Part shown: piece by piece, positions 1 through 64,000 of the stretch | How the letters are laid out: every line of letters begins with the position of its first letter | Numbering within the stretch: position 1 is the stretch's first letter | Source of the DNA: Escherichia coli | GTDB taxonomy: Bacteria; Pseudomonadota; Gammaproteobacteria; Enterobacterales; Enterobacteriaceae | Assembly (NCBI RefSeq): GCF_009931435.1 | Contig: NZ_CP043414.1 | Strand: one strand, 5' to 3' | Length of the DNA: 64,000 bases | Program-made: the position numbers and the translations under genes | Notes under the pieces: model-generated | What the model was told of the DNA's origin: nothing | The model's input: only the letters and a program-made list of their open reading frames with translations | Databases searched by the model: none

Positions 1-798
<798 letters not shown>

Positions 799-937
799 AA
801 CGTGAGGAAATACCTGGATTTTTCCTGGTTATTTTGCCGCAGGTCAGCGTATCGTGAACATCTTTTCCAGTGTTCAGTATGGTGCCTTGCACGGTAATTA
901 TGTCACTGGTTATTAACCAATTTTTCTTGGGGGATAA

Positions 938-2077
938 ATGAGCGCGGGAAGCCCAAAATTCACCGTTCGCCGCATTGCGGCTTTGTCACTGGTTTCGCTA
1001 TGGCTGGCAGGCTGTTCTGACACTTCAAATCCACCGGCACCGGTCAGCTCCGTTAATGGCAATGCGTCTGCAAACACCAATTCTGGTATGTTGATTACGC
1101 CGCCGCCGAAAATGGGGACGACGTCTACAACGCAGCAACCGCAAATTCAGCCGGTACAGCAGCCACAAATTCAATCTGCACAACAACCGCAAATCCAGCC
1201 GGTGCAGCCAGTTGCTCAGCCGCCGGTACAGATGGAAAACGGACGCATCGTCTACAACCGTCAGTATGGGAACATTCCGAAAGGCAGTTATAGCGGCAGT
1301 ACATACACCGTGAAAAAAGGCGACACACTTTTCTATATCGCCTGGATTACTGGCAATGATTTCCGTGACCTTGCTCAGCGCAACAATATTCAGGCACCAT
1401 ACGCGCTGAATGTAGGTCAGACCTTACAGGTGGGTAATGCTTCCGGTACGCCAATCACTGGTGGAAATGCCATTACCCAGGCCGATGCAGCAGAGCAAGG
1501 AGTTGTGATCAAGCCTGCACAAAATTCCACCGTTGCTGTTGCGTCGCAACCGACAATTACGTATTCTGAGTCTTCGGGTGAACAGAGTGCTAACAAAATG
1601 TTGCCGAACAACAAGCCAACTGGGACCACGGTCACAGCGCCTGTAACGGTACCAACAGCAAGCACAACCGAGCCGACTGTCAGCAGTACATCAACCAGTG
1701 CGCCTATCTCCACCTGGCGCTGGCCGACTGAGGGCAAAGTGATCGAAACCTTTGGTGCTTCTGAGGGGGGTAACAAGGGGATTGATATCGCAGGCAGCAA
1801 AGGACAGGCAATTATCGCGACCGCAGATGGCCGCGTTGTTTATGCCGGTAACGCGCTGCGCGGCTACGGTAATCTGATTATCATCAAACATAATGATGAT
1901 TACCTGAGTGCCTACGCCCATAACGACACAATGCTGGTCCGGGAACAACAAGAAGTGAAGGCGGGGCAAAAAATAGCGACTATGGGTAGCACCGGAACCA
2001 GTTCAACACGCTTGCATTTTGAAATTCGTTACAAGGGGAAATCCGTAAACCCGCTGCGCTATTTGCCGCAGCGATAA
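938..2077 (+). CDS. nlpD: murein hydrolase activator lipoprotein NlpD (LysM + M23/LytM domains)
   Basis: 379-aa ORF with lipoprotein signal (LAGCS), Q/P-rich repeat region, C-terminal M23 peptidase-like domain; lies upstream of rpoS. Confidence 0.95.
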
Positions 2078-2139
2078 ATCGGCGGAACCAGGCTTTTGCT
2101 TGAATGTTCCGTCAAGGGATCACGGGTAGGAGCCACCTT

Positions 2140-3132
2140 ATGAGTCAGAATACGCTGAAAGTTCATGATTTAAATGAAGATGCGGAATTTGATGAGAACG
2201 GAGTTGAGGTTTTTGACGAAAAGGCCTTAGTAGAAGAGGAACCCAGTGATAACGATTTGGCCTAAGAGGAACTGTTATCGCAAGGGGCCACACAGCGTGT
2301 GTTGGACGCGACTCAGCTTTACCTTGGTGAGATTGGTTATTCACCACTGTTAACGGCCGAAGAAGAAGTTTATTTTGCGCGTCGCGCACTGCGAGGAGAT
2401 GTTGCCTCCCGCCGCCGGATGATCGAGAGTAACTTGCGTCTGGTGGTAAAAATTGCCCGCCGTTATGGCAATCGTGGTCTGGCTTTGCTGGATCTTATCG
2501 AAGAGGGCAACCTGGGGCTGATCCGCGCGGTAGAGAAGTTTGACCCGGAACGTGGTTTCCGCTTCTCAACATACGCAACCTGGTGGATTCGCCAGACGAT
2601 CGAACGGGCGATTATGAACCAAACCCGTACTATTCGTTTGCCGATTCACATCGTAAAGGAGCTGAACGTTTACCTGCGAACCGCACGTGAGTTGTCCCAT
2701 AAGCTGGACCACGAACCAAGTGCGGAAGAGATCGCAGAGCAGCTGGATAAGCCAGTTGATGACGTCAGCCGTATGCTTCGTCTTAACGAGCGCATTACCT
2801 CGGTAGACACCCCGCTGGGTGGAGATTCCGAAAAAGCGTTGCTGGACATCCTGGCCGATGAAAAAGAAAACGGCCCGGAAGATACCACGCAAGATGACGA
2901 TATGAAACAAAGCATCGTCAAATGGCTGTTCGAACTGAACGCCAAACAGCGTGAAGTGCTGGCACGTCGATTCGGTTTGCTGGGGTACGAAGCGGCAACA
3001 CTGGAAGATGTAGGTCGTGAAATTGGCCTCACCCGTGAACGTGTTCGCCAGATTCAGGTTGAAGGCCTGCGCCGTTTGCGCGAAATCCTGCAAACGCAGG
3101 GGCTGAATATCGAAGCGCTGTTCCGCGAATAA
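2140..3132 (+). pseudogene. rpoS: RNA polymerase sigma factor RpoS reading frame interrupted by an in-frame ochre codon (TAA at 2263-2265, codon 42); an in-frame GTG at 2299 opens a 277-codon ORF covering sigma regions 1.2-4
   Basis: ATG 2140 translates [41 protein letters not shown] then TAA; the ORF track only opens at 2299 in the same frame; the rest matches RpoS (…[15 protein letters not shown]…). Confidence 0.85.
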
Positions 3133-3148
3133 GTAAGCATCTGTCAGA

Positions 3149-3181
3149 AAGGCCAGTCTCTTATGAGGCTGGCCTTTTTCT
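3149..3181 (+). terminator. rho-independent terminator downstream of rpoS
   Basis: Inverted repeat aaaggccagtctc/ttatgaggctggccttt followed by a T-run. Confidence 0.7.
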
Positions 3182-3252
3182 TTTGTATGGGGAGTTGGTG
3201 TGTTTCGTCGCCTGGATAAGACACGTCAGCGTCCCATCCGGCAATCAACATC

Positions 3253-3660
3253 CTATTTGCTCATCATCTTGCGCACCAGCTGCATAAACAGCTCCTGCTC
3301 TTCTCCACTCAAACGCCCCAAAAATTCCTCATCCACACTGTCGCCAATCGGTATCGCCGCAGCAAGTACCTTTTCTCCTTCGGCAGTCAGCCAGACAAAG
3401 CGTCGCCGCTTATCAGCGGTGTCATGTTCACGTCTGACTAAGCCACGATTTTCCATTCTTGCCAACATTTCTGCCAGCGTTGCTTTGGTGCTGACGGCTG
3501 CTTCCATCAGTGCCACCTGTTCGATACCAGGTTTATCAGCAATGGCGCGCATCACCGCGTACTGTGGTTTGGTCAGGTCAGGTAACTCGTGCTGCCAGCG
3601 GGCCGTATGCTGCTGAAAAAGCTGTCGTAACTGATGGAACGCTTTATTTCGTAACGCCAT
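3253..3660 (-). CDS. hosA: MarR/SlyA-family transcriptional regulator (HosA-like)
   Basis: 135-aa ORF with winged-helix MarR-like sequence; sits divergently upstream of the UbiX/UbiD decarboxylase genes, the arrangement described for hosA in pathogenic E. coli. Confidence 0.65.
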   Translation of the reverse strand: MALRNKAFHQLRQLFQQHTARWQHELPDLTKPQYAVMRAIADKPGIEQVALMEAAVSTKATLAEMLARMENRGLVRREHDTADKRRRFVWLTAEGEKVLAAAIPIGDSVDEEFLGRLSGEEQELFMQLVRKMMSK

Positions 3661-3806
3661 GTAAACTCCGGGCTAATTCTCTGTCGCTATCATAGCGGTT
3701 TTTCAGTGACGAAGAAGATGTTGTTACTTTTCAATCCTTGCCGCTGTGGAAATGAAGGAGTATGTTAATAATAACGTTCGTATACGAACAATTAAGAGAG
3801 TAAGCA

Positions 3807-4400
3807 ATGAAACTGATCGTCGGGATGACAGGGGCTACCGGTGCGCCTCTTGGTGTGGCATTACTGCAAGCGTTGCGCGAAATGCCGGATGTCGAGACTC
3901 ATCTGGTGATGTCGAAGTGGGCGAAAACCACTATTGAACTGGAAACGCCTTACAGCGCTCGCGATGTTGCCGCCCTCGCTGACTTCAGCCATAACCCGGC
4001 GGATCAGGCTGCGACCATCTCTTCCGGCTCCTTTCGTACCGACGGCATGATCGTTATTCCATGCAGTATGAAAACGCTCGCCGGTATCCGCGCTGGTTAC
4101 GCCGATGGTCTCGTAGGGCGCGCGGCGGACGTCGTGCTCAAAGAAGGCCGCAAACTGGTGCTGGTGCCGCGTGAAATGCCGCTTAGCACCATCCATCTCG
4201 AAAATATGCTCGCACTTTCGCGCATGGGCGTGGCGATGGTGCCGCCGATGCCTGCCTTTTATAACCATCCCGAAACGGTAGATGACATTGTCCACCACGT
4301 GGTAGCCCGCGTGCTGGATCAATTTGGCCTCGAACATCCTCACGCCAGGCGCTGGCAAGGGTTGCCGCAGGCCCGGAATTTTTCTCAGGAGAATGAATAA
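3807..4400 (+). CDS. ecdB: UbiX/Pad1-family flavin prenyltransferase (decarboxylase subunit B)
   Basis: 197-aa ORF MKLIVGMTGATGAPLGV..., flavoprotein fold typical of UbiX/Pad1; stop overlaps the next start (ATGA), indicating an operon. Confidence 0.75.
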   Translation: MKLIVGMTGATGAPLGVALLQALREMPDVETHLVMSKWAKTTIELETPYSARDVAALADFSHNPADQAATISSGSFRTDGMIVIPCSMKTLAGIRAGYADGLVGRAADVVLKEGRKLVLVPREMPLSTIHLENMLALSRMGVAMVPPMPAFYNHPETVDDIVHHVVARVLDQFGLEHPHARRWQGLPQARNFSQENE

Positions 4401-5827
4401 TGGCATTTGATGATTTACGCAGCTTCTTACAGGCGCTTGATGACCACGGCCAGTTACTGAAAATCAGCGAAGAGGTGAACGCGGAACCGGATCTGGCAGC
4501 CGCTGCCAACGCCACCGGGCGTATCGGCGACGGCGCGCCCGCGCTGTGGTTTGATAATATTCGCGGCTTTATCGATGCCCGCGTTGCAATGAACACCATC
4601 GGTTCCTGGCAGAACCACGCAATTTCTCTCGGTCTGCCGCCAAACACCCCGGTTAAAAAACAGATTGATGAGTTTATCCGCCGCTGGGATAACTTCCCGA
4701 TAGCCCCGGAGCGCCGTGCGAATCCTGCCTGGGCGCAGAACACCGTCGATGGCGACGAGATCAATTTGTTCAATATCCTGCCGCTGTTTCGTTTAAACGA
4801 TGGCGATGGCGGTTTCTATCTCGACAAAGCGTGCGTGGTTTCCCGCGATCCGCTCGATCCGGATAACTTCGGCAAGCAGAACGTCGGCATCTATCGCATG
4901 GAAGTGAAGGGTAAGCGTAAGCTCGGCCTGCAACCGGTGCCGATGCACGATATCGCCCTGCATCTGCATAAAGCGGAAGAACGTGGTGAAGATTTGCCAA
5001 TTGCCATCACGCTGGGTAACGATCCGATCATCACCCTGATGGGCGCCACCCCGCTGAAATATGATCAATCGGAGTACGAAATGGCGGGCGCGCTACGCGA
5101 AAGCCCGTACCCGATCGCCACCGCCCCGCTGACCGGTTTTGATGTGCCGTGGGGTTCAGAAGTGATCCTCGAAGGGGTTATCGAAAGCCGCAAACGTGAA
5201 ATCGAAGGGCCGTTCGGTGAGTTTACCGGGCACTACTCCGGTGGGCGCAACATGACCGTAGTGCGCATCGATAAAGTCTCTTACCGCACCAAACCGATTT
5301 TTGAATCGCTCTATCTCGGCATGCCGTGGACCGAAATCGACTACCTGATGGGGCCTGCCACCTGCGTGCCGCTTTACCAGCAGTTGAAAGCCGAGTTCCC
5401 GGAAGTGCAGGCGGTGAACGCTATGTACACCCACGGCCTGCTGGCGATTATCTCCACCAAAAAACGCTATGGCGGCTTTGCCCGCGCAGTGGGCCTGCGT
5501 GCGATGACCACGCCGCACGGTCTGGGTTATGTGAAGATGGTGATTATGGTCGATGAAGACGTTGACCCGTTCAACCTGCCGCAGGTGATGTGGGCGCTCT
5601 CTTCGAAAGTGAACCCGGCAGGGGATCTGGTGCAGTTGCCGAATATGTCAGTACTGGAACTCGACCCTGGCTCAAGCCCGGCGGGGATCACCGACAAGCT
5701 GATTATCGACGCCACTACGCCTGTCGCCCCGGACAACCGTGGTCACTACAGCCAGCCGGTGGTGGACTTACCGGAAACCAAAGCCTGGGCTGAAAAACTG
5801 ACCGCTATGCTGGCCGCACGTAAATAA
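4400..5827 (+). CDS. ecdC: UbiD-family reversible hydroxyarylic-acid decarboxylase (subunit C)
   Basis: 475-aa ORF; UbiD-like length and sequence; directly follows the UbiX-like gene. Confidence 0.75.
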   Translation: MAFDDLRSFLQALDDHGQLLKISEEVNAEPDLAAAANATGRIGDGAPALWFDNIRGFIDARVAMNTIGSWQNHAISLGLPPNTPVKKQIDEFIRRWDNFPIAPERRANPAWAQNTVDGDEINLFNILPLFRLNDGDGGFYLDKACVVSRDPLDPDNFGKQNVGIYRMEVKGKRKLGLQPVPMHDIALHLHKAEERGEDLPIAITLGNDPIITLMGATPLKYDQSEYEMAGALRESPYPIATAPLTGFDVPWGSEVILEGVIESRKREIEGPFGEFTGHYSGGRNMTVVRIDKVSYRTKPIFESLYLGMPWTEIDYLMGPATCVPLYQQLKAEFPEVQAVNAMYTHGLLAIISTKKRYGGFARAVGLRAMTTPHGLGYVKMVIMVDEDVDPFNLPQVMWALSSKVNPAGDLVQLPNMSVLELDPGSSPAGITDKLIIDATTPVAPDNRGHYSQPVVDLPETKAWAEKLTAMLAARK

Positions 5828-5837
5828 GGAGAACAAG

Positions 5838-6074
5838 ATGATTTGTCCACGTTGTGCCGATGAACAGATTGAAGTGATGGCGAAATCGCCGGTAAAAGAT
5901 GTCTGGACGGTCTACCAGTGCCAGCATTGCCTTTATACATGGCGCGATACTGAACCGCTACGCCGCACCAGCCGCGAACATTATCCCGAAGCCTTCCGCA
6001 TGACGCAGAAAGATATTGATGACGCGCCGATGGTGCCGAGCATCCCGCCGCTGCTGGCGGAAGGTAAGCGCTAA
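5838..6074 (+). CDS. ecdD: small zinc-ribbon subunit D of hydroxyarylic-acid decarboxylase
   Basis: 78-aa ORF with CxxC…CxHC motif (MICPRCADEQ…YQCQHCLY), typical of KpdD/YclD-type subunits. Confidence 0.65.
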   Translation: MICPRCADEQIEVMAKSPVKDVWTVYQCQHCLYTWRDTEPLRRTSREHYPEAFRMTQKDIDDAPMVPSIPPLLAEGKR

Positions 6075-6075
6075 A

Positions 6076-6105
6076 TAAAAGGTCCGATGCCCATCGGACC
6101 TTTTT
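6076..6105. terminator. bidirectional rho-independent terminator between convergent ecdD and ygbN
   Basis: A-run, perfect hairpin ggtccgatg/catcggacc, T-run. Confidence 0.7.
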
Positions 6106-6112
6106 ATTAAGG

Positions 6113-7477
6113 TCAAATTACCGCCCATACGCACCAGGTAATTAAGAATCCGGTAAAACCGAGAATGGTCGTTAACACTGTCCAGGTTTTCAGACCGTCT
6201 GCTACCGACAACCCCAGATATTTGGTCACAATCCAGAACCCTGAGTCATTAATATGTGACGCGCCAAGCCCACCAAAGCAGGCTGCCAGCGTCACCAATA
6301 CGCACTGAATCGGATTCAATCCCATCACCGCTTCTGAGAGTAACCCGCCGGTTGTCAGGATTGCTACGGTTGCTGACCCCTGCGATGCACGCAGCGCCAG
6401 TGAAATAATAAATGCGGCTGGTAACAGAGGCAGGTCAATCATTTGTAGCATGTTGGCAAGGGCTTTGCCGACGCCCGATTCCACCAGCACTTTGCCAAAT
6501 ACCCCTCCAGCACCAGTAACCAAAATCACTACCGCCGCAGTGGGAAGGGCTGAGCCCATAATGTCGCTGGTGTGTTGTAAGCTCCAGCCGCGACGTAAAG
6601 CCAATAACCAGAATGCCAGCACCAGCGCAATCATTAGAGCTACCATTGGTGAGCCGATCAGCTGTAGCGTACCAAGCAGGGGATGCGAAGGCGGCATCAG
6701 TGTTGCGGAAACCGTACCCGCCATGATAATCGCGATAGGAATAACAATTAGCGAGGTGACCAGCGCGACGCCCGGTGGATTTATTTTATCGCTTAATTTT
6801 GTCGCGCCTTCCTCACTGGCCGGAGCCAGTTGCATCTGTTCCAGTACTTCCACCGACATCGCATATTGGCGCTTATTGATTATTTTCGCTGCAAAGTAGC
6901 CAACAATCCCTACGGGAATAGAAATCGCAATACCGATGATGGTTAGCCAGCCGATGTCTGCGTGGAGTAACCCCGCTGCGGCGACAGGGCCTGGATGCGG
7001 CGGTACCGCCACATGAACAGTTAGCATGATTCCAGCGACAGGCAGGCCAAATTTGAGTGGCGATATTTTGGCAACCTTGGCAAAACCGTAAATGATTGGC
7101 GCAAGAATAATAAAGCCGACATCAAAGAAGACGGGAATACCGAGGAAGAACGCTGCCAGAGTCAGCGCAGCGATAGTTCGTTTGTCACCTAACTTGCGAC
7201 TGAAATAATTAGCCAGTGACTCTGCACCACCAGAGTGTTCGATCATACGCCCCAGCATAGCGCCCAGACCAATAATAATAGTGACGGAACCAAGCACACC
7301 GCCCATCCCGGCGATCATCACTTTACCCACTTCGCCCGCCGGTATACCCGCCGCAAGTGCGACTAACAGGCTGACGAGGAGCAGAGCAACGAATGGTTGT
7401 ACCTTTGCCTTGATGACCAGCAGCAACAGCATGATTACGCCAGTTAACGCAATGCATAACAATGTAATTGTGGACAT
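6113..7477 (-). CDS. ygbN: GntP-family permease (putative L-threonate/D-erythronate transporter)
   Basis: 454-aa polytopic membrane ORF; GntP-like; conserved position next to ygbM. Confidence 0.85.
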   Translation of the reverse strand: MSTITLLCIALTGVIMLLLLVIKAKVQPFVALLLVSLLVALAAGIPAGEVGKVMIAGMGGVLGSVTIIIGLGAMLGRMIEHSGGAESLANYFSRKLGDKRTIAALTLAAFFLGIPVFFDVGFIILAPIIYGFAKVAKISPLKFGLPVAGIMLTVHVAVPPHPGPVAAAGLLHADIGWLTIIGIAISIPVGIVGYFAAKIINKRQYAMSVEVLEQMQLAPASEEGATKLSDKINPPGVALVTSLIVIPIAIIMAGTVSATLMPPSHPLLGTLQLIGSPMVALMIALVLAFWLLALRRGWSLQHTSDIMGSALPTAAVVILVTGAGGVFGKVLVESGVGKALANMLQMIDLPLLPAAFIISLALRASQGSATVAILTTGGLLSEAVMGLNPIQCVLVTLAACFGGLGASHINDSGFWIVTKYLGLSVADGLKTWTVLTTILGFTGFLITWCVWAVI

Positions 7478-7565
7478 GGGAAACCCTGTCTGAAAGTTAT
7501 AGTTAACCTACCCCATCCGTAGATGGGGGGATGTATGGGTACGTTGTAATTAGGGATTTAACGGA

Positions 7566-8342
7566 TTAGCGCCAGGCGTCAAACCAGCCAAGCCCTTCTT
7601 CGGTGAGGCCTCGAGGTTTATATTCACAACCGATCCAGCCCTGATATCCCACCTCATCGAACAGGCGGAACAGCCACGGATAGTTGATTTCTCCATCGTC
7701 CGGTTCATGTCGATCAGGTAGTCCGGCAATTTGTACGTGCGCATATTTCCCGGCGTAGTCGCGGATTAAATGCGTCAGGTTGCCATCTACTTTTTGCGCA
7801 TGGAAAGTATCTAGTTGAATAAACACGTTATCTCGCGCAACCTCTTCAACAATAGCCAGTGCCTGATACTGGCTGGAGAAGAGATAATGAGGCTTAACGC
7901 CGGGGCTGAGTGCTTCAACCAATATTCGCTTGCCGTGTGGCGCAAAGCGGTCGGCAGCGTAGCGGAGATTATCAATAAATACTGCCCGGTACCGTTCAGC
8001 ATCTTCGCCAGCGGGCACGACGCCTGCCATCACATGGACTTGTTCACAATTGAGCGCCAATGCATATTCCAGTGCCAGGTCGATGTCTGCGCGTGCTTCG
8101 TGCTCACGTCCAGGAAGGGCGGATAATCCCCATTCTCCCGCATTAATATCTCCGGGAGCGGTATTGAACAGCGCCAGTGTCAGATGGTTTTGCACCAGTT
8201 GCTTTTGGATTTGCAGGGGGGAGTAGTCATAGGGAAACAGAAATTCCACGGCATCAAACCCGGCTTTTCGCGCTGCGGCGAAGCGTTCAATAAAAGGCAC
8301 TTCGGTGAACATCATGGATAAATTAGCTGCAAAACGAGGCAT
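7566..8342 (-). CDS. ygbM: 2-oxo-tetronate isomerase (hydroxypyruvate-isomerase-like TIM barrel)
   Basis: 258-aa ORF, Hyi-family-like; ygbJKLM cluster. Confidence 0.85.
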
Positions 8343-8346
8343 TGCA

Positions 8347-8985
8347 TTAACTCCTTAATTCCGCAATTTCACCTGCGGTCAGATAACGGATCGGGCGGTC
8401 ACCGAGAATAAAAATCAGCTTTGCCGTTTCCTCCAGCTCTTCCATATTATTGGCGGCTTCTTGCAGGCTTTCACCGCAAACCACTGGGCCATGATTTGCC
8501 AGTAAAAAAGCCTGATTGTCTGCTGCCAGTTCCGCCAGATCCTGTGCGATGCGTTTATCGCCCGGTCGGTAATAAGGCACCAGCGGGATATTTCCCATCC
8601 GCATCACCACGTATGGTGTGAACGGACGAATAACGTTGCTGCTGTCCAGCCCTTGCAGGCAGGAAAGCGCCGTCGACCACGTACTGTGCAAATGCACCAC
8701 CGCTTTACAGCGCGGATTGTTGCGATACAGCGCCAGATGAAAGAGCACCTCTTTCGAGGGTTTGTCACCACTTAACCATTCGCCATCCGCGGTGACTTTG
8801 GAAAGCCGCTGCGGATCGAGATTGCCCAGGCATGAACCTGTCGGTGTCGCCAGTAAATTCCCGTCAGGTAAAAGCAGCGACAGATTGCCAGCCGAACCGG
8901 TTGCATAGCCGCGCTGAAAGAATGAACTGGCAATCCGCGTCATCTCCTCTCGCAAAGACTGCTCTACTTTTGCGAAATCGCTCAT
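8347..8985 (-). CDS. ygbL: class II aldolase/adducin-family 3-oxo-tetronate 4-phosphate decarboxylase
   Basis: 212-aa ORF; class II aldolase-like; cluster context. Confidence 0.85.
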
Positions 8986-10244
8986 GATAAAAACTCTCTT
9001 TGGGCTCGTGAAAAAAAGGCTTCATCACCGAAGTTGCCAGATTTAAGGGCGAGTGAGACAGGCTTATCCAGTGCGTTTACCCACGGCACGCCGGGGGAAA
9101 TGGTTGGGCCAATATGAAACCCTTTTATTCCCAGGCTCTGTGTGACTACGCCGGAGGTCTCACCGCCTGCGACAATAAAGCGTGTCACGCCTTCCGCTGC
9201 TAACCGCGCCGCTAGTTGAGAAAACAGTGTTTCTACTGCCTGACTGGCTTTTTGTGCACCGTATTGCTGTTGAATTGCTGCCAGTGCGTCAGTGCTGGCG
9301 GTGGCAAAAACCAGTGGAGCAAGTACACTTTCCTGGCCCAGAACCCACTCTGCCAGCTCGTGTGCATAAGCGGCCAGAGTTTCGGTTGAGAGGCAGCGTG
9401 CCACATCAACTTCACGGGCTGGTGCAATTTGACGGTAATGTGCTACCTGGCGGTTGGTCATTTGAGAGCATGAACCGGAGAGCACTACGCCGCGCCCAGC
9501 GAGCGGATGCCCTGCTTTGCGAGCCTGGTTACCGTTTTCTTGCGCCCACTGCCGGGCAAGGCCAATCGCCAGACCAGAACCGCCCGTTACCAGTGGGGCA
9601 TCGCGCAAGGCTTCTCCCTGAATTTCCAGATGGTGTTCGGTCAGCGCATCAAGCACCGCGTAGCGGTAGCCCTCTTGCTGTAAGCGAGCCAGCTCTTGAC
9701 GAACGGCATCCACACCTTGTTCGAAAATATGTGCCGAAACGACGCCGCAGCGCCCTGTGGATTGCGCTTCAACCAGACGGGGAAGATAGCTGTCGGTCAT
9801 GGGATTTACCGGGTGATGGCGCATCCCGGATTCGGCCAGCAGTTGATTCATTACGAACAAATACCCCTGATAAACCGTACGTCCGTTGACCGGCAGGGCC
9901 GGAGAGAAGACCGTAAACGGCGTGTCGAGAGCATCCATTAATGCATCGGTAACCGGGCCGATATTACCTTTCGCCGTACTGTCGAAAGTAGAGCAGTATT
10001 TGAAATAGATCTGTTTGCAACCTTGCTGTTGCAACCAGCTCAGAGCCGCCAGCGATTGCTGTGTGGCTTCAACCACCGGACAGGAACGCGTTTTCAGGCT
10101 GATCACCAGTGCGTCGATTGCTTCCGGCATTTTACCTGTTGGAACACCGTTAATTTGTACCGTTGGTAGACCGTTTTCCACCAGAAAACTGGCGATATCC
10201 GTCGCGCCGGTAAAATCATCAGCGATAACGCCAATCTTGATCAT
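8982..10244 (-). CDS. ygbK: four-carbon acid sugar kinase (3-oxo-tetronate kinase)
   Basis: 420-aa ORF; start overlaps ygbL stop; cluster context. Confidence 0.85.
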   Translation of the reverse strand: MIKIGVIADDFTGATDIASFLVENGLPTVQINGVPTGKMPEAIDALVISLKTRSCPVVEATQQSLAALSWLQQQGCKQIYFKYCSTFDSTAKGNIGPVTDALMDALDTPFTVFSPALPVNGRTVYQGYLFVMNQLLAESGMRHHPVNPMTDSYLPRLVEAQSTGRCGVVSAHIFEQGVDAVRQELARLQQEGYRYAVLDALTEHHLEIQGEALRDAPLVTGGSGLAIGLARQWAQENGNQARKAGHPLAGRGVVLSGSCSQMTNRQVAHYRQIAPAREVDVARCLSTETLAAYAHELAEWVLGQESVLAPLVFATASTDALAAIQQQYGAQKASQAVETLFSQLAARLAAEGVTRFIVAGGETSGVVTQSLGIKGFHIGPTISPGVPWVNALDKPVSLALKSGNFGDEAFFSRAQREFLS

Positions 10245-11149
10245 GATTTTGCTCCCGGTAGAGTGATGCCAGAGAAAATCTTGATAACTGCGCTATCGTC
10301 TTCTTTCCCGTAACCCGCGTTACTGGCGCTGGTGAACATATTCAATGCTGTTGAGGCCAATGGCAGCGGGAAGTGCAGGGCTTTGGCTGTATCGGCAACC
10401 AGACCAAGATCCTTAACAAAAATATCGACGGCTGAATGCGGGGTGTAATCGCCATCCACCACATGACGCATCCGGTTTTCGAACATCCAGGAATTTCCGG
10501 CGGCATTGGTCACGACGTCATACATCACATCCAGCGGGATCCCCGCACGGGCTGCAAGTGCCATCGCTTCGGCTCCGGCAGCAATATGTACGCCCGCTAA
10601 CAACTGGTGAATAATTTTTACGGTCGAACCTAGTCCCGGTTCTGCACCTATGCGATAAACTTTTCCGGCAACGGCTTCCAGCACGGGTGCCAGTCGTTCA
10701 AAGGCAATATCGCTACCGGAGGCCATGACAGTCATTTCACCGTTAGCGGCTTTTACTGCACCACCAGAAACTGGCGCATCCAGCATTTCCAGATCGAATC
10801 CAGCCAGAGCGGTAGCAATTTCTTGCGCATCAGCACTAGCGATAGTGGAAGAAACCATTACTGCCGTACCGGGTTTCAGATGTTGTGCAACGCCTGTTTC
10901 ACCAAACAGCACCTGTTTAACCTGGGCCGCATTGACCACCAGCACCAGCAGAGCGTCCAGTTTTTCGGCAAACGTCGCGGCGTTATCAGAAACCCCGCAA
11001 GCACCTGCCTCTTTCAACGTAGCGCAGGCATTGCTGTTTAGGTCTGCGCCCCAGGTAGAAAGACCTGCGCGGACACATGACAGTGCTGCTCCCATTCCCA
11101 TTGACCCTAAGCCAACGATACCGACATGAAACTCAGATCCCGTTTTCAT
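10241..11149 (-). CDS. ygbJ: NAD-dependent L-threonate dehydrogenase (3-hydroxyisobutyrate dehydrogenase family)
   Basis: 302-aa ORF with N-terminal Rossmann motif GIVGLGSMGMGAA. Confidence 0.85.
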   Translation of the reverse strand: MKTGSEFHVGIVGLGSMGMGAALSCVRAGLSTWGADLNSNACATLKEAGACGVSDNAATFAEKLDALLVLVVNAAQVKQVLFGETGVAQHLKPGTAVMVSSTIASADAQEIATALAGFDLEMLDAPVSGGAVKAANGEMTVMASGSDIAFERLAPVLEAVAGKVYRIGAEPGLGSTVKIIHQLLAGVHIAAGAEAMALAARAGIPLDVMYDVVTNAAGNSWMFENRMRHVVDGDYTPHSAVDIFVKDLGLVADTAKALHFPLPLASTALNMFTSASNAGYGKEDDSAVIKIFSGITLPGAKS

Positions 11150-11314
11150 CTGCTCTCCTTGTTAATTTAAGTGATATTTTGTTTGATAATGTGAATATAA
11201 GCGCTGGAAGATAACGATATGGTGAGCTGATTCACAAAAATTAACATTGTGTGTTATTTTATGTGAACTAAGCGTTAGTTGCGCCGCGCACGTTTCGCAG
11301 GCAAATAGCGTAGA

Positions 11315-12112
11315 ATGTCAGCAGGACAAAGGAAGGAGCAAAAGTTGATACCCGTAGAGCGTCGCCAAATCATCCTTGAGATGGTAGCTGAAAAAGGCAT
11401 TGTCAGTATTGCTGAACTAACGGACAGAATGAATGTGTCACATATGACCATTCGTCGGGATTTACAAAAACTGGAGCAGCAGGGAGCCGTTGTGCTGGTG
11501 TCCGGAGGCGTCCAGTCTCCGGGACGCGTGGCGCATGAACCTTCTCATCAGGTAAAAACTGCGCTGGCAATGACGCAAAAAGCGGCTATTGGCAAGCTGG
11601 CGGCAAGTCTTGTTCAGCCGGGAAGTTGTATCTATCTGGATGCGGGAACGACCACGCTAGCGATAGCACAGCATCTGATTCACATGGAGTCACTGACTGT
11701 GGTCACAAACGATTTCGTTATTGCGGACTACTTGCTCGACAACAGTAATTGCACAATTATTCACACTGGCGGTGCAGTGTGTCGGGAAAACCGTTCCTGT
11801 GTCGGGGAAGCCGCTGCGACCATGCTGCGCAGCCTGATGATTGATCAGGCTTTTATTTCTGCATCGTCATGGAGTGTGCGGGGGATTTCTACGCCAGCGG
11901 AAGATAAAGTCACGGTGAAACGGGCGATTGCCAGTGCCAGCCGCCAGCGAGTTTTGGTCTGTGATGCGACGAAATATGGTCAGGTGGCGACATGGCTGGC
12001 GTTACCATTAAGCGAGTTTGATCAGATTATTACAGACGACGGTTTACCGGAGAGTGCCAGTCGCGCGCTGGCGAAGCAGGATCTCTCTTTGCTGGTAGCG
12101 AAAAATGAATAA
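11315..12112 (+). CDS. ygbI: DeoR-family transcriptional regulator (start may be the TTG at 11345)
   Basis: N-terminal HTH (SIAELTDRMNVSHMTIRRDL) and DeoR-type sugar-binding C-terminus; divergent from ygbJ. Confidence 0.85.
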   Translation: MSAGQRKEQKLIPVERRQIILEMVAEKGIVSIAELTDRMNVSHMTIRRDLQKLEQQGAVVLVSGGVQSPGRVAHEPSHQVKTALAMTQKAAIGKLAASLVQPGSCIYLDAGTTTLAIAQHLIHMESLTVVTNDFVIADYLLDNSNCTIIHTGGAVCRENRSCVGEAAATMLRSLMIDQAFISASSWSVRGISTPAEDKVTVKRAIASASRQRVLVCDATKYGQVATWLALPLSEFDQIITDDGLPESASRALAKQDLSLLVAKNE

Positions 12113-12162
12113 TGGCCTGCAATAACACCGGGTTACTCATGCTTCACAGAAGAAGCATGAGA

Positions 12163-12819
12163 CTACTTTATTTTATAAAATGACAGCCGCCCGCTTTTCG
12201 GCGATCCGGTATCAATATAAATCTGGTTTGCGAACGTCTGGATGTTATCAAACATCATATGTCCGAAGATAAAGCAGTCGGCGCCGTTTATTTCCTGTAA
12301 CTCGCCTTTGAGCGATTTCAGTACGCGATCAACAGGCCAGAGTAATTCTCTCTCCGCTATTTCTTTGCCAAACTGATATTCAGCACCAGGATAATCAGCA
12401 TGTGCAATGACATATTTTATAATGTCGTTGGTAATTTCAATAATATGCGGAAGGTGATGGAATTTCAGCAACAGATCTATTGCCTCTTGTTGCTCTGAAT
12501 CATTTAAATCGAAAAACCAGTCACCACCGCTGGCAAGCCACATATTTCCATCGCCAGTTTCGAATGCCTCAAGCGCCATCGCTTCATGGTTGCCTTTAAC
12601 GGAGATAAACCAGGGCTGGTTTAACAGGCGTAGCACGTTAAGACTCTCCGGCCCACGATCAATATTATCGCCGACAGAAATAAGTAAGTCGGTTTCAGGA
12701 CAAAAAGATAATTGGTGCAGGCGGGATTGCAATAATTGATAATCTCCATGAATGTCACCTACCACCCAGATATGGCGATAATGAGTGGTTTCAATTTTAC
12801 GATAACGAATATCTGGCAT
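12163..12819 (-). CDS. pphB: serine/threonine protein phosphatase 2
   Basis: Metallophosphatase motifs GDIHGD, GDNIDRG, GNHE; start taken at MPDIRYRK, not the longer ORF-track start. Confidence 0.85.
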   Translation of the reverse strand: MPDIRYRKIETTHYRHIWVVGDIHGDYQLLQSRLHQLSFCPETDLLISVGDNIDRGPESLNVLRLLNQPWFISVKGNHEAMALEAFETGDGNMWLASGGDWFFDLNDSEQQEAIDLLLKFHHLPHIIEITNDIIKYVIAHADYPGAEYQFGKEIAERELLWPVDRVLKSLKGELQEINGADCFIFGHMMFDNIQTFANQIYIDTGSPKSGRLSFYKIK

Positions 12820-12841
12820 TGATCGCGCTCCGTAAAAAGAA

Positions 12842-13696
12842 TTATTCCGGCTTATGAAACAGAATGGTGTTAATCTCGACATCAGTGATTGCGCCAGCTG
12901 CTTCTGCTTTATGTAACCAGTATAGCGCTTTGTCTTTATCCACACCGTTCTCATCAATGCCCCAGGCGTAAATGCGGCCTAAGGATATTTGGGCATGAGG
13001 TAAATCTTGTGCGGCAGCTTTTTCAAACCAGTATTTAGCCTGTTTAATATCAGCGGGTACACCATCGCCCGTTAAAAAGAGCGTACCATAATTATACTGA
13101 CCAATTTTGTCGCCTTTTTCTGCGGCAAACTTAAGATATGTCGCAGCCTGGAGATAATTCTTTTCCTCGGCTGCGAGGAGCCCTAAATTAGCATGTGCAA
13201 TGGGGTTTCCCTTTTGCGCCGCTTTAACGAGCCAGGATTTTGCTTTATCGATATCATGGAACTTCTCTGGACCAAACTGATAGATATTGGCACAGTTTAT
13301 CTGTGCCTGAAGATTCCCCTGTCTGGCTGATTTCTCATACCAGTGAATGGCATTCTGGTAATCCGGCGGTGTGTCTTCATCTCCCTGATGATATAAAAGC
13401 CCGACATAAAATTGCGCAATGTCATCTCCCTGACTGGCTGCCAGATTAAACCAGTAAAATGCTTTATCGCGGTTTTTAACCCCCGTTACCCCTTCCTGGT
13501 AAACAATTCCCAATCCTTTTTGCGCAGATTTATCGCCGCCTTGTGCCCTTGCGATGATATTTTTCAGGTTTTCCTGTTTGTTTTTAGAATAACGTTGTTC
13601 AGCCTGGATAAGATCATCAAGCGAGGGTTCTTTGGCACAATAACCTGTTAGAGGAAAATGCAAAATTAGTAGAGTAAATAAAATTAACTTTTTCAT
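12842..13696 (-). CDS. secreted Sel1-like repeat (SLR/TPR-like) protein
   Basis: Signal peptide MKKLILFTLLILHFPLTGYCA followed by about seven repeats of the Sel1 pattern (A-x-Y-x-L-G-x-x-Y-x-x-G…D-x-x-K-A-x-x-W…A-A-x-Q-G); no K-12 gene lies between mutS and pphB in my recollection. Confidence 0.75.
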   Translation of the reverse strand: MKKLILFTLLILHFPLTGYCAKEPSLDDLIQAEQRYSKNKQENLKNIIARAQGGDKSAQKGLGIVYQEGVTGVKNRDKAFYWFNLAASQGDDIAQFYVGLLYHQGDEDTPPDYQNAIHWYEKSARQGNLQAQINCANIYQFGPEKFHDIDKAKSWLVKAAQKGNPIAHANLGLLAAEEKNYLQAATYLKFAAEKGDKIGQYNYGTLFLTGDGVPADIKQAKYWFEKAAAQDLPHAQISLGRIYAWGIDENGVDKDKALYWLHKAEAAGAITDVEINTILFHKPE

Positions 13697-13770
13697 ACAT
13701 TCCATGAATTAATTGTTGAGTCCTGATTTTAATTATACTCCATCTGTTATTGAGCCAATAATAATTAATA

Positions 13771-13797
13771 ATCCCCGATGGGAAGGCCATCGGGGAT
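13771..13797 (-). terminator. hairpin downstream of mutS (terminator/attenuator)
   Basis: Perfect 11-bp stem atccccgatgg/ccatcggggat followed on the minus strand by an AT-rich tract. Confidence 0.5.
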
Positions 13798-13804
13798 TAT
13801 GCCA

Positions 13805-16366
13805 TTACAGCAAACTCTTCAAGCGGTAAATCCACTCCAGCGCCTGACGCGGGGTAAGTGAATCCGGGTCGAGATTTTCCAGTGCTTCGACCGCTGGCGA
13901 GGTTTCTTCCGGTACTGACAGCAAAGACATTTGCGTACCATCCACTTGCGTAGCGGCGGCGTTCGGCGAAATGCTTTCCAGTTCACGCAGTTTTTGCCGT
14001 GCGCGCTTAATCACCTCTTTTGGCACGCCCGCCAGAGCAGCAACCGCCAGGCCGTAGCTTTTGCTCGCCGCGCCATCCTGCACACTGTGCATAAAGGCAA
14101 TGGTATCGCCGTGCTCCAGCGCATCAAGATGCACGTTGGCGACGCCTTCCATTTTCTCCGGCAGTTGAGTCAGTTCAAAGTAGTGGGTAGCAAACAACGT
14201 CAACGCTTTAATCTTATTCGCCAGATTTTCAGCGCACGCCCATGCCAGCGACAGACCATCGTAAGTGGACGTTCCGCGCCCAATCTCATCCATCAACACC
14301 AGGCTGTACTCCGTGGCGTTATGCAGAATATTAGCGGTTTCGGTCATCTCCACCATAAAGGTTGAACGCCCGGATGCCAGATCGTCAGCCGCGCCCACAC
14401 GGGTAAAGATACGGTCAATCGGGCCAATCTCGACTTTTTGCGCCGGTACGTAGCTGCCGATATAGGCCATCAGCGCAATCAGTGCAGTCTGGCGCATATA
14501 GGTACTTTTACCGCCCATGTTCGGACCGGTGATGATCAACATGCGACGCTGCGGCGACAGGTTCAGCGGGTTAGCGATAAACGGCTCATTCAGTACCTGT
14601 TCAACCACCGGATGGCGACCTTCGGTAATGCGAATGCCCGGTTTATCAATGAAGGTCGGGCAGGTGTAGTTCAGGGTATAGGCCCGTTCCGCCAGGTTCA
14701 CCAGTACGTCGAGTTCTGCCAGTGCGCTCGCGCTCTGTTGCAACGCCTCCAGATGCGGCAACAGCAGGTCGAACAACTCTTCATAAAGCTGTTTTTCGAG
14801 TGCCAGTGCTTTACCTTTCGAGGTGAGTACTTTGTCTTCATACTCTTTTAGCTCTGGAATAATGTAGCGTTCGGCGTTTTTCAGCGTCTGACGACGCATA
14901 TAGTTGATGGGTGCCAGATGGCTTTGTCCACGGCTGATCTGAATGTAATAACCATGCACCGCGTTAAAGCCGACTTTCAGCGTGTCCAGGCCGGTACGTT
15001 CACGCTCGCGAACTTCCAGACGCTCCAGATAATCTGTCGCGCCGTCAGCCAGCGCTCGCCACTCATCCAGCTCTTCGTTATAGCCTGATGCGATAACACC
15101 ACCGTCGCGTACCAGCACCGGCGGTGTGTCGATGATTGCTCGCTCCAGCAGATCGCGCAGCTCGGCAAACTCGCCCATTTTCTCACGCAGCGCCTGTACC
15201 GGTGCACTATCGACACTTTCTAACTGCGCGCGTAGTTCTGGCAGTTGCTGGAAAGCGTGACGCATACGGGCCAGATCGCGTGGGCGAGCAGTCCGTAAAG
15301 CCAGACGTGCCAGAATACGTTCCAGGTCGCCGACCTGACGCAGTACCGGCTGCAGCTCAGCGGTGAAATCCTGCAATGCGCCAATAGTTTGCTGGCGCTC
15401 AAGCAACACGCGGGTATCGCGCACTGGCATATGCAGCCAGCGTTTCAGCATTCGACTCCCCATCGGCGTTACAGTGCAGTCGAGCACGGAAGCCAGCGTG
15501 TTTTCCGCACCGCCCGCCAGGTTCTGGGTAATTTCCAGGTTACGACGCGTCGCGGCATCCATAATGATGCTGTCCTGCTCACGTTCCATAGTGATAGAAC
15601 GAATATGCGGCAGTGTCGTACGTTGCGTATCTTTCGCATACTGCAACAGACAACCGGCGGCACAAAGTCCGCGCGGCGCGTTCTCGACGCCAAAACCGAC
15701 CAGATCGCGAGTGCCAAATTGTAGATTCAACTGCTGGCGCGCGGTGTCGATTTCAAACTCCCACAGCGGACGACGGCGCAAGCCGCGACGACCTTCAATC
15801 AGCGACATTTCAGCAAAATCTTCTGCATACAGCAGTTCCGCCGGATTAGTGCGTTGCAGTTCTGCCGCCATCGTTTCGCGGTCAGCCGGTTCACTCAGGC
15901 GAAAACGACCAGAACTGATATCCAGCGTCGCATAGCCGAATCCTTTGCTGTCCTGCCAGATAGCAGCCAGCAGGTTGTCCTGACGTTCCTGCAATAGCGC
16001 TTCATCGCTGATGGTGCCCGGCGTAACGATACGCACAACTTTGCGCTCGACCGGCCCTTTGCTGGTCGCCGGATCGCCAATCTGTTCACAAATAGCAACG
16101 GACTCGCCCTGATTCACCAGTTTGGCGAGATAGTTTTCCACCGCATGGTAGGGAATCCCCGCCATCGGGATCGGCTCTCCCGCTGAAGCGCCGCGTTTGG
16201 TCAGTGAAATATCCAGCAGTTGTGACGCACGTTTTGCGTCGTCATAAAACAGTTCGTAAAAGTCACCCATCCGGTAGAACAGCAGGATCTCGGGATGCTG
16301 GGCTTTCAGCTTGAGATACTGCTGCATCATTGGCGTATGGGCGTCAAAATTTTCTATTGCACTCAT
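13805..16366 (-). CDS. mutS: DNA mismatch repair protein MutS
   Basis: 853-aa ORF with Walker [10 protein letters not shown] and full MutS architecture. Confidence 0.97.
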
Positions 16367-16652
16367 GGGGTTATGTCCGGTTCCCTGATATTAAATGGGG
16401 TGTGATGGTTTTTATTTTCGTTGTAATCACATAAGGCGCACATGATACCGGAGTTAATCATTTCAGGGGAAGAAGCGAACGGCGAGTTCTTGATGGTGAT
16501 TCCGGGAAAGATGCTGTTTTGCAGCTTTTGCGTGATGCTTATGAAGCAAGTACGCAAAATTGTATCAGTTGGCGAACCCTTCTTCTTCAGAGCCATAGTC
16601 CCCTTTCAAATTAAGTTGTAATATAAATACATCTTAATGAGGTGGAGGCAGC

Positions 16653-17006
16653 ATGTCCGGCAAGCGTATCTCTCGTGAAAAATTGACGATTAAAAAAATG
16701 ATCGATCTTTATCAAGCGAAATGCCCGCAGGCGTCAGCGGAGCCGGCGCATTACGAGGCATTGTTTGCTTATGCGCAAAAACGGCTGGATAAATGTGTGT
16801 TCGGCGAAGACAAACCCGCCTGTAAGCAGTGTCCGGTGCACTGTTACCAGTCTGCAAAGCGTGAAGAGATGAAACAGATTATGCGTTGGGCCGGGCCGCG
16901 CATGCTGTGGCGTCATCCGATCCTAACCGTACGCCATCTCATTGATGACAAGCGTCCGGTGCCGGAGTTGCCAGAAAAATATCGCCCGAAAAAACCTCGT
17001 GAATAG
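16653..17006 (+). CDS. ygbA: YgbA (nitrosative-stress-induced protein)
   Basis: 117-aa ORF between mutS and fhlA, the conserved position. Confidence 0.8.
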   Translation: MSGKRISREKLTIKKMIDLYQAKCPQASAEPAHYEALFAYAQKRLDKCVFGEDKPACKQCPVHCYQSAKREEMKQIMRWAGPRMLWRHPILTVRHLIDDKRPVPELPEKYRPKKPRE

Positions 17007-17045
17007 TATACCGGACAGGCAGATCTGTCCGGCACCTCAATGCAG

Positions 17046-19124
17046 TTAAACCAATGCCGATTTATCAATCCCCAGTCGTTTCATCCGTGATAGCAGTGTG
17101 GTGCGTTTTAGTCCCAGACGTTGCGCCGCGCCTTTCGGCCCGGCAACCACGCCGTTAGTCTCTTTTAATACACGCACAATTAGCTGATATTCATCTTCGC
17201 CCTCCTGAGCGACGACCGTTGCAGTCGGCGGCGTTTTAGGTTCCGGTAAAGCAATATCAGGCAATGACAGCTGCAGCACGTTGCCACGTGTCAGCAATAC
17301 CGCGCGCTCAATGACGTTTTCCAGCTCGCGTACGTTACCCGGCCACTCCATATTGCTCAACGCGCGCAACGTTTCGGCAGGAATGCTGTCGATATTACGC
17401 CCCAGACGGCGGGCAATTTTAAAAGTAAAGGCTTTTGCCAGCAGCGGAATATCTTCCGGACGCTCGCGTAGTGGCGGCAGGTGGATCGGGAATACGTTCA
17501 GGCGATAATAGAGATCGCTACGGAACTCGCGGTCGGCAACCATTTTTTTCAGATCGCGGTTAGTCGCGGCAATTAAACGCACGTCCGTCTGTATAATTTT
17601 ATTACTGCCGAGACGTTCAAACTCCTGTTCCTGTAATACACGCAGCAACTTCGGTTGTAACTCCAGCGGCATATCACCCACTTCATCGAGGAACAGGGAG
17701 CTTTTATCCGCCAGTTCAAAACGACCGATACGCTGGGCGCTGGCTCCGGTAAACGCACCACGCTCATGACCAAACAGATCGCTTTCCAACAATCCGGCAG
17801 GCATCGCCGCGCAGTTCATTTTTACCATGCGGCGATTATTACGCCCACTGAGATTATGGATCGCGCGGGCAATCAGCTCTTTACCAGTGCCAGTTTCACC
17901 GAGAATCAGCACGGTACTGTCACTTTGTGCCACCATTTCAACTTGTTTAAGCACGCTGTACATGGCTTCACTGCGACCAATAATCTCGCCAAATTCACTA
18001 TCAACATTGTTGAGCTGCTCGGTCAGGGCGAGATTTTCATCAACCAGTCGTTCTTTCAGACGATGAATTTCCTGATAGGCAAGGGCGTTATCGACAGCGA
18101 TTGCCACACGTTCGGCAATCTGGCGCAGTAAATTCAGATTGGTCGTGGTAAACACTTTCTCTTCGCATTGCGCCAGTTTCAGCACGCCCAGCATGGTGTC
18201 GCCAGACATCAGCGGTAACAGGCACAAGGTTTGAATCTGGTTGCCCCAGGTGTCGAACAACATGCGTTCGTAGGGGGCTAAATTATCTCGCTCGTGGAGA
18301 TTAATCAGCAGCATCTCTTTGCTTTTAAACACGCGTTCGGTGAGGGTTCCAGCTTCATCGACTTCGCTCTGTTCGTGAGCGGGATGCTGTTTATCAAGAT
18401 AGTGAGTGGAGTAGATGTTGAGTTTGTTTTTACGGTGGCTGCGTAAGACGATGCTGATATCGTCAATGTCGAAATAGTAATGGATTTCTTTGGCGACTTC
18501 GCTGACCAGTTCGTCCATATCCAGGCGAGAAAGCACCGCGTTGGTGATGGCAACCAGGATGCGGAAGTTATCGCGTTCCCGGCATAACAACTCATAGTCG
18601 ACATTATTGACGACGCGGCTCTGGATTTGTTCGGTGACGACAGAAATGATCTGCGTAAAAGTTTGCAGGCGATTGAACTCTTTTTCACTCCACGGGCGAT
18701 CGTCATAACGAATAAATTCACAGCCACCAAAAATATGCCCTTCCGCCGCCAGTGGCATCAGGCAATAGTGACCAAATTTGGGGTATAGCCCACCAGCGGC
18801 CAGCTGCGGCCAGGTTTCACAAAATTCTTCGTAACTGCAATGTAGTGTATCAGGGCGCGACAAAATGCTGCGCACTGGACCGTGTGCCAGAACAGTTTCG
18901 TCTTCATAATTTATGGGGGTGTCTTTTTCACGCGACGCGTAATAAGACGCACGTTGAGTCTGCGCTTGCCACAACACAATAGCTGCATTGTCGGCGAGCG
19001 CAGAACGCTTTACCAATTGCGAAAGAGCCTCACACAGCGAGGCCAGATCGGGCTGCTGCAATAGTGTCCGAGTGATGTCGAACAACCCTTGTTGTCCGAG
19101 ATCACTCATCGGTGTATATGACAT
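17046..19124 (-). CDS. fhlA: formate hydrogenlyase transcriptional activator FhlA (sigma54-dependent)
   Basis: Start taken at MSYTPMSDLGQQ; central AAA+ sigma54-interaction domain ([14 protein letters not shown]), C-terminal HTH. Confidence 0.95.
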   Translation of the reverse strand: MSYTPMSDLGQQGLFDITRTLLQQPDLASLCEALSQLVKRSALADNAAIVLWQAQTQRASYYASREKDTPINYEDETVLAHGPVRSILSRPDTLHCSYEEFCETWPQLAAGGLYPKFGHYCLMPLAAEGHIFGGCEFIRYDDRPWSEKEFNRLQTFTQIISVVTEQIQSRVVNNVDYELLCRERDNFRILVAITNAVLSRLDMDELVSEVAKEIHYYFDIDDISIVLRSHRKNKLNIYSTHYLDKQHPAHEQSEVDEAGTLTERVFKSKEMLLINLHERDNLAPYERMLFDTWGNQIQTLCLLPLMSGDTMLGVLKLAQCEEKVFTTTNLNLLRQIAERVAIAVDNALAYQEIHRLKERLVDENLALTEQLNNVDSEFGEIIGRSEAMYSVLKQVEMVAQSDSTVLILGETGTGKELIARAIHNLSGRNNRRMVKMNCAAMPAGLLESDLFGHERGAFTGASAQRIGRFELADKSSLFLDEVGDMPLELQPKLLRVLQEQEFERLGSNKIIQTDVRLIAATNRDLKKMVADREFRSDLYYRLNVFPIHLPPLRERPEDIPLLAKAFTFKIARRLGRNIDSIPAETLRALSNMEWPGNVRELENVIERAVLLTRGNVLQLSLPDIALPEPKTPPTATVVAQEGEDEYQLIVRVLKETNGVVAGPKGAAQRLGLKRTTLLSRMKRLGIDKSALV

Positions 19125-19197
19125 TTTGTTCTTCCAGGAAAGCACCGCAAAGCGGTGCAAAAGGTCATTGACTAACTATAGGAGATTTAGAATTTTA

Positions 19198-20208
19198 TTA
19201 GCATATACGCGGAAGCGGTTCGGCGTGTGGTAAATCGAGGGTTCGTTTCACGCCATACAGACCGGCAAGACGAACACCTTTACGTTCCACCACTTCACCA
19301 ATCAGCGCCGCGTCTTTCCCCAGTGGATGGGAATGTAACGCCGCCAGCACTTGCTCTGCTGCGTTGCGTTCAACGGCGATCACCAGTTTGCCTTCGTTGG
19401 CAAAGTTAAGGGCGTCCAGCCCCAGCAGTTCGCAAACGCCGCGCACGGCAGGTTTAACCGGCAGTGCCGCTTCTGAAATTTCAATACCACAACCGCAGGC
19501 TGCCGCGAACTCATGAACTACCGCGTTCACTCCACCACGGGTGGCGTCACGCAGTGCCTTCACACCGGGAATATCACGCAGCGTCTGGATGAGCGGCGTC
19601 AGCACTGCGCAGTCGCTGACCAGTTCGCCATCCAGCCCCAGTTGCTCGCGCAGATTAAGAATAGTTGCTCCGTGGTCGCCGAGAGTTCCACTCACCAGCA
19701 GAACATCGCCTGCGGTTAGCGTCTGTGCGCCCCAGTGAATATTCGCCGGGATCGCGCCCATGCCAGCGGTGTTGATAAACAGTTTATCTGCCGCGCCGCG
19801 TTGCACCACTTTAGTGTCGCCAGTAACGATGGCAATGCCTGCCGCGCGGGCGGTTTCTGCCATGCTGGTCACCACGGCTTTTAGCGTCTCCATCGGCAAT
19901 CCCTCTTCGAGGATAAAGCCACAAGAGAGATAGCGCGGAATAGCGCCACTGACCGCAACGTCATTCGCGGTGCCACAAATCGCCAACTTGCCAATATTGC
20001 CACCAGGAAAGAACAGCGGGTCGATGACGTAGCTGTCGGTGGAGAACGCCAGACGGTCGCCTTCTGCCACCAGCTGCGCCAGCTCAAGGCGCGCCTGGTC
20101 TTCCTGTTCTGCCAGCCACGGATTGGCAAAAGCTTCCATAAACAGGCTGTTGATTAATTGCTGCATCGCCTGGCCGCCGCTGCCGTGGGCGAGTTGGATA
20201 TTATTCAC
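19198..20208 (-). CDS. hypE: hydrogenase maturation carbamoyl dehydratase HypE
   Basis: 336-aa ORF, AIR-synthase-like; hypA-E order. Confidence 0.9.
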   Translation of the reverse strand: MNNIQLAHGSGGQAMQQLINSLFMEAFANPWLAEQEDQARLELAQLVAEGDRLAFSTDSYVIDPLFFPGGNIGKLAICGTANDVAVSGAIPRYLSCGFILEEGLPMETLKAVVTSMAETARAAGIAIVTGDTKVVQRGAADKLFINTAGMGAIPANIHWGAQTLTAGDVLLVSGTLGDHGATILNLREQLGLDGELVSDCAVLTPLIQTLRDIPGVKALRDATRGGVNAVVHEFAAACGCGIEISEAALPVKPAVRGVCELLGLDALNFANEGKLVIAVERNAAEQVLAALHSHPLGKDAALIGEVVERKGVRLAGLYGVKRTLDLPHAEPLPRIC

Positions 20209-21326
20209 GCTTCACTCTCCTGCTGACGATACTGATACCACGCGGCGCATGCTCCCTCGGAGGAAACCATCAGCGCGCCAAACGCGGTTTGAGGATTACA
20301 GGTGTTACCAAACAGCGGGCATTGATGCGGCTTACATTTGCCCGTCAATACTTCGCCACAACGTGCGCGCGGGTCATCGCAAACCTGCTGCGGTGCCGGG
20401 CGGAAATGCGCTTCGGCGTCAAATCGTTGATAGTCTGGCGTCAGGTGTACACCAGAAGATTCAATCACGCCTAAGCCGCGCCATTCGCTGTCGCCGTTGA
20501 CGCAGAAGACATCCGCAATCGCCTGTTGCGCCAGCAGGTTACCGGCATCCGGCACCACGCGCCGATACTGATTTTCTACCTTGCTGTGGGCCGCTATTTT
20601 CTGCTCCACCAGCATGACCACACCTTGTAGTAGATCAAGCGGTTCGAATCCAGCAACCACCAGAGGACGATGAAAATCACTGGCGATAAAATTATAGGCG
20701 TCGGTGCCGATAACCATACTGACGTGGCCCGGCGCGAGGAACGCATCGATACCGTTATCCGGCTGTTCCAGCAAACTGCGTAGCGTTGGGATCAGCGTAA
20801 TATGCTGGCAGAAAAAGTAAAAATTTTGCACATCGCGGGCTTTCGCCTGTTGCAGAGTGATGGCCGTCGTCGGCATGGTGGTTTCAAACCCTAAGCCGAA
20901 GAACACCACTTTACGAGTTGGATTCTCCTGCGCCAGTTTCAACGCATCCATTGGCGAGTAAACGATGCGAACATCGGCACCGCGCGCTTTTGCCTGTAAC
21001 AGCGACCCTTGTTTCCCTGGTACGCGCATGGCGTCGCCAAAGGTACAGAAGATGACTTCCGGATGGCTGGCAATCTCCACGCAGGTGTCGATTCTTCCCA
21101 TCGGCAGTACACATACCGGGCAACCCGGACCGTGGATAAACTCAACGTTTTCCGGCAGTAACTGGTCGAGGCCGAATTTAAAAATGGCGTGGGTATGACC
21201 GCCGCACACTTCCATAATCCGCAGAGGGCGTTCAGCGGTGTAAGAGAGATGTGAAGCACGTTCGCGTAGATGCTCAATTAACTGCATCACCTGTTCCGGC
21301 GCGCGATATTCATCAACAAAACGCAT
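20205..21326 (-). CDS. hypD: hydrogenase maturation factor HypD
   Basis: 373-aa ORF with conserved Cys motifs; overlaps hypE start. Confidence 0.9.
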   Translation of the reverse strand: MRFVDEYRAPEQVMQLIEHLRERASHLSYTAERPLRIMEVCGGHTHAIFKFGLDQLLPENVEFIHGPGCPVCVLPMGRIDTCVEIASHPEVIFCTFGDAMRVPGKQGSLLQAKARGADVRIVYSPMDALKLAQENPTRKVVFFGLGFETTMPTTAITLQQAKARDVQNFYFFCQHITLIPTLRSLLEQPDNGIDAFLAPGHVSMVIGTDAYNFIASDFHRPLVVAGFEPLDLLQGVVMLVEQKIAAHSKVENQYRRVVPDAGNLLAQQAIADVFCVNGDSEWRGLGVIESSGVHLTPDYQRFDAEAHFRPAPQQVCDDPRARCGEVLTGKCKPHQCPLFGNTCNPQTAFGALMVSSEGACAAWYQYRQQESEA

Positions 21327-21598
21327 TATTTTTCCTCGCCATACAACAGCGCGCCGACATCCGGCTCAACGTCAAACATGTTTTGTAAGGCGTCGAGGGT
21401 GTCGCGCGCTTCGGCTTCATTAATTACGCTCATGGCAAAGCCAACGTGAACCAGTACCCACTGGCCCACGCGTGGCTGACCGTTTTCATCGCAGCTGCCG
21501 ACTAACGTTAGGTCGACGTCGCGTTGAATACCGCAGACGTCGACTTTCGCCTGGTTGCCGTCAATGGTGCGGATCTGGCCGGGAACGCCTATGCACAT
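21326..21598 (-). CDS. hypC: hydrogenase maturation chaperone HypC
   Basis: Start taken at MCIGVPGQ, the HypC/HupF N-terminal signature. Confidence 0.9.
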
Positions 21599-22461
21599 CG
21601 CTGTGTCTCCAGCCAGTTCAGCCACTGGTCCATCCCTTCGCCGCTGGTGGCGGAAATAAGGATGATTTCAATTTCTGGATTGACTTCGCGGGCGCAGGCG
21701 ATGCACTTCTCAACGTCGAAATTGAGATACGGCAGCAGGTCAACTTTGTTGAGCAGCATCAGCGAGGCGGCGGCAAACATATGTGGATATTTCAGCGGTT
21801 TGTCTTCACCTTCGGTAACGGAAAGCACCGCCACTTTGTGTTTTTCACCGAGATCGAAGCTCGCCGGACATACGAGGTTGCCAACGTTTTCGATAAACAG
21901 AATACCGTTATCGTCCAGTGGCAGGCGCGGTGCGGCGTCGGCAATCATCTGTGCGTCAAGATGGCAGCCTTTACCGGTATTCACCTGAATCGCTGGTGTG
22001 CCGGTAGCGCGAATGCGTGCGGCATCGTTCACGGTTTGCTGGTCACCTTCAATAACTGCGCACGGAACGCTGTCTTTCAGGCGCATCAAGGTTTCCGTCA
22101 GCAGGGTGGTTTTACCGGAACCAGGGCTGGAAACCAGGTTGAGCACCAGTTGCTTACGGGCAGCAAAGCGCGCGCGGTTGCGTTCAGCCAGACGGTTGTT
22201 TTTGTCCAGCACGTCAATTTCGACTTCCAGCATCCGACGCTGGCTCATGCCCGGCGCGTGAGTGCCCGCTTCGCCATGACCGTAATGCAGGTCGCCTTCT
22301 TCAGTCTGGCTGGGGGTAAATTCAGGCGCTTTAATGCCGGTGATTTTCATCTTCGGGCGTGCCGCCGGGGCAAATGGCGCGCTACGAAACGCGGAATGAG
22401 GGTTATGTTCATCACCCTCGATATACAGGTTGCCTTCACCGCAACCGCATGTTGTACACAT
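21589..22461 (-). CDS. hypB: hydrogenase nickel incorporation GTPase HypB
   Basis: 290-aa ORF with N-terminal CxxCGC metal site, His-rich stretch and GTPase P-loop. Confidence 0.9.
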
Positions 22462-22464
22462 CGC

Positions 22465-22815
22465 TCACTCCTGGTCTATTTCTATCCGCCGAATCTGTAA
22501 ACCGTCGTCTGCCACAATCTGTAGCATGTCACCATGACACTGTGGACAGCGGCGGACGCGCTGGGTCAGTAGCGTCACATATTGTTGGCATGTTTCGCAC
22601 CAGCATTCGGCCTCTTGTTCTTCGAGGTGCAGTTTACAACCTTCCGCTACGCTGCCGCGGCAAACCAGATCAAAACAAAAGGCAAGAGAGCTGGTTTCGA
22701 CACAAGAAAATGCGCCAATTTTGAGCCAGACCCCAGTTACGCGTTTTGCACCGTGTTTTGCGGCCTGCTGTTCGATCAATTCCAGTGCCCGTTGGCAGAG
22801 GGTTATTTCGTGCAT
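22465..22815 (-). CDS. hypA: hydrogenase nickel insertion protein HypA
   Basis: Start at MHEITLCQ; zinc-finger CxxC…CxxC. Confidence 0.9.
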   Translation of the reverse strand: MHEITLCQRALELIEQQAAKHGAKRVTGVWLKIGAFSCVETSSLAFCFDLVCRGSVAEGCKLHLEEQEAECWCETCQQYVTLLTQRVRRCPQCHGDMLQIVADDGLQIRRIEIDQE

Positions 22816-22845
22816 ATCGCCTCCCATTAACTATTGCCAGCTACA

Positions 22846-22861
22846 AGCAATAATTGTGCCA
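22846..22861 (-). promoter_or_regulatory. sigma54 (-24/-12) promoter for hypA
   Basis: Minus strand reads TGGCACAATTATTGCT (GG-N10-GC spacing) just upstream of hypA. Confidence 0.6.
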
Positions 22862-22974
22862 GTGTTGATTATCCCTAAAGTGAATAATGTCGATGATGTC
22901 GAAATGACACGTCGACACGGCGACGAAATTCACCAGAATCCTAAAAATCTCTTTTATAACAATAAATTAAAAGT

Positions 22975-22990
22975 TGGCACAAAAAATGCT
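22975..22990 (+). promoter_or_regulatory. sigma54 (-24/-12) promoter for the hyc operon
   Basis: TGGCACAAAAAATGCT with GG-N10-GC spacing about 40 bp upstream of hycA; FhlA-type TGTCGAAATGACA motifs lie upstream (about 22880-22935). Confidence 0.6.
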
Positions 22991-23026
22991 TAAAGCTGGC
23001 ATCTCTGTTAAACGGGTAACCTGACA

Positions 23027-23488
23027 ATGACTATTTGGGAAATAAGCGAGAAAGCCGATTACATCGCACAGCGGCATCGTCGCCTACAGGACCAGTGGCA
23101 TCTCTACTGCAATTCGCTGGTTCAGGGGATCACGTTATCGAAAGCGCGCCTGCATCACGCCATGAGCTGTGCGCCAGACAAAGAACTCTGTTTCGTCCTT
23201 TTTGAACATTTTCGCATTTACGTCACCCTGGCGGATGGCTTTAACAGCCACACCATCGAGTATTACGTCGAAACGAAAGAGGGTGAAGAAAAACAGCGGA
23301 TTGCGCAGGCACAATTGAGCATTGACGGAATGATAGATGGCAAGGTCAACATCCGCGATCGCGAACAGGTACTGGAACACTATCTCGAAAAAATCGCTGG
23401 CGTTTACGACAGCTTATACACCGCCATTGAAAACAATGTACCGGTGAATTTAAGCCAACTGGTAAAGGGACAAAGCCCGGCGGCATGA
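23027..23488 (+). CDS. hycA: formate hydrogenlyase regulatory protein HycA
   Basis: 153-aa ORF, first gene of hyc operon, divergent from hypA. Confidence 0.9.
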   Translation: MTIWEISEKADYIAQRHRRLQDQWHLYCNSLVQGITLSKARLHHAMSCAPDKELCFVLFEHFRIYVTLADGFNSHTIEYYVETKEGEEKQRIAQAQLSIDGMIDGKVNIRDREQVLEHYLEKIAGVYDSLYTAIENNVPVNLSQLVKGQSPAA

Positions 23489-23612
23489 GCTGAGGCTTTG
23501 CCCGTTTTGCAGGCGTTACGCCTGTTTGGGGATGGGCGTGTCGATGAGTGTCGAAAATGACATTTCATCGGCATGTTTTCGTCAAAAATGACAATCACCT
23601 GAGGAATGCCTG

Positions 23613-24224
23613 GTGAATCGTTTTGTAATTGCTGACTCCACACTCTGTATCGGCTGCCACACCTGTGAGGCCGCCTGTTCAGAGACGCATCGCCAGCACG
23701 GCCTGCAATCAATGCCGCGCCTGCGAGTGATGCTAAATGAAAAAGAATCTGCGCCGCAGCTCTGTCACCACTGTGAAGATGCACCCTGTGCGGTGGTCTG
23801 CCCGGTTAACGCTATCACCCGCGTTGATGGGGCAGTGCAGCTGAATGAAAGCCTGTGCGTAAGCTGCAAACTGTGCGGCATCGCCTGCCCGTTTGGCGCA
23901 ATCGAATTTTCCGGCAGCCGTCCGCTGGATATTCCGGCAAACGCCAATACCCCGAAAGCACCACCGGCACCGCCTGCTCCGGCGCGTGTCAGCACGTTGC
24001 TTGACTGGGTGCCGGGTATTCGCGCGATCGCCGTCAAATGTGACCTCTGTAGCTTTGATGAACAAGGTCCAGCCTGCGTGCGGATGTGCCCAACCAAAGC
24101 CCTGCATCTGGTGGATAACACCGATATCGCCCGCGTCAGCAAGCGTAAGCGTGAGCTGACCTTTAACACGGACTTTGGCGATCTCACCTTGTTTCAGCAG
24201 GCTCAAAGTGGAGAGGCTAAATGA
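23613..24224 (+). CDS. hycB: formate hydrogenlyase 4Fe-4S ferredoxin subunit HycB
   Basis: 203-aa ORF with multiple CxxCxxCxxxCP clusters. Confidence 0.92.
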   Translation: MNRFVIADSTLCIGCHTCEAACSETHRQHGLQSMPRLRVMLNEKESAPQLCHHCEDAPCAVVCPVNAITRVDGAVQLNESLCVSCKLCGIACPFGAIEFSGSRPLDIPANANTPKAPPAPPAPARVSTLLDWVPGIRAIAVKCDLCSFDEQGPACVRMCPTKALHLVDNTDIARVSKRKRELTFNTDFGDLTLFQQAQSGEAK

Positions 24225-26047
24225 GCGCAATTTCCCTGATCAATAGCGGCGTGGCGTGGTTTGTTGCCGCCGCTGTTCTGGCATTTCTCTTTTCTTTTCA
24301 AAAGGCGTTAAGCGGCTGGATTGCCGGAATTGGCGGCGCGGTGGGTAGCCTGTATACGGCAGCCGCAGGCTTCACTGTGCTGACTGGCGCGGTTGGCGTG
24401 AGCGGCGCGTTGTCGCTGGTAAGCTACAATGTGCAAATCTCTCCGCTTAATGCGATTTGGCTGATAACCCTCGGCCTGTGCGGTCTGTTTGTCAGCCTTT
24501 ACAACATTGACTGGCATCGCCATGCGCAGGTGAAATGCAACGGTTTGCAAATCAATATGTTGATGGCTGCTGCCGTCTGTGCCGTCATTGCCAGCAATCT
24601 GGGCATGTTCGTAGTAATGGCAGAAATCATGGCCCTGTGTGCGGTGTTCCTCACCAGCAACAGCAAAGAGGGCAAACTGTGGTTTGCGCTGGGGCGTCTT
24701 GGCACTTTGCTGCTGGCGATTGCTTGCTGGCTGCTGTGGCAACGTTACGGCACGCTGGATCTGCGCCTGCTGGATATGCGCATGCAACAGCTGCCGCTTG
24801 GTTCCGATATCTGGCTGCTCGGTGTGATTGGTTTTGGCCTGCTGGCCGGGATTATCCCGCTGCACGGCTGGGTGCCACAGGCTCATGCTAACGCCTCTGC
24901 GCCAGCTGCCGCGCTGTTTTCCACGGTGGTGATGAAAATTGGCCTGCTGGGTATTTTAACCCTGTCTCTGCTGGGCGGTAATGCGCCGCTGTGGTGGGGA
25001 ATTGCACTTCTGGTACTCGGCATGATCACCGCGTTCGTCGGCGGTTTGTATGCGCTGATGGAGCACAACATTCAGCGTCTGCTGGCTTACCACACTCTGG
25101 AAAATATCGGCATCATCCTGCTGGGGCTGGGCGCTGGCGTAACGGGTATCGCGCTTGAACAACCGGCGCTGATTGCCCTTGGCCTGGTCGGTGGTCTGTA
25201 CCATCTGCTTAACCATAGCCTGTTCAAGAGCGTACTGTTCCTCGGGGCTGGGAGCGTCTGGTTCCGTACCGGTCATCGCGATATCGAAAAACTCGGCGGT
25301 ATTGGCAAAAAAATGCCGGTTATCTCCATCGCCATGTTGGTCGGTCTGATGGCAATGGCTGCGCTGCCACCGCTGAACGGTTTTGCCGGGGAATGGGTTA
25401 TCTATCAATCCTTCTTCAAACTGAGCAATAGTGGCGCGTTTGTTGCCCGTCTTCTCGGGCCGCTGCTCGCCGTGGGGCTGGCAATTACCGGTGCGCTGGC
25501 AGTGATGTGTATGGCGAAAGTTTATGGCGTCACGTTCCTCGGCGCGCCGCGTACCAAAGAAGCCGAAAACGCCACCTGTGCGCCGCTCCTGATGAGCGTA
25601 AGCGTAGTGGCACTGGCGATTTGCTGCGTGATTGGCGGTGTTGCTGCGCCGTGGTTGCTGCCGATGTTGTCTGCTGCCGTACCTCTGCCGCTGGAGCCTG
25701 CTAATACAACCGTTTCTCAACCAATGATCACGTTGCTGCTGATTGCCTGCCCGCTGCTGCCATTCATCATTATGGCGATTTGCAAAGGCGATCGTTTGCC
25801 GTCGCGTTCCCGCGGCGCGGCCTGGGTGTGCGGCTACGACCATGAAAAATCAATGGTGATTACTGCTCACGGTTTTGCCATGCCGGTGAAACAGGCGTTT
25901 GCGCCGGTGCTGAAACTGCGCAAATGGCTGAATCCGGTGTCGCTGGTACCAGGCTGGCAGTGCGAGGGGAGTGCGTTGCTGTTCCGCCGGATGGCGCTGG
26001 TTGAACTGGCGGTGCTGGTGGTGATTATTGTTTCACGAGGAGCCTGA
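24221..26047 (+). CDS. hycC: formate hydrogenlyase membrane subunit HycC
   Basis: 608-aa polytopic membrane ORF, complex I antiporter-like. Confidence 0.92.
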   Translation: MSAISLINSGVAWFVAAAVLAFLFSFQKALSGWIAGIGGAVGSLYTAAAGFTVLTGAVGVSGALSLVSYNVQISPLNAIWLITLGLCGLFVSLYNIDWHRHAQVKCNGLQINMLMAAAVCAVIASNLGMFVVMAEIMALCAVFLTSNSKEGKLWFALGRLGTLLLAIACWLLWQRYGTLDLRLLDMRMQQLPLGSDIWLLGVIGFGLLAGIIPLHGWVPQAHANASAPAAALFSTVVMKIGLLGILTLSLLGGNAPLWWGIALLVLGMITAFVGGLYALMEHNIQRLLAYHTLENIGIILLGLGAGVTGIALEQPALIALGLVGGLYHLLNHSLFKSVLFLGAGSVWFRTGHRDIEKLGGIGKKMPVISIAMLVGLMAMAALPPLNGFAGEWVIYQSFFKLSNSGAFVARLLGPLLAVGLAITGALAVMCMAKVYGVTFLGAPRTKEAENATCAPLLMSVSVVALAICCVIGGVAAPWLLPMLSAAVPLPLEPANTTVSQPMITLLLIACPLLPFIIMAICKGDRLPSRSRGAAWVCGYDHEKSMVITAHGFAMPVKQAFAPVLKLRKWLNPVSLVPGWQCEGSALLFRRMALVELAVLVVIIVSRGA

Positions 26048-26049
26048 GA

Positions 26050-26973
26050 ATGAGTGTTTTATATCCGTTAATTCAGGCGCTGGTGTTATTTGCCGTTGCG
26101 CCGCTGCTCTCCGGTATTACCCGCGTGGCGCGCGCCCGCTTGCATAACCGTCGCGGGCCGGGCGTGTTGCAGGAGTATCGCGACATTATCAAACTGCTGG
26201 GTCGTCAGAGCGTTGGTCCCGATGCCTCCGGCTGGGTGTTCCGCCTGACACCGTACGTAATGGTTGGCGTCATGTTGACTATCGCTACCGCGCTGCCGGT
26301 AGTGACTGTCGGTTCTCCGCTGCCGCAGCTGGGGGATTTGATCACTTTACTGTATCTCTTTGCCATTGCGCGTTTCTTCTTTGCCATTTCTGGTCTGGAT
26401 ACCGGTAGTCCGTTTACTGCTATTGGCGCGAGCCGTGAAGCGATGCTGGGCGTGCTGGTTGAACCGATGCTGCTGCTTGGTCTGTGGGTCGCCGCGCAGG
26501 TGGCTGGTTCCACCAACATCAGCAACATCACCGACACCGTTTATCACTGGCCGCTGAGCCAGAGCATTCCGCTGGTGCTGGCGCTCTGTGCCTGCGCATT
26601 CGCCACCTTTATCGAAATGGGCAAACTGCCGTTCGACCTGGCGGAAGCCGAGCAGGAGCTGCAGGAAGGTCCGCTCTCTGAGTACAGCGGCAGCGGCTTT
26701 GGCGTCATGAAATGGGGTATCAGCCTGAAACAGCTGGTGGTGTTACAGATGTTCGTCGGGGTGTTTATTCCGTGGGGACAAATGGAAACCTTCACTGCCG
26801 GTGGGCTGCTGCTGGCGCTGGTGATTGCCATTGTCAAACTGGTGGTCGGCGTACTGGTTATCGCGCTGTTCGAAAACAGCATGGCCCGTCTGCGTCTTGA
26901 TATTACTCCACGCATTACCTGGGCTGGTTTTGGCTTTGCATTTTTAGCGTTCGTCTCCTTGCTGGCGGCGTGA
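26050..26973 (+). CDS. hycD: formate hydrogenlyase membrane subunit HycD
   Basis: 307-aa membrane ORF, NuoH-like. Confidence 0.92.
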   Translation: MSVLYPLIQALVLFAVAPLLSGITRVARARLHNRRGPGVLQEYRDIIKLLGRQSVGPDASGWVFRLTPYVMVGVMLTIATALPVVTVGSPLPQLGDLITLLYLFAIARFFFAISGLDTGSPFTAIGASREAMLGVLVEPMLLLGLWVAAQVAGSTNISNITDTVYHWPLSQSIPLVLALCACAFATFIEMGKLPFDLAEAEQELQEGPLSEYSGSGFGVMKWGISLKQLVVLQMFVGVFIPWGQMETFTAGGLLLALVIAIVKLVVGVLVIALFENSMARLRLDITPRITWAGFGFAFLAFVSLLAA

Positions 26974-26990
26974 TTAAAGAGAGTTTGAGC

Positions 26991-28700
26991 ATGTCTGAAG
27001 AAAAATTAGGTCAACATTATCTCGCCGCGCTGAATGAGGCATTTCCGGGCGTCGTGCTGGACCACGCCTGGCAGACCAAAGATCAGCTGACTGTCACCGT
27101 GAAGGTGAACTATCTGCCGGAAGTGGTGGAGTTCCTCTACTACAAGCAGGGGGGCTGGCTGTCGGTGCTGTTTGGTAACGATGAACGCAAACTGAATGGT
27201 CATTACGCCGTTTATTACGTGCTGTCGATGGAGAAGGGCACCAAGTGTTGGATTACGGTTCGCGTCGAAGTTGACGCCAACAAACCAGAATATCCGTCCG
27301 TGACGCCGCGCGTTCCGGCGGCGGTGTGGGGCGAGCGTGAAGTGCGCGATATGTACGGTTTGATTCCGGTAGGGCTTCCGGATGAACGCCGTCTGGTGCT
27401 GCCGGATGACTGGCCGGATGAACTCTACCCGCTGCGTAAAGACAGCATGGATTATCGTCAACGTCCGGCACCAACTACTGATGCTGAAACCTACGAGTTC
27501 ATCAACGAACTAGGCGACAAGAAAAACAACGTCGTGCCGATTGGTCCACTGCACGTCACTTCTGACGAACCGGGCCACTTCCGTCTGTTCGTCGATGGCG
27601 AAAACATTATCGACGCCGACTACCGCCTGTTCTATGTCCATCGCGGCATGGAAAAACTGGCGGAAACCCGCATGGGTTACAACGAAGTGACCTTCCTCTC
27701 CGACCGTGTGTGCGGGATCTGCGGCTTCGCCCACAGCACCGCTTACACCACGTCGGTGGAAAACGCGATGGGTATTCAGGTGCCAGAACGTGCGCAGATG
27801 ATTCGCGCCATTTTGCTGGAAGTGGAACGCCTGCACTCGCATCTGCTCAACCTTGGCCTTGCTTGCCACTTCACTGGCTTTGACTCCGGTTTTATGCAGT
27901 TCTTCCGCGTGCGTGAAACCTCCATGAAAATGGCGGAGATCCTTACCGGTGCGCGTAAAACCTACGGCCTGAACCTGATCGGCGGGATTCGTCGCGATCT
28001 GCTGAAAGATGACATGATCCAGACCCGTCAACTGGCGCAGCAGATGCGTCGTGAAGTGCAGGAACTGGTGGATGTGCTGCTGAGCACACCGAACATGGAA
28101 CAGCGCACCGTTGGCATTGGTCGTCTGGACCCGGAAATTGCCCGCGATTTCAGTAACGTTGGCCCGATGGTCCGTGCCAGCGGTCACGCCCGCGATACCC
28201 GTGCCGATCACCCGTTTGTTGGTTATGGCCTGCTGCCAATGGAAGTCCACAGCGAGCAGGGCTGCGACGTGATTTCCCGTCTGAAAGTGCGTATCAACGA
28301 AGTCTATACCGCGCTGAACATGATCGACTACGGTCTGGATAACCTGCCGGGTGGCCCACTGATGGTGGAAGGCTTTACCTACATTCCACACCGTTTTGCG
28401 CTGGGCTTTGCCGAAGCGCCGCGTGGCGATGATATCCACTGGAGCATGACCGGCGACAACCAGAAGCTGTACCGCTGGCGCTGCCGTGCCGCGACCTACG
28501 CGAACTGGCCGACCCTGCGCTACATGCTGCGCGGCAACACCGTTTCTGATGCGCCGCTGATTATTGGTAGCCTGGACCCTTGCTACTCCTGTACCGACCG
28601 CATGACCGTGGTCGATGTGCGTAAGAAGAAGAGCAAAGTGGTGCCGTACAAAGAACTTGAGCGCTACAGCATTGAGCGTAAAAACTCGCCGCTGAAATAA
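26991..28700 (+). CDS. hycE: hydrogenase 3 large subunit HycE
   Basis: Start taken at MSEEKLGQHYL; NiFe large-subunit motifs (RVCGICGFAH… and C-terminal DPCYSCTDR). Confidence 0.93.
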   Translation: MSEEKLGQHYLAALNEAFPGVVLDHAWQTKDQLTVTVKVNYLPEVVEFLYYKQGGWLSVLFGNDERKLNGHYAVYYVLSMEKGTKCWITVRVEVDANKPEYPSVTPRVPAAVWGEREVRDMYGLIPVGLPDERRLVLPDDWPDELYPLRKDSMDYRQRPAPTTDAETYEFINELGDKKNNVVPIGPLHVTSDEPGHFRLFVDGENIIDADYRLFYVHRGMEKLAETRMGYNEVTFLSDRVCGICGFAHSTAYTTSVENAMGIQVPERAQMIRAILLEVERLHSHLLNLGLACHFTGFDSGFMQFFRVRETSMKMAEILTGARKTYGLNLIGGIRRDLLKDDMIQTRQLAQQMRREVQELVDVLLSTPNMEQRTVGIGRLDPEIARDFSNVGPMVRASGHARDTRADHPFVGYGLLPMEVHSEQGCDVISRLKVRINEVYTALNMIDYGLDNLPGGPLMVEGFTYIPHRFALGFAEAPRGDDIHWSMTGDNQKLYRWRCRAATYANWPTLRYMLRGNTVSDAPLIIGSLDPCYSCTDRMTVVDVRKKKSKVVPYKELERYSIERKNSPLK

Positions 28701-28709
28701 GGAATCGCC

Positions 28710-29252
28710 ATGTTTACCTTTATCAAAAAAGTCATCAAAACCGGCACGGCGACCTCGTCTTACCCGCTGGAGCCGATTGCGGTTGATAAAAACTTCCGTG
28801 GTAAGCCAGAGCAGAACCCGCAGCAGTGCATCGGCTGTGCAGCCTGCGTCAATGCCTGCCCGTCAAACGCCTTAACGGTTGAAACTGACCTCGCCACCGG
28901 TGAGCTGGCGTGGGAGTTCAATCTTGGACGCTGCATCTTCTGTGGACGCTGCGAAGAAGTCTGCCCGACGGCGGCGATCAAACTGTCGCAAGAGTACGAA
29001 CTGGCGGTGTGGAAGAAAGAAGATTTCCTGCAACAGTCTCGCTTCGCGCTGTGCAACTGCCGCATCTGTAATCGTCCTTTCGCCGTCCAGAAAGAGATCG
29101 ACTACGCCATTGCGCTGCTTAAGCACAATGGTGACAGCCGTGCGGAAAACCACCGCGAAAGCTTTGAGACTTGCCCGGAATGTAAGCGCCAGAAATGCCT
29201 GGTGCCGTCCGACCGTATTGAACTGACTCGCCATATGAAAGAGGCCATCTGA
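28710..29252 (+). CDS. hycF: formate hydrogenlyase iron-sulfur subunit HycF
   Basis: 180-aa ORF with two CxxCxxCxxxCP motifs. Confidence 0.92.
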
Positions 29253-30019
29253 TGAGCAATTTATTAGGCCCCCGTGACGCCAACGGCATTCCGGTCCCGA
29301 TGACGGTGGATGAATCCATCGCCAGTATGAAGGCGTCGTTACTGAAAAAAATCAAACGTTCTGCCTACGTTTACCGCGTGGACTGCGGCGGCTGCAACGG
29401 CTGCGAAATTGAAATTTTCGCAACCTTATCGCCGCTGTTCGATGCAGAACGCTTCGGCATTAAAGTCGTTCCGTCTCCGCGTCATGCGGATATTTTACTG
29501 TTTACCGGCGCGGTCACCCGTGCAATGCGATCCCCTGCGCTGCGTGCGTGGCAGTCCGCGCCGGACCCGAAAATCTGTATCTCCTACGGTGCCTGCGGTA
29601 ACAGCGGCGGGATCTTCCACGATCTCTACTGCGTGTGGGGGGGTACGGATAAAATCGTCCCGGTGGATGTCTACATTCCGGGGTGCCCGCCAACGCCAGC
29701 CGCCACGCTGTACGGCTTTGCAATGGCGCTCGGCCTGCTGGAGCAGAAAATTCACGCCCGTGGGCCGGGTGAACTGGATGAACAACCGGCAGAGATCCTG
29801 CATGGCGATATGGTGCAGCCGCTGCGTGTAAAAGTAGATCGCGAAGCACGCCGCCTGGCGGGTTATCGTTACGGTCGCCAGATTGCCGATGATTTCCTGA
29901 CGCAGTTAGGGCAGGGTGAAGAGCAGGTTGCACGCTGGCTGGAAGCGGAAAACGATCCGCGTCTGAACGAGATTGTCAGCCATCTGAATCATGTTGTTGA
30001 AGAGGCGCGTATTCGATGA
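29252..30019 (+). CDS. hycG: hydrogenase 3 small subunit HycG
   Basis: 255-aa ORF, NuoB-like ([14 protein letters not shown]). Confidence 0.92.
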
Positions 30020-30426
30020 GTGAAAAGGTGGTGTTCAGTCAACTGAGCCGTAAATTTATTGATGAGAACGATGCTACGCCCGCCGAGGCGCAGCAGGTGG
30101 TCTATTACAGCCTGGCGATTGGTCACCACCTTGGGGTTATCGATTGCCTGGAAGCCGCGCTCACCTGCCCGTGGGATGAATATCTGGCATGGATTGCCAC
30201 TCTGGAGGCGGGCAGCGAAGCCCGCCGCAAAATGGAAGGCGTGCCAAAATATGGTGAGATCGTTATCGACATTAACCATGTGCCGATGCTGGCCAACGCA
30301 TTCGATAAAGCCCGGGCAGCGCAAACTTCGCAGCAGAAGGAATGGAGTACCATGCTGTTAAGTATGCTGCATGATATTTATCAGGAAAATGCCATCTATT
30401 TGATGGTGAGGAGACTGCGTGACTGA
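30016..30426 (+). CDS. hycH: formate hydrogenlyase maturation protein HycH
   Basis: 136-aa ORF at conserved position. Confidence 0.9.
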
Positions 30427-30889
30427 CGTTTTACTCTGTGTTGGCAATAGCATGATGGGCGATGATGGCGCAGGTCCGCTGCTGGCGGAAAAGTGCGCCG
30501 CCGCGCCGAAAGGTAACTGGGTGGTGATTGACGGCGGAAGCGCACCGGAAAACGACATTGTCGCCATCCGCGAACTGCGCCCGACGCGACTGCTGATTGT
30601 CGACGCTACGGATATGGGGCTAAACCCCGGCGAGATCCGCATCATCGACCCGGATGACATCGCTGAGATGTTTATGATGACTACCCATAACATGCCGCTG
30701 AACTACCTTATCGACCAGTTAAAAGAAGACATTGGCGAAGTGATTTTCCTCGGCATCCAGCCGGATATCGTCGGTTTTTACTACCCGATGACCCAGCCGA
30801 TTAAAGATGCGGTAGAAACCGTTTATCAACGACTTGAAGGCTGGGAAGGGAATGGTGGATTTGCGCAGTTAGCGGTGGAAGAAGAGTAG
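30419..30889 (+). CDS. hycI: hydrogenase 3 maturation endopeptidase HycI
   Basis: 156-aa [23 protein letters not shown]…, HybD/HycI protease signature. Confidence 0.92.
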   Translation: MTDVLLCVGNSMMGDDGAGPLLAEKCAAAPKGNWVVIDGGSAPENDIVAIRELRPTRLLIVDATDMGLNPGEIRIIDPDDIAEMFMMTTHNMPLNYLIDQLKEDIGEVIFLGIQPDIVGFYYPMTQPIKDAVETVYQRLEGWEGNGGFAQLAVEEE

Positions 30890-30913
30890 TTTTTCAGTAA
30901 GGAATTCAGGGAA

Positions 30914-31687
30914 TTGAAAATCAGAACAGGGATGTGCGCTTTTTTATTTTGCTTAGTGCTTCCTGCGCAGGCTACCAGCTTTACCGAATATCTGCCAATG
31001 AGTGACAGCGAATACGCGCAAAAGCGGGCGCTGAAACCTCTCCTGACTATGCCTTATTATACCGAGCAAACCTGGCATTTTAGAAAAGTGGGCGTTGCTG
31101 GCGTGACGCTTGAGAAGATGCCAAATGAAGAGGATTACTGGCAATTAACTGCTAAAGACCGCGCCGGTAAATCCTGGAAGGTGCCTGTGGGTATGCTGGC
31201 AAATATGGCGGGCAAAGGGCAACTCTATCGCGCCGATCTGGATCGTAACGGCATTCAGGATCTGGTTATCTGGTTACCAAGTGCTGGTAATGGTCTGGCT
31301 CCTTATGCACATTTAATCCTTATGACGTTCACGCGCGATGGTCGTCCCTGTGTCTTTGAACCCTGGGGATTCTACACCGCAAGCAAAACTGGCGTAGATG
31401 ATTTGCTGGATTTGCAAGGCAATGGCCACACACAATTGCTGGATATGCAGTTTAATTCTGGTTACTGGATAACCAGTCTGTATCAGGTAAAAGACGCCAA
31501 ATGGCAACGTGTTCACGGCTGGTTTGGCAAGTTAAGCTATCCCGCGCTCACGCGTTTTACTTATACCCCCAACCGTAAACTCGTCCTCAAACCCATTGCC
31601 GGGCGTGACCCGCAAACGGAAGATTTAGCGCTGACGCAGCGTTGTTTGAGAACAGGGGATATGCTTGAAGGGGTGAATCAGAACTGA
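30914..31687 (+). CDS. hypothetical secreted protein with two DxDxNG-type motifs
   Basis: 257-aa ORF; N-terminal signal peptide (…CAFLFCLVLPAQATSF); motifs ADLDRNGIQDLV and DDLLDLQGNGHTQLL resemble FG-GAP/calcium-binding loops; no K-12 gene between hycI and ascB. Confidence 0.55.
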   Translation: MKIRTGMCAFLFCLVLPAQATSFTEYLPMSDSEYAQKRALKPLLTMPYYTEQTWHFRKVGVAGVTLEKMPNEEDYWQLTAKDRAGKSWKVPVGMLANMAGKGQLYRADLDRNGIQDLVIWLPSAGNGLAPYAHLILMTFTRDGRPCVFEPWGFYTASKTGVDDLLDLQGNGHTQLLDMQFNSGYWITSLYQVKDAKWQRVHGWFGKLSYPALTRFTYTPNRKLVLKPIAGRDPQTEDLALTQRCLRTGDMLEGVNQN

Positions 31688-31849
31688 CTTTTTGCAGAGT
31701 GGGTATGAGGATTTTGGGGGAGAATTATATCGCGCGCAAGTGTTTACATATTGTGAACTTGGATTTGGTGAGCTATAGTTTCTGAACACATAAGGATAGA
31801 ACTCGCAGATGTGGCTGTTTACTTACTATAAGGAAGTTAAAACTTAAAA

Positions 31850-32161
31850 ATGCACATCATTTCGAAAGCGCCATTTGAAGAGTCTGCGCGCAAATATCCT
31901 AACGACGCTCTGGCTCTACACTCATTGTATCGGGTTATTAAGGAAACGGATTTTTCTACGCCAGAAGAAATGCGAACGGCGTTTCCCAACCTCGACAATT
32001 TTAAATATCGTAACAAATGGTACGTTCTGGATGTAGGCGGGAACAATCTTAGGGTTATTGCCTACATAAACTTTGTTAATAAGCGGTTCTTTGTGAAGCA
32101 CATAACGAATCATGCCGAGTATGACAAACTGACACGTTACTACAGAGAGAACAGAGAATGA
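31850..32161 (+). CDS. higB: type II toxin, HigB-family mRNA interferase (RelE/ParE superfamily)
   Basis: 103-aa ORF; region FPNLDNFKYRNKWYVLDVGGNNLRVIAY aligns with the E. coli HigB segment FPSLDNFKYLDKHYVFNVGGNELRVVAM; toxin-first order with overlapping ATGA junction. Confidence 0.8.
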   Translation: MHIISKAPFEESARKYPNDALALHSLYRVIKETDFSTPEEMRTAFPNLDNFKYRNKWYVLDVGGNNLRVIAYINFVNKRFFVKHITNHAEYDKLTRYYRENRE

Positions 32162-32577
32162 CTGCTAATGCTGCACGCGCTGTTAAAGCAACAAGAGAAC
32201 TGGTCAATGCAGTCCCCTTTCTGGGAGGCAGTGACTCAGAAGATGATTATCGTGAAGCACTGGAACTGGTCGAATATTTGATTGAAGAAGATGACACCAA
32301 TCCACTTATCGACTTTCTGGCGAGCCGCATTGCAGAGTATGAAAACAACCACGAAAAGTTTGCAGAGTTCGACAAAGCCGTTGCTGCAATGCCGGTTGGC
32401 GTGGCGTTACTTCGCACGTTGATTGATCAACATAATCTGACCTATGCGGATTTGAAGAACGAAATCGGCTCTAAATCCCTGGTCAGTCAGATTTTGTCTG
32501 GACAAAGATCCCTGACGATATCCCACATTAAGGCACTTTCAGCCCGATTTGGCGTTAAGCCGGAATGGTTTCTTTGA
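32158..32577 (+). CDS. higA: type II antitoxin HigA (XRE-family HTH)
   Basis: 139-aa ORF; C-terminal HTH (…IGSKSLVSQILSGQRSLTISHIKALSARFGV…) closely resembles K-12 HigA; start overlaps higB stop. Confidence 0.8.
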   Translation: MTANAARAVKATRELVNAVPFLGGSDSEDDYREALELVEYLIEEDDTNPLIDFLASRIAEYENNHEKFAEFDKAVAAMPVGVALLRTLIDQHNLTYADLKNEIGSKSLVSQILSGQRSLTISHIKALSARFGVKPEWFL

Positions 32578-32602
32578 TTTTGACTGATGCCAAACGCCAG
32601 AT

Positions 32603-32684
32603 TGCCCGATGCGCTGCGCTTATCGGGCCTACATGTCGCACGAACTATGTAGGCCGGATAAGGCGTTCACGCCGCATCCGGCAC
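32603..32684. repeat. REP/BIME palindromic unit cluster
   Basis: Two inverted REP-like units (gcccgatgcgctgcgcttatcgggcctaca and gtaggccggataaggcgttcacgccgcatccggca) between higA and ascB. Confidence 0.8.
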
Positions 32685-32690
32685 GTTTGC

Positions 32691-35581
<2,891 letters not shown>

Positions 35582-35840
35582 CGGATTTTATCCTGTTATC
35601 AGTAGGGTAGAGGTAGTTGTTATCAGTCGACGTGACGGGAAATTGCCGATGCTGAAACGGAATTAAGAAACCGGTTTCACAAAATCATGAATAGTTGATA
35701 CTGATTAAGCAAGAGAGTTAATTGCTCATTTTTTATATTTGTGAAACCGGTCACCTGAATATTTTTCCCGCTGCTTGCGCAAGGACAATCAGCCAACGGT
35801 GCAGTACACTGCGTTGATTGCGTGTAAAGGGATGAAAATG

Positions 35841-36851
35841 ATGACGACGATGCTGGAAGTGGCGAAGCGCGCCGGGGTTTCAAAAGCGACCGTTTCCCGC
35901 GTGCTTTCAGGTAATGGCTACGTCAGCCAGGAAACTAAAGATCGCGTGTTTCAGGCGGTGGAAGAGAGCGGCTACCGCCCAAATTTGCTGGCGCGCAATC
36001 TGTCAGCGAAGAGTACCCAGACGCTGGGGCTGGTAGTGACCAACACGCTTTACCACGGCATTTATTTTAGTGAATTACTGTTTCATACCGCGAGAATGGC
36101 GGAAGAGAAAGGGCGTCAGCTGCTATTGGCAGATGGCAAACATAGCGCCGAAGAAGAACGCCAGGCGATTCAGTATCTACTGGATCTGCGCTGCGACGCC
36201 ATTATGATTTACCCGCGCTTTTTAAGCGTGGATGAGATTGATGACATCATTGATGCACACAATCAGCCGATAATGGTGCTCAATCGCCGCCTGCGCAAAA
36301 ACAGTAGCCATAGCGTCTGGTGCGATCATAAACAGACCAGCTTTAACGCCGTGGCAGAGTTGATAAACGCCGGACATCAGGAGATTGCTTTCCTTACCGG
36401 TTCGATGGATTCCCCCACCAGCATTGAACGCCTTGCCGGATATAAAGACGCGCTGGCGCAGCATGGTATTGCACTCAATGAAAAACTTATCGCTAACGGT
36501 AAATGGACGCCTGCCAGCGGGGCCGAAGGGGTAGAAACGTTGCTCGAACGTGGGGCTAAATTTAGCGCGTTAGTTGCCAGTAACGACGATATGGCGATAG
36601 GTGCGATGAAAGCGTTGCATGACCGTGGTGTAGCGGTGCCGGAGCAAGTATCGGTTATTGGATTTGATGATATCGCAATTGCCCCCTACACCGTTCCGGC
36701 GCTCTCCAGCGTAAAAATTCCGGTGACTGAGATGATTCAGGAAATAATTGGGCGGCTGATATTTATGCTCGATGGTGGTGCTTACACACCGCCGAAAACC
36801 TTCAGCGGAAAACTAATCCGCCGCGACTCACTCATTGCTCTTTCGCGATAA
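35841..36851 (+). CDS. ascG: LacI-family repressor of the asc operon
   Basis: Start at MTTMLEVAKRAGVSKATVSRV (HTH); divergent from ascF. Confidence 0.92.
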   Translation: MTTMLEVAKRAGVSKATVSRVLSGNGYVSQETKDRVFQAVEESGYRPNLLARNLSAKSTQTLGLVVTNTLYHGIYFSELLFHTARMAEEKGRQLLLADGKHSAEEERQAIQYLLDLRCDAIMIYPRFLSVDEIDDIIDAHNQPIMVLNRRLRKNSSHSVWCDHKQTSFNAVAELINAGHQEIAFLTGSMDSPTSIERLAGYKDALAQHGIALNEKLIANGKWTPASGAEGVETLLERGAKFSALVASNDDMAIGAMKALHDRGVAVPEQVSVIGFDDIAIAPYTVPALSSVKIPVTEMIQEIIGRLIFMLDGGAYTPPKTFSGKLIRRDSLIALSR

Positions 36852-36999
36852 ACATTGTCATCACATGTCATCGTCACTAGTGTCGATGACATCGTTTTTT
36901 CTGCACTGCAGAATTTAATTTCTTTAAATAACAATCAATTAAAAGTTGGCATGATTTGTGAATGTATCGGCGCATTAACTGTCATTGCTGGAGAATTTG

Positions 37000-37527
37000 A
37001 TGAACCGTTTCATCATTGCTGACGCAAGTAAATGTATTGGTTGTCGTACCTGTGAAGTGGCGTGCGTGGTTTCTCATCAGGAGAATCAGGACTGTGCATC
37101 GCTGACCCCGGAAACTTTTTTACCGCGAATCCATGTCATTAAAGGTGTGAACATTTCCACGGCGACAGTCTGCCGTCAGTGTGAAGATGCACCGTGCGCT
37201 AATGTCTGCCCGAATGGTGCTATCAGCCGTGATAAAGGGTTTGTTCATGTCATGCAGGAACGTTGCATTGGTTGCAAAACCTGCGTTGTGGCTTGCCCGT
37301 ATGGTGCGATGGAAGTGGTAGTGCGTCCGGTGATTCGCAACAGCGGCGCAGGGCTTAACGTACGCGCTGACAAAGCCGAAGCTAATAAATGCGACCTCTG
37401 TAACCATCGTGAAGACGGCCCGGCCTGTATGGCTGCTTGCCCGACCCATGCGCTGATTTGTGTCGATCGTAATAAACTTGAACAACTGAGCGCAGAAAAA
37501 CGCCGCCGCACGGCGCTGATGTTCTAA
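37000..37527 (+). CDS. hydN: 4Fe-4S ferredoxin-type electron transport protein HydN
   Basis: Start at [22 protein letters not shown]; several Cys4 cluster motifs; upstream repeats of TGTCAT/GTCGATGACA resemble FhlA UAS elements. Confidence 0.9.
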
Positions 37528-37679
37528 AAATCTTACAGAACTGTTCTGGCATCAAAGGAATTCCCGGAAATATTCGTAGAATACGGAGCAGGCGGTATCG
37601 CCAACCTGTGACTACCGGATGCGACGCGGTCGTGTCCGGCTGGGCGGGTTACGCAATTCATGATGGCGGGAATAACTCA

Positions 37680-39932
37680 ATGGCAAAAAACACATCTTGC
37701 GGTGTCCAACTGCGTATTCGTGGCAAAGTGCAGGGCGTCGGTTTTCGTCCCTTTGTCTGGCAACTGGCACAGCAATTAAATCTTCACGGCGATGTCTGTA
37801 ATGACGGCGATGGCGTAGAAGTCCGGCTGCTGGAAGACCCGGAAACGTTTCTTGTTCAATTGCATCAGGATTGTCCGCCGCTGGCGCGTATTGATAGCGT
37901 CGAATGTGAGCCGTTTATCTGGATGCAGCCGCCCACTGAGTTCATCATCCGCCAGAGTGCGGGCGGCGTCATGAATACGCAAATTGTTCCCGATGCCGCT
38001 ACTTGTCCTGCCTGTCTTGCCGAAATGAATACCCCAGGCGAACGGCGTTATCGTTATCCGTTTATCAACTGTACCCATTGCGGCCCGCGTTTCACCATTA
38101 TTCGCGCGATGCCTTACGACCGTCCATTTACCGTGATGGCGGCGTTTCCGCTATGTCCGGCCTGCGATAAAGAATATCGCGACCCGCTCGATCGTCGCTT
38201 CCACGCCCAGCCGGTGGCCTGCCCGGAGTGTGGCCCACATCTTGAATGGCTAAGTCATGGTGAACATGCGAAACAAGAGGCGGCATTACAGGCGGCTATC
38301 GCTCAGTTAAAAATGGGCAACATTGTCGCTATCAAAGGGATTGGCGGATTTCATCTCGCCTGCGATGCGCTTAACAGTAACGCGGTGGCGACACTACGGG
38401 CGCGCAAACATCGCCCGGCGAAACCGCTGGCGGTTATGTTGCCAACGGCAGAAGGTTTGCCCGACGCTGCCCGACAGTTGCTCACCACGCCCGCCGCGCC
38501 GATTGTACTGGTGGATAAAATATATGTTCCGGAACTTTGTGACGATATCGCCCCTGGCCTTAACGAAGTCGGGGTGATGTTGCCTGCGAATCCGCTCCAG
38601 CATTTGCTGTTACAGGAACTGCAATGCCCGCTGGTGATGACCTCCGGCAACCTGAGCGGTAAACCACCGGCTATCAGCAACGAACAGGCGCTGGAGGACT
38701 TGCAGGACATTGCCGACGGATTCTTGATTCATAACCGCGACATCGTGCAGCGGATGGATGATTCAGTGGTGCGCGAAAGTGGCGAAATGTTGCGCCGCTC
38801 GCGGGGGTATGTACCGGATGCGCTGGCTTTGCCTCCGGGCTTTAAAAATATTCCTCCTGTGCTGTGTCTCGGTGCGGATCTGAAAAATACCTTCTGTCTG
38901 GTGCGTGGTGAACAGGCGGTGTTGAGTCAACATTTGGGCGATTTAAGTGACGATGGCATTCAGATGCAGTGGCGCGAAGCGTTGCGTCTGATGCAAAACA
39001 TCTACGATTTTACCCCGCAATACGTTGTGCATGACGCGCATCCGGGCTATGTCTCCAGCCAGTGGGCGCGCGAAATGAATCTGCCGACGCAAACGGTGCT
39101 GCATCATCATGCTCATGCGGCGGCGTGTCTGGCAGAACATCACTGGCCGCTGGATGGCAGTGATGTCATTGCTTTGACGCTCGACGGTATTGGTATGGGC
39201 GAAAACGGCGCTTTATGGGGCGGCGAGTGCTTGCGGGTGAACTATCGCGAATGCCAGCACCTGGGTGGCTTGCCTGCGGTGGCGCTTCCGGGGGGCGATC
39301 TTGCGGCAAAGCAGCCGTGGCGAAACCTGCTGGCGCAGTGCCTGCGCTTTGTGCCGGAGTGGCAGAATTACCCTGAAGCGGCAAGTGTGCAACAGCAAAA
39401 CTGGAGCGTGCTGGCGCGGGCCATTGAGCGTGGAATTAACGCGCCGCTGGCGTCATCGTGCGGGCGTTTGTTCGATGCTGTGGCGGCGGCACTGGGCTGT
39501 GCGCCAGCCACGTTAAGTTATGAAGGTGAAGCGGCTTGCGCCCTCGAGGCGCTGGCGGCTTCATGCCAGGGAGTGACGCATCCGGTGACGATGCCGCTGG
39601 TGGACAATCAGCTGGATCTCGCCACTTTCTGGCAGCAGTGGCTGAACTGGCAGGCACCGGTTAATCAACGCGCGTGGGCATTTCATGATGCGCTGGCGCA
39701 GGGTTTTGCCGCGTTGATGCGTGAGCAGGCCACGATGCGTGGTATCACTACGCTGGTATTTAGCGGCGGGGTTATTCATAACCGTTTGCTGCGTGCACGT
39801 CTGGCGCATTATCTTGCTGATTTTACGTTGCTCTTCCCGCAGAGTTTACCTGCGGGGGATGGCGGGTTGTCTCTGGGGCAGGGGGTTATTGCTGCGGCCC
39901 GTTGGGTGGCGGGTGAAGCCCAGAACGGATAA
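37680..39932 (+). CDS. hypF: carbamoyltransferase HypF (hydrogenase maturation)
   Basis: Start at [25 protein letters not shown] (acylphosphatase domain), then zinc-finger CxxC pairs, YrdC-like and Kae1-like domains. Confidence 0.92.
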
Positions 39933-39953
39933 ACGTGTTGCATTTGGGCGCAG

Positions 39954-40038
39954 TGCCGGATGCGGCGTGAACGCCTTATCCGGCCTACACATGCGCTCCC
40001 CGTAGGTCGGATAAGACGCGCCAGCGTCGCATCCGACA
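39954..40038. repeat. REP/BIME palindromic unit cluster
   Basis: Inverted REP units tgccggatgcggcgtgaacgccttatccggcctaca and gtaggtcggataagacgcgccagcgtcgcatccgaca between hypF and norW. Confidence 0.8.
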
Positions 40039-40058
40039 TTTTGGGCACACTAGCCTGC

Positions 40059-41192
40059 CTACATCGGCAAGGTTTTCAACAATCCAAACGCCTCTTTCAT
40101 CCGATCCTCACTGACCACAAAAGCGCGAAGCTGGTCAGCATCGTCAACGCCGCGCGCCACCATTCCCTGGCTTTCGGTACAAATCTGCCAGCGCAAATCC
40201 CGACGCTGGGTTTCCCCTGCCAGATGCAGCGGTAATTCCGGCGTTTTGATTTTTACCAGCATGGCGGGAAGTTTCAGCGGTGCGTTTCCACCGAGCAAGT
40301 TCTTCGCCAGCACCATCGCGCTAAGTTGAATCGGCTGCAGGAACGGCAATACCTGACCGTTAATTTCTGCGCAATCGCCCAGCGCGTAAATATCGGCATT
40401 ACTGGTTTGCAGATAACTATCGACGCAAACGCCGCGATTAATCGTCAGCCCTGTACGTCGTGCCAGGGCGGTTTCCGGGCGCAGTCCGGTGGCGGCAATT
40501 ACCGCATCCACTTCGATGCTGCGCTGGCGGTCCAGCGTTGCCAGAATACCAGAATTCGTTTTTTCCAGCCCCTGCAACTGAGATTTCAACAGCAGATGAA
40601 CGCCCATCTCCGTCAACCGATGCTGCAAGCGGCTGCTTACTTCCGGTGGCATTAACGACGCCAGAATACTGGCAGCGTTGTCGATTAGCGTGACCGCTTT
40701 GCCTGCCCGACAAAAATCCATCGCCAGCTCGCTACCAATCAAGCCACCGCCAACAATCAACACGCGTCGGGCATCCCGCAGTTGCGTTTCACAGGCGCGA
40801 TACTCTTGCTGACTATTTAACGTCAGCATTAACTCACGCCCAGACACTGGCGGGACAAAGGCACTGGCACCAGTTGCCAGCACCAGCTTGTCGTATTGCC
40901 ACTGATTATTCTGGCTTTTCACCACATGGGCTTCGGCATCGATATCCGTCACCCAGGTGTGCGGAAACAGGTGCAGATTAAACTGCTCGGCAAATTCACC
41001 CGCCGTCTGGCGGGTGAGGTCATCGGCACGTTGCCCCTGGCTGATAACATGGCTAAGATCAGGTTTGTTGTACTCATCCATGCTGTCGGCGGCAATCAGG
41101 GTTAATGGAATACTGGCGTCCTGTTTGCGAATATTTTTCACCAGTTGGCGGGCGGCGAAGCCCGAACCAATGATCACAATGCCGTTGCTCAT
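40059..41192 (-). CDS. norW: NADH:flavorubredoxin reductase
   Basis: 377-aa ORF with FAD/NAD Rossmann motifs ([16 protein letters not shown]). Confidence 0.93.
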
Positions 41193-42628
41193 TTTGCCTC
41201 CGATGCCAGTTCGTCAAAGACGTCTTTGCCAAGGGAGCATTCCGGGCACAGGAAGTTATCCGGGACTTCACTCCACGGCGTTCCTGGCGCAACGTCCTGC
41301 ATTGGCTCGCCTTTTGCCGGATCGTAAATCCACTGGCAGACGCTGCACTGCATCCGTGGGCCGAGGTCAGCCGTCGTGGTGGCACAGGTTTCTTCTTTAA
41401 CCACCGTATTCACCGTGCTCTGCGGCAGCGGCGAAAGCGCCCACTGACGGGCAATTTCACGACCGTGTTCACGGCATAACTCCAGCGCATCCTGGTCCGG
41501 TCGCCATTTGGCTTTCAGGCTAAGCGACATTTCGAAACCTGCATCCTGCAGGCGTGTGGAAAGACGATCCACCGCACCGCCGCTCCAGCCGTGAGAGCCG
41601 AAAGCACTGGCGCGTTTGTTACGGAAGCGTAATCCGGTCATCTCCTCCACCAGCCCGGCGATTTTAGGCATCATCACGTTATTCATCGTCGAAGTGCCGA
41701 CCAGCACGCCTTTTGAGCGGAAGACATTGGTCAGGATTTCGTTTTTATCGCTTCGGGCGACGTTGAAAATTTTCACCGCTACGCGCGGGTCGGTTTCCGC
41801 AATCCCCTGGGCGATAGCGTCAGCCATCATGCGGGTGTTATTCGACATGGTGTCGTAGAAAATGGTGATTCTGTCTTCCTGATAATCCGCCGCCCATTTC
41901 AGGTACAGCTCGACAATTTGCGTCGGGTTATCGCGCCACACTACACCGTGAGAGGTGGCAATCATATCGACCGGCAAGTTAAAGCCCAGGATCTCGGTGA
42001 TTTTCGGCGTTACCAGGCGGCTGAACGGTGTCAGGATATTGGCGTAGTAACGCTGACACTGCTCGAAAAGCTCGGTCTGATCCACTTCATCGTTGAAGAG
42101 ATGCTCGTCGCAGTAGTGCTGACCGAAAGCATCGTTACTGAACAGCACCGCGTCGCCCGTCAGGTAAGTCATCATGCTGTCCGGCCAGTGCAGCATTGGC
42201 GTTTCGACAAAAATGAGCTGTTTGCCGTTGCCGATATCCAGCGTGTCGCCGGTTTTCACCACGTTGAAATTCCACTCTGGATGATGGTGATGACCATTTA
42301 TTGAGTCGATAGCGTTGGCAGTACAATAGATCGGCGTATCGGGAATTTGCGCCATCAGTTCGGTCAGCGCCCCGGCGTGGTCCTCTTCAGCATGGTTAAT
42401 CACGATGTAATCGATATCCGCCAGATCGATTTCATTACGCAGGTTCTGCACAAATTCGCGGCTGAATTTATGGTCGACGGTGTCGATCAGCACGTTTTTT
42501 TCTTCGCGAATGAGGTAGCTGTTGTAGCTGCTGCCGCGCAGCGTTTTATATTCTGTACCGTGAAAATCACGCACTTCCCAGTCACGTTGACCAACCCAAT
42601 GAATGTTATTTTTCACCACAATAGACAT
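41189..42628 (-). CDS. norV: anaerobic nitric oxide reductase flavorubredoxin
   Basis: 479-aa ORF: metallo-beta-lactamase-like plus flavodoxin domains and C-terminal rubredoxin CxxC…CxxC. Confidence 0.93.
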
Positions 42629-42674
42629 AGCAACCTCAATTTATTCAGTGTGTTCTAAAAAGATGTCTTGCTAA

Positions 42675-42692
42675 TTGCAGATTGCGTGCCAG
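42675..42692 (-). promoter_or_regulatory. sigma54 (-24/-12) promoter of norVW
   Basis: Minus strand reads CTGGCACGCAATCTGCAA (GG-N10-GC). Confidence 0.7.
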
Positions 42693-42746
42693 TTTTTTAT
42701 CTGATTGTTTTTACTATATAAATAAAATTATGCTCATTAATGAGTA

Positions 42747-42802
42747 GTCAAAATGACTATCAATAAAATGGTCGATATGACAATATCTATAGTCAAATTG
42801 AC
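42747..42802. promoter_or_regulatory. three NorR enhancer sites (GT-N7-AC inverted repeats)
   Basis: gtcaaaatgac (42747-42757), gtcgatatgac (42771-42781), gtcaaattgac (42792-42802) in the norR-norV divergent region. Confidence 0.8.
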
Positions 42803-42814
42803 AGTGAGGCAAAG

Positions 42815-44329
42815 ATGAGTTTTTCCGTTGATGTGCTGGCGAATATCGCCATCGAATTGCAGCGTGGGATTGGTCATCAGGATCGTTTTCAGCGCCTGAT
42901 CACCACGCTGCGTCAGGTGCTGGAGTGCGATGCGTCTGCGTTGCTACGTTACGACTCGCGGCAGTTTATTCCGCTTGCCATCGACGGACTGGCAAAGGAT
43001 GTACTCGGTAGACGCTTTGCCCTGGAAGGTCATCCACGGCTGGAAGCGATTGCCCGCGCCGGGGACGTGGTGCGCTTTCCCGCAGACAGCGAATTGCCCG
43101 ATCCCTATGACGGTTTGATTCCCGGGCAGGAGAGTCTGAAGGTTCACGCCTGCGTTGGTCTACCGCTGTTTGCTGGACAAAACCTGATTGGCGCATTGAC
43201 GCTCGACGGGATGCAGCCCGATCAGTTCGATGTTTTCAGCGACGAGGAGTTACGGCTGATTGCCGCTCTGGCGGCGGGGGCGTTAAGCAATGCGCTGCTG
43301 ATTGAACAACTGGAAAGTCAGAATATGCTGCCGGGCGATGCCGCGCCATTTGAAGCGGTGAAAGAGACGCAGATGATCGGTCTGTCGCCAGGCATGACGC
43401 AATTGAAAAAAGAGATTGAGATTGTGGCGGCGTCCGATCTCAACGTCCTAATCAGTGGTGAGACGGGAACCGGTAAGGAATTGGTGGCGAAAGCGATTCA
43501 TGAAGCCTCGCCACGGGCGGTGAATCCGTTAGTCTATCTCAACTGTGCCGCACTGCCGGAAAGTGTGGCGGAAAGTGAGTTGTTCGGGCACGTGAAAGGG
43601 GCGTTTACTGGCGCTATCAGTAACCGCAGTGGAAAGTTTGAAATGGCGGATAACGGCACGCTGTTTCTGGATGAGATCGGCGAGTTGTCGTTGGCATTGC
43701 AGGCCAAGCTGCTGCGGGTGTTGCAGTATGGCGATATTCAGCGCGTTGGCGATGACCGCAGTTTGCGGGTCGATGTGCGCGTGCTGGCGGCGACTAACCG
43801 CGACTTGCGCGAAGAGGTGCTGGCAGGGCGATTTCGTGCTGACTTGTTTCATCGCCTGAGTGTGTTTCCGCTTTCGGTGCCGCCGCTGCGTGAGCGGGGT
43901 GATGACGTCATTCTGCTGGCGGGGTATTACTGCGAACAGTGCCGCCTGCGGTTGGGGCTTTCCCGCGTGGTGTTAAGTTCCGGGGCGCGGAATTTATTGC
44001 AACATTATAGTTTCCCGGGGAACGTGCGCGAACTGGAACATGCTATTCATCGGGCGGTGGTGCTGGCGAGAGCGACCCGCAGCGGCGATGAAGTGATTCT
44101 CGAGGCGCAACATTTTGCTTTTTCTGAGGTGACGTTGCCGACGGCAGAAGTGCCGATGGTGCCCGTTGTTAAGCAAAACCTGCGTGAAGCGACAGAAGCG
44201 TTCCAGCGTGAAACTATTCGCCAGGCGCTGGCACAAAATCATCACAACTGGGCTGCCAGCGCACGGATGCTGGAAACCGACGTCGCCAACCTGCATCGGC
44301 TGGCGAAACGTCTGGGGCTGAAGGATTAA
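42815..44329 (+). CDS. norR: NO-responsive sigma54-dependent activator NorR
   Basis: 504-aa ORF: GAF domain, AAA+ ([14 protein letters not shown]), C-terminal HTH. Confidence 0.93.
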
Positions 44330-45291
44330 ATAATCCCGGCCTGATAGAAATCCTGCAGGTTAATTGCGCCGGTAAGTTTGCCGTTTTCATCCACCACTGG
44401 TGCGGCGGTGATTTTGCGTTTCATCAGAACTTCTTTGGCGTCGATGGCGCGGCTTTGCGCCTGTAATGTGGTGCCGCCTGTCGTCATCGCTTCATTAACT
44501 GGCGTGGTGAGTGCGCCGCCGCCAACCAGCCAGCGACGTAAATCCCCGTCGGTAAAGACGCCTTGGACCTGTTGTTGAACGTCGCACACGGCTACCAGTC
44601 CCAGACCGGTGCGACTGAGTTCCAGCATCGCATCCATCACGCTGGCGGTTAACGCCACCTGCGGGATGGCGTCATCACGGCGCATCAGATGATGCACTTT
44701 GTTCAGCAAGCGAGCGCCCAGTGCCCCAGCTGGGTGGGATCGGGCAAAATCTTCTTCATTAAATCCGCGCGCCTGCATGACCGCCATCGCCAGCGCGTCG
44801 CCCATCATCAGGGTATTCACAGTGCTGGAGGTCGGTGCAAGATGCATCGGGCAGGCTTCGCGTTCTACAGAGATATCCAGCACCGCTTTCGCCGCCAGGC
44901 CCAGCGGTGATGTCGGTTTACCGGTCATCGCCAGCAGCGCGATAGATTTGTCTTCCAGACGCGGAATAATCAGATCCAGTTCCTTTGCGCCACCGGAGTA
45001 AGAGATAAACAGCATCACATCGCGGCTTTCAATCATCCCCAGATCGCCGTGCAGTGCTTCTGCCGGATGGACAAAAAAAGCAGGCGTGCCGGTACTGGCA
45101 AGCGTTGCGGCGATTTTCTTACCAATGTGGCCCGATTTGCCAATTCCCGAAACCACCACTTTGCCTTCGCAGTGCAGGATGATATTGGCGGCGCGAACAA
45201 AATCATCGCCCAGACGTTCTGGTAAACGGCTTGCTTCCTGCAACTCCAGCATTAACGTCTGACGTCCCGCGTTCAGTAGTGCTTCACTCAT
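44326..45291 (-). CDS. gutQ: D-arabinose 5-phosphate isomerase GutQ (SIS + CBS domains)
   Basis: 321-aa ORF; last gene of the gut/srl operon. Confidence 0.9.
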
Positions 45292-46057
45292 TGCTCTCTC
45301 CGGTTATGATCACATCGATCCCTTTCTCTTCCAGCGCCTGACGAAACGCCGGATCGATACCTGCGTCGGTAATTAGCTTATCGACGCTTTCAAGACTGCA
45401 AACTACGTTGGGGCTTTTACGGCCAAACTTTGATGAGTCCGCCATCAAAATCACTTCGCGCGCGGCATTACACATCGCTTTACTGACGGTATAGACCTCG
45501 TTGAAGGTAGTTACGCCTGCATTGAGATCGATGCCATCGGTGCCCATAAACAATTTATCGAAGCTGAAATGTTCGAAGGCGTTCTCTGCCAGCTGCCCGT
45601 GAAATGAGGCCGATTTTTTACGAAACGTTCCGCCTGGCATCAGGATAGTTTGTTCGTTATCCAGTTCGGATAGCGCATTGACGATATGCAGGCTGTTGGT
45701 CATTACTGTGATGTTATTAAAGCGCGAGAGCAGGGGGACCATCTGCAAAACTGTACTGCCAGCATCAAGAATGATCGAATCGCCATCATGGATAAAACTA
45801 ACGGCAGCTTCTGCAATCAGCTCTTTCTTGTGGGTGTTGATGAGTGTTTTATGATCGATAGGCGGATCGGATTCCTCTTTATTCAACACCACTCCGCCAT
45901 AAGTACGAATGACGGTTCCTGCATGTTCCAGAATGACCAGATCTTTGCGAATGGTTGTGCCTGTGGTGTCAAAGTATTGCGCCAATTCTTCAACCGAGCA
46001 TTTACCCTGCTTTTGCAGATACTCCAGAATGGCGGCCTGACGCTGACGAGGTTTCAT
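45284..46057 (-). CDS. srlR: DeoR-family glucitol operon repressor
   Basis: 257-aa ORF with DeoR HTH and sugar-binding domain. Confidence 0.9.
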
Positions 46058-46123
46058 GGGCGTGATTACCTGATTTAGGTTTCAAAATGATAACTTCGCA
46101 AGCAAGTAACATTCACAACGAAA

Positions 46124-46483
46124 TTATCCACGTTTCAGTTTAAGCGCCAATGATAGAGCATTCTGTGATAGTGGATCATGGGGAAAGATCACATCGGGCC
46201 GTAAATCACCAGGATACATACCCGTAATTGCGGGAATTTTTTGCGGTTTAGCGAAAACGGTCAGTCCTTTCATAAACAAGGTATCGACGATGCGCTGCTG
46301 ATCGTCCAGGGCGATGGCGACCACGACCCGCGGTTTAAAGCGTCCGCTGGAACGGCCCACGCCAACCCGCCCTTGCTGGCATAGTGTGTCGAAGGCACGG
46401 TTAAAACGAGAAATTTGCCAGCCGCCTAAGGCCAGTTGCGCACACCAGGCGATAACGGCGACGGTGATGAGTGCGGATACCAT
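46124..46483 (-). CDS. srlM: glucitol operon activator GutM
   Basis: 119-aa ORF in conserved position between srlD and srlR. Confidence 0.85.
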   Translation of the reverse strand: MVSALITVAVIAWCAQLALGGWQISRFNRAFDTLCQQGRVGVGRSSGRFKPRVVVAIALDDQQRIVDTLFMKGLTVFAKPQKIPAITGMYPGDLRPDVIFPHDPLSQNALSLALKLKRG

Positions 46484-46518
46484 AACTTTTCCTTAATGTA
46501 GTGGCGGAAGTCCTGTAT

Positions 46519-46581
46519 GCCTGATGCGCGTAGCGCATCAGGCATTCTATTAGTCTCGCGGAGATCCTTAACGGATCTCCG
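46519..46581. repeat. REP-like palindrome plus second hairpin in the srlD-gutM intergenic region
   Basis: gcctgatgcgcgtagcgcatcaggc (perfect palindrome) and cggagatcc/ttaa/cggatctccg. Confidence 0.7.
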
Positions 46582-46588
46582 CTGTTGA

Positions 46589-47743
<1,155 letters not shown>

Positions 47744-47753
47744 GTTTCAGCCT

Positions 47754-49291
<1,538 letters not shown>

Positions 49292-49528
49292 TTATTGTTT
49301 TATTACCAAACGGCAACCTAATCTAATCAGATTGAAAGATTTAAAAGTGTTATTTTGATCGCAAAATGAAAGATAAATATTTTAATTTGAAAGTTTATAT
49401 AAAAGGATAGTGAGGCGGATGAGTTGAGTTATGTAAAGTCCGTATCGGGCAGTGACTACCGCTTCCTTGTGCGGGGCGTGATGCTTTACCATACTTGCCC
49501 CTGGTTGAATCTGTTAAATGGACCCCTC

Positions 49529-50614
49529 ATGTTCAAGCGTCGTTATGTAACATTGCTTCCCCTTTTTGTGTTGCTTGCCGCCTGTAGCAGCAAGCCAAAA
49601 CCTACTGAGACTGAAACGACCACCGGAACGCCGTCTGGCGGCTTCCTGCTTGAGCCGCAGCACAATGTGATGCAGATGGGCGGCGATTTCGCTAACAACC
49701 CGAATGCCCAGCAGTTCATCGACAAAATGGTGAACAAACACGGTTTCAATCGTCAGCAGTTGCAGGAAATTCTCTCCCAGGCGAAACGTCTGGATTCGGT
49801 ATTGCGGCTGATGGATAACCAGGCACCAACCACATCGGTGAAGCCGCCATCAGGTCCGAACGGCGCATGGCTGCGTTATCGCAAAAAATTTATTACGCCG
49901 GACAACGTGCAAAACGGCGTGGTTTTCTGGAATCAGTATGAAGATGCGCTGAATCGCGCATGGCAAGTGTATGGCGTACCGCCAGAAATCATCGTCGGGA
50001 TTATCGGCGTCGAAACTCGCTGGGGACGCGTGATGGGGAAAACTCGTATCCTCGATGCGCTGGCAACGTTGTCATTTAACTACCCACGCCGCGCGGAGTA
50101 TTTCTCTGGTGAGCTGGAAACCTTCTTGCTGATGGCGCGCGATGAGCAGGACGATCCGCTCAATCTGAAAGGTTCCTTTGCCGGGGCGATGGGCTACGGA
50201 CAGTTTATGCCATCGTCTTATAAACAATATGCGGTAGATTTCAGCGGCGACGGGCATATCAACCTGTGGGATCCGGTTGATGCCATCGGTAGCGTGGCGA
50301 ACTATTTCAAAGCGCACGGCTGGGTGAAAGGTGATCAGGTTGCGGTAATGGCAAACGGTCAGGCTCCAGGCTTGCCAAATGGCTTCAAAACCAAGTACAG
50401 CATTTCGCAGCTTGCCGCGGCAGGTTTAACGCCACAGCAGCCGCTGGGCAACCATCAGCAGGCCAGCTTACTGCGCCTGGATGTTGGCACCGGTTACCAG
50501 TACTGGTACGGTTTGCCGAACTTCTACACTATCACCCGTTACAATCACAGCACCCATTACGCAATGGCCGTCTGGCAGTTAGGACAAGCCGTGGCACTGG
50601 CGCGCGTGCAGTAA
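49529..50614 (+). CDS. mltB: membrane-bound lytic murein transglycosylase B (lipoprotein)
   Basis: Start taken at MFKRRYVTLLPLFVLLAACSS (lipobox LAAC); catalytic region follows. Confidence 0.9.
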   Translation: MFKRRYVTLLPLFVLLAACSSKPKPTETETTTGTPSGGFLLEPQHNVMQMGGDFANNPNAQQFIDKMVNKHGFNRQQLQEILSQAKRLDSVLRLMDNQAPTTSVKPPSGPNGAWLRYRKKFITPDNVQNGVVFWNQYEDALNRAWQVYGVPPEIIVGIIGVETRWGRVMGKTRILDALATLSFNYPRRAEYFSGELETFLLMARDEQDDPLNLKGSFAGAMGYGQFMPSSYKQYAVDFSGDGHINLWDPVDAIGSVANYFKAHGWVKGDQVAVMANGQAPGLPNGFKTKYSISQLAAAGLTPQQPLGNHQQASLLRLDVGTGYQYWYGLPNFYTITRYNHSTHYAMAVWQLGQAVALARVQ

Positions 50615-50617
50615 CTC

Positions 50618-50650
50618 TTTGCAAGAGGGAGGTTAAACTTCCCTCTGTTT
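50618..50650. terminator. hairpin terminator between convergent mltB and the small ORF
   Basis: agaggga…tccctct stem followed by gttttctt. Confidence 0.55.
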
Positions 50651-50652
50651 TC

Positions 50653-50892
50653 TTACTGTTTATTCGAATGACGTAATTGCTTGATTTTTTTCGACAGCGA
50701 TATCGCATATCCCAGGCAGACAACGCCTAACGCAGCCTGACCGAAGTCGAAAGGTTCAAGGTAGCCAGAAGATAAAATTTTACATATCACTGAAACCAGT
50801 GCGCCGATGCCACCAATGATGACCCAAATACGCATTTGCGTGGTTTGTTTAAGCACGTTTTGTGGCGTGTTATCCGTTTTCTTTGTTGCCAT
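50653..50892 (-). CDS. hypothetical small two-helix membrane protein (79 aa)
   Basis: In-frame ATG at 50890-50892 preceded by GGGAGAG; translation MATKKTDNTPQNVLKQTTQMRIWVIIGGIGALVSVICKIL…ALGVVCLGYAISLSKKIKQLRHSNKQ has two hydrophobic helices and a basic tail. No K-12 gene is annotated here in my recollection. Confidence 0.4.
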   Translation of the reverse strand: MATKKTDNTPQNVLKQTTQMRIWVIIGGIGALVSVICKILSSGYLEPFDFGQAALGVVCLGYAISLSKKIKQLRHSNKQ

Positions 50893-51071
50893 TGCTATTC
50901 TCTCCCTGTGAATACATATCAATGTGAACGCGGCATGGTAGCGCTTTTTCTTTACCGACTGGTCGCAACAGTCTTTTTCCGGAACGCAACTCGTAAAATG
51001 AATCGCTCGTCCCCATCTTCTGCGGGAAAGTGCTATCTTGTCCGGCATATATTTTTTGACTGACTGAGGTT

Positions 51072-51572
51072 GTGATGATTGACAGTGAACTGATGCAGTT
51101 AAGCGAACAGGTAGGGCAGGCGCTGAAAGCCCGTGGCGCAACCGTAACAACTGCCGAGTCTTGTACCGGCGGTTGGGTAGCGAAAGTGATTACCGATATT
51201 GCCGGTAGTTCCGCCTGGTTTGAACGCGGATTTGTCACCTACAGTAACGAAGCCAAAGCGCAGATGATCGGCGTACGCGAAGAGACGCTGGCGCAGCACG
51301 GCGCGGTGAGCGAACCCGTCGTGGTGGAAATGGCGATAGGCGCACTGAAAGCGGCTCGTGCTGATTATGCCGTGTCTATTAGTGGTATCGCCGGGCCGGA
51401 TGGCGGCAGTGAAGAGAAGCCTGTTGGCACCGTCTGGTTTGCTTTTGCCACTGCCCGTGGAGAAGGCATTACCCGGCGGGAATGCTTCAGCGGTGACCGT
51501 GATGCGGTGCGTCGTCAGGCTACTGCGTATGCATTGCAGACCTTGTGGCAACAATTTCTACAAAACACTTGA
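51072..51572 (+). CDS. pncC: NMN amidohydrolase PncC (CinA-like)
   Basis: 166-aa ORF …ATVTTAESCTGGWVAKVITDIAGSS…; immediately upstream of recA. Confidence 0.92.
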   Translation: MMIDSELMQLSEQVGQALKARGATVTTAESCTGGWVAKVITDIAGSSAWFERGFVTYSNEAKAQMIGVREETLAQHGAVSEPVVVEMAIGALKAARADYAVSISGIAGPDGGSEEKPVGTVWFAFATARGEGITRRECFSGDRDAVRRQATAYALQTLWQQFLQNT

Positions 51573-52713
<1,141 letters not shown>

Positions 52714-52781
52714 TCGTCTTGTTTGATACACAAGGGTCGCATCTGCGGCCCTTTTGCTTTTTTAAGTTGTAAGGATATGCC

Positions 52782-53282
52782 ATGACAGAATCAACGTCCC
52801 GTCGCCCGGCATATGCTCGCCTGTTGGATCGTGCGGTACGCATTCTGGCGGTGCGCGATCACAGTGAGCAAGAACTGCGACGTAAACTCGCGGCACCGAT
52901 TATGGGCAAAAATGGCCCGGAAGAGATTGATGCCACGGCAGAAGATTACGAGCGCGTTATCGCCTGGTGCCATGAACATGGCTATCTCGATGACAGCCGA
53001 TTTGTGGCGCGCTTTATCGCCAGCCGGAGCCGCAAAGGTTACGGTCCGGCGCGTATCCGTCAGGAACTGAATCAGAAAGGTCTTTCCCGCGAGGCGACAG
53101 AAAAAGCGATGCGTGAATGTGACATCGACTGGTGTGCACTGGCGCGCGATCAGGCGACGCGAAAATATGGCGAACCTTTGCCAACTGTCTTTTCAGAAAA
53201 AGTTAAGATCCAGCGTTTTCTGCTCTATCGCGGCTATCTGATGGAGGATATCCAGGATATTTGGCGAAATTTTGCCGACTGA
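52782..53282 (+). CDS. recX: RecA regulator RecX
   Basis: 166-aa ORF downstream of recA. Confidence 0.93.
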
Positions 53283-53409
53283 ACGCATACGGTATTTTAC
53301 TTCCCAGTCAAGAAAACTTATCTTATTCCCACTTTTCAGTTACCAGCCCGGCGGTTAAGACACGCTGTCGCTGGTGGCGATATTTCGTTAGCTTGATTTC
53401 AGGATAATT

Positions 53410-56040
53410 ATGAGCAAGAGCACCGCTGAGATCCGTCAGGCGTTTCTCGACTTTTTCCATAGTAAGGGACATCAGGTAGTTGCCAGCAGCTCCCTGGTAC
53501 CCCATAACGACCCAACTTTGTTGTTTACCAACGCCGGGATGAACCAGTTCAAGGATGTGTTCCTTGGGCTCGACAAGCGTAATTATTCCCGCGCTACCAC
53601 TTCCCAACGCTGCGTGCGTGCGGGTGGTAAACACAACGACCTGGAAAACGTCGGTTACACCGCGCGTCACCATACCTTCTTCGAAATGCTGGGCAACTTC
53701 AGCTTCGGCGACTATTTCAAACACGATGCTATTCAGTTTGCATGGGAACTGCTGACCAGCGAAAAATGGTTTGCCCTGCCGAAAGAGCGTCTGTGGGTTA
53801 CCGTCTATGAAAGCGACGACGAAGCCTACGAAATCTGGGAAAAAGAAGTAGGGATCCCGCGCGAACGTATTATTCGCATCGGCGATAACAAAGGTGCGCC
53901 ATACGCATCTGACAACTTCTGGCAGATGGGTGACACTGGTCCGTGTGGCCCGTGCACCGAAATCTTCTACGATCACGGCGACCACATTTGGGGTGGCCCT
54001 CCGGGAAGTCCGGAAGAAGACGGCGATCGCTACATTGAGATCTGGAACATCGTCTTCATGCAGTTCAACCGCCAGGCAGATGGTACGATGGAACCGCTGC
54101 CGAAGCCGTCTGTGGATACCGGTATGGGGCTGGAACGTATTGCTGCGGTGCTGCAACACGTTAACTCTAACTATGACATCGACCTGTTCCGCACGCTGAT
54201 CCAGGAGGTAGCGAAAGTCACTGGCGCGACCGATCTGAGCAATAAATCGCTGCGCGTAATCGCTGACCACATTCGTTCTTGTGCGTTCCTGATCGCGGAT
54301 GGCGTAATGCCGTCCAACGAAAACCGTGGTTATGTACTGCGTCGTATCATTCGTCGCGCAGTGCGTCACGGCAATATGCTGGGCGCGAAAGAAACTTTCT
54401 TCTACAAACTGGTTGGTCCGCTGATCGACGTTATGGGCTCTGCGGGTGAAGACCTGAAACGCCAGCAGGCACAGGTTGAGCAGGTGCTGAAGACTGAAGA
54501 AGAACAGTTTGCCCGCACTCTGGAGCGCGGTCTGGCGCTGCTGGACGAAGAGCTGGCGAAACTTTCTGGCGATACGCTGGATGGCGAAACTGCTTTCCGT
54601 CTGTACGACACCTACGGTTTCCCAGTTGACCTGACGGCTGATGTTTGTCGTGAACGCAACATCAAAGTTGACGAAGCTGGTTTTGAAGCAGCAATGGAAG
54701 AGCAGCGTCGTCGTGCGCGCGAAGCCAGCGGCTTTGGTGCCGATTACAACGCAATGATCCGTGTTGACAGTGCATCTGAATTTAAAGGCTATGACCATCT
54801 GGAAGTGAACGGCAAAGTGACTGCGCTGTTTGTTGATGGTAAAGCGGTTGATGCCATCAATGCAGGCCAGGAAGCGGTAGTCGTGCTGGATCAAACGCCA
54901 TTCTATGCGGAATCTGGCGGTCAGGTTGGCGATAAAGGCGAACTGAAAGGCGTTAACTTCTCCTTTGCGGTGGAAGATACGCAGAAATACGGCCAGGCGA
55001 TTGGTCACATCGGTAAACTTGCTGCGGGTTCTCTGAAAGTGGGCGACGCGGTGCAGGCTGATGTTGATGAGGCTCGTCGCGCTCGTATTCGTCTGAATCA
55101 CTCCGCAACGCACCTGATGCACGCTGCGCTGCGCCAGGTTTTGGGTACTCATGTATCGCAGAAAGGTTCACTGGTTAACGACAAAGTGCTGCGCTTCGAC
55201 TTCTCACACAACGAAGCGATGAAACCAGAAGAGATTCGTGCGGTTGAAGACCTGGTGAACGCGCAGATTCGCCGTAACTTGCCGATCGAAACCAACATCA
55301 TGGATCTCGAAGCGGCGAAAGCGAAAGGTGCGATGGCTCTGTTTGGCGAGAAGTATGATGAGCGCGTACGCGTGCTGAGCATGGGCGATTTCTCCACCGA
55401 GCTGTGTGGCGGTACTCACGCCAGCCGCACCGGTGATATTGGTCTGTTCCGCATCATCTCTGAATCGGGTACTGCTGCAGGTGTTCGTCGTATCGAAGCG
55501 GTAACCGGAGAAGGCGCTATCGCCACCGTTCATGCAGACAGCGATCGCTTAAGCGAAGTCGCACATCTGCTGAAAGGCGATAGCAATAATGTGGCTGATA
55601 AAGTGCGTTCAGTACTGGAACGTACGCGTCAGCTGGAAAAAGAGTTACAACAGCTTAAAGAACAAGCAGCCGCACAGGAGAGCGCAAATCTTTCCATTAA
55701 GGCAATTGATGTTAATGGTGTTAAGCTGTTGGTTAGCGAGCTTAGCGGTGTTGAGCCGAAAATGTTGCGTACCATGGTTGACGATTTAAAAAATCAGCTG
55801 GGGTCGACAATTATCGTGCTGGCAACGGTAGCCGAAGGTAAGGTTTCTCTGATTGCAGGCGTATCTAAGGACGTCACAGATCGTGTGAAAGCAGGGGAAC
55901 TGATTGGTATGGTCGCTCAGCAGGTGGGCGGCAAGGGTGGTGGACGTCCTGACATGGCGCAAGCCGGTGGTACGGATGCTGCGGCCTTACCTGCAGCGTT
56001 AGCCAGTGTGAAAGGCTGGGTCAGCGCGAAATTGCAATAA
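53410..56040 (+). CDS. alaS: alanine--tRNA ligase
   Basis: 876-aa [27 protein letters not shown]…; class II aaRS. Confidence 0.98.
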
Positions 56041-56274
56041 TATAAGCGCCAGGCAATGCCGTGGACTCGCTTCACGGCATTCGCATTAACGCTATCGACA
56101 ACGATAAAGTCAGGTTGAAGTTGTGTATATCGGCTAAACTTAGGTTTAACAGAATGTAATGCCATGACTGCTTACATGTAATGTGTTTGTCATTGCTTAC
56201 TTTTTGGCGTTATATGATGGATAATGCCGGGATACAGAGAGACCCGACTCTTTTAATCTTTCAAGGAGCAAAGA

Positions 56275-56460
56275 ATGCTGATTCTGACTCGTCGAGTTGG
56301 TGAGACCCTCATGATTGGGGATGAGGTCACCGTGACAGTTTTAGGGGTAAAGGGCAACCAGGTACGTATTGGCGTAAATGCCCCGAAGGAAGTTTCTGTT
56401 CACCGTGAAGAGATCTACCAGCGTATCCAGGCTGAAAAATCCCAGCAGTCCAGTTACTAA
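56275..56460 (+). CDS. csrA: carbon storage regulator CsrA
   Basis: 61-aa [51 protein letters not shown]…. Confidence 0.98.
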
Positions 56461-56684
56461 TCTTTCCGCGTCTCATCTTTATCGGTGAGACGCACCCTCA
56501 AAATTCCTCCTTCACTCCATTGTTTTTTCGCTTTACTCCCGTTCATTCAACTTTAGTCTCCATTTTTTGCATTACTGCTATCTGTCAGACCTCCGTTTTT
56601 CTGTTGATAAAACACTCTTTTTGACGTTTTTACAGACTAATTGAGTGTGAATTGTGCAAACGATAAAAGTGTGGGAAAAATTGT

Positions 56685-56712
56685 TTGACTTATAAGTCTC
56701 AGAAAGTAATAT
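56685..56712 (+). promoter_or_regulatory. sigma70 promoter of the serV-arg tRNA operon
   Basis: TTGACT-N16-TAATAT followed by GC-rich discriminator gcgcc, about 60 bp upstream of tRNA-Ser. Confidence 0.6.
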
Positions 56713-56774
56713 GTGCGCCACGCAGCGACGATGAGCGATAAACAAGTTCTTCGAAGCACTCGTAAGAGGCGTGT

Positions 56775-56867
56775 GGTGAGGTGGCCGAGAGGCTGAAGGC
56801 GCTCCCCTGCTAAGGGAGTATGCGGTCAAAAGCTGCATCCGGGGTTCGAATCCCCGCCTCACCGCCA
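56775..56867 (+). tRNA. serV: tRNA-Ser (anticodon GCU)
   Basis: 93-nt sequence ggtgaggtggccgagaggctgaaggcgctcccctgctaagggag…cgcctcaccgcca with long variable arm, anticodon loop cuGCUaa, encoded CCA. Confidence 0.95.
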
Positions 56868-56870
56868 TTT

Positions 56871-56947
56871 GCATCCGTAGCTCAGCTGGATAGAGTACTC
56901 GGCTACGAACCGAGCGGTCGGAGGTTCGAATCCTCCCGGATGCACCA
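56871..56947 (+). tRNA. argV: tRNA-Arg (anticodon ACG), copy 1
   Basis: 77-nt gcatccgtagctcagctggatagagtactcggctACGaaccgagcggtcggaggttcgaatcctcccggatgcacca. Confidence 0.95.
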
Positions 56948-57146
56948 TATTCTACGAAATCTTCAGCAATGAAGGTGTCGAAGAGGTGGCGGTACTAACC
57001 GCAAGCACCAGGGAGGATAACGTTGCTTTAGCAACGGCCCGAAGGGCGAGCCGTAAGGCGAGTAATCCTCCCGGATGCACCATCTCTTACTTGATACGGC
57101 TTTAGTAGCGGTATCAAAAAATCTGCAGTAAAGTAAGTTTCCCGAT

Positions 57147-57223
57147 GCATCCGTAGCTCAGCTGGATAGAGTACTCGGCTACGAACCGAGCGGTCGGAGG
57201 TTCGAATCCTCCCGGATGCACCA
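57147..57223 (+). tRNA. argY: tRNA-Arg (ACG), copy 2
   Basis: Identical 77-nt sequence. Confidence 0.95.
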
Positions 57224-57286
57224 TCTCTTACTTGATATGGCTTTAGTAGCGATATCAATATCAGCAGTAAAGTAAGTTCTCCCGAT

Positions 57287-57363
57287 GCATCCGTAGCTCA
57301 GCTGGATAGAGTACTCGGCTACGAACCGAGCGGTCGGAGGTTCGAATCCTCCCGGATGCACCA
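57287..57363 (+). tRNA. argZ: tRNA-Arg (ACG), copy 3
   Basis: Identical 77-nt sequence. Confidence 0.95.
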
Positions 57364-57561
57364 TATTCTCCGAAATCTTCAGCAATGAAGATATCGAAGA
57401 GGTAGCGGAATTAACCGCAGGCACCAGGAAGGATAACGTTGCTTTAGCAACGGCCCGAAGGGCGAGCCGCAAGGCGAGTAATCCTCCCGGATGCACCATC
57501 TCTTATTTGATATGGCTTTAGTAGCGGTATCAATATCAGCAGTAAAGTAATTTCTCCCGAT

Positions 57562-57638
57562 GCATCCGTAGCTCAGCTGGATAGAGTACTCGGCTACGAA
57601 CCGAGCGGTCGGAGGTTCGAATCCTCCCGGATGCACCA
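57562..57638 (+). tRNA. argQ: tRNA-Arg (ACG), copy 4
   Basis: Identical 77-nt sequence. Confidence 0.95.
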
Positions 57639-57918
57639 TATTCTCCGTAATCTTCAGCGATGATGGTATGGAAGAGGCGATGGTAATCACCGTCTGCTCC
57701 AGGGAGGATAACGTTGCGGCAGCAACGGCCCGAAGGGCGAACGCCAGTGAGTCATCCTCCCGGATGCACCATCTTCTGCAAAAAATCCCCTTCAAAAATA
57801 TTTCATTTCTAAATAACTATTTTATCCATTTCCTGAATATTCTTCTCCTTCGCCATCAGCGACAAAATCAAGCAATTACGCTAAAGTAGCGTCATATTTT
57901 TCGACTTGCGAGAAGACC

Positions 57919-58485
57919 ATGTACGAGCGTTATGCAGGTTTAATTTTTGATATGGATGGCACAATCCTGGATACGGAGCCTACGCACCGTAAAGCGTGGC
58001 GCGAAGTATTAGGGCACTACGGTCTTCAGTACGATGTTCAGGCGATGATTGCGCTTAATGGCTCGCCCACGTGGCGCATTGCTCAGGCGATTATTGAACT
58101 GAATCAGGCCGATCTCGACCCGCATGCGCTGGCGCGTGAAAAAACAGAAGCAGTCAGAAGCATGTTACTCGATAGCGTCGAACCACTCCCCCTTGTTGAA
58201 GTGGTGAAAAGCTGGCACGGACGTCGACCAATGGCTGTAGGAACGGGGAGTGAAAGCGCCATCGCTGAGGCACTGCTAACGCACCTGGGATTACGCCGTT
58301 ATTTTGACGCCGTCGTTGCTGCCGATCACGTCAAACATCATAAACCTGCGCCAGACACATTTTTATTGTGCGCGCAGCGTATGGGCGTGCAACCAACGCA
58401 GTGTGTGGTCTTTGAAGATGCCGATTTCGGTATTCAGGCGGCCCGTGCTGCAGGCATGGACGCTGTGGATGTTCGCTTGCTGTGA
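57919..58485 (+). CDS. yqaB: HAD-family sugar phosphatase (fructose-1-phosphate phosphatase)
   Basis: 188-aa ORF with HAD motif I FDMDGTILDT. Confidence 0.9.
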   Translation: MYERYAGLIFDMDGTILDTEPTHRKAWREVLGHYGLQYDVQAMIALNGSPTWRIAQAIIELNQADLDPHALAREKTEAVRSMLLDSVEPLPLVEVVKSWHGRRPMAVGTGSESAIAEALLTHLGLRRYFDAVVAADHVKHHKPAPDTFLLCAQRMGVQPTQCVVFEDADFGIQAARAAGMDAVDVRLL

Positions 58486-58910
58486 GTGAAGCTTTATCGC
58501 TTTTCTCGTTGTTTGCCAGTAGTTTCCTCAGCGCTACACTATTACCCGGTAATTCCGAAGTCGTGCTGGTTGCAATGTTGCTTTCCGGGGTAAGTCATCC
58601 CTGGGTTTTAGTTTTAACAGCAACAATGGGTAATAGCCTTGGAGGGTTAACTAACGTTATCCTTGGGCGTTTCTTTCCATTGCGTAAAACATCGCGCTGG
58701 CAAGAGAAAGCTACCGGCTGGCTGAAACGCTATGGTGCAGTCACGCTATTATTAAGCTGGATGCCCGTGGTTGGCGATTTACTGTGTCTGTTAGCGGGAT
58801 GGATGCGCATCTCCTGGGGGCCAGTAATCTTTTTTTTGTGCCTTGGTAAAGCGTTACGCTATGTTGCAGTTGCAGCAGCGACCGTTCAGGGCATGATGTG
58901 GTGGCACTAA
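58482..58910 (+). CDS. yqaA: DedA/SNARE-associated-family inner membrane protein
   Basis: 142-aa membrane ORF overlapping the yqaB stop. Confidence 0.88.
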   Translation: MSEALSLFSLFASSFLSATLLPGNSEVVLVAMLLSGVSHPWVLVLTATMGNSLGGLTNVILGRFFPLRKTSRWQEKATGWLKRYGAVTLLLSWMPVVGDLLCLLAGWMRISWGPVIFFLCLGKALRYVAVAAATVQGMMWWH

Positions 58911-58955
58911 TTGTAGGCCTGCACACATGGTCACCATTACAGTTATGCTAATTAA

Positions 58956-60539
<1,584 letters not shown>

Positions 60540-60547
60540 CAGAAAAG

Positions 60548-60620
60548 AAAAAGGCCACTCGTGAGTGGCCAAAATTTCATCTCTGAATTCAGGGATGATG
60601 ATAACAAATGCGCGTCTTTC
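60548..60620 (-). ncRNA. micA: MicA (SraD) sRNA
   Basis: Minus strand reads GAAAGACGCGCATTTGTTATCATCATCCCTGAATTCAGAGATGAAATTTTGGCCACTCACGAGTGGCCTTTTT, matching MicA including its terminator hairpin; lies between gshA and luxS. Confidence 0.9.
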
Positions 60621-60626
60621 ATATAC

Positions 60627-60654
60627 TCAGACTCGCCTGGGAAGAAAGAGTTCA
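60627..60654 (-). promoter_or_regulatory. sigmaE-type promoter of micA
   Basis: Minus strand: TGAACTC (-35) then 16 bp then TCTGA (-10), ending 7 nt before the MicA 5' end. Confidence 0.65.
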
Positions 60655-60688
60655 GAAAATTTTTAAAAAAATTACCGGAGGTGGCTAA

Positions 60689-61204
60689 ATGCCGTTGTTA
60701 GATAGCTTCACAGTCGATCATACCCGGATGGAAGCGCCTGCAGTTCGGGTGGCGAAAACAATGAACACCCCGCATGGCGACGCAATCACCGTGTTCGATC
60801 TGCGCTTCTGCGTGCCGAACAAAGAAGTGATGCCAGAAAGAGGGATCCATACCCTGGAGCACCTGTTTGCTGGTTTTATGCGTAACCATCTTAACGGTAA
60901 TGGCGTTGAGATTATCGATATCTCGCCAATGGGCTGCCGCACCGGTTTTTATATGAGTCTGATTGGTACGCCAGATGAGCAGCGTGTTGCTGATGCCTGG
61001 AAAGCGGCAATGGAAGACGTGCTGAAAGTGCAGGATCAGAATCAGATCCCGGAACTGAACGTCTACCAGTGTGGTACTTATCAGATGCATTCGTTGCAGG
61101 AAGCGCAGGATATTGCGCGTAATATCCTGGAACGTGACGTACGCATCAACAGCAACGAAGAGTTGGCGCTGCCGAAAGAAAAGTTGCAGGAATTGCACAT
61201 CTAG
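60689..61204 (+). CDS. luxS: S-ribosylhomocysteine lyase (AI-2 synthase)
   Basis: 171-aa ORF with the HxxEH metal motif (HTLEHLFAG). Confidence 0.97.
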
Positions 61205-61216
61205 TCAATTGAAGAG

Positions 61217-61247
61217 GCCGGGCAGGTGATATCACCGCCCGGTTTTT
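61217..61247. terminator. hairpin terminator between convergent luxS and the HD-Pnk gene
   Basis: gccgggcaggtga/tatcaccgcccgg followed by ttttta. Confidence 0.6.
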
Positions 61248-61248
61248 A

Positions 61249-62361
61249 TTACCTGTCAGTCACCCGATATTCCACGCTATGTGCTTCATCAGGTTGAGGA
61301 ACTTCCAGCCTTGAGGCCATCCGCATCACGACCGCTTCAGGAACGGCATACTCGCGCCTGGCATTTTGCTGCTTCCATTGCGCCCACGGTACTTCCAGAT
61401 AAACGATTTTTACTCGTGCACCGTAAGCCGTAAACAGACTGATGAGCTGGCTACGCAACTGGCGGGTAATGTTCGTTGCATTCCAGATGAACGGCTTCTT
61501 CTGGCGTAAAAAAACGCGCGCTTCTTCTTTTGCCTGTTGCACAATACGCCCGGTGGCGGTTTTGTCGTCCGGACTGGCATTGATTCGCCGCCGCATATCA
61601 TCAAGGCTGATAACGTTCACTCTCTGGCACTGTTCACTGATAAAGCGATCTTTGCCCATACCCGGTAAACCACACAGCAAAATAACCTCAAAAGATTCAG
61701 CCTCCCAGGGAACAAAATCAGGAGAACTTTGTTCATGGGTCAGGTAATGCCAGCGTGCGGAATCCGAAGCGAATGAACGCACTTTTCCCCAGCATTGTTG
61801 CTCCTGGCAAAATAGCTTGAACAGATCGATGCGTTCCAGCATTGATTGCTGATCATGACAATGGCGACCAAGCAGATCGGCACGAGCAAGCAAAGCGAGC
61901 AGACGCGTGTCGATACGCATTGCAGCCGTGAGCAGCAAACGCTCCGGTTCCGGACGTTCCAGTAACCATAGCGGTAACCCATGCAGACGCACCAGTGCAA
62001 CAATTTGCTCGCGTAGCACGAACGGTGTCGGGATATCGCGCCATAAAATTTGTCGGGCCGTCAATTCACCCCGACGAGCATGACCAGGGGACTGAATACG
62101 TCCGTTTTCCTGCACGGTAGTACTGCGCTTTTCAACGTCATGCAATAACGCCGCCGCCCATAAAATTTCCTGCTGCTGAGCGGGGAGTTGCTGAAACTCA
62201 GCCATCGCAACGAGTGCGTTCAGCACCATTTCAGTATGCACACCAACGTCGCCTTCACCATGATGCTCCGGGTCTTGCGGCGTGTTATGCATATCCTCAA
62301 CCCAGCTAAAACGCTGGCGTAGCGTCGACCAGCGTTTGTCGTCGGTAAGTTGCCAAATCAT
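61249..62361 (-). CDS. HD-domain phosphoesterase fused to a P-loop polynucleotide-kinase-like domain (HD-Pnk-type end-healing enzyme)
   Basis: 370-aa ORF; N-terminal HD signature (…[12 protein letters not shown]… and …AALLHDVEK…); C-terminal P-loop …[15 protein letters not shown]… followed by …[10 protein letters not shown]…; start overlaps the ligase stop (ATGA). Absent from the K-12 luxS-emrB junction. Confidence 0.7.
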
Positions 62362-63065
62362 GACTGTTCTCCATAAGCGAACTCATGGGCCATCCGCGCC
62401 CGTCGCCAGTGGCGTTTCCAGTGCTCGGTGGTTTTGACATGATTTTTGCGTACATACTTGAAGACGTTATGCGAAAAGTCAGCGACGGAAAACGCATCAC
62501 TATTCCGGCTGACAATGCCTTCCAGCGTACAGGGTTGCCCGGTTTGCGTATCCCAGGGATCGAACGCGCCGCGCGCATTGGTCAGCGCCAGAAAATCACG
62601 TTGCCAGCTTTTTTCATCATTCCCCGGCTGCGGGCCGGAGATTTCGGGAACGCAGGGGAAATCAAACAGAGCGGCGTAAAACTGCACCTCTTCCCAGCTC
62701 AGCCACATATCCTGGCAGCGAACGGCAAACAGATAAAAATCCTGCTCCAGGGCGCGATATTCAATCGAATGAACGGCATAAAGATTTTCACCAAACAACT
62801 CCAGATCGCCGAGATCGTTTTTCAGCGATTGCCAGCGTTGGCGAATTTTATAGGTCCATGCCGATTCCGTTGGCGCGGCATGGGAACGGGCAAACACGCC
62901 GAAGCGATTAAGACAGTTATTTTCGCCGTCGAGTTTTTCAGTATGTACCAACTGCGAAATTGCCTGCATATCTTGCCAGTAACTGGCGTTAATGCGGTCA
63001 TCGCTGGTGGTGCCAGGGGAGAAGGGATAATGCCAGGTTCTCCCGTATTTACGTTGGATAATCAT
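62358..63065 (-). CDS. minimal ATP-dependent polynucleotide (RNA/DNA) ligase, nucleotidyltransferase domain only
   Basis: 235-aa ORF with covalent nucleotidyltransferase motifs: motif [10 protein letters not shown] (KxDG lysine), motif [12 protein letters not shown], motif [10 protein letters not shown], motif V FKYVRK. Confidence 0.7.
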
Positions 63066-63287
63066 AATAATCCATTATTTTGTGTGTAATAAATGTACGC
63101 CCGCGTGGGTGCGAGTTATGGGGTTAAAAGAAAAATGTGAGTATCACCCGCGAAAGCGAGGGCGAAGAAAAAAGAGAGTTAACAACCTGAGCGAATGCTC
63201 AGAACCGATTAATGGTGAATGGAAGAGTTTGGGGCGGCGAAAAGATACACCGTTTGAGATGATAAAACAACCGTTTACAGAATGAGC

Positions 63288-63316
63288 AAATAAAAAGGGA
63301 GCCGCAGCTCCCTTTG
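63288..63316 (-). terminator. rho-independent terminator downstream of emrB
   Basis: Minus strand: aaagggagctgcggctcccttt followed by TTATTTG. Confidence 0.65.
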
Positions 63317-63322
63317 ACAACC

Positions 63323-64000
63323 TTAGTGCGCACCGCCTCCGCCGCCACCTGCGCCAAATGGCGGTTTAGCAAACCACACCAGCCCCAGCAGGACGAGGAA
63401 TATCCCGGCTGACATCCAGAAGATCTCATTGGCGGAAATAATCAGCCCCTGATTAGTGATCTGCTGGGCAATCCAGCCTGATGCCTGTTGTTGCGTCATC
63501 CCCAGCCCTTCCAGTTGGCTGTACATCGCCTGAGCGTTCGGGTTAAACGGGTTTACCGACTCGGTTAACTGTGCGTGGTGCATCGACTCGCGGTTGGTCC
63601 ACATAGTCGTCGTAATGGACGTGCCGATAGATCCCGCCAGCGTTCGCGTAAAGTTGGAGAGACTCGATGCCGCCGCCAGTCGTTCCGGTGGCAAACCGGA
63701 CAGCGTAATGGTGGTCAGCGGCATAAAGAAGCAGGCCACCGCGAAGCCCTGGATAAACTGCGGCCAGGCCGACGCACCAAAATCCATACCCGGTTCAAAG
63801 GTATAGGCACGCCAGTAGAAGCAGACGGCATACATAATAAAGCTGAAGGTTACCAGCCGCCGCATATCCAGTTTATGCGCGAAGCGGCCGATAATCGGCG
63901 ACAGGATCACCGGAATAATCCCTACCGGCGCAGAGGCAAGCCCCGCCCAGGTTGCTGTATAGCCGTAGACTTCTTGCAATAACTGCGGCAGCAGAACAAT
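63323..64000 (-). CDS. emrB: multidrug efflux MFS transporter EmrB, C-terminal part (5' end beyond window)
   Basis: Frame continues to the window edge; membrane protein ending …FAKPPFGAGGGGGGAH; convergent with luxS. Confidence 0.85.
   Translation of the reverse strand: MVLLPQLLQEVYGYTATWAGLASAPVGIIPVILSPIIGRFAHKLDMRRLVTFSFIMYAVCFYWRAYTFEPGMDFGASAWPQFIQGFAVACFFMPLTTITLSGLPPERLAAASSLSNFTRTLAGSIGTSITTTMWTNRESMHHAQLTESVNPFNPNAQAMYSQLEGLGMTQQQASGWIAQQITNQGLIISANEIFWMSAGIFLVLLGLVWFAKPPFGAGGGGGGAH

Follow-up and report, generated by a model that had tools for sequence, protein, structure and literature searches.

A conserved gene for a predicted two-helix inner-membrane protein between mltB and pncC that is missing from K-12-type Escherichia coli

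The closest described relative of the gene considered here is STsORF92, an 81-aa candidate small ORF of Salmonella Typhimurium SL1344 located at 2999268-2999513 (Venturini 2020, microLife; PMC10117436, Tables S1 and S2). It was predicted by sPepFinder only, carries the authors' remark "independent; no tss, low transcription," and is recorded as conserved in 14028s with no MG1655 counterpart (PMC10117436). Ribo-seq in LB, SPI-1, and SPI-2 conditions did not call it, HeLa dual RNA-seq gave logFC values from −0.88 to 0.08 (FDR > 0.6), macrophage TraDIS gave a log2FC of 0.01 (FDR 1), and it is not among the 17 candidates validated by western blot (PMC10117436). We did not find STsORF92 in the supplements of Baek et al. 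2017, and a literature search on the Escherichia and Salmonella gene found nothing beyond the Venturini supplement.

Three better characterized groups of small membrane proteins offer further points of comparison. MgrB, AcrZ, and MgtS, paired with PhoQ, AcrB, and MgtA, respectively, are short, independently transcribed, condition-specific, and dispensable membrane proteins, mostly with a single transmembrane (TM) helix and with a known partner and signal. Type I toxins are usually shorter than 60 aa, consist of a single helix, have an antisense RNA encoded in cis or nearby, and are often multi-copy or mobile. Class II holins and pinholins, such as the product of gene S in the lambdoid phage 21, are small proteins with two TM segments, an N-in/C-in topology, and a basic, charged C-terminus.

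We analyzed a 64,000-nt stretch of an E. coli genome, referred to below as the window. Its assignment to E. coli is borne out over 20 kb, where all 5,424 best matches have 95% to 99% identity and the closest has 98.6%. The small ORF lies on its minus strand at 50653-50892 and comprises 79 codons plus TAA, with the ATG at 50892 and the stop at 50655-50653. The 79-aa product, a predicted two-helix inner-membrane protein, is MATKKTDNTPQNVLKQTTQMRIWVIIGGIGALVSVICKILSSGYLEPFDFGQAALGVVCLGYAISLSKKIKQLRHSNKQ. The initial annotation had picked out this minus-strand frame between mltB and pncC together with a Shine-Dalgarno-like GGGAGAG, and both are where it had put them, the latter at 50900-50906 (minus strand), 7 nt 5' of the ATG. 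At the equivalent site, Salmonella, Citrobacter, and a Pseudocitrobacter-like genus have GGAGAG, GAAGAG, or GAGAAGG. In a mechanical list of ORFs, the small ORF makes up the 3' portion of a longer frame of 165 aa that starts with TTG. The ATG at 50892 is fixed as the conserved start by in-frame stops upstream of it in E. marmotae, Salmonella, the two Citrobacter species, and the Pseudocitrobacter-like genus.

The surrounding order is that of the core chromosome, srl-mltB-ORF-pncC-recA-recX-alaS. On the plus strand, mltB (49529-50614) converges on the small ORF and pncC, which starts at 51075, diverges from it. The small ORF is transcribed apart from both neighbors, and the neighborhood gives no hint of a partner, a point that we count against our main reading. 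As had been observed at the outset, a hairpin separates the convergent genes; it has a 10-bp stem and spans 50624-50646. On the plus strand, it folds at −15.4 kcal/mol (z = −3.0; 0 of 200 shuffles fold as well) and is then followed by GTTTTCTT. The minus-strand fold, at −10.8 kcal/mol (z = −1.6), is less stable and lacks a U-tail, and the hairpin is therefore mainly the intrinsic terminator of mltB. Salmonella, Citrobacter, and the Pseudocitrobacter-like genus have a hairpin of different sequence in the equivalent place.

Our main reading is that the ORF is a genuine, already annotated gene for a 79-aa membrane hairpin, conserved in evolution, lost from most E. coli, expressed conditionally, dispensable, and acting by binding a partner. 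We give this statement as a whole a probability of roughly 0.6. Its parts differ in strength, and we are highly confident of the most basic one, namely that the ORF is a real membrane-protein gene whose product inserts as a hairpin.

The coding evidence comes from comparison of eight Escherichia lineages: E. coli (two alleles), E. albertii, E. whittamii, E. fergusonii, E. marmotae, and two further Escherichia lineages. Exactly 79 codons are open in all eight, and this frame is the only open one of the six, with one to five stops in each of the others. Of the variable sites, 10, 5, and 23 are at the first, second, and third codon position, respectively (chi-square P = 0.001). Pairwise dN/dS ranges from 0.08 to 0.29 with a mean of 0.18, which is clear purifying selection. 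Between Salmonella and Citrobacter orthologs, dN/dS is 0.20 to 0.25 at a dS of ~1.0 to 1.2. From Escherichia to Salmonella or Citrobacter, synonymous sites are saturated (pS 0.76 to 0.80, pN 0.32 to 0.38), and the protein motifs persist.

The check that the initial annotation had proposed, conservation of the frame and of synonymous sites across Enterobacteriaceae, thus came out positive (mean dN/dS 0.18; 10/5/23). It had also named two observations that would speak against a gene, loss of the frame in related genomes and lack of ribosome footprints. The frame is conserved, and the missing Ribo-seq call for the Salmonella ortholog in three laboratory conditions goes the other way. Conservation of the reading frame argues strongly that translation occurs under some condition.

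The gene is not new to the databases. In all RefSeq genomes with the ORF that we inspected, the PGAP annotation already has a "hypothetical protein" covering exactly these 240 nt, and UniProt and RefSeq hold many entries for the family. The window ORF and WP_032184982.1 (strain 2020CK-00188) have the same coding DNA, the allele of ST131 is WP_000985460.1 (94% identical), and the Salmonella counterpart in RefSeq is WP_001519391.1, also a "hypothetical protein." These three records give no functional information and have no Pfam or NCBIfam family assigned. Across the family, entries are named "hypothetical protein," "membrane protein," and once, for the E. whittamii copy in UniProt, "Holin." The proposal of an unannotated small membrane gene therefore survives in its second half only: the gene is genuine, and it had not been missed, as PGAP annotates it and STsORF92 has been published. 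It is an ordinary, uncharacterized gene that is already annotated and catalogued.

A word-indexed search returned Escherichia proteins only, at 72% identity or more. An exhaustive profile search and a second one added members from Citrobacter (C. amalonaticus, C. telavivensis, and other Citrobacter), Salmonella enterica (subspecies enterica, including Typhi, salamae, and indica), a Pseudocitrobacter-like genus, recognized through its MltB cluster, and Affinibrenneria salicis. Profile E-values were 1e-28 to 1e-36 for the Salmonella, Citrobacter, and Pseudocitrobacter-like members and 2e-27 for Affinibrenneria, at coverages of 81 to 99%. Several Salmonella sequence variants each occur on at least 1,000 contigs. 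Judged from these sequences, this is a narrow Enterobacteriaceae family of Escherichia, Salmonella, Citrobacter, and the Pseudocitrobacter-like genus, plus the Affinibrenneria copy.

We examined synteny in the window, E. coli ST131, E. albertii, E. whittamii, E. fergusonii, and E. marmotae, and outside Escherichia in C. amalonaticus, a C. telavivensis-like contig, S. Senftenberg, and the Pseudocitrobacter-like genus. All of these Enterobacteriaceae members have it in one arrangement, divergent from pncC (CinA domain) and on the mltB side, which argues that it is ancestral to the Escherichia-Salmonella-Citrobacter group. In the Pseudocitrobacter-like genus, a ZnuA-type ABC-transporter operon lies between the small gene and mltB. 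The Affinibrenneria copy is the sole non-syntenic member.

STsORF92, whose sequence is identical to that of the S. Senftenberg copy used in our comparisons, is the ortholog of the Escherichia gene. The two proteins are 51 to 53% identical, have the motifs LKQ..QLR.W.I.GG, GY.EPYD.GQ, and LG.GCLGY in common, and have the same predicted two-helix topology, and both genes diverge from pncC and converge on mltB. Their sequences have nonetheless diverged, and STsORF92 contributes cataloguing rather than a mechanism.

The initial annotation had known of no named K-12 gene here, and rightly so: the mltB-pncC spacer is 144 bp in K-12 MG1655 and in a B strain, with no annotated gene, and tblastn found no trace of the small protein in either spacer. 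By pairwise alignment, K-12- and B-type E. coli are missing a ~324-bp segment, 50648-50971 of the window, and have ~8 nt in its place. The segment comprises the small ORF, its ribosome-binding site (RBS), and ~79 nt upstream. What failed was the implicit use of K-12 as the reference, as the window is not K-12-like here and K-12 lacks the segment. The same deletion in K-12-type genomes explains why STsORF92 has no MG1655 counterpart.

About 573 of 5,426 complete E. coli genomes carry the segment, counted as genomes covering at least 80% of a 561-nt query, and ~90% do not. Seven of the 573 match at 99% or more, and most others, ST131 included, match at ~94.7 to 94.8%. Carriers have a median of one copy per genome, always on the chromosome. 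Since presence is ancestral in the Escherichia-Salmonella-Citrobacter group, the K-12 state is, by this comparative argument, a deletion, and the gene descended vertically before most E. coli lost it.

Within E. coli, the gene lies on short mosaic tracts. ST131 is close to E. albertii over the 3' half of mltB (98.7% identity), the ORF (99.6%), and the ORF-proximal spacer (98.9%). The 5' half of its mltB is 98.7% identical to that of E. coli B, and its pncC is only 92.6% identical to that of E. albertii. In the window, the ORF and the spacer are instead close to E. fergusonii, with 98.8% and 100% identity, respectively. This pattern of identities points to inter-species recombination. Import into E. 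coli seems the likelier direction because most E. coli have no segment.

Beyond the published record, this analysis connects the Escherichia gene with STsORF92, defines the family by its members, synteny, topology, selection, and conserved motifs, and describes both the deletion in K-12 and the mosaic origin of the E. coli copies. The importance is modest. The case illustrates how an accessory gene that is ordinary and already annotated can pass for a discovery when K-12 is taken as the standard. Should a function be found, it would be that of a protein of ST131, of the non-coli Escherichia lineages examined, and of most Salmonella that is missing from the laboratory model strain.

A consensus sigma-70 scan of the small-ORF locus found no promoter. 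By inspection, TACCAT at 50935-50940 (minus strand), 42 nt 5' of the ATG, is a candidate −10 hexamer, and TACCAT, TATGAT, TAGAGT, or CATAAT lies 34 to 41 nt 5' of the ATG in other genera. No −35 element is recognizable. An informal check by eye upstream of the small ORF revealed neither a LexA box (CTGT-N8-ACAG) nor a CpxR repeat, nor any signature of sigma-E, sigma-54, or sigma-S kept across genera. Given the missing −35 element and the remark on low transcription and no TSS for the Salmonella ortholog, the promoter would be weak and probably activator-dependent, and expression would be conditional.

Kyte-Doolittle analysis of the window protein shows two hydrophobic segments between K/R-rich N- and C-tails, with an acidic loop, E-P-F-D. 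The two helices and the basic C-terminus had been predicted from the start, and the N-tail proves to be basic as well. All five genera have this layout, with basic tails around two hydrophobic segments and a short loop that is acidic or neutral, so by the positive-inside rule, we predict an N-in/C-in topology with cytoplasmic tails and a periplasmic loop. AlphaFold2, run on a 13-sequence alignment, models a helical hairpin (H10-42 and H47-78; pLDDT 69, pTM 0.34). Topology and fold are both predictions, held with moderate confidence at this pLDDT. Mean identity between genera is 49% in the juxtamembrane segment (LKQ..Q.R.W) and 52% in TM2 (LG.GC..Y), compared with 29 to 30% in the tails, and the helices are glycine-rich, with GG in TM1 and LG.GC..Y in TM2. 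We infer that this pattern fits specific packing against another helix or a partner better than bulk hydrophobicity.

Searches of Pfam and NCBIfam gave no family match to the small protein, a sequence profile search of the PDB gave none, and PADLOC defense models gave none for five diverse members at E ≤ 1. In viral and PDB structure libraries, Foldseek found generic helical hairpins but nothing at E ≤ 0.001. The only Pfam or NCBIfam hit, to the bilobed-hydrophobic IncE family (16.5 bits against a cut-off of 27 bits), was treated as similarity in architecture or composition, not homology. Linkage to pncC had suggested a PnuC-like protein (NMN_transporter); matches to PHROG 1880 reached 13.5 bits (E ~0.08) in Escherichia members only, with no Pfam match, and we rejected this lead too. 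PnuC has a multi-helix fold, for which a two-helix protein is too short.

Of the described functional classes, that of small regulatory inner-membrane proteins appears to be the most likely by analogy. The gene resembles mgrB, acrZ, and mgtS in encoding a short, independently transcribed, apparently condition-specific, and dispensable membrane protein. It has no sequence relationship to them, and they differ in having mostly one TM helix and a known partner and signal. MgrB is discussed in PMC10117436. Like the type I toxins Hok, TisB, Ldr, and Ibs, the protein is small and hydrophobic, and its presence varies among strains. Unlike them, it has 79 aa and two helices and is encoded by a single-copy gene with stable synteny across four genera. 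Rfam shows no catalogued antisense RNA family in 49200-51700, and insertions in STsORF92 had no fitness effect in macrophage TraDIS (PMC10117436).

We propose the following mechanism. A weak, probably activator-dependent promoter would restrict synthesis of the small protein to particular conditions. The protein would insert in the inner membrane as an N-in/C-in helical hairpin and bind and modulate a larger inner-membrane protein, possibly contacting it through the juxtamembrane LKQ..Q.R.W segment and the glycine-rich helices (GG in TM1, LG.GC..Y in TM2). Under ordinary growth, it would be dispensable. Dispensability and conditional expression are likely, given the Salmonella data and the loss from ~90% of E. 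coli. Action on a larger membrane protein is our most tentative step, somewhat short of an even bet, with the conservation pattern and analogy as its basis.

The same observations could describe a decaying relic, a formerly functional frame, still intact in some lineages, that is functionless in E. coli and persists there as a by-product of recombination tracts spanning mltB. Such decay would suit the absence of the segment from ~90% of complete E. coli genomes, the low transcription and lack of fitness effect of the Salmonella ortholog (PMC10117436), and the location of the E. coli gene on imported tracts, which extend over the 3' half of mltB as well. It would also suit the pattern of selection, as dN/dS for the same genome pairs is 0.05 in pncC, 0.02 in mltB, and 0.01 in recA, and the small ORF lies 4- to 18-fold above them; selection is several-fold more relaxed than on the neighbors in a gene that is often lost, which we count against our main reading. 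Broken alleles exist as well: an A7 homopolymer at 50685-50691 (minus strand; codons K68-K69-I70) has A6 and A8 alleles in public databases that lead to frameshifted C-termini, and truncated or frameshifted Salmonella versions are also present there. Intact alleles greatly outnumber the frameshifted ones, however, with intact variants on hundreds to at least 1,000 contigs and frameshifted ones mostly on few, up to 12 (the E. marmotae A8 allele). The dN/dS value, 0.18, is far from 1, the different genera have kept the RBS, and the frame has remained open without a change in length despite saturated synonymous sites, so we regard decay as unlikely. Even less can be said for a purely non-coding feature, in which conservation would reflect a role as a 3' region of mltB or as an RNA, antisense or small, with an open frame that is only incidental. 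The absence of a Ribo-seq call for STsORF92 (PMC10117436) would fit it, as would an ORF dS of 0.19, somewhat below those of pncC (0.31) and mltB (0.38). That dS equals the value for recA (0.19), rests on only ~55 synonymous sites, and falls within the neighbors' range of 0.19 to 0.38, giving no clear signal of overlapping non-coding constraint. The three-base periodicity of substitutions lies in exactly this frame, the sole open one, amino-acid motifs persist where the DNA is saturated, and an Rfam scan of 49200-51700 found no RNA family at E ≤ 1, which together make this explanation very improbable.

A chromosomal holin-like protein, which would oligomerize and permeabilize the inner membrane, possibly together with the murein hydrolase MltB, is the remaining alternative. 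The class II holin architecture is there by prediction, in ~80 aa with two TM segments, an N-in/C-in topology, and a basic, charged C-terminus; mltB is adjacent, the E. whittamii entry is named "Holin," and the PHROG holin family phrog_1129 gave a borderline match (E = 0.001, 20 bits). That match is confined to six near-identical Escherichia sequences (E 0.001 to 0.11), with none for the Salmonella, Citrobacter, Pseudocitrobacter-like, or Affinibrenneria members, and Pfam holin families matched none of 13 members at E ≤ 10. The phage database holds no homolog besides two Salmonella contigs in UNVERIFIED_ORG records, which we rejected as chromosomal contamination, and Foldseek found nothing among viral structures at E ≤ 0.001. 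The locus also differs from a holin gene in its setting, having no lysis cassette, no co-transcribed endolysin, and no family-wide similarity in sequence or fold to holins, and it has a single conserved start, the possible second start of a holin-type dual start, M20, being Leu in Salmonella, Citrobacter, and the Pseudocitrobacter-like genus. With no support from diverged members and no phage context, we rejected membership in a holin family. As for cooperation with MltB, the small ORF converges on mltB across a terminator rather than forming an operon with it, and the linkage is broken in the Pseudocitrobacter-like genus. MltB is an outer-membrane lipoprotein. An export signal of its own is visible at the N-terminus of its translation, and a holin is therefore not required. 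We consider pore formation improbable, and we retain the reading of a conditionally expressed membrane hairpin that binds a partner.

A bolder extension of this reading is that the gene encodes a regulator, induced under certain conditions, of some inner-membrane process now lost from K-12, with a functional tie to NAD salvage through the divergently transcribed pncC or to peptidoglycan turnover through MltB. Its re-import on E. albertii-like tracts into successful E. coli lineages, ST131 among them, would then reflect selection for that function, not hitch-hiking. We regard this as a speculative idea with long odds against it.

The pncC-proximal half of the divergent intergenic region (50972-51071) contains blocks that are invariant across five genera, and it is kept in K-12. 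It probably holds the pncC promoter, for which TGCTATCTT at 51031-51039 (plus strand) is a candidate extended −10.

Positions 50072-51071 of the window form an inter-species mosaic. In ST131, the E. coli lineage carrying the WP_000985460.1 allele of the small ORF (50653-50892, minus strand), a tract made up of the 3' half of mltB, the small ORF, and the spacer that separates it from pncC is 98.7-99.6% identical to E. albertii, and the flanks of this tract resemble ordinary E. coli. The small ORF and spacer of the window itself are 98.8-100% identical to those of E. fergusonii. Homologous recombination appears to have brought the small gene back into E. coli on two or more occasions.

Genes beyond mltB, on the side away from the small ORF, differ between genomes. 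The srl (glucitol PTS) operon adjoins mltB in the window, and this operon could not be aligned in E. albertii. In place of srl, E. fergusonii carries a SIS-domain gene, a sigma-54 activator, and a 54-aa ORF. In the Pseudocitrobacter-like genus, a ZnuA-type ABC-transporter operon has been inserted, with mltB on one side of it and the small ORF on the other.

The pncC-proximal half of the spacer (50972-51071) contains blocks that are unchanged in an alignment of five genera and are also present in K-12; on the minus strand, these invariant blocks read AAGATAGCACTTTC, GATGGGGA, ATTTTACGAG, and ATTCCGAAAAA. On the plus strand, TGCTATCTT (51031-51039) resembles an extended -10 element and is a candidate for that of pncC. 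The blocks in this half of the spacer include CTCGTAAAAT and CCCCATC.

Near its 3' end, the small ORF contains an A7 homopolymer (50685-50691, minus strand; codons 68-70). Among the alleles in public databases, some have an A6 tract, with the C-terminus ...SKKSSNYAIRINSK... and a frame that continues through the hairpin (50624-50646) into antisense mltB, and others have an A8 tract and end in ...SKKNQAIT, for example E. marmotae WP_233461546.1, found on 12 contigs. The A6 and A8 alleles could reflect either genuine variation in tract length or sequencing errors at the homopolymer.

The copy in Affinibrenneria salicis (4339-4575 of its locus) is the sole non-syntenic member of the family. It is directly followed on the same strand by a second small ORF of 78 aa, which has no Pfam match.

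Two INPHARED records of 1.9 kb each (OR845620.1 and OR845594.1), named "Escherichia phage ECO95 1-6-1," flagged UNVERIFIED_ORG, and sequenced at ~2x coverage, carry mltB in one and pncC-recA in the other, with 99.3% and 96.9% identity to S. Senftenberg. We rejected them as phage genes and regard them as contaminating fragments of a Salmonella chromosome. PLSDB lists the 727,905-bp record NZ_LN868944.1 from S. Senftenberg NCTC10384 as "plasmid 2"; this record, with the gene content alaS-recX-recA-pncC-mltB-srlAEBD, is a chromosomal segment filed under plasmids.

Follow-up and report, generated by a model that had tools for sequence, protein, structure and literature searches.

The serV-argVYZQ locus of Escherichia coli raises the question of what the repeated modules are that lie between and behind its tRNA-Arg genes, each ending in a copy of the tRNA 3' end, and how they are best explained. 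The window, i.e. the whole stretch of 64,000 nt that was analysed, contains the complete operon, with csrA as its immediate upstream neighbour and yqaB on the other side. The four identical 77-nt tRNA-Arg(ACG) genes described in the initial annotation were recovered by ARAGORN, Rfam and sequence comparison. An antisense tRNA-Arg(tcg) call at 56891-56962 was discarded as an artefact, being the reverse complement of a real tRNA. Two spacer types had also been described, a module of about 135 bp present three times and a 63-bp short spacer. Both exist, the short spacer occurring three times with a length of 63-64 nt and 88-95% identity among its copies. The long gaps between the tRNA genes (199 and 198 nt) are not a spacer type of their own; each consists of one module plus one short spacer. 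Tandem-repeat analysis with TRF gave periods of 140 and 275 nt. The features of the locus are collected in the table.

Features of the serV-argVYZQ locus (positions of the window)
Feature	Position	Strand	Basis
Promoter-like site: TTGACT, 16-nt spacer, TAATAT (TATAAT-like), G+C-rich past the -10	56685..56712	+	consensus scan
tRNA-Ser(GCU), serV orthologue, first gene of the operon	56775..56867	+	ARAGORN, Rfam; position as K-12 serV
tRNA-Arg(ACG) copy 1, argV orthologue	56871..56947	+	ARAGORN, Rfam; K-12 layout
Module M1, raV orthologue, 135 nt	56948..57082	+	sequence, fold, Rfam RtT, covariation
M1, 5' hairpin domain	56951-56984	+	predicted fold
M1, small hairpin	56989-57002	+	predicted fold
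M1, closing-helix 5' strand GCACCAGGGAGGAT	57005-57018	+	predicted fold, covariation
M1, three enclosed hairpins	57021-57036, 57037-57047, 57050-57059	+	predicted fold
M1, pseudo tRNA 3' end	57064-57082	+	sequence identity
Short spacer S1, 64 nt, ordinary inter-tRNA spacer	57083..57146	+	sequence comparison
tRNA-Arg(ACG) copy 2, argY orthologue	57147..57223	+	ARAGORN, Rfam
Short spacer S2, 63 nt (site 2, no module in the window)	57224..57286	+	sequence comparison
tRNA-Arg(ACG) copy 3, argZ orthologue	57287..57363	+	ARAGORN, Rfam
Module M2, raZ orthologue, 135 nt; pseudo 3' end 57480-57498	57364..57498	+	
Short spacer S3, 63 nt	57499..57561	+	sequence comparison
tRNA-Arg(ACG) copy 4, argQ orthologue	57562..57638	+	ARAGORN, Rfam
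Module M3, raQ orthologue, 133 nt; pseudo 3' end (18 nt) 57754-57771	57639..57771	+	
Terminator-like hairpin followed by a T-run	57878..57892	+	consensus scan

The promoter-like site lies 63 nt 5' of serV and was the sole match in the region, where about 1.6 matches are expected by chance; from this weak signal we infer that it is probably the promoter of the operon. The terminator-like hairpin lies 27 nt 5' of the yqaB start codon (57919). Chance alone would give as many such hits as were obtained, and this similarly weak signal possibly marks the end of the tRNA transcript.

All three modules begin one base past a tRNA-Arg CCA on the + strand, M3 being located in the 3' trailer, after the last tRNA-Arg. 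The pseudo tRNA 3' end noted earlier on each module was found to be an exact copy: M1 and M2 terminate in the last 19 nt of the tRNA (AATCCTCCCGGATGCACCA) and M3 in the last 18 nt. The copied tail corresponds to the 3' strand of the T-stem, the 3' strand of the acceptor stem and the ACCA of the tRNA. The 18-mer tail is present in seven copies in the window, while none was found in 100 shuffles. Alignment of the modules revealed the similarity that had been described, with 93% identity between M1 and M2 and 79-82% between M3 and the other two, M3 thus being the divergent copy. While the body diverges by 7-21%, the tail has kept full identity to the tRNA. The reported hairpins GTTGC-loop-GCAAC and GCCC-GAA-GGGC occur in all three modules; the TTTA loop assigned to the former does not hold for M3, which carries GGCA. 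Copies are confined to stable-RNA operons and to the transcribed strand, and none was detected elsewhere in the window. A reading frame of nine codons in M1 (56970-56999) was dismissed, as it is not kept in M2, in M3 or in other genera.

Repeats of this kind, the tRNA-linked repeats (TLRs), were reportedly described by Egan and Landy in 1978 and by Rudd in 1999 and are listed in EcoGene, and to our knowledge no function has been accepted for them since 1978. They are defined by an 18-19-bp identity to the 3' end of the host RNA, and K-12 harbours 22 of them at ten loci, including raV, raZ and raQ (PMC8144298). The modules of the window immediately follow a stable-RNA gene in the same orientation, carry the 18-19-nt tail identity and have a conserved core in common with other TLRs. 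The K-12 members occupy the same three sites, as assigned by operon position and by the strain table entry Δ(argY/Z/Q, raQ/Z/V) (PMC8144298). In K-12 the gaps between the tRNA-Arg genes are 198, 62 and 198 nt, and a module-bearing 3' trailer of 280 nt separates the last of them from yqaB. Operon, the three positions, lengths, strand and tail identity are all alike in K-12 and in the window. Point substitutions and one 1-nt indel distinguish the copies, identity over the entire locus is about 96%, and there is no difference in kind. Because of the shared layout, the published TLR definition and strain table, and the alignment to the 3' part of RtT described below, the three modules are the TLRs raV, raZ and raQ of serV-argVYZQ, short-form relatives of the RtT element of tyrT. 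The feature itself is therefore a member of an already catalogued E. coli repeat family, and there is nothing new in the modules as such. The initial annotation had not recognised them as this described family. RefSeq lists nothing at the modules, and a search of the literature on raV/raZ/raQ, the arg genes and rtT RNA returned no transcript data for the arg modules.

At the gathering threshold Rfam detected no RtT in the modules, and matches appeared only under E-value thresholds. The full RtT model (RF00391, gathering score 45) gave 27.8 bits for M2, 27.9 bits for M3 and 30.2 bits for M1, and the match of M1 over model positions 46-130 reached 33.8 bits with high posterior probabilities. The 3' 85 positions of the model align, so that the modules have the 3' half of RtT, comprising the core hairpins and the tail-containing closing helix, at a score of 28-34 bits, under the gathering score. 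The arg modules and the RtT/rttR element of tyrT-tyrV share a common core, consisting of AACGTTGC-loop-GCAACG, followed by RCCC-GAA-GGG and a variable hairpin. In both, an upstream strand, rich in purines and terminating in GGAU, pairs with the copied tRNA tail to make the closing helix. In the tyr modules, an insert of roughly 45 nt (GAGAAGCUUCGACC...GAGCG...CGAGAG) separates GGAU from the core; it is missing from the arg modules. The latter also have a different 5' domain and no tpr-like reading frame. A MAFFT alignment of arg and tyr modules misplaced the 5' strand of the closing helix, owing to this insert, and was used for the 3' core only.

The core was also found behind tRNA-Tyr and, at 106 loci across Enterobacterales, behind Lys, Pro and Glu tRNAs, as identified by a core-pattern search containing both central hairpins. 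In each host class it is accompanied by the 3' end of that host's own tRNA. The duplicated length is 18-19 nt for Arg, Lys, Pro and Glu hosts alike, and the same length holds for 5S rRNA hosts (PMC8144298). Most complete serV-arg operons of other Enterobacterales genera contain a terminal TLR, and M3 is the module most broadly conserved across the order. RrA, RrB and RrF of rrnA, rrnB and rrnD belong to the same family; their 3' repeat copies the last 18 nt of the host RNA and has been proposed to direct processing by RNase E (PMC8144298). Unlike the arg modules, their host is a 5S rRNA and the element is placed between two terminators. The 3'ETS-leuZ of glyW-cysT-leuZ is likewise a non-tRNA part of a tRNA precursor that is freed by processing (PMC8144298). 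However, it has neither a copied tRNA tail nor the TLR core, and its sponge function has been demonstrated, whereas the arg modules are not known to have a target.

Folding energies were -60 kcal/mol for M1 (z = -5.6), -53 kcal/mol for M2 (z = -5.0) and -52.2 kcal/mol for M3 (z = -2.9). In the predicted fold, the copied tail pairs with the upstream GCACC-A-GGGAGGAU, forming a helix of some 13 bp. Three small hairpins lie between its strands, and the ACCA protrudes single-stranded. The resulting 3' domain of 78 nt would form a four-way junction of about tRNA size. Covariation was evaluated on 46 distinct Arg TLRs collected by the core pattern. Pairing was observed in 83.4% of the cells, against 31-51% when the partners were slid, and the covariation score was 0.184 compared with 0.115 in shuffles, none of 500 shuffles attaining the former. 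The closing helix was 94.5% paired. Its column pair 67-131 appeared as GC in 39 cases, AU in four and GU in two, and the pairs 68-130 and 72-127 also vary on both sides. In the third hairpin, pair 108-117 was CG in 22 cases, GC in 22, AU in one and UA in one, and pair 107-118 was GC in 35 and AU in ten. Across Enterobacterales, compensatory changes thus preserve the pairing of the closing helix and the third hairpin. The presence of G-U pairs on the + strand favours a structure of RNA over one of DNA. The two central hairpins, which served as the search pattern, are invariant only by that choice and say nothing on selection. When the host classes were compared, the 5' strand gave its best fit with the cognate 3' end in four of the six (Arg, Lys, Glu and Tyr), and in the two Pro classes the cognate 5' strand and tail were not the best match. 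Co-adaptation of the 5' strand and the tail is supported in these four classes only.

The four sites behind the tRNA-Arg genes were surveyed in 5,426 complete E. coli genomes, using short junction queries with E-value cut-offs that partial alignments fail. Site 1 was empty in 1,712 genomes; at site 4 a module was present in 4,653 and absent in 481. Genomes with one or more internal modules numbered 3,847. The junction queries cannot separate sites 2 and 3. BLAST spans split the repeated pieces and are unreliable for architecture. At an empty site the tRNA-CCA is joined directly to the sequence that otherwise trails the pseudo-CCA; S1, for instance, adjoins the CCA in module-less genomes. With L for a module and - for an empty site, the patterns observed were L,-,L,L (the window and K-12, with modules at sites 1, 3 and 4), L,-,L,-, L,-,-,L, L,L,L,L, -,-,remnant,L and -,-,-,-. 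Strain Ecol_224 carries a TLR at site 2 and has all four sites filled, while E. coli N32 has no module at all, its four sites being empty. Modules are thus gained and lost precisely at single sites in E. coli, with the four tRNA genes usually retained. Mosaic modules are found among the genomes as well. Together with the precise presence and absence per site, they support the earlier suggestion that recombination targets the pseudo 3' ends. The modules are dispensable, given that N32 is naturally free of them and that a laboratory strain, TSS107, could be built without any of the 22 TLRs (PMC8144298).

The most likely reading, which is held with moderate confidence, is that the modules are processed, dispensable mimics of a tRNA end that are shuffled by recombination. 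They would be co-transcribed with the tRNAs, and the helix with its free ACCA would imitate the coaxial acceptor/T-arm helix of a tRNA. As the helix and ACCA are tRNA-like, the machinery that matures tRNA 3' ends, with RNase E cutting just past the CCA and exonucleases trimming thereafter, could release the module cleanly. RNase P might cleave near 57005, where the helix begins on its 5' side, giving an RNA of about 78 nt, and the freed module RNA would have no essential role. For the rrnB TLR, an RNA 3' end was mapped 3 nt past the repeat, and recognition of the repeat by RNase E was suggested (PMC8144298); by analogy, the proposal of the initial annotation that the arg pseudo 3' ends serve as RNase substrates is plausible. 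The RNase E consensus RN↓WUU was found 1 nt past the CCA only where a module follows. Where a short spacer comes next (after both internal pseudo-CCAs and the real CCA of copy 2), it lies at +18 nt; it is absent after M3. This pattern is inconsistent across the CCAs and the consensus was discarded as evidence. Modules could be copied or removed when the identical tRNA genes and the similar short spacers undergo gene conversion and unequal exchange, and loss at the terminal site could proceed by deletion between the 19-bp direct repeats. Besides the low RtT scores, the RNase E pattern and the two Pro classes, further points speak against this processed-mimic reading: a conserved structure fits poorly with complete dispensability, and recombination within the array leaves the spread of the core to other tRNA operons unexplained.

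The initial annotation had read the pattern as tRNA 5' halves being repeatedly duplicated or replaced. Decayed partial copies of tRNA-Arg, with the 5' part replaced or mutated beyond recognition, would fit the tRNA-identical end and the tRNA-sized 3' domain with its four-way junction. However, when the body was compared with the first 58 nt of the tRNA, 148-218 of 1000 shuffles scored equally well. ARAGORN and the Rfam tRNA model both miss the modules, and the body shares homology with TLRs that follow Tyr, Lys, Pro and Glu tRNAs. The body comparison, the tRNA models and the core shared across hosts led to the rejection of a tRNA pseudogene, an origin which is highly improbable. That the modules represent selfish or formerly mobile elements, or what remains of integrators at tRNA 3' ends, with the 19-bp repeats as target or att duplications, is also quite improbable. 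A body of about 115 bp between exact direct repeats, the precise empty sites, the duplicated length that is constant even for 5S rRNA hosts, and the presence of the core behind unrelated tRNAs in many genera would agree with such elements. Yet they contain no integrase, transposase or other gene, the body being too short to encode one. The six different attachment sequences would not be served by one integrase, and all copies are found in stable-RNA operons on the transcribed strand. Moreover, the turnover of the array is fully accounted for by the flanking homology of the tRNA genes and spacers. An integrative-element remnant in particular was rejected, since the same gene-less body occurs with six host tails.

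Neutral spacer DNA, carried as a passenger of the tandem array and folding incidentally, would suit both the dispensability of the modules in nature and in the laboratory and an occupancy that differs widely between sites. The compensatory changes across genera, the constancy of the tail against a diverging body and the retention of the terminal module in most of the Enterobacterales operons examined make this explanation improbable. A role as regulatory small RNAs or sponges, which would be released from the tRNA precursor and bind Hfq or CsrA or titrate other sRNAs, can be argued by analogy and is unlikely, if somewhat less so. Functions of this kind have been proposed for RrA, RrB, RrF and 3'ETS-leuZ, and the TLRs of rrnA, rrnB and rrnD undergo processing, have short lifetimes and are bound by Hfq and CsrA in vitro (PMC8144298). 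RtT RNAs were detected and found to be differentially expressed in Klebsiella RNA-seq (PMC4147364). The structure of the arg modules is conserved and covarying, and csrA lies directly upstream. On the other hand, InvenireSRNA, a predictor of CsrB/C-type RNAs, gave less than 0.01 for 19 of 19 TLRs of tRNA operons, the arg ones included, and the single functional claim for rtT RNA has been retracted (PMC8144298). In the predicted fold the GGA motifs of the arg modules are located in the closing helix and none in loops, and many natural strains lack modules at one to four sites.

Rather than inert spacers, the arg TLRs could be acceptor/T-arm mimics that actively turn over while their structure is under selection, which is a speculative proposal with little probability. 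They might be decoys for factors that act on tRNA ends, competing for RNase P, RNase E, CCA-repair or trimming enzymes, or for toxins or integrases that target tRNA ends. Alternatively, they might be selfish RNA-structured cassettes that spread among stable-RNA operons, the mechanism in every case reproducing exactly the last 18-19 nt of the host. If either version were true, the site polymorphism of E. coli would represent ongoing gain and loss under selection.

To the catalogued repeats, the present analysis adds a model in which the copied tail is predicted to lie in a covarying 13-bp helix enclosing three hairpins, with the ACCA free, and a census in which the modules are precisely present or absent at individual sites. 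Short-form TLRs are invisible to standard annotation, having no RefSeq entry and Rfam scores below threshold. The placement of the tail in a helix constitutes a concrete structural hypothesis, which could make the question of the TLRs more testable. In addition, E. coli offers natural knock-outs in every grade of occupancy, from four sites to none, which can be compared for tRNA-Arg maturation and fitness.

The region studied was the serV-argVYZQ tRNA operon, flanked by csrA and yqaB. The initial annotation had described four identical tRNA-Arg(ACG) genes, a long module present three times and tRNA-like module ends, and coordinates and sequence comparison showed this description to be essentially correct. 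All four genes in the window are identical, with a length of 77 nt. The modules (M1, M2 and M3) lie on the tRNA strand and close with an exact copy of the tRNA 3' tail, which spans 19 nt in M1 and M2 and 18 nt in M3; the tail 18-mer has seven occurrences in the window and none in shuffled sequence. M1 and M2 are 93% identical, and M3 shares 81-82% identity with them. From the coordinates, the inter-tRNA gaps of 199 and 198 nt each correspond to a module plus a short spacer.

Features of the arg operon in the window
Feature	Position	Remarks
tRNA-Ser(GCU)	56775-56867	ARAGORN + Rfam
tRNA-Arg(ACG) copy 1	56871-56947	ARAGORN + Rfam
M1	56948-57082	135 nt, after tRNA-Arg copy 1
Short spacer	57083-57146	63-64 nt
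tRNA-Arg(ACG) copy 2	57147-57223	ARAGORN + Rfam
Short spacer	57224-57286	63-64 nt
tRNA-Arg(ACG) copy 3	57287-57363	ARAGORN + Rfam
M2	57364-57498	135 nt, after tRNA-Arg copy 3
Short spacer	57499-57561	63-64 nt
tRNA-Arg(ACG) copy 4	57562-57638	ARAGORN + Rfam
M3	57639-57771	133 nt, after tRNA-Arg copy 4

ARAGORN also called an antisense tRNA-Arg(tcg) at 56891-56962 (-), overlapping tRNA-Arg copy 1 and the first 15 nt of M1; this is most likely an artefact, the real tRNA being read as its reverse complement. A 9-codon reading frame, ATGAAGGTGTCGAAGAGGTGGCGGTACTAA, lies within the 5' hairpin of M1 (56970-56999). It is unlikely to be coding, since the position of its stop differs in M2 and M3 and other genera lack the frame; in contrast, the tyrT repeats carry the annotated tpr frame. 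Among 5,426 complete E. coli genomes, only two (R32_14_1F, from goat, and 2020CK-00188) match the 56300-58400 segment at 99.3-99.4% identity; for K-12 and the majority of strains the figure is about 95.7-96%. An uncommon E. coli lineage is therefore the probable source of the window.

M1-M3 almost certainly belong to the described family of tRNA-linked repeats (TLRs). The first TLRs were reported from tyrT (Egan and Landy 1978, as summarised in Stenum et al. 2021, PMC8144298). The catalogue of Rudd (1999) has 22 members, spread over ten loci in K-12. [quoted passage not shown] In K-12 the modules occupy the same three positions as in the window, and Δ(argY/Z/Q, raQ/Z/V) is listed in a supplementary strain table as part of a strain without all 22 TLRs (PMC8144298). 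On these two grounds, M1, M2 and M3 are orthologues of raV, raZ and raQ. The arg-operon modules are already known and represent no new class of element. The RefSeq/PGAP annotation of the window and of K-12 carries no feature in the spacers holding them. The Rfam model RtT (RF00391), built on the tyrT element, matched all three modules with scores of 27.8-33.8 bits, short of the gathering score of 45, with good alignment over its 3' 85 positions. Short-form TLRs are thus invisible to routine annotation. The EcoGene names raV, raZ and raQ exist despite this gap.

Folding of the modules, suggested by the initial annotation, gave energies of -60, -53 and -52.2 kcal/mol for M1, M2 and M3, far better than shuffled sequence (z = -5.6, -5.0 and -2.9). 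The 3' 78 nt were predicted to form a four-way junction, in which a closing helix of ~13 bp pairs the tail, AUCCUCCC-GG-A-UGC, with the upstream strand GCACC-A-GGGAGGAU (57005-57018 in M1), enclosing three hairpins and leaving ACCA unpaired. RNAalifold recovered this domain when 46 distinct TLRs from Arg operons of many genera were aligned. In this alignment 83.4% of cells were paired, against 31-51% with partners slid, and the covariation score of 0.184 (shuffles, 0.115) was reached in none of 500 shuffles. The closing helix was paired in 94.5%, and its compensatory changes follow the tRNA-tail differences between species (GGGAAGAU with AUCUUCCU; AGGAGGAU with AUCCUCCU). Strong covariation was also found in the third hairpin (one pair CG 22, GC 22, AU 1, UA 1; the next GC 35, AU 10), while the central two hairpins are invariant only through their use as search pattern. 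As G-U pairs occur on the tRNA strand, the data point to an RNA rather than a DNA structure. The 5' strand best matched its own host's tail for Arg, Lys, Glu and Tyr, and not for either Pro class.

The similarity of the module body to the first 58 nt of tRNA-Arg was no higher than for shuffled sequence, and the tRNA models (ARAGORN, Rfam) gave no match to the modules. Their conserved hairpin pair, or core (AACGTTGC-loop-GCAACG, RCCC-GRA-GGG), is common to the tyrT TLRs and to those of other hosts. These results speak strongly against a decayed tRNA-Arg copy, and the proposed origin by duplication or replacement of tRNA 5' halves is not supported. Scanning one genome per species for the core yielded 144 copies at 106 loci, nearly all in Enterobacterales and also in Gilliamella, Marinobacter and Aestuariibacter. 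The hosts were tRNA-Arg(ACG) (53 copies), Lys(UUU) (44), Pro(UGG) (20), Pro(CGG) (4) and Glu(UUC) (3), one copy had Val(UAC) as its nearest upstream tRNA, and for 19, some of them at contig edges, the retrieved sequence contained no upstream tRNA. In most copies the final 18-19 nt reproduce the host's own tail exactly; this length is constant across hosts and also holds for the 5S rRNA host (PMC8144298).

In Pro and Glu operons, a copy of the post-tRNA terminator opens the module and the same terminator follows it, like the rrnB TLR, which lies between terminators T1 and T2 (PMC8144298). This dual intrinsic terminator layout, tandem in some loci, was seen in Pantoea, Pseudescherichia, Gilliamella, Aestuariibacter and Citrobacter koseri (loci L015, L017, L018, L064 and L081). 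The arg operon of Pantoea ananatis (L065) carries tandem TLR pairs at both last sites, giving five core copies.

Comparison of the spacers with other E. coli genomes, also suggested initially, revealed that module occupancy differs site by site. In eight loci picked across the BLAST ranking, the four tRNA-Arg genes are usually kept and the module-bearing sites vary.

Module occupancy directly after each tRNA-Arg gene (L, module; -, empty)
Locus	Site 1	Site 2	Site 3	Site 4
Window, K-12	L	-	L	L
O26 RM8426	L	-	L	-
CH458, ABW_A19	L	-	-	L
Ecol_224	L	L	L	L
O157:H7 G5295, 61_150228	-	-	39-nt remnant	L
N32	-	-	-	-
STEC435 (three tRNA genes)	L	-	L	

The modules are therefore dispensable. Empty sites are precise, with CCA running straight into the sequence otherwise found 3' of the pseudo-CCA. 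In the terminal module of ABW_A19, an M2-like 5' part is joined to an M3-like 3' hairpin, with one core substitution (GAAGAGC); this mosaic is evidence that module copies exchange sequence. Precise empty sites and mosaic support the earlier idea that the pseudo 3' ends serve as recombination targets. The site-3 remnant (859-960 in the O157:H7 G5295 locus, L009; 660-761 in L008) retains the 5' hairpin only, without core or pseudo 3' end, next to the short spacer; judging from this sequence, the 19-bp repeats played no part in its deletion.

A census was made with junction queries, using E-value cut-offs set to fail partial alignments. Site 1 was empty in 1,712 of the 5,426 complete genomes and site 4 in 481 (occupied in 4,653), 3,847 had at least one internal module-to-spacer junction (range 1-5), and the window architecture was colinear over 2.1 kb in 2,158; these are counts and not population frequencies, as the set is biased towards clinical lineages. 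Genomes with five internal junctions imply tandem modules or more than four tRNA-Arg genes per array. In operons of other genera, selected for at least one core match, the terminal module was present in most complete operons, and internal occupancy ranged from none (Salmonella arizonae, Serratia, Yersinia ruckeri) to all sites (Citrobacter sedlakii, Klebsiella oxytoca). No earlier description of this site-wise turnover was found in the literature searched.

It seems rather probable that the arg modules are tRNA-end mimics, co-transcribed with the tRNAs, released as they are and turned over by recombination. Transcription would start from a probable promoter at 56685-56712. The helix with its free ACCA may imitate the stacked acceptor/T-arm helix of tRNA, so that the same 3'-end machinery could free the module; RNase P may in addition cut at the helix's 5' edge. 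Such release fits with the published 3' end of RrB, mapped 3 nt past its repeat, a cut for which RNase E has been proposed (PMC8144298). Processing of the pseudo 3' ends, as first proposed, is plausible. The simplest account of turnover would be that units undergo gene conversion or unequal exchange with one another, as homology on either side is supplied by the 77-bp tRNA genes, which are identical, and by the short spacers, at 88-95% identity; terminal-site loss may occur by deletion between the 19-bp repeats.

A regulatory sRNA or sponge is unlikely: in vitro binding to Hfq and CsrA is known for rrn TLRs, but a published predictor scored tRNA-operon TLRs below 0.01 (PMC8144298), the GGA motifs of the arg modules are buried within the predicted closing helix, and strains without the modules are common. 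The position of csrA (about 56300-56500) directly upstream of the operon (56775-57771) is, given that predictor result, probably a coincidence. Purely neutral DNA is quite unlikely, being hard to reconcile with the compensatory changes. Origin from a mobile element or att remnant, with which the precise flanking repeats agree, is improbable in view of six different host tails, the lack of any gene and the strict confinement of TLRs to stable-RNA operons. The structural and population results provide useful leads on the long-standing question of TLR function.

Follow-up and report, generated by a model that had tools for sequence, protein, structure and literature searches.

The gene micA, formerly named sraD/psrA10, encodes in Escherichia coli K-12 MG1655 the 'small regulatory RNA MicA' (SraD; b4442; Rfam family RF00078) and is located at 2814802-2814874, between luxS and gshA and on the opposite strand. 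Promoters of the sigma-E type carry a GGAACTT-like -35 element and a TCNNA-like -10 element (TCTGA/TCAAA) with an invariant C; the two elements lie about 16 nt apart, and about 6 nt separate the -10 element from the +1. In K-12, MicA was undetectable in a delta-rpoE mutant, and both envelope stresses and overexpression of rpoE induced it; its promoter was described as having the consensus sigma-E signature and, upstream of the -35, an AT-rich element (PMC1851643). The interaction between MicA and ompA in K-12 was established by gel shifts and compensatory mutations, the resulting repression being Hfq-dependent, and ompX, lamB and phoPQ are further direct targets of the RNA (reviewed in PMC4618604). 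Another enterobacterial sRNA, RybB, is likewise sigma-E-dependent, Hfq-dependent and porin-repressing, and it follows the same logic as MicA, namely transcription of a short RNA from a sigma-E promoter and pairing of omp mRNAs with the 5' end of that RNA (PMC1804206). RybB differs from MicA in sequence family and in locus, and it was not found in the Rfam scan of the 64 kb analysed here. VrrA of Vibrio cholerae is about 140 nt long, is unrelated to MicA in sequence and does not strictly require Hfq; it is a functional analogue of MicA, not a homologue.

We analysed a stretch of 64,000 nt of the E. coli contig NZ_CP043414.1 (hereafter the window). According to the open reading frame (ORF) list and the annotation, gshA occupies 58983-60539 and luxS occupies 60689-61204, both on the plus strand, leaving a spacer of 149 nt between them. 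We found micA in this spacer at 60548-60620 on the minus strand, opposite to both neighbours, as the gene of a 72-73 nt small RNA with its +1 G at 60620, as defined by the Rfam match and by identity to K-12. The Rfam search covered 56000-64000 with permissive filters and the whole window at gathering thresholds. RF00078 matched 60549-60620 (minus strand) over the full length of the model (positions 1-75 of 75) with 83.9 bits, about twice the gathering score of 41, and an E-value of 1.7e-12; in all 64 kb, MicA and tRNAs were the only families above threshold. Moreover, the K-12 micA gene mapped to exactly 60548-60620, and alignment of 60530-60700 with K-12 MG1655 showed 100% identity at every base. 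Gene, promoter, whole spacer, neighbours, orientation, structure and terminator are all the same here as in K-12, the only local difference being an insertion of 2.1 kb with two genes (61208-63321), located downstream of luxS and unrelated to micA. At a wider scale, a 401-nt stretch around micA was present at 95% identity or more in 5,423 of 5,426 complete E. coli genomes, with gshA and luxS as the annotations. [quoted passage not shown]

The original prediction had assigned MicA to the minus strand of the gshA-luxS spacer, with its start about 70 bp from the luxS start codon, and had regarded this as a known arrangement that explains an ORF-free stretch. It had named the Rfam MicA covariance model as a check, and the full-length match at 83.9 against 41 bits, together with the K-12 identity, bears the assignment out. 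The distance from the MicA +1 (60620) to the luxS ATG (60689) on the other strand was measured as 69 nt, and the 3' end of MicA lies 9 nt from the gshA stop codon. The arrangement is indeed a known one, given that micA is annotated in K-12 at the same place within the 149-nt spacer, and micA accounts for the lack of ORFs there. The micA gene of this strain is already known and implies no new biology; the value of the result lies in correct annotation only. In the PGAP annotation of two strains that we inspected (e.g. NZ_CP027579.1), the gshA-luxS gap carries no feature at all, and its sequence is identical to K-12. The Rfam-based call supplies the micA gene that is absent from the automatic annotations inspected.

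We then considered the promoter, which had been predicted as a sigma-E-like TGAACTC-N16-TCTGA. This motif was found once in the 64 kb, on the minus strand at 60627-60654; none of 100 dinucleotide-preserving shuffles contained it. Its -35 element TGAACTC is located at 60648-60654 and its -10 element TCTGA at 60627-60631, both on the minus strand and both conserved in 111 loci (see below). The gap between the -10 element and the +1 G at 60620 is 6 nt (GTATAT), and this G is the first base of both the Rfam match and the K-12 gene. The full arrangement, TGAACTC-N16-TCTGA-N6-G(+1), agrees with the promoter pattern of the sigma-E regulon. A stricter sigma-E pattern, GAACTT-N15-17-TCWRA, had no match in the window because the -35 of micA reads GAACTC, and hence its absence is no evidence against the promoter. 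The predicted motif was thus recovered as unique, correctly spaced from the +1, conserved in 111 loci and identical to K-12. We infer from the identity of the promoter to that of K-12 that micA would depend on sigma-E in this strain as well.

To assess conservation, one genome per species was scanned for the MicA seed, which gave 120 loci in Enterobacterales, with Yersinia, Serratia, Pantoea, Erwinia, Dickeya, Pectobacterium, Edwardsiella, Hafnia and Rahnella among the genera sampled. Since these orthologues were gathered with an exact 22-nt seed pattern, the sample is biased to conserved copies and the conservation of the seed itself is not to be read from it. For information content, 111 distinct sequences were anchored at the +1 and compared without gaps. 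The -35 core AACT (-32 to -29) reached 2.0, 1.93, 1.93 and 1.32 bits, the TT that follows the -35 (-27 and -26) reached 1.93 and 1.85 bits, and the -10 region GTCTGA (-12 to -7) reached 1.46, 1.93, 1.93, 1.80, 1.02 and 2.0 bits; the promoter spacer between them (-24 to -17) held 0.14-0.55 bits per position. The C of the -10 element was retained in 110 of the 111 loci, and AAC of the -35 element in 110-111. Boxes that are conserved at a fixed spacing around a freely varying spacer form the pattern expected of a working promoter of the sigma-E type. A conserved T-tract was also identified at micA -50 to -45 (60665-60670, minus strand), with 1.4-1.9 bits per position in the 111 loci; it is the AT-rich element upstream of the -35 that was noted for K-12 (PMC1851643). 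Read on the plus strand, the same tract is an A-tract that directly precedes the Shine-Dalgarno sequence of luxS (ggagg, 60678-60682). The tract could be an UP-like element for micA, an element of the luxS leader, or both.

The same comparison bears on whether the spacer encodes a small protein, for which the mechanical ORF list offers two candidates, a 46-aa ORF at 60561-60701 (plus strand) and a 48-aa ORF at 60476-60622 (minus strand). In close relatives, however, the distance from the +1 to the luxS ATG takes values of 68, 69, 70, 71, 72, 73 nt and so on, in steps that are not multiples of three, indicating that no reading frame is preserved across the promoter region. Moreover, the minus-strand ORF lies partly antisense to the coding sequence of gshA, and conservation tracks the promoter boxes and the stems of the RNA, not codons. 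We therefore give a protein-coding role of either ORF hardly any credence, and the reading of the spacer as an sRNA gene is retained.

Folding of 60545-60620 (minus strand) recovered both Rfam hairpins with -21.2 kcal/mol (z = -3.06 against shuffles). The Rfam structure, the minimum free energy (MFE) and centroid folds and a terminator scan together gave the MicA layout of a single-stranded 5' region, stem-loop 1, an AU-rich linker and a Rho-independent terminator. The single-stranded 5' region comprises nt 1-23 of MicA (60598-60620, minus strand), contains the target-pairing seed and is unpaired in the Rfam consensus structure. A pairing of MicA nt 1-6 with the 3' U-tail in the MFE fold was regarded as an artefact of folding the isolated RNA. 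Stem-loop 1 (60577-60597, minus strand), found in both the Rfam structure and the MFE fold, has the form CAUC-C-CUG / CAG-A-GAUG with an internal C/A mismatch. Among 100 distinct orthologues, its inner stem CTG/CAG was found in 84, the others including a few with G-U changes and one with a compensatory change, and the opposed bases were C/A in 89. The orthologues without C/A comprised 10 with other non-pairing combinations (A/A, A/C, T/C, C/C) and only one (T/A) that could pair. This distribution suggests that the internal mismatch of stem-loop 1 is itself maintained.

The Rho-independent terminator of MicA was located at 60548-60570 (minus strand) by the terminator scan and the fold, as a GC-rich stem of 7 bp (60553-60570) with a U-tail. 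In the terminator scan, the hairpin at 60553-60570 on the minus strand is followed by TTTTTCTTTT, and the T-run is present on this strand only. The outer six pairs, GGCCAC/GTGGCC, were identical in all 100 distinct orthologues, and the 8 nt past the stem contained 6-7 T in every one of them. The seventh pair was A-T in 85, T-A in 8 (E. coli among these) and G-C in 2 of the 100, and by this alignment the change at the seventh pair is compensatory. Covariation is modest overall, and slight in stem-loop 1, because the RNA barely varies.

The position of this hairpin raises the question of whether the spacer consists of a gshA terminator and a luxS promoter or leader only, with the resemblance to MicA being a relic that yields no functional sRNA. 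With the hairpin 13 nt past the gshA stop codon, a role in gshA termination is conceivable in principle, and the luxS leader does traverse the spacer. However, the stem is followed by AAAATTTCATC on the plus strand, the T-run being confined to the minus strand, and selective conservation of the promoter cores is seen on the micA strand, at a fixed spacing to the +1 across genera. Furthermore, the spacer is identical in sequence to the experimentally verified micA of K-12, for which a minus-strand RNA of about 72 nt has already been published. The probability that the element is such a relic is accordingly close to nil, and we proceed with micA as a functional sRNA gene.

The pairing of the MicA 5' region with a target was examined with the K-12 ompA leader (133 nt, extended by the first 60 nt of the gene), which was used because ompA lies outside the window. 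With MicA nt 1-23 alone as the query, nt 7-23 paired with ompA -21 to -5, covering the Shine-Dalgarno sequence, with -19.2 kcal/mol, which reproduces the interaction published for K-12. This energy was equalled by 19 of 1000 shuffled seeds and is therefore only moderately unusual. An RNAduplex run with full-length MicA against the ompA leader returned a sprawling 65-nt 'duplex' that ignored the hairpins of MicA, and it was discarded. In the mechanism that we propose, envelope stress or entry into stationary phase would lead sigma-E RNA polymerase to initiate at G 60620, and transcription would run leftward to the intrinsic terminator at 60548-60570, yielding an Hfq-binding RNA of 72-73 nt. The 5' end of this RNA (about nt 7-23) would pair with ompA and other envelope-related mRNAs (phoP, lamB, ompX and others) at their ribosome-binding regions. 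Such pairing would block translation and hasten mRNA decay, so that fewer outer-membrane proteins would be made during envelope stress. On the basis of the identical sequence, we infer that the strain probably behaves like K-12 in this respect.

Given its position, micA was also compared with the transcripts of luxS. Three luxS mRNA species, P1, P2 and R3, were mapped in K-12 by 5'-RACE and primer extension (Udekwu 2010; PMC2956633). P1 begins with a G at -332, driven by a sigma-S-type promoter within the 3' end of gshA, the 5' ends of P2 fall within micA, and the 5' end of R3 lies at about MicA +14/+15, giving an overlap of 14-15 nt with MicA (PMC2956633). The accumulation of R3 depended on MicA and on RNase III, and overexpression of MicA brought no change in LuxS protein that could be seen (PMC2956633). 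An independent luxS +1 (De Lay & Gottesman 2009) is taken here as relayed by PMC2956633. We placed these ends on the window. The long leader from P1 (PMC2956633) corresponds to 60357-60688 (plus strand) and runs antisense through all of micA; base 60357 is a G, as at the published P1 start, and the sequence at 60319-60358 agrees exactly with both published P1 primers, KU40 and KU41A. The short leader (R3) corresponds to 60606-60688 (plus strand), with its 5' end at about 60606-60607 when converted from MicA +1 = 60620. MicA would then be complementary over its full length to the luxS leaders that start at -332 (P1) and over 14-15 nt to the short leader, and the long duplexes of MicA with luxS leaders would be cut by RNase III. 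A separate match to the sigma-70 consensus at 60598-60627 (plus strand; ATGATA-18-TATACT) was found once against 0.6 expected by chance; the start predicted from it fits neither published luxS 5' end, and we did not take it as a promoter.

These coordinates qualify part of what the original prediction had expected of the two genes. That micA is antisense to the luxS upstream region holds, with published luxS starts at -332 and at about MicA +14/+15 (PMC2956633) and a spacer identical to K-12. The expectation of 'convergent or overlapping transcription' stands in two restricted senses: transcription of micA is convergent only with that from the distal P1, and with the proximal leader there is a divergent 5' overlap of 14-15 nt. 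The micA gene and the luxS coding sequence themselves are divergent (head to head), whereas micA and gshA are convergent, and the convergence with P1 is not deducible from the 70-bp distance alone.

The arrangement was found to be uniform among the orthologues. luxS was located upstream of micA on the opposite strand in 118 of 118 scorable loci, at a distance of 68-180 nt (median 73), and gshA was convergent with micA in all 113 loci that could be scored, its stop codon being at a median of 82 nt from the +1. One reading of this invariance in 118 of 118 loci is that the main selected role of micA is in cis, with luxS controlled by head-on transcriptional interference at P1 and by cleavage of its leader through RNase III, and that the trans role on ompA is secondary. 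The published MicA- and RNase III-dependent processing of luxS transcripts (PMC2956633) fits such a role, and steric interference has been raised as a possibility in a review (PMC4618604). However, LuxS protein was unchanged on MicA overexpression (PMC2956633), and the direct trans targets are numerous and proven by compensatory mutation (PMC4618604). Moreover, the synteny was observed among related genera in a sample picked by MicA seed identity and may be mere inheritance. We consider a main role in cis improbable. A related proposal is that selection acts on the head-to-head position which the micA sigma-E promoter occupies within the luxS leader: firing of this promoter under stress would block or truncate the sigma-S-driven P1 transcripts by polymerase collision and RNase III, and the T/A-tract at 60665-60670 would be shared by both genes. 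If true, envelope stress would be coupled to the output of AI-2 and of the activated methyl cycle. This proposal is slightly less doubtful, yet it too is unlikely in our view, and the idea of a selected micA-luxS coupling has already been raised in the literature. Either way, a cis role on luxS leaves the identity of the element as micA unchanged. In practice, deletions or insertions in the luxS 5' region will disturb micA, which is a known pitfall behind biofilm phenotypes of luxS mutants in Salmonella (PMC4618604).

Several observations were made in the neighbouring regions of the window. A serV-argV-argY-argZ-argQ tRNA cluster was identified at 56775-57771, with one tRNA-Ser and four identical tRNA-Arg genes. 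The repeats between these tRNAs (56955-57082, 57372-57498 and 57660-57771) resemble the RtT RNA family, with 28-30 bits, below its gathering score of 45, and the tRNA genes also gave spurious sub-threshold antisense matches to plastid UTR families.

On the other side of micA, the luxS-emrB interval carries the insertion of about 2.1 kb (61208-63321) where K-12 has a 59-nt spacer. It contains two minus-strand ORFs, 61249-62361 and 62358-63065, that overlap by 4 nt. In the 370-aa product of one, a P-loop kinase domain was recognised (Pfam AAA_33, 1e-31), and its N-terminus weakly matches an HD domain (9e-4, below cut-off); the 235-aa product of the other matches RNA_ligase (PF09414, 6e-28). RefSeq names the pair 'ATP-binding protein' and 'RNA ligase family protein'. 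PADLOC returned no match for either ORF. A kinase, possibly with a phosphoesterase, next to a ligase looks like an RNA-repair pair, as judged from these domain matches. Of 5,426 complete E. coli genomes, 999 carried the pair, always on the chromosome and at the luxS-emrB site in every record inspected. Most copies were about 93.5% identical to that of the window and the best was 98.6% identical, indicating that the window carries a rare allele. Identity to K-12 is 100% over the spacer at 60530-60700, falls to 94% over the last 185 nt of luxS (61023-61207) and is 99.4% at the 3' end of emrB (63322-63477), a sharp change over a short distance, suggesting that a recombination boundary lies within luxS and is linked to the adjacent insertion.

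Follow-up and report, generated by a model that had tools for sequence, protein, structure and literature searches.

A two-gene ligase and HD-Pnk cassette between luxS and emrB of Escherichia coli, a candidate RNA end-healing and sealing module

The closest described relatives of the gene pair analyzed here come from Runella slithyformis and Deinococcus radiodurans. In the published account of the Runella pair (PMC6097658), HD-Pnk is described as a 2',3'-phosphoesterase and 5'-OH kinase that is also reported to take off 2'-phosphates, and the paper of Munir and Shuman (2017) cited there names it in its title as a 'DNA/RNA end-healing enzyme'. The Runella protein has an N-terminal HD domain and a C-terminal kinase domain, and a putative ligase (LIG) ORF with an overlapping 3' end lies just upstream. 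According to the same account, Runella LIG forms ligase-AMP but sealed none of the tested substrates. Likewise, D. radiodurans DRB0100 (LigB) self-adenylylates and sealed none of the tested substrates, DNA included, and DRB0098 is a 5' kinase (PMC1997131). In this published work, kinase activity is recorded for both DRB0098 and Runella HD-Pnk, and HD phosphoesterase activity is recorded for Runella HD-Pnk only. The DRB0100-DRB0098 operon is reportedly induced after DNA damage, and a paper on the D. radiodurans HD-Pnk states in its title that the enzyme 'abets resistance to ionizing radiation and mitomycin C'. A different system, RtcB2-PrfH, has been shown experimentally to repair ribosomes damaged by colicin E3 (PMC9304027, PMC9223846).

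We analyzed a 64-kb stretch of E. coli DNA (64,000 nucleotides, hereafter the window) in which a ligase gene and an HD-Pnk gene lie between luxS and emrB. These two genes are orthologues of Runella HD-Pnk/LIG and of D. radiodurans DRB0098/DRB0100, and belong to a known family. The E. coli LIG shares 35% identity with DRB0100 over its full length (E 6e-28), and the E. coli HD-Pnk shares 28% identity with DRB0098 over residues 5-361 (E 1e-29). A likeness to the Runella proteins had been proposed in a sequence-only reading of the window, and by their published description (PMC6097658) it holds for the domain design and the overlapping-ORF layout. The Emticicia, Dyadobacter and Chryseolinea proteins, from three other Cytophagales genera, are 54-59% identical to E. 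coli HD-Pnk and 51-63% identical to LIG. A homology search seeded with Emticicia returned no Runella entry among the matches listed. Our literature searches found no characterization of the E. coli pair and nothing that links luxS or emrB to an RNA ligase; text matches to 'RNA ligase family protein' were irrelevant.

Gene layout and protein domains

The two ORFs are present exactly as earlier described, a 235-aa ORF followed by a 370-aa ORF, both on the minus strand (Table 1). Their stop and start codons overlap in an ATGA, seen as TCAT on the plus strand, and this overlap is predicted to couple LIG and HD-Pnk translation. The earlier statement that emrB and luxS are neighbors in K-12 is accurate, since emrB (b2686) and luxS (b2687) of MG1655 are convergent and separated by a 63-bp gap. 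In BLAST comparisons, homology between the window and the empty site ends just past the luxS stop codon and restarts at the emrB stop codon; therefore, the segment in between replaces the 63-bp spacer.

Table 1. Features of the luxS-emrB junction in the window
Feature	Positions	Strand	Basis
Whole segment in place of the K-12 63-bp emrB/luxS spacer	61208..63322	.	BLAST against empty site, K-12 annotation
GC-rich hairpin between convergent luxS and HD-Pnk stops	61218..61242	.	Read from sequence; T-run after it on plus strand
HD-Pnk, predicted bifunctional end-healing enzyme, 370 aa	61249..62361	-	ORF, Pfam, NCBIfam, AF2, DRB0098 homology
P-loop 5'-OH polynucleotide kinase domain (predicted), residues about 224-362	61276..61692	-	Pfam AAA_33 residues 226-355, PDB matches
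HD phosphoesterase domain (predicted), residues about 30-190	61792..62274	-	Alignment invariants, Pfam HD residues 41-139
ATGA overlap, ligase stop over HD-Pnk start	62358..62361	-	Read from sequence
LIG, stand-alone ATP-dependent RNA-ligase-type nucleotidyltransferase (predicted), 235 aa	62358..63065	-	ORF, Pfam, alignment, AF2, DRB0100 homology
Hairpin in predicted 5' leader, CUGAGC-loop-GCUCAG	63186..63203	-	MFE and centroid folds both
Candidate sigma-70 cassette promoter	63242..63270	-	-35 TTGTTT (63270-63265), 17-nt spacer, -10 TATCTT (63247-63242)
emrB intrinsic terminator	63294..63315	-	Terminator scan; kept in upstream alignment

The emrB terminator stands between emrRAB and the same-strand cassette. 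At the opposite end, the GC-rich hairpin is probably the luxS terminator and possibly a bidirectional one; it was missed by the terminator scan because of a one-base bulge. Upstream of LIG, the TTGnnn-N17-TATnnT pattern of the candidate promoter stays in register in an alignment of eight enterobacterial loci, and a consensus promoter scan did not detect this candidate. The hairpin in the predicted leader has a conserved stem and flanks and a loop that varies in sequence and length. It occurs in all 14 pattern-matched enterobacterial loci and in no others among 91 loci. A search of Rfam over positions 60400-63500 returned MicA alone, with no match to the leader hairpin. Two further ORFs on the plus strand were set aside. 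One of 234 aa (62385..63089), antisense to the ligase coding sequence, is most simply a shadow ORF, and one of 67 aa (63082..63285) was rejected since alignment of this stretch between genera shows indels that are not multiples of three.

The motifs from which the ligase had been recognized are in place: KLDGEN (residues 44-49), LFGENLYAV (90-98), LEGIVSR (181-187) and FKYVRK (202-207). Pfam RNA_ligase (PF09414) matches LIG with an E value of 7.6e-28 over model positions 2-171 of 171, indicating that the motif match goes beyond chance. A 22-sequence alignment shows no variation in the five ligase motifs (I, III, IIIa, IV and V, in that order), nor in the later-step residues of motifs IV and V; the conserved positions comprise K44-L-D-G (motif I), E93 in FGENLYA (motif III), F113, E182-G183 (motif IV) and K203-x-V-R206 (motif V). 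The ends of the protein are conserved as well, as an N-terminal peptide of 19 letters and a C-terminal HVKTxxHWxRxWRRA. The AF2 model (pTM 0.77) consists of a core, residues 26-205 with pLDDT of about 70-96, and tails of about 25-30 residues with no folded extra domain. This agrees with the alignment and with the earlier remark that LIG has no OB or other accessory domain. Foldseek returned 29 matches at E <= 0.001, with a probability of 1.0 and TM of about 0.5. All are ATP-dependent RNA ligases, one of them deposited as a putative DNA ligase, and they include Trl1-LIG, Rnl5, Rnl2, Rnl3 and REL1; named DNA ligases score worse than this cutoff. The best structural match is the fungal Trl1 ligase domain, at a sequence identity of about 15%. 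No NCBIfam model matches LIG, and PDB searches by sequence and by profile gave no genuine match; those to hemocyanin and to the designed beta-propeller Tako8 are artefacts, being sums of weak repeats. Families Rnl1-Rnl5 each carry a specific flanking accessory domain, C-terminal in Rnl1, Rnl2, Rnl3 and Rnl4 and N-terminal in Rnl5. Since LIG has neither such a domain nor a detectable PDB chain, we do not place it in any of the five. By sequence and modeled fold, LIG is assigned to the covalent nucleotidyltransferase superfamily, in its ATP-dependent RNA ligase branch.

Profile searches of the 370-aa protein likewise found the two domains that had been read in it, Pfam AAA_33 (E 2.2e-31) and HD (E 0.0016). 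The HD part matches the NCBIfam models HDIG (E 2.7e-5) and CCA-repair HD (E 1.8e-5), and by profile and fold it resembles the C-terminal region of the A-adding enzyme 3wfo. Among 20 aligned sequences, the residues H42, H74, H94, H127 and D162 never vary and D75 occurs in at least 90%; these six presumably coordinate the metal. The kinase domain, in which K237, the general base D254, R257 and the lid R336 are invariant in 20 sequences, matches the Clostridium thermocellum Pnkp kinase, PSTK and T4 Pnk in the PDB. The NCBIfam bacterial Pnkp model (bacter_Pnkp) matches weakly and over the kinase part only. The AF2 model of HD-Pnk has a pLDDT of 92, and its fold matches include the C. thermocellum (TM 0.74), T4 and mammalian polynucleotide kinases. 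The P-loop reads GLPGMGKD at residues 231-238, as had been seen, with Asp238 in the canonical Walker-A Ser/Thr position. The suggestion that this Asp marks a divergent or inactive kinase is not upheld. It occupies that position clade-wide: 78 of 80 loci have the GKD, and 20 diverse homologues show no exception to it. The motif is a hallmark of the clade and not a sign of decay. On these profiles and folds, HD-Pnk is classed with the HD-Pnk end-healing enzymes, with predicted kinase and phosphoesterase activities.

Distribution and history of the pair

The partnership of the two genes extends far beyond E. coli. Across 80 species genomes representing two phyla, the ligase gene is the direct upstream neighbor of the HD-Pnk gene in 79, and in the remaining one it lies upstream with one ORF between; in all 80, the two are on one strand within 0.8 kb. 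Stop and start codons overlap in 54 of 78 related loci (in 33 by the same 4 nt), and in 76 of the 78 the two genes either overlap or lie no more than 30 nt apart. Pseudomonas and cyanobacterial plasmids and one megaphage also carry the pair, as does Variovorax with one short ORF between. The ligase family comprises 1318 cluster representatives from bacteria, plasmids, huge phages and protist fusion proteins, and in eukaryotic fusions a LIG-type domain is joined to an AAA_33 kinase and a PTP-SAK phosphatase.

Several RNA-repair genes recur next to the pair. We found rtcB in 25 of the 80 loci, in 21 of them directly upstream of the pair, alone or with prfH or tpt1. prfH is present in 14 loci, tpt1 in three (in one between prfH and LIG), and RlaP pairs in two. 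In Serratia and Bacteroidota, the pair comes after rtcB-prfH, sometimes with tpt1 or RlaP, and the linkage is limited to these taxa. The 64-kb window contains no homologue of rtcB, prfH or tpt1, and hence no RtcB2-PrfH system in the sense of rtcB and prfH in one operon; the link of the E. coli cassette to ribotoxins therefore rests on other taxa. A connection to the accessory HigB endoribonuclease of this genome had also been floated, and nothing that we found supports it. Neither protein matched a family of PADLOC-DB 2.0 at E <= 0.01.

The comparison of the luxS-emrB junction across E. coli that had been proposed earlier places the cassette in 999 of 5426 complete genomes (about 18%), with one chromosomal copy in each. 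The order emrB-LIG-HD-Pnk is shared by seven other enterobacterial species, five of which also have luxS downstream. For the same genome pairs, dS is 0.20-0.29 for the cassette and 0.16-0.37 for luxS and emrB. The GC content of the cassette (0.51-0.55) is like that of its flanks, and a composition test found no deviation. The junctions with the empty site show no target-site duplication. The cassette is accordingly not classed as a recent insertion or a mobile island, for which target-site duplication, an integrase or transposase, odd composition or divergence unlike the flanks would speak. The earlier description of the cassette as 'inserted' between luxS and emrB is therefore doubtful, and a loss in K-12 is more likely than an insertion here, because other species share the site, divergence and GC are flank-like and there is no target-site duplication. 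Within Escherichia, dN/dS is 0.04-0.19. The window and five of eight sampled E. coli genomes have intact copies of both genes. In two of the eight the ligase is a pseudogene: it is frameshifted in ATCC 25922 ('FDA strain Seattle 1946') and interrupted by a stop codon in VCSW7. In a third, ZJ3920, the kinase P-loop carries G236D. These lesions indicate that the module is dispensable in some lineages.

Proposed function and its alternatives

On balance, we lean towards the view that the cassette encodes an RNA end-healing and sealing module of two translationally coupled genes, directed against ribotoxin-type breaks. A transesterifying ribonuclease, such as a ribotoxin, colicin, CDI toxin or anticodon nuclease, would leave 5'-OH and 2',3'-cyclic or 3'-phosphate ends. 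The C-terminal P-loop domain of HD-Pnk would phosphorylate the 5'-OH, with K237 binding the NTP, D254 activating the 5'-OH, and R257 and R336 gripping the substrate and beta-phosphate. Removal of the 2',3'-cyclic, 2' or 3' phosphate would fall to the metal centre of the N-terminal HD domain, so that the break is left with 5'-PO4 and 3'-OH ends. ATP would then charge Lys44 of LIG, AMP would pass to the 5'-PO4, and attack by the 3'-OH would close the break. Because LIG has no substrate-binding domain and the two genes are almost always coupled, we infer that LIG may require HD-Pnk as a bound partner, may accept only a particular structured RNA (for instance ribosomal RNA within the ribosome or a tRNA with a broken loop), or both. 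Such a need would explain why isolated relatives adenylylate without sealing generic substrates. Of the RNA repair or anti-ribotoxin role that had been suggested from sequence, the healing-and-sealing design stands, as seen in domains, folds and gene pairing. Sealing, the LIG/HD-Pnk complex and an RNA target are its predicted parts; the relatives adenylylate, and no ligation is reported for them. The recurring RNA-repair neighbors, the fusions with kinase and phosphatase and the low dN/dS count for an RNA module; the failed sealing by relatives, the Deinococcus DNA-damage phenotypes, the lack of a PADLOC match, the absence of rtcB, prfH and tpt1 from the window and the partial decay in E. coli count against it.

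An alternative idea is that HD-Pnk cleans the 3'-phosphate and 5'-OH DNA ends left by oxidation or radiation and that LIG, with helpers, seals DNA nicks. The DNA-damage induction and resistance reported for D. radiodurans, the 'DNA/RNA' in the title of the Runella paper, and the match of the kinase fold to mammalian PNKP, a DNA repair enzyme, all fit this idea. We nevertheless regard it as improbable, given that the LIG fold matches are RNA ligases with named DNA ligases scoring lower, Pfam assigns LIG to RNA_ligase, the recurrent neighbors RtcB, PrfH, Tpt1 and RlaP are RNA-specific, the cassette upstream region has no LexA box, and DRB0100 failed to ligate DNA (PMC1997131). The latter failure, together with that of Runella LIG as described in PMC6097658, amounts to two independent reports of adenylylation without sealing and could instead mean that LIG joins no strands and acts as an adenylyltransferase, halting at step 2 or turning to an acceptor outside the canonical scheme. 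It might place an AppRNA cap or mark on a 5'-phosphate made by HD-Pnk, so as to protect or flag that end, or it might need a 2'-phosphate or an ADP-ribosylated end. The lack of an OB or other accessory domain is consistent with this, as are the Tpt1 neighbors in some loci and, by the published description, in Runella, the PARG-type gene between the Deinococcus pair, and the 2'-phosphate end required by the best fold match, the Trl1 ligase domain. Yet the motif IV and V residues that serve the later steps are as invariant as the rest, tpt1 is found in only three of 80 loci, and the removal of 2'-phosphates reported for HD-Pnk in the Runella account disfavors a 2'-PO4 requirement. We hold the adenylyltransferase idea to be rather unlikely too. 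That the E. coli cassette is now functionless and in decay seems to us very improbable: it is missing from 82% of complete genomes and is damaged in ATCC 25922, VCSW7 and ZJ3920, but the intact copies, the dN/dS values, the full set of invariant catalytic residues, and the promoter-like and leader elements conserved across genera speak against a relic.

A bolder form of the RNA-repair reading, which we consider doubtful as a whole, is that RtcB-PrfH begins a response to ribotoxin damage and that LIG/HD-Pnk forms its second, ATP-dependent arm, with LIG active only in the HD-Pnk complex. HD-Pnk would re-tailor the ends if the cyclic or 3'-phosphate needed by RtcB were lost, or if a tRNA rather than 16S rRNA were cut, and LIG would seal a specific structured RNA, either ribosome-bound rRNA or a tRNA anticodon loop. 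If this is true, E. coli with an intact cassette should survive colicins or CDI RNase toxins that are lethal to K-12, and DRB0100 and Runella LIG would have been inactive in vitro for want of their partner and their substrate.

Members of the HD-Pnk/LIG family occur widely, yet sealing by its ligase has been sought twice without success. Intact copies in E. coli bring the question to an organism in which deletions, challenge with colicins or CDI toxins, and ribosome biochemistry are routine, and natural mutants such as ATCC 25922, with its frameshifted ligase, are on offer. The recurrent order rtcB-prfH-(tpt1)-LIG-HD-Pnk provides a concrete, testable candidate for the missing substrate and touches on the long-standing question of Tpt1 function in bacteria. 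In addition, the genes labelled 'AAA family ATPase' and 'ATP-binding protein' could be renamed across some 1000 complete E. coli genomes.

Comparison with known repair systems

The Runella cluster, as far as its published description goes, adds Tpt1 and a methyltransferase-HIT gene to the pair, and the window has neither. In D. radiodurans, gene order and overlapping ORFs are as in E. coli, but a third gene, DRB0099 (TIGR02452/PARG-type), lies between ligase and HD-Pnk. The Deinococcus HD-Pnk has a canonical GSGKS P-loop and 413 aa, whereas the E. coli protein has GKD and 370 aa, and the Deinococcus phenotypes are tied to DNA damage.

Phage T4 follows a like logic, in that a separate healer (Pnkp, with 5' kinase and 3' phosphatase) and an ATP-dependent RNA ligase (Rnl1, and also Rnl2) undo a ribotoxin cut. 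The kinase fold and the K/D/R catalytic set of T4 Pnk are matched by HD-Pnk. However, the T4 phosphatase is a DxD acylphosphatase and not an HD enzyme, and Rnl1 and Rnl2 have C-terminal domains that LIG lacks. Bacterial Pnkp-Hen1 likewise brings together kinase, phosphatase and ligase activities for the repair of RNA breaks, as would be the case for the E. coli cassette. Its ligase module needs the partner Hen1 to seal, which sets a precedent for ligases without activity by themselves. It differs in having a single polypeptide with a metallophosphoesterase and an Rnl4-type ligase, and the E. coli cassette has no methyltransferase.

Fungal and plant Trl1 (LIG-KIN-CPD), with Tpt1, combines ligase, P-loop kinase and cyclic-phosphate esterase functions as the cassette is predicted to do, and Tpt1 accompanies the bacterial cassette in some genomes as it does Trl1. 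Trl1 uses a 2H phosphodiesterase and needs a 2'-PO4 end, whereas the bacterial esterase is of the HD type and is reported, in the Runella account, to remove 2'-PO4. The RtcB2-PrfH operon sits just upstream of the pair and co-directional with it in Serratia and many Bacteroidota, and both are sporadic accessory modules. RtcB chemistry is different (GTP, 3'-P/5'-OH), and the functional tie is one of neighborhood alone, a linkage to rtcB that the cassette in the window lacks. Finally, eukaryotic 'Swiss Army Knife'-type proteins (Pfam PTP-SAK) contain a domain that is 37-41% identical to LIG and shares its conserved peptides at both termini; an AAA_33 kinase, a phosphatase and another RNA_ligase domain are fused to it. 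These are giant single polypeptides of protists and their phosphatase is of the DSP-PTP type, not HD.

Predicted folds and catalytic residues of the two proteins

The 235-aa protein (LIG) matches Pfam RNA_ligase end to end (E 7.6e-28). In an alignment of 22 homologues with identity down to 61%, the motif I residues K44, D46 and G47 are invariant, as are E93 (motif III), F113 (motif IIIa), E182 and G183 (motif IV) and K203 and R206 (motif V); an N-terminal peptide and the C-terminal peptide HVKTxxHWxRxWRRA are conserved too. An AF2 model of LIG is good over the core (residues 26-205) and poor in both conserved tails. When this model was compared with the PDB, all 29 matches with E <= 0.001 were ATP-dependent RNA ligases, one of them deposited as a putative DNA ligase, and named DNA ligases ranked only below this set. 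The model's matches include the Trl1 ligase domain, Naegleria Rnl5, T4 Rnl2, archaeal Rnl3 and T. brucei REL1. Sequence searches of the PDB (phmmer/hmmsearch) detected no solved structure for LIG. The profile match, invariant motifs and fold matches bear out the sequence-only reading of a minimal covalent nucleotidyltransferase, and the motif, fold and PDB-search results place LIG as a stand-alone core of this kind outside Rnl1-5. Whole-sequence E-values of LIG against mollusc hemocyanins and the designed propeller Tako8 seemed significant; we rejected these matches, which are summed weak repeat matches and a trap for automated annotation.

The 370-aa protein (HD-Pnk) matches both domains anticipated for it, a P-loop kinase-type AAA_33 (E 2.2e-31) and an HD domain (E 0.0016) in Pfam, with weak NCBIfam matches to bacterial Pnkp kinase, HDIG and the HD part of CCA addition/repair enzyme. 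Structure prediction, run on each protein, gave an RNA-ligase fold for LIG and a polynucleotide kinase plus A-adding-enzyme-like fold for HD-Pnk (pLDDT 92): C. thermocellum Pnk (TM 0.74), T4 Pnk and mammalian PNKP can be superposed on its C-terminal half, and the C-terminal region of an A-adding enzyme on its N-terminal half. Across 20 diverse homologues, H42, H74, H94, H127 and D162 of the HD half and K237, D238, D254, R257 and R336 of the kinase half are invariant, and D75 is retained in at least 90% of the sequences. The suspicion that the kinase is divergent or inactive, raised from its P-loop GLPGMGKD, did not hold: the Asp is invariant in these 20 homologues, and GK-D occurs in 78 of 80 species loci (the best 80 of 322 relatives) and in a cyanobacterial plasmid copy. 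Judged from these alignments, GLPGMGKD is no mark of decay. Variants are GKN in Variovorax and GKS in Deinococcus, a range which shows that the residue after the P-loop Lys varies in the HD-Pnk family, with the other catalytic residues fixed.

The luxS-emrB junction in Escherichia

As had been noted for K-12, MG1655 emrB (b2686) and luxS (b2687) are annotated as convergent, 63 bp apart. Both proposed ORFs of the cassette lie where they had been placed, and all motifs quoted for the two proteins were found in them. The stop of the LIG gene overlaps the HD-Pnk start at 62358-62361, where plus-strand TCAT confirms the proposed ATGA on the coding strand. In comparison with an empty site, homology ends just past the luxS stop and picks up again at the emrB stop; 61208-63322 stands in place of the K-12-type spacer, and no duplicated sequence was seen at the junctions.

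Features at and near the cassette, in window coordinates
Feature	Position	Strand	Remarks
MicA sRNA	60549-60620	-	in the gshA-luxS interval; Rfam score 83.9 bits; ordinary, placed as in K-12
HD-Pnk gene	61249..62361	-	370-aa ORF
LIG gene	62358..63065	-	235-aa ORF
Leader hairpin CUGAGC-loop-GCUCAG	63186-63203	-	stem and flanks conserved; loop varies in sequence and length
Promoter-like TTGTTT-N17-TATCTT	63242-63270	-	TTGnnn-N17-TATnnT kept across genera (alignment)

The emrB-to-ligase spacer of 257 nt holds the promoter-like pair and, about 40-60 nt downstream of it, a hairpin, possibly a leader element through which the cassette is controlled. Conservation of its stem and flanks extends over Escherichia, Klebsiella, Kosakonia, Phytobacter, Enterobacter and Superficieibacter, with one U-A to U-G change across genera, and among the loci compared the pattern is confined to the enterobacterial emrB context. 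The hairpin matched no Rfam family, and no LexA box was found upstream of the cassette. A perfect LexA-box-like palindrome, CTGTATGAGCATACAG, lies at 51575-51590, far from the cassette.

When the junction was compared across E. coli, 999 of 5426 complete genomes carried the segment, always single and chromosomal; identity to the window is 90-95% for 982 copies, 95-99% for 17 and at least 99% for none. The order emrRAB-LIG-HD-Pnk also occurs in another Escherichia species, an Enterobacteriaceae MAG, Kosakonia, Klebsiella spallanzanii, Phytobacter, Enterobacter sp. and Superficieibacter. Moreover, cassette dS is similar to that of luxS and emrB, and its GC matches the flanks. Given this shared order and the flank-like dS and GC, we read the K-12 state as loss, or allelic replacement via conserved flanks, in preference to a recent insertion in the window, and the original description of the cassette as inserted between luxS and emrB is doubtful. 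Relative to the closest E. coli genome (L001), dS is about 0.01 for HD-Pnk and luxS, which are almost the same in both, but far higher for LIG (0.11) and the 3' end of emrB (0.14), suggesting a recombination breakpoint close to the LIG/HD-Pnk junction.

Gene company in bacteria, phages and protists

A scan of species-representative genomes yielded 322 HD-Pnk relatives, and neighbourhoods were drawn from the best 80, all Enterobacterales or Bacteroidota. LIG lies upstream on the same strand in all 80 loci, directly adjacent in 79 and separated by one ORF in the other; of 78 loci, 54 have a LIG stop overlapping the HD-Pnk start and 22 more a gap of <=30 nt. More distant pairs, with a ligase of a longer sister type, reside on plasmids of Pseudomonas, Variovorax (one short ORF intervening) and a cyanobacterium. 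On P. aeruginosa plasmid NZ_OX638702.1 (L093, 752-8518), the sister-type pair sits between two identical IS21 (istA-istB) copies, an arrangement resembling a composite transposon.

Among the same best 80, RtcB is present in 25 loci and PrfH in 14. The order rtcB-prfH-LIG-HD-Pnk is found in Serratia, Bacteroides, Mucilaginibacter and Dysgonomonas, and the pair follows rtcB-prfH directly in L012-L016 (Serratia), L039, L044, L053, L057, L059, L060 and L083 (Bacteroides), L061 and L070. This linkage spans two phyla, in both of which PrfH scores above the NCBIfam curated cut-off; in further Bacteroidota, rtcB alone precedes the pair. RtcB2-PrfH has been shown experimentally to be a rescue-and-repair system for colicin E3-cut ribosomes (PMC9304027, PMC9223846). 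Tpt1, an RNA 2'-phosphotransferase, occurs in 3 of the 80 loci (L070, L063, L076), once between prfH and LIG (Dysgonomonas L070, 4611-5153 (+)), and RlaP (PF10127) nucleotidyltransferase gene pairs adjoin the cassette in two Cytophagales loci (L018:3025-4724, L078).

LIG homologues are also found in jumbo phages. The uncultured megaphage LR756500.1 (462 kb) carries homologues of LIG and HD-Pnk side by side on the same strand at 24519-26299 (H52, H101), and the ligase occurs in Agrobacterium Atu_ph07, Xanthomonas XacN1, Caulobacter CcrSC and LR756502; in LR756502, the one of these four whose surroundings were inspected, no HD-Pnk lies within 6 kb of the ligase (L085:5995-6636). Protist proteins of 650-2357 aa (P0401, P0403, P0409, P0410, P0411, P0431, P0459; one from the euglenid Peranema) are fusions in which a LIG-type domain is accompanied by an AAA_33 kinase, a PTP-SAK phosphatase and another RNA_ligase domain. 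A 2H-like HxT/HxS module can also be made out in them by eye, and in P0380 an HNH-like module is fused to LIG.

A candidate RNA repair module and its relatives

The best-supported reading, which we hold to be somewhat better than even, is a coupled RNA heal-and-seal module. It draws on domains, residues, folds, orthology, pairing and gene company, with the kinase, phosphoesterase and adenylylation activities taken from published relatives. The HD-Pnk kinase would phosphorylate a 5'-OH, the HD centre would strip a 2',3'-cyclic, 2' or 3' phosphate, and LIG-(Lys44)-AMP would activate the 5'-phosphate, the 3'-OH then closing the break. In Pnkp-Hen1, the ligase module requires the partner protein Hen1 to seal. 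That LIG seals at all is an inference, and this precedent, the near-universal translational coupling and the lack of an accessory domain in LIG suggest that sealing would need HD-Pnk as a partner; the target would presumably be ribotoxin-cut tRNA or rRNA.

A role in DNA repair is suggested by phenotypes in Deinococcus; set beside the RNA-ligase matches of the LIG model, we judge it unlikely. Slightly less probable again is that LIG is a non-sealing adenylyltransferase or end-capping enzyme. Its D. radiodurans counterpart, DRB0100, forms an AMP adduct and ligated neither DNA nor RNA (Blasius et al., PMC1997131), and a Shuman laboratory report describes a Runella ligase that yields ligase-AMP and sealed no 3'-OH/5'-PO4 substrate tried (PMC6097658). 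Decay was sampled in 8 carrier genomes: a frameshift interrupts the ligase of 'FDA strain Seattle 1946' (L003:3263-3960), which we take to be ATCC 25922, an internal stop interrupts that of VCSW7 (L090:1248-1955), and in ZJ3920 (L087:756-1868) the P-loop of the kinase has the substitution G236D. Such decay is sporadic, cassette dN/dS within Escherichia is 0.04-0.19, and it is quite improbable that the E. coli cassette is a decaying remnant.

Our literature search found no paper on the E. coli luxS/emrB cassette, which adds a member to an already known ligase/HD-Pnk family and, in an enterobacterium, will not surprise a specialist. What makes the cassette valuable is its tractability, together with the rtcB-prfH/tpt1 linkage, which offers a lead to the missing substrate. 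On D. radiodurans plasmid MP1, the order is DRB0100 ('RNA ligase family protein'), DRB0099 (TIGR02452) and DRB0098 ('AAA family ATPase'); LIG is 35% identical to DRB0100 and HD-Pnk 28% identical to DRB0098, both over the full length. DRB0098 is a 5' kinase (Blasius et al., PMC1997131), and DRB0099 is a PARG-type hydrolase acting on ADP-ribosylated nucleic-acid ends (PMC11833690). Deinococcus has a TIGR02452/PARG-type gene between ligase and HD-Pnk, whereas the E. coli pair overlaps directly. The Runella report (PMC6097658) describes HD-Pnk as a 2',3'-phosphoesterase and 5'-OH kinase, with genes for Tpt1 and a methyltransferase-HIT protein adjoining the pair, and a ligase ORF overlapping the HD-Pnk start, the same arrangement as in the E. 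coli cassette.
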